Source: Glycera tridactyla
Lineage: Eukaryota
Direction of reading: 5' to 3'
DNA: 64,000 bases
NCBI GenBank assembly: GCA_965644265.1
Contig: OZ286464.1
Location: forward strand, 88,536,001-88,600,000
Under the pieces are notes generated by a model. The model was not told the DNA's origin. It saw nothing but the letters and a program-made list of their open reading frames with translations, and did not search any database. A program made the translations under genes and the position numbers. Numbering within the stretch: the stretch's first letter is position 1; each line of letters starts with the position of its first letter. This document shows, in pieces, positions 1-64,000 of the stretch.

Positions 1-13811: not shown

Positions 13812-14158
13812 AGGGATACAGTATGATTCATATCAGAGGGATGCAGTATGATTCATATCAGAGGGATACAGTATGATTCATATCAGAGGGATATAGTATG
13901 ATTCATATCAGAGGGATACACTATGATTCATATCAGAGGGATACACTATGATTCATATCAGAGGGATACAGTATGATTCATATCAGAGGGATACAGTATG
14001 ATTCATATCAGAGGGATGCAGTATGATCCATATCAGAGGGATACAGTATGATTCATATCAGAGGGATGCAGTATGATTCATATCAGAGGGATGCAGTATG
14101 ATTCATATCAGAGGGATACAGTATGATTCATATCAGAGGGATACAGTATGATTCATAT
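13812..14158. repeat. 25-bp minisatellite, 14 copies
   Basis: Unit AGGGATACAGTATGATTCATATCAG with single-base variants, counted directly. Confidence 0.97.
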
Positions 14159-15599
14159 TTGAGATGGCAATCATACCATTTGTGCCAATAAATGACCCTC
14201 ACATTCCTTCTTTATACAGTGAAACCTGTCTTGAGAGACCCCTCTTTTGAGAGACCATCCTCTAATGGGAGACCGCTCTTTATTGGCTATTCTCTATTTG
14301 ACATAGTCACATATACCTCCAATGAGAGACCACCTGTCTTGAGAGACCACTTTTTGTTGGCGTTTGGGGCGGTCTCCCAAGACAGGTTTTACTGTACCAA
14401 CACTGAATTTCTTTACGTAGCCCATATTTTGGGTCGGGTGAAATTGAGACATGTGAAAATGTCAAATTCTGTCAGAATGACCTTTGCCTGTATTTGATCA
14501 TCTAAAGAATACAGATTTAGAGCTACCAGTAATCAGAGTTACCAGTAATCAAAGTCAAAATGAGAAAAGAACAAATGGAATTCTGATATTGAATGGTAGT
14601 TATAAGATATACAATTCTGATCATCATACCAAGTACAGGGTTATTGGATGTGTTGGAAACGAATCTCACCAAACATAAAACAGTGAGGCTCTAATTTCCC
14701 ATCCTGAGTTTGACACCGGAAGCAGACACCGCCACCGCTGCTATTCACAATGCAGAATTCATGTTTTGCAGTATTGCATCGCCAGCAATCGAATATGGCT
14801 TAATTGTCATCTTCAGCGAAGCATTGCGCTGGTCGCTGACACCAGATCGCACATTTGTGAGTGGCTCACTGATAAATGAGAAGTGTCAATATGCTCAATG
14901 TGCTCACCAAGATCAGGTTCCCAATCAACTCTCTCACACTTGCATCGGTTTCCAGTGAGTAGAGGTCTCTGAAACCACCTCTCGTTCTAGCTGGAAGTGA
15001 AACTCTCTAGTGTTGAAGTCTAGATTTTCATGTACACAGCATTCTGATTATTCCCAGTGGTGGTCATCAGCTTCTGATATATTTGATGTACAGTGAAACC
15101 TGCGATGAGAGACCAACTCTGACATGAGACCAGATCCCCAGGTTAGTTTCTTTATTGGACATAGTCAAATTTCCCCCATGAAAGACTGCCTCTTTTGAAG
15201 GACGCTTTTTTGTGACAATTAGGGCGGTTTATCTATCATCAAAGGTTTCACTGTATTTCTACTTGAGCTGGCACCTATTCCCACAAACTAGGCAAGAAAT
15301 GGAACCAAATTCACTCTCTAACTACCATATTTTGGATGTTAGGACCCAGCAGCCCCTGATATTTTGAGAGGTTGTAATTGACAGCTTGCCAAGATTTGGC
15401 ACTCTACAAAGGATATCAACTTTAAGGCCATCTGGCTCCAAAATATCTTGGCAAAGATAGAGCACTTCCTGGCCCATCAGATTATCATGAAATTGCCAGG
15501 CGGCAGAAGTGGTCATGATTATATTGACGTTGATGGTGTGATGACAGTGGCAAATTCCAGCCAACATTAGCACAAATGATAACAAACAGTAGAGACAGC

Positions 15600-17300
15600 A
15601 CACCTACCCATCCCTACCCCCACTCACCTATGCACAAACACACCCACCCACCTAGCTACCCACCTATCCTGACACACCACCTACCCACTCACCCACCTAA
15701 TTACTCACCCACCTACCTACCTACCCCTACCATCCCTACCCCCACCCACCTACCCACGAACCCAGTCACCCACCCAACTACCTACCCTAACACTCTCCTC
15801 CATCTACATATCCACCCACCCAACTACCCACCCACCTACCCAACTAGTTGCCCACACATTCACCCATCCACCAACCTACCCACGCTCCCACCTACCTACC
15901 CACTTATCCAATAGCCATCCACTCATCTACCCACTGATGTACACATCCACCTACCCATCCTCTCACCCACCCATCAACACCCCCCCCCCCAATGCACCAT
16001 CCTACCTACCCACCCACCCACTCACCCACCTACCCACCCATCCACCTAACTTGAAACCCACCTATGCACCCACCTACCCACCCTCTACCCAACCCGTACC
16101 CTTTCAGCCACCTACCCACACACCACCCACCTACCCATCTATCCACCCACCTACTTACCCACCAATCGACCCACCTACCCATCCAATCAACCCACACCAT
16201 TACCCACCCAACTTGAAACCCACCCATCCACCCCTACCCATTCACCCACTCTCCTACCCATCTATCCACCACCTACTTACCCACCCAACTACCCACCCAC
16301 CCACCTACCAATCCACCCAACTAAATACCCAACACCTACCCATCCCTACCATCCCAACCCCCACCCACCTACCCACAAACACACCAGTTACTTACTTGTG
16401 ATGGTTTTTTCGGGATCAGTCCTGCAGTGGCCATGGGTGGCCGCCTCTCATGGAAGATGCTTCGATTTCTTCCTCCCATCTGGCATGAGATGGGGCTGCA
16501 CGTAGACTTGCCATATCCACAAGACAGTTCATCTCTGCTATCCTTTGGGCAATGTAGCCTTGTAGTTGTGGTTCATCTGGTACAGATTTTAGATATCTAT
16601 CCAGTTCTGCCTTCATCTGGTCTACCGTACAGATGGTCAGGTTTCGGATTCCAGCAGGAAGGATGTTGAATAGCCAAGGTAGGACGTTGGACAGCAAGGC
16701 TGGCATGTCTCTGATTGTATACGTGGGCCGGTGCATTTCGGCTGACGTGAGGGACAATACATGTACGACCTCATCTGATATGCTGGGTGAGCTAGATCCC
16801 TCTTTCAGTGTCAGCACTGAAATTTGGTACCTGTCCTTCCAGGATTCGCCATGTGTATATTATGCAATATCTTTCTTGCCGTCACTGTAGAGAGTACAAG
16901 CCAAGTTTTGGTAGCTGTTCCAAGTAGTCTAAGTGCTGGATTCCATCGATCTCCCTGATGAATGATTTCTGGACTTGCTCCAGAGCTTGGATATCGCCCT
17001 TTGCAGCAGGTGTCAACATATGGTTGGCCTTTCTGGACCCACCTACTCACCCACCTACCCACTCACCTCCCCACCCACCCAACCCGAAACCAACCTATGC
17101 ACCCACCTACTCACCCCCTACCCCTTCACCCACCAAGCCACAGACCCACCCACCTACCCATCCATCCACCCACCCACCTACCCATCCATCTACTTACCCA
17201 CTCACCTACCCACCCACCCACTCAACTACTTACCTTCCTACCCACCCTCTACCCATAAACCCTCCCCTAACCCACCCACCCACCCAGAAACACACACACA
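15600..17300. repeat. ACCC/CCTA low-complexity tract, split by the LINE at 16388-17036
   Basis: Seen directly. A short continuation follows at 18041-18067. Confidence 0.92.
16388..17036 (-). mobile_element. 3' end of a CR1/L2-group LINE
   Basis: Translates KGDIQALEQVQKSFIREIDGIQHLDYLEQLPKLGLYSLQ*RQERYCIIYTWRILEGQVPNF and WLFNILPAGIRNLT...LDRYLKSVPDEPQLQGY. Short (AAGT)n tail at 16388-16397. Confidence 0.85.
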
Positions 17301-17304
17301 CTGC

Positions 17305-18040
17305 TGGGACGAAACACGATAATCACGAAACGAAACATTTCTAGAAACACTTCTCACAAAACGGATAACGAAACAAAACACGATTCGTCCCTCCTTAGGA
17401 ATCTGCGCAAACCGCCTGTGGCTTCGTATTATGGCCACCGCTAATATTGAATATTAATGCGCCCGCCAAAAGTTCGTCAAATCACCCTTATTCGAGCTGT
17501 CCACCACAATTCCACCACAATTCATGAAACACTGTATTCTTGCATCATATTAAAGGCCGATCTGCTTATATTTCACCGGATAAACGTCTAATAGAGACGC
17601 GATTCGCAATTTATCAGCATGACTATAGGCAGGAAACACCCTCATTTGCATAATTTATGTCAAATACGAGCTATTTTTAGATCACGCGATGACAGCATCC
17701 CATTACCAGATTTCCAACAACCCCTGTCTGGCTTCCGATTTTTCCTCTAAATAATGTTTGAGCACTGCGATCTCTCGGGGAATATAGTTTGTTGTAGGAG
17801 GAGACAAGGTGGCCATTGTCGGACAAAATAATCATTTACACCGTGATATTCGTGAGTTTTTTGACCAGATTAGTCGCATTTGACTGCAATTTTCACTTGC
17901 ATATTTTCACTTGCATATTTATTGCCATTTGTGCACACTCAGCCGTGTTTCGTTGTATTTCGAAATCCTCTTCTTGCTTTCGAAACGATTGTTTTGCTGG
18001 TAAAATATCGGTATTACCGGAATTTCGGCAAATCGTCCCA
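17305..18040. mobile_element. Putative non-autonomous DNA transposon, CpG-rich
   Basis: 8-bp TIR TGGGACGA/TCGTCCCA and inverted subterminal CGAAAC clusters at both ends. The same ACCC-rich simple repeat lies on both sides. No TSD found. Confidence 0.45.
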
Positions 18041-18067
18041 TCCCTACACACACCTACCCACACACCT

Positions 18068-18250
18068 CAGGGCTCTACGTTACTACCTGTGAGTAGCCAA
18101 TGGCTACCAAAGTTACCCTTTGGCTACCATATTTTGAAAGTTAGGAGCCAGCTGCGCCTAACATTTTGAGAGGTTGTAATTGGCGATGTATTGATTGGCT
18201 ACCAAATATTTTAACATAAGAGCCAGGTGGCTTCTAAATATAGAGCCGTG
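18068..18250. mobile_element. MITE with CAGGGCTCTA...TAGAGCC(G)TG termini
   Basis: Imperfect TIRs. Related sequence at ~5497-5690 and ~15320-15420 shares GCTACCATATTT and GAGAGGTTGTAATTG. Confidence 0.65.
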
Positions 18251-19179
18251 CACCCACACTCTCATATGTTCAACTCCTGGCTCCTGACCATTTCAGGCCT
18301 ACAGGCCTAGTTTAGTGGATGATGACAAAGGTAAAGGGTTGATTTTGTTGCCTCTAACTAGATGTAGCCCTCTGCTTTGAAATTGACACCAACCTTGTTA
18401 ATCTTCTCACCTCTAACTTGAGACGATTCCCTGCTTTGAAATTTACACAACCTATATAGATCCAAGATGGCAGCCTTTATGACCTGACCTTGTCTGGTAA
18501 CCAACTTTGGCTGCTGGAGGCCACAATTTGGAAAAAATTAATGACCTTTTTTGCTCTCAATAACCTTAAAATTCATGAGCTACCATCCAGCGATCTGAGC
18601 ACACACTTAATCACCAGTGAACATTCCACCATGTTCATGTGGAGTTTTTCGAGGTGTGACTGAACAGTCAGCCACATCCACTTAGCAACGACTCTGGCTT
18701 CCATCATCTCGTGTCCAGGGTTTATGAGAGTGATGCCTGCAGAGGGGTGAGTACATCAAACTTTCACAGATCAAGAGCACATGATATAGATAATCGTTTG
18801 AGTTGATAGAGGTTGTTAAACTCTAACGATTCAATCAATCAACCCTTCGAGATCACCATCATGATCATTGCTGGTAAATATACCGATCCAATCAGAAAAG
18901 GTCATGAAGCTCCAATCTTGAGAAAACTAATAAGATATCTGGAGTGTCATATTAATTCAAACTTACCTTAATAATTCAAGCTGTACAGGCGTTGAATGTG
19001 CAAATACCGTCGTTGAAACTGAAAGAAGCAATCCACGTACAGATCAGAGGGTGGTCGAGTCATAAAACATTCCGATAAAACAGATATCTGATGATTTCAA
19101 AATAGAACGGCCTGACAGACAAGGCGCCTCTGAGAGAGTATGTGTCACTCGGTTTATCCTGGGCGCTCGCAAGATTAAA

Positions 19180-19450
19180 GAACTGCGTGTGGCTGAGCGC
19201 ATATGTATGAGTAGGGGTCCCCGATATCGATCAGGGCCTCGGTTGTAATGAAGACGACAGGAAGTGAGCGTCAGCCAAGCCGGAAGTGAGCAGCAGCGGT
19301 GGAGATGCACACCCCGCCAAAAAGTGGCTCCTTTCAGTGGAAGTTTGACCACGTGGCCCCGCTCTGTGGAAGCCTGTGAAGGCGCGAAGCCACTAGTCTG
19401 GAGCGACGTCTGCAGGAATCTCACAGAAGGGCCAATGCGAGATTTCTGGG
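19180..19450. promoter_or_regulatory. Candidate housekeeping-type promoter
   Basis: Local GC/CpG rise. Tandem ETS/GABP sites CAGGAAGTG (19258-19266) and CCGGAAGTG (19280-19288), E-box CACGTG (19350-19355) and GCCAAT (19431-19436). A perfect minus-strand donor AG|GTAAGT lies at 18961-18968. Confidence 0.5.
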
Positions 19451-19617
19451 AGACACTTCACCACAGGGGTGCACTCTGTAAAAATTATTCTCACCTGTAA
19501 AATTATGTCAAGAACTTGAGTTCACACGTAGGTGGTCTTGGCAGCGATGTAGGGCAATCGCCGACTTACTAGCTGAGCCTGAGGGTAATGGTGCGTAAAT
19601 GGTGTGTTGCATGACCC

Positions 19618-19789
19618 TGATTCATTCATTCATTCATTCATTCATTCATTCATCCATCCATTCATTCAAGCTCCCAATCAGTCACTCAATCAATCAGTCA
19701 ATCACGATTGATCTTTTGACCAATCGCAATCGATCAATCGCAACCAAGCAATCACAATCGACTAACAGCACAATCAATCAGTCAATCAT

Positions 19790-19821
<32 letters not shown>

Positions 19822-19960
19822 TATCGCAACCAATCAGTCCAACAATCACAATTAACTATCAGTGCATTCAACCGACTAATGACCGACATTCAACAATCAA
19901 CCAACAACCAACCTATCAACCAATTGATCCACAACCAATCAATCATACAATAGTCACCCT
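19618..19960. repeat. (TTCA)n/(TCAA)n simple repeat
   Basis: Seen directly. Confidence 0.92.
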
Positions 19961-20699
19961 ATTAATCATTTAGATGAATTCAGTGGCAGCTTCAAGTCAA
20001 AGGGGCACCAGTGAAAGTGTCAGGCATCTATAGCATCCGGATAATTGGTCATCAGTGAAATAAGGGGTCGGTTGTTGGGTTGGTTGGTTGATAGGTTGGT
20101 TAGTATTTACTTGGTTGGTTGGTTTGACGGCATGGGTGGACCCAGAGAATTCTATGACTTGTGTGTTCCTAATTCATGAATGTAATATACACATTTAGGT
20201 GTCATGGTCAACCGTGCAACCTGCTGTAGGCTGACACCCTAGTCCAAAGCATTGCTTTGCTCGAGGCGCAGGGGCAATTGATAATTGATACAAACAAGAA
20301 CTGCTCGCAGATGGACTTGACCTCATTGATATCGTATAGAATCCCCAGGGAAGTTTCAATCAGCGGTAAAATTCAGAGAGGCATATACATACAGTCAAAC
20401 CTGCTCGAGAGCCACCTCTCTATGAAGACCACCTGCCAACAAAGGTCACCCTGAGCTGCAACCGCTGAGGTATTATCTACAGTAGATGGCCACTTTATAA
20501 AGGTCACTCTTTTATGCGACGAAAGGTGGCCTTTATAGGCAGGCTCAACTGTAATGGCTTGGAAATGCTGAGCCACCCACCCCTCGTGAACATAGCTCCC
20601 TGTTGCAAAGGGCATATATTTGAAACCAGACATTTTGATTTGATTTGAAAATAGATCAAGGGTGGGGGTCAAATACACTACCCCCCCCCCCCCCCCCCT

Positions 20700-21515
20700 C
20701 GAGAACAAATATGTATTGTGTTAGTAAGGTTTGAACCGTAATCCACACACTGAGTGAAGCACACTTACGGTAGCTTTCAATCTGTATCCTCGGACCTTTC
20801 TCAACCAACTGATCGTCGGGAGCGGGAGATTGAGGAATATCAGTCATGTGTTTCAATCTCCGACGAGATCGACCCACGTGACCGAAACAGCTGCTTGTTG
20901 ATAGCCGGTAGTTGGTGTCTGCCCTTGTCCCTGTTGAGTGCTGTGTCGTTGATGTGGATATGCACAGCTTCTCGTACTCCATGTTCGAACCAGTTGTTAT
21001 CTTTGTCCAGAACACGTACATTGTCCCAGTCAATTTGGTGTTTGTGTTGAGTGGCATGTTCTATGACTGGAGAAGAGATGGTTTGATGTTCGTTGATACG
21101 TGTTTTTAGGCCTCGTGCTGTTTCACCCACATAGTTGGCAGAACAGACCTTGCACAAGATCTCATGGGCAGTTCCACAGCAGTCTAGTTTCGATGCCTCA
21201 ATCTCTGAAGATTTTATGCAGTTTTTTGTCTTCGACTTCAGATAGAGGGCCTATGTAGGGAAGAGTGACCCTACCGTGTGTGTTGGTGGTGGATTTGTCC
21301 CTATTTCATATCCTCTTCTCACCTGGAGGTTGGTGAGTCTATCTCAAGGCCCAGTTCTTGTAGACACACGTGCTGAGGGCTTCAATTTCCTGGTTTTTGC
21401 CCCTGTCCTCTGTAACGACGGTGTGTGCCCTGTGCATACCACTCCTAGCATGTGTTGAAGTGGGTAGTTCGACGTAAAGCACAGATACTGGTCTGTATGG
21501 GTCGGTTTCCGGAAT
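20700..21515 (-). mobile_element. Penelope-like element fragment (RT thumb plus GIY-YIG endonuclease plus 3' tail)
   Basis: FRKPTHTDQYLCFTSNYPLQH (21.4-21.5 kb), degenerate VTLPYI, and CKVCSANYVGETARGLKTRINEH...REAVHI...LNRDKGRHQLP (20840-21157). Confidence 0.9.
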
Positions 21516-22511
21516 ATGGTGAGTACGTATTGCAATAATACAACATAAGTACAAAATGATACAAATTAAATATACATGGAGCATAAAACAGGAAAGGACG
21601 ATAAATGACACCAACTAATGACGACAGAGCAACTGACAAATAAAATGCGTCCAATGGAAGAAGCAAAAGTACAGGGTTGAGACATGCACTTGCTTAGTGC
21701 AGGTTGATTGAAGTGAAACTCCAGCAGGATGAATAGAGCATGGTTACTTAAGAGAGACGTTTGCTAAGTACAGTACATGCTTAGGACAGATTTTACTGTA
21801 GTCGGAAATAGAATCTTCTTAAAATCCCATCAGAGTAAAGACAAAATAGAAGGTATAGTCTTTTCGCTGCACTCACAGCAATATCGAATTTATTCTTAAA
21901 AGCTTTAAGGATGCTATCCGGTGCCTTTCAACTGATGGCAAATGTAAAGTGGCAGTACAGCATCATCACATGACCTTGCTGTTGGGTCTGAATCATGTGA
22001 CATTTGTAGGACCTCCTGATGTATTGGCGGGACAGTGTGCAAGCCGTAAAACCATATTTTCCACACTAGCGTGGATGCTCTTTTCGATAGTTTTATCTAC
22101 CGTCAAAACGATTCTGTCCAGCATGGAAGTTGAGTGATTAAGTCATTAAAGCAACCTGGACCTCAAATCGTCTCATTTTTGTGCCGATAATTGAACAAGT
22201 GAGCTCTTTCAAATACTGTAACAGCTCATCCGAAATATGTCCATCATATCCATACAATTTGGGACTCGCAATAGTAATATGATCTATTTCACTCGATCTC
22301 CTTGCATCATTGCATTTATACCACCGATAAATGATGTACGGGCAGTTTTCTGCCCCATGCTGAGTGAAAGAAAGATGGTCTCCATGTAGAAATCGCAATA
22401 AAATGACAGATACTCGCCAAAGAGCTAATTCAACTCTTCATTGTACGGCTTGGCACTTATGTTTCAAGAACACTCCGTCCAACCCTCGTATATAGTATTA
22501 CTATAAGTAAC

Positions 22512-23100
22512 TTGAATTGAATTGAACTTTATTTTTTAACTCTCCCAGGGGGAATGCGAGAAAATATATCGCCCCCTCTTCGAGTACAAATAGCATATAC
22601 ATTCATAGATTGCAAGACAGTAGCACATACACAATAAGACAACAGTATAACAGATAAATACAATTTCGTTACTATCCGTAAAGAATCTTTTCAAGTGGAT
22701 ACTTACCTTTAGTATAGATCGTTAGGTTCCCGATTAGGCTATTGAGACGCATTACCAAGGTCATTGGTCCTCTTGTCTTCTGGCAGAAGAATTTCAGCCT
22801 TCCTTGTAATACTTTGGTGCTATGCTTGGATAGTAGACTGAATAGCTGTAGTTGTAGTGATCAGGATGGTGTGCCCATACCTAGGCTGAGATGGTCTTGA
22901 AGGCATTCACCGTAATGTAATGGTTCCTGGTTGATGCTGAGTCTGGAGCCTGAGACTATGGCCCCTTGTAGTGGTTCCAAGAGATGGCTTCGGCATGCTG
23001 TCACCACATATATGTGCATCTCCACACAGATGGGTACCAAAGTGTGACATGATGGGCGAATTTCACAATCCATGATACAATTGTTTTCGATATATAGAAT
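22512..23100 (-). mobile_element. Possible degenerate LINE 3' end
   Basis: On the minus strand, AATAAAA is followed by a (TTCAA)n tail at 22512-22535. The upstream frame is largely open but has no recognised motif. Confidence 0.35.
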
Positions 23101-25728
23101 GATCGCCTAATAGCTTGAATTTGTCATTCAGTTATGGAAAAGATAACTAAATGAACCACTCTGGCGTGGGATAGCTTTACCTTGACCATGTAGGAACATA
23201 ACGTATGTTATCTTTGACATGGAAGATCTGATAAAATCACTTTGTTTGAATAGAATAAATAACTTTTTTGATATATATCATAATGAACAAGACCGTGCGT
23301 GCTTTCATAGTCAATCTTATGAGTATGACACCATTCTGTCACATGTTTATGATGATATACATAATGCATTTTCTGACGTCAATTTTTGACACATTTTGAA
23401 GTTTCATTACGAGAATAGATTGTGAAATAGCCATGCATTTTCTGCATCATTTCAGAGTATACTTGACAAGCTTCTTTCACAGAAAGTAACATAACTGATG
23501 GGAACCACTTCTGTCACCACATAAGTGGCTTTTACATGACATATGTTATTATGGACATGTCAATCATAACGTCTGTTATGAAGGTCATGAAATTACTACT
23601 TCTCACTTTCAATAAAGATTCAGTAGGGTCTGTGTCATACAAGGTGGGTCTAGTTATCAATAATTTCCCATCATTAGTCTGGCTCACTCTATTAGATTTT
23701 ACATGATAAGAATTCTCCAAACAGACGTTATGTTGGACAGTCAATAATAACGCCTGTTATGTCCAAAGGCATATAGCCAGTCTTTCAGTCATATAAATAT
23801 CACTAATTGTGCCTGTATCGATATAGCATAACTGAAAATAGTGAACTGGGATGTTTCTTGAATTGCAGTACTGCAGCTTATCATGGATAGGGATTTTTGT
23901 AACAGGTGTGACATTGACCACATTGCAAAGATGTCCTGTCATAACCTATGTTACTAAATATTATAATTGTCATGTTTGAATGACTCCACAAAGGACTTCA
24001 AGCCATCAATGTTCTCACCAGGTCGAGCTGCATTCATCATAAGAGAATATGACAATTTAATACTGATAGGACTGCTCAAAGGGTATACATTCATAACAGA
24101 CGTTATTTTGACCAGCTGTCCATGAGTAACACCTGTTACATAGAAGTACCATAATGACTCCAATATTAGGAATAGGTATGAGGTCCTTCAATCCCTGTCA
24201 AGCGTTTCTCAATGCCTGTCATTTATGGTGTATTACTGAATGAAAATCATTGTATTTCTGACAAAATGTCATATCTGGGGTAACAGACGTTACTCAGCGT
24301 AACAGGTGTTATGCTATACAGGAGCCATTGACGGAAAATTTATGTCAGTTTTGAATACACTCTCATTACCATGTTTACCATGTTTGTGCCAGGGTAGTAT
24401 CATTTTTGGGCACATATAGAAGTAAGCTATCAATAGTTGCCACTGCATAATATTCATACAAACTGCCACAAGACTGCAGGCCTTACTTTGAATCGATCTA
24501 TAACAGACGTTATGCTTGAAAAATTGATGGAAATCTATCTCATCCCATTTGACATGGAGTATGAATACTGTGGTATCCTGAATCGTCCTGTGGATTTATG
24601 ACCATGTCGACAGGCATAATATGGACGATTCCTGTCCATATCCTTACCAGATTATGATCGGAATCCTATCTGACAGCTGTACCGACATATCAAATTGTTT
24701 GACGGAATGTCATAACGTCCGTTATGCTTGATTATTTTGATCTAATTTAACCACAAAGTGTAATTTTCAGATAAAACAATATATCTATTCTGTAGTAAAT
24801 GTACCAAGTGTAATTCAGATGATTCAGAATATCTTTATTGTCCAGGGGGCTGGGTCCTGATATCCTGAAATTAGGGTGTCTGGTATGTCACACCTTTGAT
24901 GCCTGAAGATGGACCCTTTTCAAGAGAAGAAATAGTATTTATCTCCAAATATCCATGACATCATCATGAAACTATCTCTGTTATCTCCCATGTAGATAAG
25001 TAGACCAGTTGGAAAATGAGCTTTGCATATTGGACCCATTAGTGTGGAACCGCACATAACAGTTTCGGTCAGATGTTATGTCATCCTGCATGCAAGGCGA
25101 TATACAGCAGTCTATTTTTAAGGATGCCTGCCTTGCAGGCATCCTTCTTCTTACCACTCTCGTTTGGGACTGCAGTTTAGATGACAAAAAATGGAACAAA
25201 TTTCAACATTTTTTTTGGGTAGTAGATTTGAAAGTGATAAACTGCTCCGATTTCCATGAAATCTTGTATGGTTGTTGTTTCCAGTTTTGATAGCTTGTCC
25301 ATGGGCTGTACTAGATGGCTCCGGATTGTTTCGGTGGTAGGTTTTACGCAGTCATAGATTTACTTGAAATTGACTACCATAGCTGCATATGCTGTCTAGA
25401 GGATCACCATGATCATGTTAGATAGTTAGATGTGTGCATCGAAACTGTCAGCCACTCCCACTTGACAACCTTCCAGGTTCCCCATCATCTTGTGTTAAGG
25501 GTTTGTATAAGTCTTTCATTGTGTAGCTTTCATTGACCAGAAACACGCGGGATACATAATCCTCTGAGTTTATACATGCCGTTAGATCTCAACCAAACCA
25601 AACCACGTATTTTCGTGCAAATGCCACTTTCACAAGTTTTCTTTAACGATTCATTCCTCATGACTGCCGTACGGGATATCATTTCAACAGTTCGTTCAGA
25701 TGTTCTGAGACTTGATCATAATCATGTC

Positions 25729-25790
25729 GCATCATCTGTCTTCTGATTTCTAAAGCATATACGCTTTAGAAATCAGAAGACAGATGATGC
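25729..25790. repeat. Perfect 28-bp inverted repeat with 6-nt loop
   Basis: GCATCATCTGTCTTCTGATTTCTAAAGC-ATATAC-GCTTTAGAAATCAGAAGACAGATGATGC. Confidence 0.95.
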
Positions 25791-26175
25791 AATTGATTCT
25801 CTGTTCTGTCAGTAGGGAGAAGATTCGTTCCAATATTGCGATGATTCTCCTTCCGATTAACATGAAGTGACCAGTGAATCCGCGACAATTCCAATGACAT
25901 TAGGTATGTGGATATATCCTATTTTATTGAGTTGGGCTCTGGCTGGTTTGCATGGGAGGATGGTTGGTCGACCCATCAGTACACTATTATGAGAGGCAAT
26001 TCCAATGCTTTTCAAATGTTAAATGATCAACCTCGTGTCTTATCGTGCCATCTGCTTTCATATGTTTGGTCATAAGAAATATTATCATCTCGTCATCATT
26101 GAGCTCTAACTAGAGCGATACCATGCACAAGTGTTTTCCTTTCATTCACCTCTCCTTTGATATTTTCATCAAGAA

Positions 26176-26240
26176 CAAGAAGCTGTCACAGACAGTGTAT
26201 CCCTCGCCATGGGTGCTTTTTCACAAAGGGCAATAACTCG

Positions 26241-26284
<44 letters not shown>

Positions 26285-26870
26285 GAAAAAGTTTGGTCCA
26301 AAGTTTGTGTTTGAATAGAGGAGTCTCCAGACGTAATCGACGCAGGTCAATGAATGGCTTCAGAATAGTTGTATAGGTCTCACATATCACAAACATTGTA
26401 TGAACAAAAGAACATGTTGGTTACGGAGAAGCTGACCTATTAATGATGGCAAAGCTGAAAGAGGTGTGTTCATTCAGGGGGCTGTTTCACAATACAGACA
26501 TAGTGAATGTGCCAAAATATGTCGAAAAATGCATGTAAAATAAAAAAAGGGCAATAACTCCTTCAAAAATGATTCAATCACAAAACCCTGACGATATGCA
26601 CTGCAGAACCTTAAGATGATCATTCCGGGAAAATTTGGAGAAAATTGCATGTAAAATGAAAGATTCAAAAAAGGGCTATAACATCTCAAAAAATAATCTG
26701 ATCATGAAACCCTGACAATATGCACTGCATAACCTTATGATGACCATTCTGTGAAAGTGTGGTGAAAATCGCATGTAAAATGAATGAGGAGTTGCGCAGC
26801 CAAGAAAGTGTGACGGACTGACGGACGGCCACTATTTTAATATCCCTACGCCTTTCGGCAAGGGATAATT
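26176..26870 (+). mobile_element. Helentron-associated (HINE/DINE/pearl-like) modular element
   Basis: 5' AACAAG plus the short palindrome CTGTCACAGACAG, internal (CA)n, tandem AAAGGGCAATAACTC cores, GACGG repeats and a 3' stem-loop ATCCCTACGCC-TTTC-GGCAAGGGAT. Similar modular elements occur at ~2389-2830 and ~55950-57260. Confidence 0.55.
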
Positions 26871-29800
26871 ACAACTTGAGTGTCTGTGAATTCCATAGCA
26901 TTCCACCTTCTGTTTCGGGCCCAGAAGGAGGAGTTTTTTTATGAACCCACCGATCCCCATTGCATAGGCATCTCAATATAGCCTGTATGGAGCTCACGTG
27001 ATGGGAAACAGCCAGGGTTAATTTTGGAAAAAAAATCCCGTTTGGTGTTAACACATGTTTGGGCATAAAAATAATGCAGTAATCGTTTGAAGGACAGTGA
27101 TAGAGGTATCTAGGAAGGTGGGCAAGTGACCTACTAGTGTTATGCCGTAGGTTCCAGTCAGGAAACCAGAACTAAGCCTACTGAACTGTCATCTTCCACT
27201 TGACAACCTTTAAGGTTCCCATCATCTTGTGTCCAGGAGTTGTGAGAATGATGTCTGTAGGGGAGAGAATATCTAGCTTTCATTAACCGAGAACACACGG
27301 CATGCATAACCCTTGGGTTGATCCATGCCATTGAATCTATAAAGCACAAAAACGATATGATCAGTGGGTTGAATTGCGTTAATTGCCAATCTGCTCAATG
27401 TCCATGATAGACAGAATGGTTTTGTATGGATATCAGTAAACCAATTATTGGAGATCACTCATTGGAATTATGGTATACCATAAATCAATTTATGGATCTC
27501 CCTCAATCGAATTAGGGATCTCCCTAAATGCTCTTGTCTGAAGCAAGATGGCAGCACCATGGGCTGGCCTGATTGAGCGAACACCATAAATCGATTTAGG
27601 GAAATCACTGAATCGATTTATTGAGATCCCTGATTCGAATTATTGTATACCATAAATTGATTTAAGGATCTCCCTTAATCGAATCAGGGATCTCCCTGAA
27701 TGCTTTTTTCTGACGTAAGATGGCAGCACCATGGGCTGGCCTGATTTAGGGAACAACCTAAATCGATTTATGGAGATCCCTAATTCGTATTATGGTAGAC
27801 CATAAATCGATTTATGGATCTCCATTAATCAAATTAGGGATCTCCCTAAATGCCCTTGTCTTCCTAAATGCCCTTGTCTGTAGCACCATGGGCTGGCCAG
27901 AATTAGGGAACACCCTAAATCGAGTTATGGAGATCACTAAACCGATTCATGGAGATCCCTACTTCAAATTGTGGTATACCATAAATCGATTTATGTATCT
28001 CCCTTGATCGAATTAGAGATCTCCCTAAATGCCCTTGTCTGAGGCAAGATGGCACAACCATAGGCTGGTCACAATAAGGAAACATCCTAAATCGATCTAT
28101 GGAGATCACTAATCGATTTATGGAGATCCCTAATTTGAATTATGGTATACCATAAATCGATTTATGGATCTCCCTTGATCGAATTAGGGATCTCCCTGAA
28201 TGCCCTTGTCTGAAGCAAGATGGCAGCACATGTGCCATCTTCACCACGACCATCACCACATTCACCACCATCATCTCAATCATCGTGGCCACTGCTGCTG
28301 CCAGCGCTGTCAACATTACAATCATCCATCAATACCTGGATCATTATCATCAACAACAGCACCATCATTACTGCCACCAACACAACCACCACATTTGGAC
28401 AAGCAGTTTGGCAAGCTTCAGGTGGATTCATACATAAATTGGGACGGGATTAAAGTCATGACTCACCGCCACTGCTACCACCAATACTACCAGCATCACC
28501 AATGCCACAAGTATCACAACCACCACCTTCACTAGCATCACTGCCACCAGCACCAGCACTGCCACCACTATCAACAACAAGACCAGCACCATGACAATCA
28601 TCACCTCCACCGACACCACCATCACGACCACCACCATCACTAGCATCACTGCCATCATCACCACCACTCCATCAACACTAATTATACTTTGATCACCACC
28701 ACCAAAACCATCACCACCATGACAATCCACATCTCTATGAACACCACCGTCAACATTAATACCACCACCACCATTACCATGACCATGACCATCTCCACCA
28801 CCACAACCAACTGCTACTGCTGCTGCTTCTACTCTTGCTACTACTACNNNNNNNNNNNNNNNNNNNNNNNNNNNNNNNNNNNNNNNNNNNNNNNNNNNNN
28901 NNNNNNNNNNNNNNNNNNNNNNNNNNNNNNNNNNNNNNNNNNNNNNNNNNNNNNNNNNNNNNNNNNNNNNNNNNNNNNNNNNNNNNNNNNNNNNNNNNNN
29001 TAGACAGGACCAATACATGTATTATTTCAAGGGGGCCAATCGGAACCCATGTGAGAATACCCTGGAACATACAAAAGAAAGATCATGTGTCTTTATTTCT
29101 GAACAACAAAGGGGTGAAATCTCTTAACCAATTCTGTCAGGGCTATACAATGCTGCTTATGGCTACCTATGTACAGGAGTGATATGGCAACAACAGGGAA
29201 TGGTCTGAATTAGGGAACTCCATGAATCAATCTATGGAGATCCCTAATTGGAATTATAGAGGACCATGAATCGATATATGGAGAACACTAAATCGATTTA
29301 GAGATCTCCCTAAATGCCTTCTTTTGAAGCAAGGTGGCACCACCATAGGCTTGCCAGAATTAGGGAACACCCTGAATCAATCCATGGAGATCACTTAATC
29401 GATTTATGGAGATCGAATTATGGTATACCATGAACCGATTTATGGATCGCCCTTAATCAGTTAGTCATCTGCCTAAATGCTCTTGTCTCAAGCAAGATGG
29501 CAGCACATGGGCCATCTTCACCACCACCACCATCACCACATTCACCACCATCATCTCAATCATCGTGGCCACTGCTGCTGCCAGCGCTGTCAACATCACA
29601 ACCATCCACCAATATGTGGATCATTACCATCAACAACAGCACCACCATTACTGCCACCAACACCACCATCACATTTGCACAAGCAGTTTGGCAAGCTTCA
29701 GGTGTATTCATATATAAATTGTGATGGGATTAAAGTCATGACTCACTGCCACTGCTACAACCAGTACTACCAGCATCACAACTGCCACAAGCATCACAAC

Positions 29801-30108
29801 CACCACCATCACTAGCATCACTGCCATCACCACCATCAATACTAATTATACTTTGATCCCCACCACCACTCTCAACAACAAAACCAGCACCATGACAATC
29901 ATCACCTCCACCAAAACCACCACCACCACCATCACAATCCACATCTCCATGAACACCACCACAACCCCCAATACAATCACCACCACAATCAACTGCTACT
30001 GCTGCTGCTGCTTCTACTATTGCTACTACTACTGTGACCACCACCACCATCACTACTACTACTACTACCGCCACCACCATTACTACTACTAACACTACTA
30101 CTACCATG

Positions 30109-30161
<53 letters not shown>

Positions 30162-31486
30162 CACTCCTACTAGTCAATATAGACAGGACTAATACATGTA
30201 TTATTTCATGGGACCAATCGGCTTCCATGTGAGAATACCCTGGAACATACAAAAGAATGATCTGTGTCTTTATTTCTGAACAACAAAGGGGTGAAATCTC
30301 CTTACCAATTCTGTCAGGGCTATACACTGCTGCTCATGGCTACCTATGTACAGGAGTTTTAAGTGAGATGGCACCAACAGGGAATGGTCTGAATTAGGGA
30401 ACTCCATGAATCGATTTATGGAGATCCCTAATTCGAATTATGGAGAACCATGAATCGATTTATGGAGAACACTAAATCGAATTAGAGATCTACCTAAATT
30501 CCTTCTTCTGAAGGAAGGTGGCACCATCATAGGCTTGCCAGAACTACGGAACACCCTGAATCAATCCATGGAGATCACCTAATTGATTTATGGAGATCGA
30601 ATTATGGTATACCATATATCGATTTATGGATCTCTCTTAATTGAATTAGGGATCTCCCTAAATGCCCTTGTCTGAAGCACGATGGCACCGCCATGGGCTG
30701 GCCAGAATTAGGGAACACCCTAATTTGATTTATGGAGCTCAATAATTCGAATTATGGTATACCACAAACCGATTTATGGATCTCCCTTAATCAGTTAGGC
30801 ATCTGCCTAAATGCTCGTCTCAAGCGAGATGGCAGCACATGGGCCATCTTCACCACCACCACCACCATCACCACATCCACCACCATCATCAAAATCATCC
30901 TGGCCACTGCTGCTGCCTGCGCTTTCAATATTACAACCATCCATCAATACCTGGATCATTAACATCAACAACAGCACCACCATTACTGCCACCAACACCA
31001 CCATCACATTTGCACAAGTAGTTTGGAAAGCTTCAGGTGGATTCATATATAAATTGTGATTGGATTAAAGTCATGACTCACCGCCACTGCTACCACCAAT
31101 ACTACCAGCATCACTAATGCCACAAGCATCACAACCACCACCTTCACTAGCATCACTGCCACCAGCACCATGACAATCATCACCTCCACCGACACCACCA
31201 TCACGACCACCACCATCACTGCCATCATCACCACCACCCCATCAACACTAATTATACTTTGATCACCACCACCAAAACCACCACCACCATCACAATCCAC
31301 ATCTCTGAACACCACCGTCAACATTAATACCACCACCACCATTACCATGACCATCTCCACCACCACAACCAACTGCTACTGCTGCTGCTTCTACTCTTGC
31401 TACTACTACTATTACCACCACCGCCACCTACACCTCCAACACCTCCACCAACACCACCACCACTACTACTACCATTACTACTACTT

Positions 31487-31517
<31 letters not shown>

Positions 31518-32269
31518 CATGACCACTACTACTACCACTACTGCTACTTCCACTCCTACTAGTCAATATAGACACGACCAATACATGTATTATTTCATGG
31601 GGCCAATCGGAACCCGTGTGAGAATACCCTGGAACATACAAAAGAAAGATCATGTGTCTATTTCTGAACAACACAGGGATGAAATCTCTCAACAAATTCT
31701 GTCAGGGCTATACACTGCTGCTTATGGCTACCTACGTACAGGAGTTTCAAGTGAGATGGCACCAATAGGGAATGGTCTGCATAAGGGAACTCCATGAATC
31801 GATTCATGGAGATCCCTAATTCGAATTATAGAGGACCATGAATCGATTTATGGAGAACACTAAATCGAACTAGGGATCTCCCTAAATGCCTTCTTCTGAA
31901 GCAAGGTGGCACCATCATAGGCTTGCCTGAATTAGGGAACACTCTAAATCAATCTATGGAGATCACTTAATCGATTCATGGAGATCGAATTATGGTATAC
32001 TATATATTGATTTATGGATCTCTCTTAATTGAATTAGAGATCTCCCTAAATGCCCTTGTCTGAAGCAAGATGGCAGCACCATGGGCTGGCCAGAATTAGG
32101 GAACACCCTGATTTGATTCACGGAGATCCCTAATTCGAATTATGGTATACCATAAATCGATTTATGGATCTCCCCTAATCAGTTAGGGATCTGCCTAAAT
32201 GCCCTTGTCTCAAGCAAGATGGCAGCGAATGGGCCATCTTCACCACCACCACCACCATCACCACATCCA

Positions 32270-32951
32270 ATCTTTTGGAATGGGGGGGTTGAATGAAAAC
32301 ATACCTTCAAAAATTTCTATCATCTATCTTTAGGCATTTTCTACCAAAATTGCACTATCACAATATCTCTCTTTCTTGACCTCTTTCTTATCCCTCTAAG
32401 CTATTTCTTATTTCTTCAGTGAAATGGTCTCAGGTGTAGGTGGCTGATGGTTTGCCTGTAGCAGATTTTGTCACTATGCAAAACGCGGGTACCAGGCACA
32501 CCAGTTCTGGGTTACTAGGGCTGTGACTAGGTTTACTAGGTTGTGTGATGGCATTGTACTGCAAGCATAGGGCAAGCCATAATAGTAAAGTTGACAGTTC
32601 GTAATTGAAGACATTGTTTGAGTATTCTCCGAACCTAATGCTTTTCCTTGTTTCAAGTACTGCGCTTTGCGTGAAAAAAAACATAGCTATCAGGCTTGAG
32701 TGTTAGCTTCCGGCCAGTTACATAGTTAGATATGCCATCATCAGGTTTTTGTAGAGTAAGAGTTGGTAGGGGTGTGTCTGAACCATCAGCTACTTCCACT
32801 TGACAATCTTACAGGTTCCCCATCATCTTGTGTTCAGGGTTTGTGAGAGTGATGTCTGCAGGGGAGAGACCATCTAGCTTTCATTAACCGGGAACACACG
32901 GCATACATAATCCTGTGGGTTGATACATGCCGTTAAGCCTCAAACGAACAA
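32270..32951 (+). mobile_element. Non-coding retroposon (SINE-like or LINE 3' UTR) with (CAAA)n tail
   Basis: 10-bp TSD ACCACATCCA (32260-32269 and 32952-32961). 32270-32790 is the reverse complement of ~40420-40949. Confidence 0.85.
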
Positions 32952-33489
32952 ACCACATCCACCACCATCATCATAATCATCGTGGCCACTGCTGCTGCCA
33001 GCGGTGTCAACATTACAACCATCCATCAATACCTGGATACTACCAGCACTACCAATGCCTAAAGCATCACAACCAACACCTTTACCATCACCACCACAAC
33101 AACCCCATCAACACTAATTATACTTTGATCACCATCACCACCATCACCACTATCAACAACAAAACCAGCACCATGACAATCATCATCTCCACCGAAACCA
33201 CCACCACCACAATCACCATCACAATCCACATCTCTATGGACACCACCATCAACAATACCACCACAACCACCATCAACACCACCACCACCACCACCACCAC
33301 CATCTCCACCACCACAGACACTAACAAAAGCACCACCACAACCAACTGCTACTGCTGCTTCTACTATTGGTACTACTACTACCACCATCACCATCACCAC
33401 TACTACTACTACTATTACTACCATAACTACTACTTCTACTTCCACTACTAAGACTACTACTACTACTACCACTACTGATGCTACTACTA

Positions 33490-33544
<55 letters not shown>

Positions 33545-34571
33545 CACTCCTACTAGTCAATATAGACAGGACCAATACATGTATTATTTCATGGGCCCAA
33601 TTGGAACCCATGTGAGAATACCCTGGAACATACAAAAGAAAGATCATGTGTCTTTATTTCTGAACAACAAAGGTGTGAAATCTCTTAACAAATTCTGTCA
33701 GGGCTATAGAATGCTGCTTATGGCTACCTACGTACAGGAGATTCAAGTGAGATGGCACTAACAGGAAATGGACTGAATCAGGGAACTCCATGAATCCATT
33801 TATGGAGATCCCTGATTCGAATTATAGAGAACCATGAACCGATTCATGGAGAACACTAGATCGAATTAGGGATCTCCCTAAATGCCTTGTCTGAAACAAG
33901 ATGGCACCGCCATGGGCTGGTCAGAATTAGGGAACACCCTTATTCGATTTATGGAGATGCCTGATTCGAATTATGGTATACCATGAATCGATTTATGGAT
34001 CTCCCTTAATCAGTTAGGGATCTCCGTAAATGCCCTTGTCTCAAGCAAGATGGCAGCACATGGACCATCTTCACCACCACCACCACCATCACCACATCCA
34101 CCACCATCATCACAATCATCGTGGCCACTGCTGCTGCCAGCGCTGTCAACATTACAACCATCCACCAATACCTGGATCATTACCATCAACAACAGCACCA
34201 CCATTACTGCCACCAACACCACCATCACATCTGCACAAGCAGTTTGGGAAGCTTCAGTTGGATTCATATATAAATTGTGATGGGATTAAAGTCATGACTC
34301 ACCGCCACTGCTACAACCAATACTAACAGCATCACTAATGCCACCAGCATCACAACCACCACCATCACTAGCATCACTGCCATCACCACCACTACCACCA
34401 TCGATACTAATTATACTTTGATCACCACCACTCAACAACAAAACCAGCACCATGACAATCATCACCTCCACCAAAACCACCACCACCACCATCACAATCC
34501 ACATCTCTATGAACACCACCATCAACAACAATACCACCACAATCACCAATACAATCACCACCACAATCAAT

Positions 34572-34602
<31 letters not shown>

Positions 34603-34624
34603 ACTGCTACTGCTACTGCTACTG

Positions 34625-34657
<33 letters not shown>

Positions 34658-34662
34658 TTACT

Positions 34663-35494
34663 CCAAGGATAAACTGAGGACGTATCTGAAAATTCATCAC
34701 AGGAGACGTATCTGAAAATTCATGACAATTCCACCACGAAGGTACTTGTGAATAAGTCGAGTAAATGGAAGCAAGTTAAAACCGGGGTTTTACCCCTAGC
34801 CATAGAGACCGGGAGATTCAAGGCTGTACCCATATGTGAAAGAGTTTGTCAATGTTGTGAGAAATCTGGGATTGAAGATGAGGAACATTTTCTCGTGAAA
34901 TGCCCTGTGTTGAAAGAACCTTGAGATGCCTTAATCGACAAACTAAGAGAAGTAGAAGGGTCTGTAACACTGAATAGTATTGAAGATGTGAAAGGGCTCC
35001 TAGAGCCCAACCTTATCAAAACGTTTGCCATGGGAATTTCGAACATATGTTGGATGTGAGAAAGGAAATATGTACACTGAATCTGCGAAATGAAATCTAC
35101 GAAAAACGTCTATAATTATATATATATTTGATATGTCAATCGAACAGTTTCCATTTTTTGAGTTTTAATTGAAAAACAAGTCTATTTGAATATTGATGTT
35201 CTGTGCGTACGTTATTTGTATAGAGTATGTAAATGTACAAAGTGTAAATATCTCTGTAAATATGTTTGGAACTGTTATGTGTTAGAAAACTGTTGACATG
35301 CCGAACAAGAACTTCAACTAGCTGGGAGTATATATATTAATGAAAAATTGCGTTGTGAAAAATTGCCTCCTTGCGGGGCGGGGGAAATATACAAAACAGA
35401 ATATAAATCGGGTGATGCTATGATTATTTGTATGTTGTATATGAAATGTTCATGTATCCTTTGTCACAGAAATAAAAATACTTATTACTTATTA
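34663..35494 (+). mobile_element. 3' end of a LINE (RTE-X-like C-terminus) inserted in a (TAC)n tract of the tandem array
   Basis: Translates KDKLRTYLKI...GVLPLAIETGRFKAVPICERVCQCCEKSGIEDEEHFLVKC (CxxC...HxxxxC knuckle). This is followed by an AT-rich UTR, AATAAA near 35470 and a TTATTAC-repeat tail. The clade assignment is from motif recollection. Confidence 0.8.
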
Positions 35495-35541
35495 CTACTA
35501 CTACTACCACCATTACTACTACTAACACTACTACTACCATG

Positions 35542-35573
<32 letters not shown>

Positions 35574-36697
35574 CACTACTACCACTCCTCCTAGTCAATA
35601 TAGACATGACCAATACATGTATTATTTCATGGGGCCAATTGGAACGGATGTGATAATACCCTGGATCATACAGAAGAAAGATAATGTGTCTATTTCTGAA
35701 CAACACAGGGGTGAAATCTCTCAACAAATTCTGTCAGGGCTACACTGCTGCTTATGGCTACCTACGTACAGGAGTTTTAAGTGAGATGGAACCAGCAGGG
35801 AATGGTCTGAATTAGGGAACTCCATGAATCGATTCATGGAGAACCCTGATTCTGATTATGGAGATCACTATATCGAATTAGGGATCTCCCTAAATGCCCT
35901 TTTCTGAAGCAAGATGGCACCATCATAGGCTGGTCAGAATTAGGGAACACCTTAAATTGATTCATGGAGATCACTAAATCGATTTATTGAGATCCTTGAT
36001 TCGAATTATGGTATACCATAAATCGATTCATGGAGAACACTGAATCGGATTAGGGATTTCCCTAAATGCCCTTGTCTGGAAGCACATGAGCCATCTTCAC
36101 CACCACCACCAATCAACACAACCACCACCATCATCACAGTCATCATTACAACCATCCATCAATATCTGTATCATCAATATCAACACCACCATCAACATCA
36201 ACAATACCGGCACCACCATTACCGCCACCAACACCACCACCACAATTGGACAAGCAGTTTGACAAGCTTCAGGTGGATTCATACATAAATTGTGATTGGA
36301 TGTCATGACTCACCGCCACTACTGCCACCAATACTACCAGCATCACCAATGCCACCAGCATCACAACCACCACAATCACTAGCATCACTGCAATCACCAC
36401 CCCATCAACACTAATTATACTTTGATCACCACCACCACCACCACCACCACCACCACTATCAACAACAAAACCAGCACCATGACAATCATCACCTCCACCA
36501 AAACCACCACCACCATCACAATCCACATCTCTATGAACACCATCAACAATACCACCACAACCGCCATCGACAACACCACCATTACCATCTCCACCACCAC
36601 AACCACCAATACAATCACCACCACAACCAACTGCTACTGATGCTTCCACTATTGCTACTACTACTTCTACCACCACCACCACCACTACTACCACCAT

Positions 36698-36760
<63 letters not shown>

Positions 36761-39227
36761 CATTCCTACTAGTCAATATAGACAGAACCAATACATGTAT
36801 TATTTCATGGGGCCAATTGGGACCCATGTGAGAATACCCGGGAACATACAAAAGAAAGATCATGTGTCTTCAATTCTGAACAACAAAGGGGTGAAATTCT
36901 GTCAGGGCTATACACTGCTGCTTATGGCTACTTATGTACAGGAGTTTCAAGTGAGATGGAACCAACAGGGAATGGTCTGAATTAGAGAACTCGATGAATT
37001 AATTCATGGAGATCCCTATTTCGAATTATGGAGATCCATGGATCGATTTATGGAGAACACTAAATCGAATTAGGGATCTCTTTAAATGCCTTCTTCTGAA
37101 GCAAGGTGGCACCACCATAGGCTGGGCTGATTAGGGAACACCCTAAACCAATTGATGTAGATCACTAAATCGATCTATGGAGATCTATTATTCGATTTAT
37201 GGAGATCAATAATTCGAATTATGGTATACCAATCGATTCGAATCAATTGATTCATGGATCTCCCTCAATCCCCTAAATGCCCGTGTCTGAGGGAAGATGG
37301 CACCACAATAGGCCGATCAGAATTAGGGAACACCCTAAATCAATTTATGGAGATCACTAAATTGATTTATGGAGATCCCTAATTTGAATTATGGTATACC
37401 ATAACTCGATTTATGGATACCCCTCAATCGAATTAGGGATCTCCCTAAATGCCCTTGTCTGAAGCAAGATGGCAGCACATGGACCATCTTCAGCACGACC
37501 ATCAACACATCCACCACCATCATCACAGTCATCGTAGCCACTACTGCTGCCAGCGCTGCCAACATTCCAACCATCCATCAATACCTGGATCATTACCATC
37601 AACACCACCATCAACATCAACAACACTGGCACCACCATTACTGCCACCAACACCACAACCACAATTGGACAAGCAGTGGATTAAAGTCATGACTCACTGC
37701 CACTGCTGCCACCAATACCACCAGCATCACAACCACCACCATCACTAGCATCACTGCAATCACCACAACCATCAGCCCATCAACACTAATTATACTTTGA
37801 TCACCACCACCACCACCACTATCAACAACAAAACCAGCACCATGACAATCATCACCTCCACCAAAACCACCACCACCATCACAATCCACATCTCTATGAA
37901 CACCACCATCAACAATACCACCACAACCACCATCGACAACACCACCACCACCATCATCACCGTCACCATCTCCACCACCACTACGATCACCACCACAACC
38001 AACTGCTACTGCTGCTGCTTCTACTATTGCTACTACTACTGTGACCACCACCACTACTACCATTACTACTACTTCTACTACTACTACTATCACTAATACT
38101 ACTACCACTCCTACTAGCCAATATAGACAGGACCAATACATGTATTATTTCATGGGGCCAATTGGAACCCATGTGAGAATACCCTGGAACATACAGAAGA
38201 AAGATCATGTGTCTTCATTTCTGAACAACACAGGGACGAAATCTCTTAACAAATTCTGTCAGGGCTATACACTGCTGCTCATGGCTACCTATGTACAGGA
38301 GTTTTAAGTGAGATGGCACCAACAGGGAATGGTCTGAATTAGGGAACTCCATGAATCGATTTCGAACTATGGATCTCGCTAAATGCCTTCTTCTGAAGCA
38401 AGGTGGCACCACCAAAGGCTGGCCAGAATTAGGGAAAACCCTAAATTAATTGATGTGGATCACTAAATGGACTCATGGAGATCCCTTATTCGAATTATGT
38501 TATACCATAAATCGATTTATGAAGCTCCCTCAATCGAATTATGGATCTCCCTGAATGCCCTTGTCTGAAGCAAGATGGCAGCACCATGGGCTGGCCTGAT
38601 TGAGCGAACACCATAAATCCATTTAGGGAAATCATTAAATCGATTCATGGAGATCAATAATTTGAATCATGGTATACCATGGATCTCCCTCAATCGAATT
38701 AGGGATCTCCCTAAATGCCTGGTCTGAGGCAAGATGGCACCACCATAGGCCAATCAGAATTAGGGGAACACCCTAAATCGATTCATGGAGATCCCTAATG
38801 TGAATTATGGTATGCCATAAATCGATTTATGGATACCCCTCAATCGAATTAGGGATCTCCCTAAATGCCCTTGTCTGGAGCAAGATGGCAGCACATGGGC
38901 CATCTTCACCACCACCATCACCACATCTTTCACAATATTTTTGGTCACTACTGCTGCCAGCATTGTCAACATTCCAACCATCCATCAATACCTGGATCAT
39001 TACCATCAACACCAGCACCACCATTACTGTCACCAGCACGATCACATTTGGACAAGCAGTTTGGCAAGCTTCAGGTGGATTCATACATAAATTGTGATGG
39101 GATTAAAGTCATGACTCACCACCACTGCTACCACCAATACTACCAGCATCACAACCAACATCGCCACCACCACCACCACCACATCAACACTAATTATACT
39201 TTCATCACCACCACCAACAACATAACC

Positions 39228-52263: not shown

Positions 52264-52482
52264 TCAGTGAGAAATTTCTTGCGAGATATCAATGCTAGAG
52301 TTTGGTTCAGTTTCAACAGATCCACGTCTTTCTTCTTCTGAAGTGTGTCGGATGGGTGTGCTTGATACACGAGGTGGCTTGATGGGTGTGTCGAAATCCC
52401 GTGGTGGGCTATTCAGGATGTCCTTCTGAGAACAGGTGGTACTGTCGGCCTGCGACAGAGTCATATCAAAAGCATCGCCATC
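52264..52482 (-). CDS. SAMHD1: SAMHD1 last coding exon (72 aa plus TGA)
   Basis: ccattttgcag|GAT GGC GAT begins DGD, as human exon 16 does. A disordered S/T/P-rich tail ends ...ISQEISH* at 52264-52266. Confidence 0.88.
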   Translation of the reverse strand, partial: DGDAFDMTLSQADSTTCSQKDILNSPPRDFDTPIKPPRVSSTPIRHTSEEERRGSVETEPNSSIDISQEISH

Positions 52483-52943
52483 CTGCAAAATGGACAAATC
52501 AAATCATCATTCCATGGACATGTGTACTCTTCACTATTCAAGTCCTACTAAGAAGCACCAATTTACAGATGCATGCATGCCATCTCAAGATTTGGTAGCC
52601 TGCCTCAGCTGTATAGATAAATAGTGCAAGGTGGTCAAGAGTTTCCAGCACTCTCCCTCTCCCATATCAGATTATGAGAGCCCACGAAAGTCAACAATTT
52701 CTAATCCTTTATTTCTGTTTTACACCTTACTGGGAAAATGACAACGATTTTTTTCACTGAAATCATGCTATATATTTTCTATCTATAGCTATAGACACAT
52801 ACCCAACATGGTGTTCAAAATGCTGGCATTCCCTCATTCCCTAGGACTCTTTCAATTCCAGAAAAACAAACACGGCCGTTTTGCGATTTCAGCCACCACT
52901 ACGCTCTGAATGTGGAATCTGGCCAAGGCCAGCTTACCACAAA

Positions 52944-52945
<2 letters not shown>

Positions 52946-52980
<35 letters not shown>
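52946..52980. repeat. (TG)n microsatellite in the last SAMHD1 intron
   Basis: Seen directly. Confidence 0.95.
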
Positions 52981-52982
<2 letters not shown>

Positions 52983-53314
52983 CATGAGTGTGTGTTCATG
53001 CCAGAGTATGTAGAAGTGCATATCTTTTTGAAGCATTTACTGAATGTCTATTGAAATTGAGAAGTCAAACACATTTGTTCCCAAAAGGGGTTCAACTGAT
53101 AACAATTTGTTCTCAACTTATGCTTTTGAGGAAATTGTCTCAAGTGTAGAAAAAAAGACAGTATTTTACAGTCTCCATAATAAAGATACTGTGATAAGTT
53201 CCATTGAGACTTTAGCAGCCCGGCCAATAATTTAGGAGTCGATAGTTATGTTTCTGTGGAGTTGCCTAACTTATTACATTTTGTTCTTGTGAAATGTATG
53301 GCATCCCAGCTTAC

Positions 53315-53452
53315 CTTTGGTTTGTACATGCTCATAGCAGCACACCATTCTTTGAATGAGTCTCTCACGAGAGCTTCAACATTTTCATCTTGACTCTTCA
53401 CATACACGCGGACCAACTGCTCGCTGAATGTGTCCGGCAGCATCTGTGATAC
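53315..53452 (-). CDS. SAMHD1: SAMHD1 exon (human exon 15 equivalent), 138 nt
   Basis: cttactag|GTA TCA CAG...CCA AAG|gtaagc. Translates VSQMLPDTFSEQLVRVYVKSQDENVEALVRDSFKEWCAAMSMYKPK, matching human [20 protein letters not shown]...FVQWCADRNFTKPQ. Confidence 0.95.
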
Positions 53453-54474
53453 CTAGTAAGATATGTGAACATTGATAAACTAATGCAACCTGAGTACATT
53501 TATGGATCAACAAGTTTCCTCCAAGTTAGATAGAATAAGGTATTAGATGAGATCACATGATTGCATGCCCAACAAATTCAGATGCTCGAATGGATCCTTG
53601 GCAAAAGGGTGAAGGACCACCATTGGACTTTTTCCCCAGTAGGCCACCACCTGAACTACCACCATCATACACTCACAGATGTCTCCATACTTCACCAGGA
53701 GACTGAGTGGAGTTGCGATAGTTATCCACATTCATCATGAGGAACCCATCCTGAATCGAGACTAGGTGTGGCACACACTGCTCAAAATATACCAGGAGCT
53801 TTTGACATCATCACATGATCATATCCAATCAGCGGATCATTTGACACAGCGACAACACATTCGCTGTTAGTGCTGAAGAAGGACCCAAAATGACATCTGA
53901 AAGCTTCTGTTTTCAAAAATCTTTCTGCGAGTACTTGTTCTGATCTACATCCACGGAGCTCAAACCTATTCCCCACAGTTTGTCTTTTTTATTTTCTTGT
54001 ACATGTTGAATGACAGTAATAAATGAATAAATACATAAAAATATAAATTTCTGACCTTCCATGTACTAATAACACAGGTGATGGGACTGGCCCCACCAAT
54101 GCTCCGTGATAACCCCACATGTCCCGACCTCAGGGACAAAGGGCAGTCCTTTTGCTAAAATCTCACTTGTTGTATATACTGAAGCATGCACTTATAAGTG
54201 TGGTCACTTTAATGAGGTCATGCACGCTCCAATATGAGCTCTACACTGATCAATCAACAGTCTTCGAATTCAACCACTCTCCCAAATCCCAGTGAGAATG
54301 ATTTGAGTTTCGCGAGAATGAAAAGACCAGACTCACTCTCCCAATTAGAATGAAAATTCCTCAGTTGAGCAAAAAAAAAGAAAAAAGAATTTATTGTGAG
54401 AACAGAACACCCAAGTTTTGACTTCACTAACAACAGACCCAATTCCCTACAAGATGATTTTGCATATACATGTA

Positions 54475-54650
54475 CAGTAAAACCTGTCTTAAGTGGAAAG
54501 TCACAGGACCAAATTTTTCTTCCACTTAAGAAAGGATTTTGCTTAGCGCAGGACAATAATAGTGAGAAAAAACATCCGGGCAGACCGTGGGGTACGTGCT
54601 TAAGACAGGATTTTGCCTAGCACAGGTTTACACTCAAGCAGGTTTTACTG
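54475..54650. mobile_element. TA-flanked pogo/Tigger-like MITE, CTTAAGACAGG subfamily
   Basis: TA-CAGTAAAACCTG...CAGGTTTTACTG-TA. Partial relatives near 7440-7560 and 8150-8310. Confidence 0.78.
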
Positions 54651-54716
54651 TACTTGCACTTTTATGATTCTGGAAAACATACAATGGCAAAACATTGGTG
54701 GTACTTAGGTAGTAAA

Positions 54717-54970
54717 TAGTGCTGTGACAATTACCTGATCATATCAATCATTGCATTGTTGAGAGGTCGATTCAATTAATCGACCATGTAAGTTGACAAT
54801 CGATTAAGTTGATTGTCCCAAAATACTGGTACAAAGGTATGATCTCACAGCAGATTTCCGGCATTTTGAGGTCAGCCAGGGGAGTCTCCACTCTGATTAC
54901 TTGTTTGATAAGCAATCGCTGCCAAGTCTGGTTAATCTATCATCACTTTTGTAACCGAGTCCGAGCACTA
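54717..54970. mobile_element. Second copy of the same hAT MITE, in a SAMHD1 intron
   Basis: Colinear with 10680-10933, same length and termini. Degenerate TSD GTAGTAAA/GTAGCAAC. Confidence 0.85.
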
Positions 54971-55222
54971 GTAGCAACTCACATGACAGGTAAGTTGGAA
55001 TTCACATTTTGATATGGCATTTACTCACACAAATAAACTAGTTGAAGCTTGTTTTCCTATTTGAACTAGCACAAATTCCAGAAAGTGATTTGTTTCAGTA
55101 TGCTCTCCAAAAGGGAGAGTGACAGAAAAAGTTTTAAATCAAGACTGAATTGATTTCTCATGGATGGCTGCTATAGGAAACAAGGGCTCTGTTTAATCAA
55201 CATTGATGGAAGACAAACTCAC

Positions 55223-55327
55223 CTGGTCTTTTCTCACACGGATGGGGATATGTGGATTACGTTTCATGTAGAATCGCACATAATCTAATGGATTAGCCGT
55301 TTTCATGCCATAATCCAGGTTGACAAA
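55223..55327 (-). CDS. SAMHD1: SAMHD1 exon (human exon 14 equivalent), 105 nt
   Basis: ttttcactttcag|TTT...GAC CAG|gtgagt. Translates FVNLDYGMKTANPLDYVRFYMKRNPHIPIRVRKDQ, matching human [35 protein letters not shown]. Confidence 0.95.
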
Positions 55328-57612
55328 CTGAAAGTGAAAATACATGAATACTGTTAAAGCAGTTTCTCAAAGGCTGGGATCAGCACAGTACATTGCTTAC
55401 TTGCCTATCATAAAGTTAGACATATAAATATCTGATTTCAATAGCCAAAATGGCTCTTGTTTGATCATCGGAAAACAGAAGGGGAAATTTTGGGTATCGC
55501 CACCCACTTTCATAATCATAATCCTCACTACATTTATGGCCATGAAAAGGGATCAACACTAAACAAACATGTGGAATATTAAATGATTTCTTTGTCAGCA
55601 ATGGATAAACCAGGGACATAGGGTAATTGTACACATCATTCTTAAAATTTAGCCACTTTCCTCATTCCCGGGGAGATTGAATTTGGTTTCAGGAGAGTGA
55701 AAAGACCAAACTCACTCTCCCGATGGGAGTGTGAAATTTTCAAATGATTAGAGGAATTTGATTTTTTGTGAAGACAGAACAACAGGGTTTTGACTCCTAC
55801 AACAAAACATAAACTTCACTGATGGCAGACCTCGCCTTGGCTAAGCTATACAACACGTCGCTTCAAGAAATGTATTTATATCTAAAGTTTACACAAACAA
55901 AACAGTGCTGCTTCTTTGATGGGTACATTCAGTTCCTGATAGTGTAGGAAGATGCGATATATGATCATGCATGAAAAGGTACTTTTCCTAAAAAAATCTT
56001 CGAAAAAGTATTTTCGTCTAAAAAATCAGTAGGGCTAATGAGGAGATCCCATACATGGCTGAGAATCATTGAGCGATGCTTTGAAAGGCATCTGTGCCTG
56101 GCGTGGGTAGAAGAAGGAACCATCAGTTGAAAAACAATTTCGTCCCCAAAATCGATAGGGGTTGTCAGAAGACCCCATTCATGGCAGGCATTCATTAGGG
56201 ATTGCTATAAAAGAGATCTGTGTCAAGTCTGGTGTGGCTAGGGATGGCTACCATCTTTAGAAAAATTCAACTCTCAAAACCCAATATCATCCCAAAAATC
56301 AACTAGGGTAATCAGAAGACCAAATACATGGCCCACATTTGATGGGGAACCCTATAGCATGCATCTGTGTCAAGTTTGGTGCGGCCAAGGGCAGCCATCA
56401 TATTAAGAAAAAGGCATTTCTAAAAATCCAATTTGGTGCCAAAACTCAATCAGCATTGTCAGAAGTCCCCATTCCTGGCTTGCATTGATCAGGGAATGCA
56501 GCCAATTCTCTCCATGTCAAGTTTGATGTGGCAGTGAACAGTGTTCATCATCATGAAAATCCATTTCTGAAAAAGAAAAACGATTCCCCACCCCCCAAAT
56601 CTCTGATACATCAAACAACTGGCTTGCATACTGCTGTGGTGATGGTTGGATGCCCCCCCCCCCCCCCCCCCCGAATACACTGGAGCATGTTTACATCAAA
56701 CCTGCTGGCGGTAGGGGCCATGGTTGAAAAGTTACCTGACCTGAACAAAAACTAAGACGTTAAGTCCAATGTCCCCAAAATGGGCAATTTCACCCCAGAT
56801 ACTGCTGTTATGAAGGGTGAACCTCTCCTGTAACACAATAGAGCATGAGTGCATGAAAACTGGTGATGGGAGGGGCCATGGTTGCAGAGTTACCCAACTA
56901 CAACAAAAGATTTGACGTGAAGTCCATATCCTCGAAAATATGCCTTTTCCACCCAAAAATATGATAAAAACTGAGATAATGCTGGATGGATGGATGGACA
57001 TCCTCCCAAATACTCAGGGGAATGTGTGTATGAAATCTGGTGGTGGTAGTTGCTGAGCTAGACTTCAATGAAGAGCTTTGAACTGGTGGTGAAAATGCCT
57101 TGTTCATATCATTCCTGATACATCATAGCACATGTGCACAAGATCTGATGATGGTAGAAGGGTTACAGAAAAACTTTGACATGAAATCTTGAAGAAACAA
57201 AAACATTGACACAAAACATTGCAACAGTGTGGACGCCAACGCCGTCGCAAAGACATTATAGATAGATAGATATTTCTTTATTTTTGTTCGTCATATAATC
57301 AGTTACATCAATCAGTGATGCGTTTCCGGTTTGACGATCCTCTTTTCAACTTTGTTGAGGTGAGGTAAAAACCCTATTCCATGCAAGATAACTTTGATCA
57401 TATTTGAATCAAGAGAACAAACCTGAGAAAAATGAGTTGGTGTTACTCAGATAGTCAGTCATGATGGAATTCAAATAATGATAAGGCATTTACTCCGACA
57501 AATATCTTGCTCTCAAGTTTTCCTTGCAGTTCGGGAGAGTGAATTTATTTTTGGGAGAGTGATTTTTTCTCATCTATTCTCCCAAACACAATGAATTAGG
57601 AAAATGCTATAC

Positions 57613-57705
57613 CTGAATGATGAGATCCGAAGTGTTGATGTCTGGCACATTTGGAACATCTGGGATATACGCGAGGATTTGTTCAGCAATTGTCTGGGAA
57701 TCAGC
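57613..57705 (-). CDS. SAMHD1: SAMHD1 exon (human exon 13 equivalent), 93 nt, phase 0 to phase 0
   Basis: ctgttgacag|GCT...ATT CAG|gtatag. Translates ADSQTIAEQILAYIPDVPNVPDINTSDLIIQ. Sequence similarity is low, but length, phase and position match the human 93-nt exon that ends EDFIVD. Confidence 0.85.
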
Positions 57706-58317
57706 CTGTCAACAGATGAAAGGATATCATGATATGAAGCCATCTTAATTTCTCAATGAGATGGCAGGAAAAGCCTTTGGAGAAACAAATGGATTTAATT
57801 ACAGTGGACCCTGCAACAAAAGATCATCCTAAATGTCACCATAAATTGGTCTCTCAAAACAGGTGGTCTCCTTTCCTTGGTATATTTGACTACCTGTACG
57901 TTAGAGAAAGTTGTCACATGTGGAGGTGGTCTGCCATTGAGGGTCCCACTTTCATGGGATTTGTTTATTATGTTCAATAACCATACAGTTGTACCTGTGG
58001 TGAGACCTCCCCCAGAGAGAACAGGGATGTGATCAGCAAAAACCCTGAAAACCTGGCCAGAGGTAGTTTCCATCACATCAATGGCCCGCTGCATTTTTGA
58101 TCAGAAACACAGAAATCTACAGATCTGTAGTACACTTCCCTAAGAGACCATCGATTTTGAGAACACTATAAGCCCCCCCCCCCCCCCCCCCCCCCTTATT
58201 AATATACCACCTAGATTATGAGACAGGCAACATATTCGTTCTTACTCAAATGTGAATGTGGTATGGTTCCATGACTTTCAAGAAAGATCAAATTTGAAAT
58301 GGAAAATTGCTACCAAC

Positions 58318-58516
58318 CTTGCCAAGTGATCGTCCTGGTTTTGGCTGGCTTTCGCCAACACATTTGTAGATTTTACGTCGTTCAATTCGTTCCAATATGG
58401 CACGTGCTTTGGCAAGTTCTGGCTGGTCGGAGTGGAGGATTCGGAAGTACAATGAATCGTTCATTTTTGAGTAGGCACACATGTCATCTATGGTCTCTGA
58501 AATCTTCAGCATGCGC
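58318..58516 (-). CDS. SAMHD1: SAMHD1 exon, 199 nt, phase 2 to phase 0
   Basis: catattgcag|G CGC ATG...GGC AAG|gttggt. Translates RMLKISETIDDMCAYSKMNDSLYFRILHSDQPELAKARAILERIERRKIYKCVGESQPKPGRSLGK, matching human [56 protein letters not shown]. Confidence 0.95.
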
Positions 58517-58891
58517 CTGCAATATGAAAACATGGAGAAGTTGTGTTTCAGTGAGTCAATCTGAGCTATTTACCCTATAGAATCAGCTCAATATATAGGG
58601 ATGGACCCCGCCCTGAGTTTGAATCTTCAACAGCCATGTTTGTTTCAAAATTGAGCAACATTCAAACAGTGGATAATATAGATTAAAATGTTGATANNNN
58701 NNNNNNNNNNNNNNNNNNNNNNNNNNNNNNNNNNNNNNNNNNNNNNNNNNNNNNNNNNNNNNNNNNNNNNNNNNNNNNNNNNNNNNNNNNNNNNNNNNNN
58801 NNNNNNNNNNNNNNNNNNNNNNNNNNNNNNNNNNNNNNNNNNNNNNNNNNNNNNNNNNNNNNNNNNNNNNNNNNNNNNNNNNNNNNNTCAC

Positions 58892-58948
58892 CCATCAGTG
58901 CCTGACACACGGAGGTATGGATCAGCTTCCAGGAAAGCTTCTGTAATC
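58892..58948 (-). CDS. SAMHD1: SAMHD1 exon, 57 nt, phase 2 to phase 2
   Basis: tttcacctttag|G ATT ACA GAA...GAT GG|gtga. Translates ITEAFLEADPYLRVSGTDG, matching human ITDAFLKADDYIEITGAGG. Phases fit both neighbouring exons. Confidence 0.92.
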
Positions 58949-59588
58949 CTAAAGGTGAAAAGAGAGACAAACACGAAGGGTAAGATAATGATGCCATAGT
59001 CAGATGTCTGTATCCATTGCATATAGATGCAAAGGATGCGGCACAGATAATGGAAAGAATGCAAAAATTACTTTGATATGGACCCTGCATCATGAAAGAA
59101 TATCCATAAGCTCATTTCATCAGAATCAATGGAGGTTTTTTAAAGGCTTCTGCATGAGACCATATACAGCAGTTTGACCGGGAATGATCAGTAATTATTC
59201 CAAAACCATACAGAATGGCATTTTCATAAATATATGGTATGGTAAGTCTGGGTAAACGTACTTCTCATTTGGACCAGAAACAATTTCAGGAATGCGATTG
59301 GCTCATTGAAACAAATCCTGAATTTCTGAATAATGTTTCTTCAGCATGGTTCAATTTTGAACTATGCAAACTACCAAAAGACCATCAATCGTGGGATATG
59401 TCAAAGCATTTGCAAATGCTACACTCTATCTTCACTAATCAGAATCAGATTTTTATAACCTGTAAACCAATCTCTATTGTGAAGCTGAAACGCTCATGCT
59501 CAAATATATGACACGAATCTTTTGAAAATCTGGCCTTGGATGTTTCTATTTAAACAAACATTTCTAGTATTGAATTCTTATCTGCAGA

Positions 59589-61080
59589 ATAGACAATAGA
59601 CAATAGACAATAGACAGTGCTTTATTTTTGCACAACAGGCGGTTTAACAGCAGTGCTCATGGTAATATAGCAAATACAATCGCGACTAAATCAGCCACAC
59701 GCGGCTGATATTCAGCTGTGACCTGTTGAGAAAATCATGGATTATTGTCATTCTATATATAGTGAATATATCCAAGACTAAGCGGGTTTTGGCGGAAATA
59801 TATAAAATATTAGAGTAGGAATGCTCATTACATCTTGGTAGACCATCAGATTACCTTAATTGCATACTGATGTCTCAAAATCTCTAATGGACAAGAGAAT
59901 ATCCCTGAATTTCAAGAATTTCCATAGGGAAACATCCAAATGGCCAAGAAGATACTTTCAGATTACAACTCAAGGGGGTTTCCCTTTCCAATATTCCCTT
60001 TTAAATGCTACAATTTTCTCAAGATTTCTCACGTCAAGCGGTAAAGCATTCCAAGCTTTAGGGCCTCGCACACATATGCATTGATCCCCATATTTATTTT
60101 TTGTTCTTGGAACATCAAGGTCATTATTCACACTTGATCTGGTTCTTCTACTATGAGCATCAGACACAGGGGCAAAGATTGACTGTATTTTACTCGATTT
60201 AACATCCCCATGTAATACCTTATAGACAAAAATATTTTGGTGAAACAGTCTTCTATCTTTCAGTCTAGATATCTTCAGGGTGTTGTGCATTTCATCTGTA
60301 CTACAAAGCCACCCTTCGTTCAAAATCATCCTGCAGGCAGCATTTTGAATAATCTGTATTCTACTGAGACTCTCCTCACTTGCTGACAAATATACGATGT
60401 CTCCAAAATCAAAATGTGGAATCACCAAGGACTTGTGCAACATTAGAGCAGTATCCTGATCAACATATTTTCGTATACCTCTGATAGCTCCCAGACGCAT
60501 TTTTGACTTTTTACATAATTTTGAAATATGCTCATCAAACAATAGGTGCGTATCCAGAAGCATACCCAAATACTTGAAAAATTCAACCTGTTCCAATTTC
60601 TCACCCCCCAGGTTCAGATTCAATGTTTCAACGCCTCTATAACCCCTCCCCTTAAATAGCATGCATTTTGTCTTCGCAACATTTAAAGTTAACAGGTTTG
60701 CTTGAAGCCAATAATTAACATCGTTCAGGTCATGCTGAATTTTATCCTCGATTTCTTCAATTGTATTGGCAGTGTAGTACAGGGCCGTGTCGTCTGCATA
60801 CATTGAGATTTTGAAGGGTTTGACTGATAGAACAAGGTCGTTTATGTATATTATAAATAGCAGCGGCCCAAGAATAGACCCCTGGGGTACACCACAGGTT
60901 ATATTCCCCATGTCCGATAAAACATTTTTGTACTGTGTACATTGAAGCCTGCCTTCTAAATAATTTCTAAACCAGGCGTTTGACCCCTGAATCACACCAT
61001 ACTCTGCAAGTTTGTTACAAAGTATAGCATGATCCACGGTGTCAAACGCCTTTTTCAGGTCGAGAAATGCGATGAATGTT
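59589..61080 (-). mobile_element. 5'-truncated L2/Crack-group non-LTR retrotransposon in a SAMHD1 intron, sense to the gene
   Basis: The element has an RT ORF, a ~350-nt 3' UTR, AATAAA (plus-strand tttatt 59621-59626) and a tail of four 7-bp ATAGACA units (59589-59616). Near-TSD TCTTCAGA/TCTGCAGA at the two junctions. Confidence 0.93.
59970..61080 (-). CDS. Reverse transcriptase (palm, thumb and C-terminal part of LINE ORF2), uninterrupted frame of ~369 codons
   Basis: Motifs FLDLKKAFDTVDH, GVPQGSILGPLLF, MYADDT, FKYLG, IQNAACR and GPKAWNALP. No stop or frameshift from 61079 to 59970. Confidence 0.9.
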
Positions 61081-62166
61081 CTGAAGATCGATACAAAAAC
61101 TGAAATACTGAATATTAGCAGCTTTTATTTCCCCGAATCTGATAGAAACCACATGTACACTGAACAAACAGTAATAGAAAAATATGATGTGACAGTGAAG
61201 TCTGAACAAAAATTACCACTTGACTTATCAACTCAGATTAAGTACAGTACATGTACATATAAAACATCACCCAAAGAACATGTATATCAAGGTCAGGTAT
61301 TTTGAATTAACTGGCAACTTAAATAGCAAATAAATTTTCATTAGATGCAAAGGACAAAACCACATGCAAGTATTGAAAGAAGAGTGGCAAAGCTGCATGC
61401 AAATAACAATGTAAAAGTGGGGAAAGTAATCAAAATGAGGAAATCACACATACAGTCTAACCTGTCCTAAGCAGCCACTGTACTGAGCAGTCACCTGCCC
61501 TGAGCAGCCACTTTTGATTTTCCCGCCAGGTTTTTTTTTCACTATAATCAACCTGTTTTAAGCAGCCACCTACCCTTAGCAGCCACTTTTTGCCTTCCCA
61601 AAGGGTGGCTGCTTAGAACATATTTGACTGTAGTTGAATATATCTGTATATGGTGGTGGCATGATAAAGACTTATAGTTGATGACTGGTGGAAAGGGAGG
61701 GGGTAAAGATCATCACATACTAGGGATTCTGTGAATTTGAATCGTGAAATTGCCAGCAAGGGTCCAGACCTATCTAAAGTCTGAAAAATAACAATATAAG
61801 CGATTTCAATTTTTGTCCCTAATCCTGAGGAGATTATGATGTGCAATCCCATATCCTGTCACCATACACAGTGATTTTGGATTGAGTTTTCAAATATACA
61901 TGGATCTTTATTTGTCTCAGATCAGACAATGGATGCAGTCCTACTCTTGCTTAGTTGATAGAATATTCGTGTGCAGTAATTGTAATAGGCATAAACATCA
62001 CATGGAGGGAACAAGCAGATGAATCCATGCCATATTCAAAGTGATAAAAGAAATCCTATCCATGAATGAATGGATTTTCAAAACACCAGAATCTATCATA
62101 AGCGGGCCAACCTCAGGAAGAAATGCACATTTACGTGGATGAGCGGGGCAAAGTGACTGTACTCAC

Positions 62167-62258
62167 ATGACCTCCACAATGTCCTTGACCTTGTGCTGGT
62201 AGACAGACTTATGGAGGACAGCACGGGTGTGAAACATATCATAGACCGTACCAGCCTC
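62167..62258 (-). CDS. SAMHD1: SAMHD1 exon (equivalent to human exon 10), 92 nt, phase 0 to phase 2
   Basis: cctttcag|GAG...GTC AT|gtgagt. Translates EAGTVYDMFHTRAVLHKSVYQHKVKDIVEVM, matching human [31 protein letters not shown]. Confidence 0.95.
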
Positions 62259-62339
62259 CTGAAAGGAGCAACAAATCCACTAGAGGTCTCTCTCACATAA
62301 TATTAGTTACCCTGAACACCACTAGGACATCGTATACCA

Positions 62340-62786
62340 CAGGGTCGCACACAGGATTTCCAGAATTGGAGGCATTTGCCCTCTCAAATTTGAGAGAAAG
62401 GGGCATTTCTTCAAATAAATTTCTCCAAAATGAATTCACTCAACAGAGCTTCAGATTTATGGTGGGCCCGGGCCCGTGGCCCACATTTTTGCCTTCTTGG
62501 CCCCTTGATATGAACTATTATGGGTCCACTGGCCCAGCTTTTTCGTCATTTTTGACCATTGATAAATGTTGTATGACCTATCATTTTGAGTTAAGGCCCA
62601 TGATGTTTTTAATTCATCGGCCATATGGACCCATTGACTTGTCAGAAAATCTGAAGCTCTGCTATCAAGCAGTACAGCACCCTTGCTGATTTTGGTGACA
62701 TTATGGCCCGTGATGGCCTCAAACGGGGCCAATAGTCGATAAAATGTGTGAAATGCCCCCATGCCCCCTATCTGGATGCAACCCTG
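62340..62786. mobile_element. CAGGGTTGCA-type MITE with a second MITE (62444-62661) nested inside
   Basis: The inner element has 14-bp TIRs CAGAGCTTCAGATT/AATCTGAAGCTCTG. The outer flanks match the uninterrupted copy at 49253-49477. Confidence 0.78.
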
Positions 62787-63622
62787 ACACCATCTTTTGC
62801 AGCCAACTTTGGTGTGAAATGAGTATTGTGTCTTCATAGCAGTGTCACCTGGCTTCCTCTGGCCTGACACTGACCCACAAGCAGTGAAGCAAGTCATTAC
62901 TCACTCAACCATCCAAGAAGATACCTGACTGTTCCCAACACCTTTCTACCAATGGACAACTTGATCTGTGCGTAGACATCCATTAAGGGGTAATATGCAT
63001 CTGCAGTTTCTGTTTAGTAGATACTGAAAATCAAATATCCTGAAGAAATTGAGAAGTAGGGAGTTTCAATACTCAAGAGTGACACGACCACAGCTAAAGC
63101 TTGAAAGTGAGAGTTCATAATGATAGGATTTCAGTTATCAGTATGCTAAGGCAAACGGGTAGGGTAAAAGATTCAAAAGGATAAACTATAAGCACCAACA
63201 ACCACAGGAAAAGAAAAACAGATACCATGGTACCCATGCTTAGTATAGTAAATAGAAGAAAGCAAACACACATCAAACAGGTGTGGTACGGAAGAGGGTT
63301 TTTTGGGTGCAGTCAGAATCTCAGGTAGATCTCTTTGTATGGGTTTGTTTTTATGCAATACCAGGGATGCCACCTCTAATGACCAAAAACTAGTAACAGG
63401 GCCATTTTTTAAGAGTAATTATGGCAGTATTTGCAATGATCAAATGATAGGATCGCAAATTTCTTGGTGTAAATTTACACAAAATGCCCAAAAAGAGTAA
63501 TCATCACCCATAGATCATAATGGTTGGCACCTCTGCAATGACAGAATTTTGTTCATTTGCTATGACAAGTATTCCACCTTTGACAAAAGTATGAAAATGT
63601 ATGCAAATGAATATGATAATAT

Positions 63623-63760
63623 AGCAAGACTATATGACCGTGAAGTAAAAATGCAATACCAAACAAGGTGTGAATTTTGAACCTTCGGCCTCGTGACATC
63701 TGGAGAAATTCACACCAAGTTTGGTATTGCATTTTTACCTCACGGTCATATAGTCTTGCT
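63623..63760. repeat. ~55-bp near-perfect inverted repeat (fold-back mini-element) with 28-nt spacer
   Basis: The arm AGCAAGACTATATGACCGTGAAGTAAAAATGCAATACCAAAC..GGTGTGAATTT and its complement end at 63760. Confidence 0.9.
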
Positions 63761-64000
63761 TTTATCACATGGATTAGGGGAGAAATCATCAAAAAGTAGT
63801 CCTCATCCAGCTGTTAAGTAACACACGCAATACGCAACACCTGATACTTCACTGAAAATGGCACATCCATGTGATAAGTATAGTTACCGTAGTCATGTTT
63901 CTATAATCAATGACTGATTGAACCAAACCAACTGAGAATTGGTCACTTGTGGTATACATTGCCAACAAGCAACCTAATGAAAGAACTTTGATAGGTTCCA

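Follow-up and report, generated by a model that had tools for sequence, protein, structure and literature searches.

A phased array of oriented dyad sites held constant within a non-coding transposon family

The question raised by this locus is what the short dyads are that crowd a 1.5-kb section of the 64-kb window (the whole stretch of DNA that was analysed). A first-pass annotation had listed twelve of them, two imperfect, as oriented copies with an asymmetric core. Scanning of the window gives ten exact matches of RTAACNNNNGTTAY, each at the position and with the spacer recorded there, and every one falls within 23198-24725, so the motif is indeed confined to this section. By chance, 0.19 matches would be expected in the whole window, and ten or more were reached in 0 of 100 shuffles. 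Of the two imperfect copies, that at 23718 has a CAAAC arm and that at 23899 a GTGAC arm. Both are genuine: the imperfection is seen in 27 of 27 aligned copies of the element described below, yet they are highly conserved. A thirteenth site at 23536 has one mismatch in the window copy but none in the family consensus; a fourteenth, degenerate, is found at approximately 23371-23395.

The element carries 13-14 oriented sites of about 24 bp, in which RTAAC-AKRY-GTTAY is followed by a TTGACA-like box. The orientation of each site was set by this flanking box. In that orientation the motif is RTAAC-A-K-R-Y-GTTAY, and the asymmetry of the core is confirmed, as 300 of 337 site instances begin their spacer with A. 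The dyad is a semi-palindromic 14-16-mer with arms of 5-6 bp and a spacer of 4 bp; the centres of its two half-sites, each of 4-5 bp, are separated by about 9 bp. The ends of the element are represented by GTGCATCTCC... and the extended form of the site by CATAAC-AKRY-GTTATG plus TTGACA.

The surrounding DNA had been considered otherwise unique, and this view has to be abandoned. The search for family members and termini that the first-pass annotation had proposed reveals a dispersed family bounded by 22-bp terminal inverted repeats (TIRs) and by target-site duplications of 4 bp (TSDs). There are 259 internal candidates genome-wide, with 83-94% identity among the 40 scored. With up to three mismatches in the 2-Gb genome, the 26-base left-end pattern has 141 matches (reversed control 0) and the right-end pattern 139 (reversed control 1). 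Homology among the copies is confined to 23014-25055 and stops sharply at both ends, where the imperfect inverted sequences GTGCATCTCCACACAGATGGGT and ACCCATCAGTGTGAAACTGCAC agree, inverted, at 17 of 22 positions. The family consists of roughly 150-250 copies spread over more than 20 contigs, with an element length of 2.0-2.1 kb and GT..AC termini (GTGCA...TGCAC). A perfect TSD is present in 24 of 35 copies, and in nine others the two sides differ at one position. Among the 24 perfect duplications ATAT occurs 12 times, TTAT six times, AAAT and ATAA once each, and others four times, giving the logo W-T-A-T; the informative ones include ATCA, CTAT, AGGG, ATGA and AAAT. A TA target of the Tc1-mariner type, guessed from eight copies, was rejected when 35 copies were seen to have 4-bp duplications such as ATCA, AGGG and ATGA. 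No ORF longer than 70 aa and no Rfam covariance-model match at E <= 0.1 were found inside 23014-25055. The TIRs at sharp ends, the fixed 4-bp TSDs and the dispersed multicopy occurrence without coding capacity identify the region as a non-autonomous cut-and-paste (class II TIR) DNA transposon.

An autonomous partner was sought among 54 loci, in which no transposase and no other protein linkable to the family was found; four further long end-to-end pairs, at C10:30569247-30577311, C47:6885572-6892198, C1:88614650-88621760 and C1:3892388-3896372, lie outside those loci. In the long copies read (L011, L013, L037, L048) the extra length consists of nested LINE or LTR insertions. The left-end matches without an internal match (L036-L048) likewise gave no partner, their extra DNA being unrelated nested repeats. 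The nested repeats in the long copies and in a subfamily with 616 bp of additional sequence encode LINE endonuclease/RT/RNase H, LTR-type RT and an env-like ORF. At L036 two direct left ends enclose RT-like ORFs over a distance of 5.7 kb, and a solo-LTR reading was considered. It was rejected because the second left end is part of an exact 211-bp duplication, including flank, around a nested retroelement. No full-element pair flanking an internal region was seen. In public reads, 22% of the words were present in one small run only, with no RNA run.

The features of the window copy are collected in Table 1. Most sites form face-to-face pairs, three are single, and one pair is tandem rather than inverted. 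Four of the resulting modules are imperfect palindromes of 44-56 bp. The spacing had been described as irregular; per module it is regular, with centres about 185 bp apart over 1.5 kb. The successive centre-to-centre distances are 187, 180, 182, 187, 189, 181, 211 and 212 bp, with a coefficient of variation of 0.068, and equal regularity was found in 0 of 200,000 random placements. Such nucleosome-like spacing, extending over three quarters of the element, would suit a host chromatin or architectural factor no less than a transposon protein.

Table 1. Features of the transposon copy in the window
Feature	Position	Strand	Remarks
Left target-site duplication ATAT	23010..23013	.	Faces ATAA, 1 mismatch in window copy
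Complete copy of the non-autonomous TIR transposon, 2,042 bp	23014..25055	+	Limits of homology to other copies
Left terminal inverted repeat GTGCATCTCCACACAGATGGGT	23014..23035	+	26-base end pattern, genome matches
Subterminal GTGTGACAT box	23042..23050	+	Among the 14-mers poorest in shared variants (consensus 23-36)
Site 1: dyad ATAACGTATGTTAT plus box cTTTGACATg	23198..23221	+	Box 14-mer with 0 shared variants
Degenerate site GACGTcAAT plus TTTGACAC, which completes the ~185-bp phase from site 1 to site 2	23371..23395	+	Read by eye, post hoc; weaker than the others
Module 1: facing sites 23536-23549 (+, one mismatch here) / 23566-23579 (-)	23536..23579	.	Palindromic centre GGACATGTCAAT, its 14-mer with 0 shared variants
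Module 2: 23718-23731 (+, CAAAC arm, all copies) / 23747-23760 (-) around GGACAGTCAAT	23718..23760	.	
Module 3: 23899-23912 (+, GTGAC arm, all copies) / 23941-23954 (-)	23899..23954	.	
Module 4: 24093-24106 (+) / 24126-24139 (-) around TTGACCAGCTGTCC	24093..24139	.	Consensus site 1093 ranks 95 among 2,093 14-mers for conservation
Module 5: tandem sites 24280-24293 and 24299-24312, both +	24280..24312	+	
Site 12: ATAACAGACGTTAT plus weak box	24500..24523	+	Intact in 23/27 copies
Site 13: ATAACGTCCGTTAT, box upstream	24702..24725	-	Intact in 23/27 copies
Inverted partner of subterminal GTGTGACAT box	24885..24893	-	Consensus 1883-1896, likewise poor in shared variants
Right terminal inverted repeat ACCCATTAGTGTGGAACCGCAC	25034..25055	+	Right-end pattern, genome matches
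Right target-site duplication ATAA	25056..25059	.	

It is important to compare the variants that are shared between copies with those that are private to one. For this purpose 27 aligned copies were used, which are the best-scoring ones and not a random sample of the family. The TAAC and GTTA columns have 2 shared and 45 private variants, compared with 757 and 840 in the remainder of the element (Fisher p = 1.5e-10), and the 10-bp box has 16 and 49 (p = 3e-4). Shared variants in the cores are thus depleted about 20-fold relative to private ones, and columns with any shared variant make up 9.6% of the cores and 40% of the positions elsewhere. The spacer and the outer R/Y positions vary between subfamilies at the background level. 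The number of private variants per column is 0.48 in the cores and 0.52 elsewhere; an inherently slow rate of mutation is thereby excluded. The deficit of shared variants, together with a private rate at background, indicates that the sites are neutral after insertion yet constant in the replicating lineage. As whole units, the dyads are intact in 77% of the site instances, against 45% for pattern-matched random 14-mers. The dyad cores and the box have been held unchanged during the diversification of the subfamilies, and this is the signature of a cis-element that the transposon needs. The first-pass annotation had allowed that the region might be a transposable element whose copies do not preferentially conserve the dyads; it is a transposable element, and the dyads are preferentially conserved.

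The sites are a feature common to related subfamilies. The extra 616 bp of a 12-copy subfamily (examined in L049-L054) add three units of site plus box without a change of phase, and a relative of 1.67 kb carries five sites. A young tandem repeat is present in a relative, consisting of 12 x 46 bp built on a dyad-like site, showing that tandem amplification occurs in this transposon group. At a single locus (C4:130.45-130.49 Mb) the right end of the element is present as 18 head-to-tail repeats with a period of about 2.42 kb; the main site is absent, in exact form, from these 18 units. A search by exact patterns revealed no second kind of site array. The exact search with ATAACGGACGTGAT gave the single local 46-bp tandem only, and that with ATAACGTACGTTAT gave 22 isolated sites against 25 for the reversed control, those that could be placed being site 1 of family copies. 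No other arrays made of exact site copies occur in the contigs listed.

These results allow us to propose, from the pattern of sequence conservation, that the dyads are on balance probably cis-acting protein-binding sites of the non-coding cut-and-paste transposon at 23014-25055. Selection on such an element would act only on its being mobilised and transmitted, so the sites would most likely be bound by the mobilising protein. The putative binder could be the transposase itself or a DNA-binding accessory protein of the autonomous partner. It might bind as a dimer on the two half-sites, with the box as a second contact, and the array would then gather numerous protein molecules on the element and so promote its mobilisation in trans. 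A point against this reading is that the inverted ends resemble the internal sites only weakly (ACAGAYG in the TIR; GTGACAT as compared with TTGACAT boxes). Multiple transposase sites in an unrecognised element had been one suggestion of the first-pass annotation, and it fits best now that the element is a transposon with TIRs and TSDs and the sites bear the signature of a needed cis-element, the binder itself being putative. Another of its suggestions, a homotypic cluster for a dimeric protein, survives in part: the anatomy of the half-sites and the background-level variation of the central bases are compatible with a dimer, but a host regulatory cluster in unique DNA is not what the locus contains. 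In a more specific form of the proposal, made by analogy, the array might be a parS-like loading platform for the accessory protein of a putative giant Sola1 transposon in the same genome, which we consider distinctly unlikely. An example of a giant Sola1 element that has a ParB-like accessory gene is Sola1-1_Ec32 of Ectocarpus (PMC12477816). The 2-kb family would in that case be a stripped-down parasite consisting almost only of loading sites, one per nucleosome repeat.

Binding by a host protein, of an architectural, insulator, homeodomain or linker-DNA type, has to be weighed against binding by the mobilising protein. The transposon lineage might keep such sites through a benefit in expression, chromatin state, targeting or transmission of the element, as in the case of the Su(Hw) array of gypsy. 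The contrast of shared and private variants shows the need of the element only and not the identity of the binder, and the phasing of about 185 bp is near the nucleosome repeat length. Moreover, the majority flank in the orientation of the box is TGATTGACAG, in which we presume a resemblance to a PBX-MEIS composite site (a lead). However, the flank consensus is supported by only 4-6 of 13 sites per column. In the genome-wide list of exact matches to the 15-mer CATAACAGACGTTAT the spacings are typical of the family, and there is therefore no sign of a host regulon that uses the motif. Private mutations in the sites accumulate at the neutral rate, which means that the sites are not conserved by the host, and binding by a host protein is rather unlikely. 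A functionless relic of an old internal tandem repeat of about 185 bp, in which the dyad is the slowest part to decay, might be expected from the even spacing of the modules, from the tandem amplification in the relative (12 x 46 bp), and from the likeness of two-site modules over 50-70 bp (consensus 512-581 and 695-762, 74%). Against this, the autocorrelation has no peak near 185 bp when the sites are masked, and pairs of intervening segments never score above shuffled controls. Lag autocorrelation, small-word self-BLAST, TRF and pairwise local alignment against shuffles were all negative for hidden tandem homology, in accordance with the earlier observation that the intervening segments are dissimilar; aligned with each other, they do not behave as units of a decayed tandem repeat. 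Since the intervening DNA is unrelated, the sites are not chance survivors of a young tandem repeat. The array may have had a tandem origin, but the survival of its sites needs selection. A passive relic is very unlikely and is largely refuted by the variant test, given the 20-fold depletion of shared variants at a background private rate in the cores.

The palindromic modules could also act as structures, either as DNA cruciforms or hairpins in replication or transposition or as RNA hairpins that feed small-RNA pathways. The four palindromic modules agree with this, and folding is better than in shuffles for three of the five module stretches (z -2.9 to -3.3). However, the folding energies amount to only -4 to -9 kcal/mol, the predicted folds differ among modules, and the other two modules fold no better than shuffles. 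The spacers of paired sites are not complementary (ATAC/AGAC, AGAC/AGGT, AGGT/ATAC) and vary between subfamilies at the background rate; with three single sites, one tandem pair and no Rfam match, a structural role is highly improbable. The dyads might, finally, be targets of a site-specific recombinase or homing-type nuclease of the autonomous partner, producing deletions, inversions and tandem multimers. A semi-palindromic 14-16-mer with a 4-bp centre, in an element that makes 4-bp duplications, is compatible with this, as is the locus of 18 head-to-tail right ends; KolobokP combines a transposase with an I-PpoI-like nuclease and forms multimers (PMC9587614). The arms and the spacer are, however, shorter than those of the lox/FRT type, deletions among the 27 copies do not end at dyads, and three deletions of one period break in unrelated sequence. 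No inversions between oppositely oriented sites were found in the 27 copies, the defining features of KolobokP are absent, and the main site has no exact copy in the tandem array. Directional recombination sites that separate cassettes, as had been suggested earlier, are not supported by these data, and targets of this kind are very unlikely.

With binding sites of the mobilising protein as the preferred reading, an unexplained motif cluster becomes a defined and testable object, a transposon family with about 13 phased and oriented sites of 24 bp. The phased sites are the only conserved internal features of this family. If selection is for mobilisation only, the contrast of shared and private variants would pinpoint the nucleotides read by the mobilising machinery, namely TAAC, GTTA and the TTGACA box. 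The 24-bp site can be used at once as a DNA probe to identify the protein that binds it, and the array is a natural experiment on the spacing of sites by one nucleosome repeat. For genome annotation, some 150-250 copies and at least two related subfamilies should be masked and not read as regulatory DNA. Were the loading-platform reading true, a transposon accessory system known until now only from algae, in which a protein binds its own element and marks it, would be extended to animals and the DNA target of the accessory protein would be supplied. Should the link to Sola1 hold, a superfamily of which little is understood would be tied, with its puzzling accessory gene, to a concrete DNA target.

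The family, previously unrecognised, is set apart from KolobokP and Ginger by their published descriptions. For Sola1, a 4-bp AWWT target is given as a hallmark (PMC3845634, citing Bao et al. 2009). The family has a 4-bp TSD and an A/T-rich target of AWWT type, with ATAT the commonest; TTAT, the second commonest, is not AWWT, and of 24 perfect TSDs 13 fit AWWT and 11 do not. No Sola transposase is linked to the family in the loci read. Judged by target preference alone, the superfamily may be Sola1. The KolobokP LTDRs are about 450 or 660 bp long with 5'-RR..YY-3' termini, and their solo copies are TIR-bounded non-coding units with 3-5-bp TSDs, abundant in invertebrate genomes (PMC9587614). 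The present family is similar in these respects and in having one locus of tandem multimers. A solo LTDR was nevertheless rejected, as the element has 2.0-2.1 kb and GT..AC termini and no LTDR-INT-LTDR copy was seen. Ginger1 and Ginger2 have TGT..ACA termini, and the target of Ginger2 is TATA (PMC3845634). Both were rejected: the base preceding GTGCA varies (T, A, G, C) with the TSD, so that the T lies outside the element, and insertion is at ATAT and not at TATA.

The sites themselves can be compared with well-known arrays. CACTA elements (3-bp TSD, CACTA ends) and hAT elements (8 bp) do not agree with the 4-bp TSD and the GTGCA...TGCAC termini found here. Targets of tyrosine recombinases (lox, FRT, dif) have arms of 11-13 bp around an asymmetric spacer of 6-8 bp, in which rearrangements end, while the dyads have arms of 5-6 bp, a spacer of 4 bp and deletion breakpoints outside them, and this assignment was rejected. 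The Su(Hw) array of gypsy has about 12 sites within a compact 340 bp or so of an LTR retroelement, bound by a known zinc-finger protein of the host. The present array is similar in that homotypic sites lie inside a mobile element and are kept by it. It is different in its nucleosome-like spacing over 1.5 kb and in having a putative binder. In En/Spm the 12-bp motifs of TnpA, and in Ac/Ds the AAACGG hexamers, form subterminal arrays in both orientations, often as inverted pairs; they are required in cis and are retained by non-autonomous derivatives. These are the classic subterminal clusters of transposase sites, lying within about 200-300 bp of the ends at irregular close spacing. The family described here has the same many short motif copies, in both orientations and often in inverted pairs, inside a TIR transposon. 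However, its 13-14 sites are spread over 1.5 kb, three quarters of the element, in a phase of about 185 bp.

Ten exact RTAACNNNNGTTAY sites, 14-bp dyads of the form RTAAC-N4-GTTAY, were found by pattern scan of the 64-kb window. All lie within positions 23198-24725, while dinucleotide-preserving shuffles give an expectation of 0.19 per window with a maximum of 2. With one mismatch allowed, the cluster gains 23536 and 23899, and five scattered unrelated matches appear elsewhere in the window. The imperfect site at 23718 (CAAACAGACGTTAT) is a genuine member of the series. The dyad cluster is genuine and far above chance. The positions and spacers of the ten exact sites given in the first-pass annotation were reproduced, and both sites that it called imperfect, 23718 and 23899, were recovered as members of the series.

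The same annotation placed the cluster in otherwise unique DNA, which is wrong. A search of the species' own 2.04-Gb assembly with window positions 23100-24800 returned 259 candidates, of which the 40 that were scored align over the full length at 83-94% identity on many contigs. When the copies are aligned with their flanks, the limits of homology are sharp at both ends and define an element of 2,042 bp. The left-end 26-base pattern has 141 matches in the genome and the right-end pattern 139 (up to three mismatches), compared with 0-1 for reversed controls. The 4-bp flanks are identical on both sides in 24 of 35 independent copies and differ by one base in another nine. Since the duplicated tetramers include ATCA, CTAT, AGGG, ATGA and AAAT, the element boundary is the G of GTGCA, and a TA or TG..CA reading of the ends is excluded. 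The target logo is W-T-A-T (ATAT 12, TTAT 6). The window copy has no open reading frame longer than 70 amino acids and no Rfam match. The element is a non-autonomous TIR transposon.

Features of the element and its downstream neighbourhood (window positions)
Feature	Position	Description
Element	23014-25055	termini GTGCATCTCCACACAGATGGGT and ACCCATCAGTGTGAAACTGCAC, imperfect 22-bp inverted repeat
GTGTGACAT box	23042-23050 and 24885-24893	inverted pair close to element ends
Single sites	23198, 24500, 24712	
Degenerate site	~23371-23395	occupies sole gap in series
Face-to-face module	23536-23579	
Face-to-face module	23718-23760	
Face-to-face module	23899-23954	
Face-to-face module	24093-24139	
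Tandem-pair module	24280-24312	
Palindrome	25729-25790	62 bp, near-perfect; 31-nt arms, 97% complementary, no loop; 0.7 kb downstream of element; in Rfam, sub-threshold generic miRNA-precursor matches only (30 bits vs gathering scores of 50-75)
Microsatellite	26236-26282	compound (CG)n(CA)n, downstream of element

The anatomy of the sites was read from an alignment of 27 full-length copies with a mean identity of 0.89 to the majority consensus, which contains 11 exact dyads and two constitutively imperfect ones. One flank of each dyad carries a TTGACA, TTGGACA or TTGACC box that gives the site an orientation. In this frame the motif is RTAAC-A-K-R-Y-GTTAY, with A as the first central base in 300 of 337 site instances, and this bears out the asymmetric AGRY core that had been noted in both orientations. 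The arrayed site extends to a 16-bp palindrome, CATAAC-N4-GTTATG. Four of the modules (pairs of adjacent sites) are face-to-face pairs around a common palindromic centre, for example GGACATGTCAAT. The intervals between successive centres of modules or sites are 187, 180, 182, 187, 189, 181, 211 and 212 bp. In 200,000 trials random placement never gave so even a series (coefficient of variation of the observed intervals, 0.068), so the spacing is regular and its earlier description as irregular was mistaken.

The key test of preferential conservation is to compare the sites with the rest of the element. Of the cells in the dyad arms 94.3% agree with the consensus; outside the arms the figure is 88.7%. 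The first-pass annotation had considered a transposable element whose copies do not preferentially conserve the dyads; they are in fact intact in 77% of site instances, compared with 45% of pattern-matched random 14-mers, and the observed mean intactness was reached in none of 20,000 resamples. In CpG-free columns with few gaps, variants were divided into private ones, found in one copy and arisen after insertion, and shared ones, found in at least two copies and arisen in the replicating lineage. The TAAC/GTTA cores have 2 shared and 45 private variants and the 10-bp box 16 and 49, compared with 757 and 840 in the rest of the element (Fisher p = 1.5e-10 and 3e-4, respectively). Counts at the four central bases, and likewise at the outer R/Y positions, are background-like. 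Columns of the cores average 0.48 private variants, much the same as the 0.52 of other columns. Shared variants are scarcest in the 14-mers of the module centres, boxes and dyads, scarcer than in the left terminal repeat. The sites therefore have no special mutational stability, nor does the host conserve them once a copy is inserted; where a lineage lost them, it made no further copies. The sites of this mobile non-coding element are under purifying selection at the level of the lineage, and the variant pattern looks like that expected of a cis-acting element needed for propagation.

A tandem origin of the array is plausible. Masking the sites leaves the consensus without an autocorrelation peak around 185 bp; no repeat of about this period is reported by TRF, and small-word self-BLAST of the consensus returns the modules themselves only. 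When the eight intervening segments are aligned locally with one another in either orientation, no score rises above the best of the shuffled controls (maximum 15 in both; means 10.1 vs 9.4). The search for hidden tandem homology proposed in the first-pass annotation was thus negative, in agreement with the dissimilarity noted there. A tandem origin, if real, would be old enough to have randomised everything except the sites.

The site is what a small group of elements with the same ends has in common. A 12-copy subfamily has 616 additional bp following position ~100, and these contain three more site-plus-box units with the phase unchanged. A 1.67-kb relative has five sites. One relative with the family left end (contig C17:108100772-108101291 of the same assembly) has 12 tandem 46-bp units, each with the dyad-like ATAACGGACGTGAT; beyond this tandem, the exact 14-mer occurs only four times genome-wide. 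No other array of exact site copies was found among the contigs listed. Outside the window, at C4:130450892-130494253, 18 copies of the ~300-bp right end of the family follow one another head-to-tail, one every ~2,400-2,450 bp, a period that exceeds one element by ~300-400 bp. The only left end of this array (up to two mismatches) stands at its start, and exact CATAACAGACGTTAT is absent from it. The array is a macrosatellite formed of the element and additional DNA, or else a multimer of the transposon.

The half-sites, of 4-5 bp each, are located about 9 bp apart from centre to centre, with a third putative contact 2-4 bp outside, and the central bases vary at background rate between subfamilies. 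Dimeric binders of the helix-turn-helix type that have an extra domain usually show such a footprint. The dyads would be bound by a dimer on the two half-sites, with the extra domain at the outer contact. Judged from sequence, the putative binder is, on balance, probably a transposase or accessory protein of an autonomous partner, because selection on a non-coding element can act only through its mobilisation. The main rival is that the element exploits a host factor; the nucleosome-like phasing would suit this reading, which we regard as rather improbable.

A structural role of the sites as hairpins is unlikely, since the folds are weak and inconsistent and the centres of paired sites are non-complementary. 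In three copies, representing at least two independent events, roughly one array period is missing (180-204 bp, consensus ~756-983), with module 3 removed and the remaining modules in normal phase (156 bp vs the usual 152). The breakpoints of these deletions, like those of others among the copies, fall in unrelated sequence away from the dyads, and no inversions were seen, which makes recombination or nuclease targets unlikely as well. Among the three readings in the first-pass annotation, directional recombination sites are thereby disfavoured, and the evidence favours multiple transposase sites inside an unrecognised element, now recognised as a TIR transposon with 4-bp duplications and lineage-level conservation of its dyads.

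In every long copy read, the extra length consists of nested retroelements. Four further pairs of family ends lie 4-8 kb apart. At one locus, two identical 211-bp stretches (C1:109539143-109539353 and 109544830-109545040), each comprising 185 bp of flank and 26 bp from the start of a transposon copy, enclose ~5.5 kb with RT/RNase H-like ORFs; either a retroelement seems to have inserted into the terminal repeat and produced a duplication of unusual length, or the assembly is at fault here. At another (L041:3855-7070, minus strand; C18 near 67.386 Mb), a ~17-kb insertion splitting another copy of the transposon contains an open frame of 1,071 aa that weakly matches a Baculovirus-F-type envelope (E = 1.5e-5).

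Ginger2 (TATA target, TGT ends), Tc1/mariner (TA target) and KolobokP (450/660-bp repeats, RR..YY ends; PMC9587614) fail the tested features. A 4-bp AWWT target is given as a Sola1 hallmark in PMC3845634; the W-T-A-T logo of the element resembles this type, and Sola1 is a superfamily candidate on target alone. A giant Sola1 of Ectocarpus is reported to have ParB-like accessory genes (PMC12477816). The site array is worth bench testing. Transposons that contain internal repeats of binding sites are known as a kind; the present layout is an unusual variant, with sites across most of the element in ~185-bp phase, unrelated DNA between them and selection at the level of the lineage.
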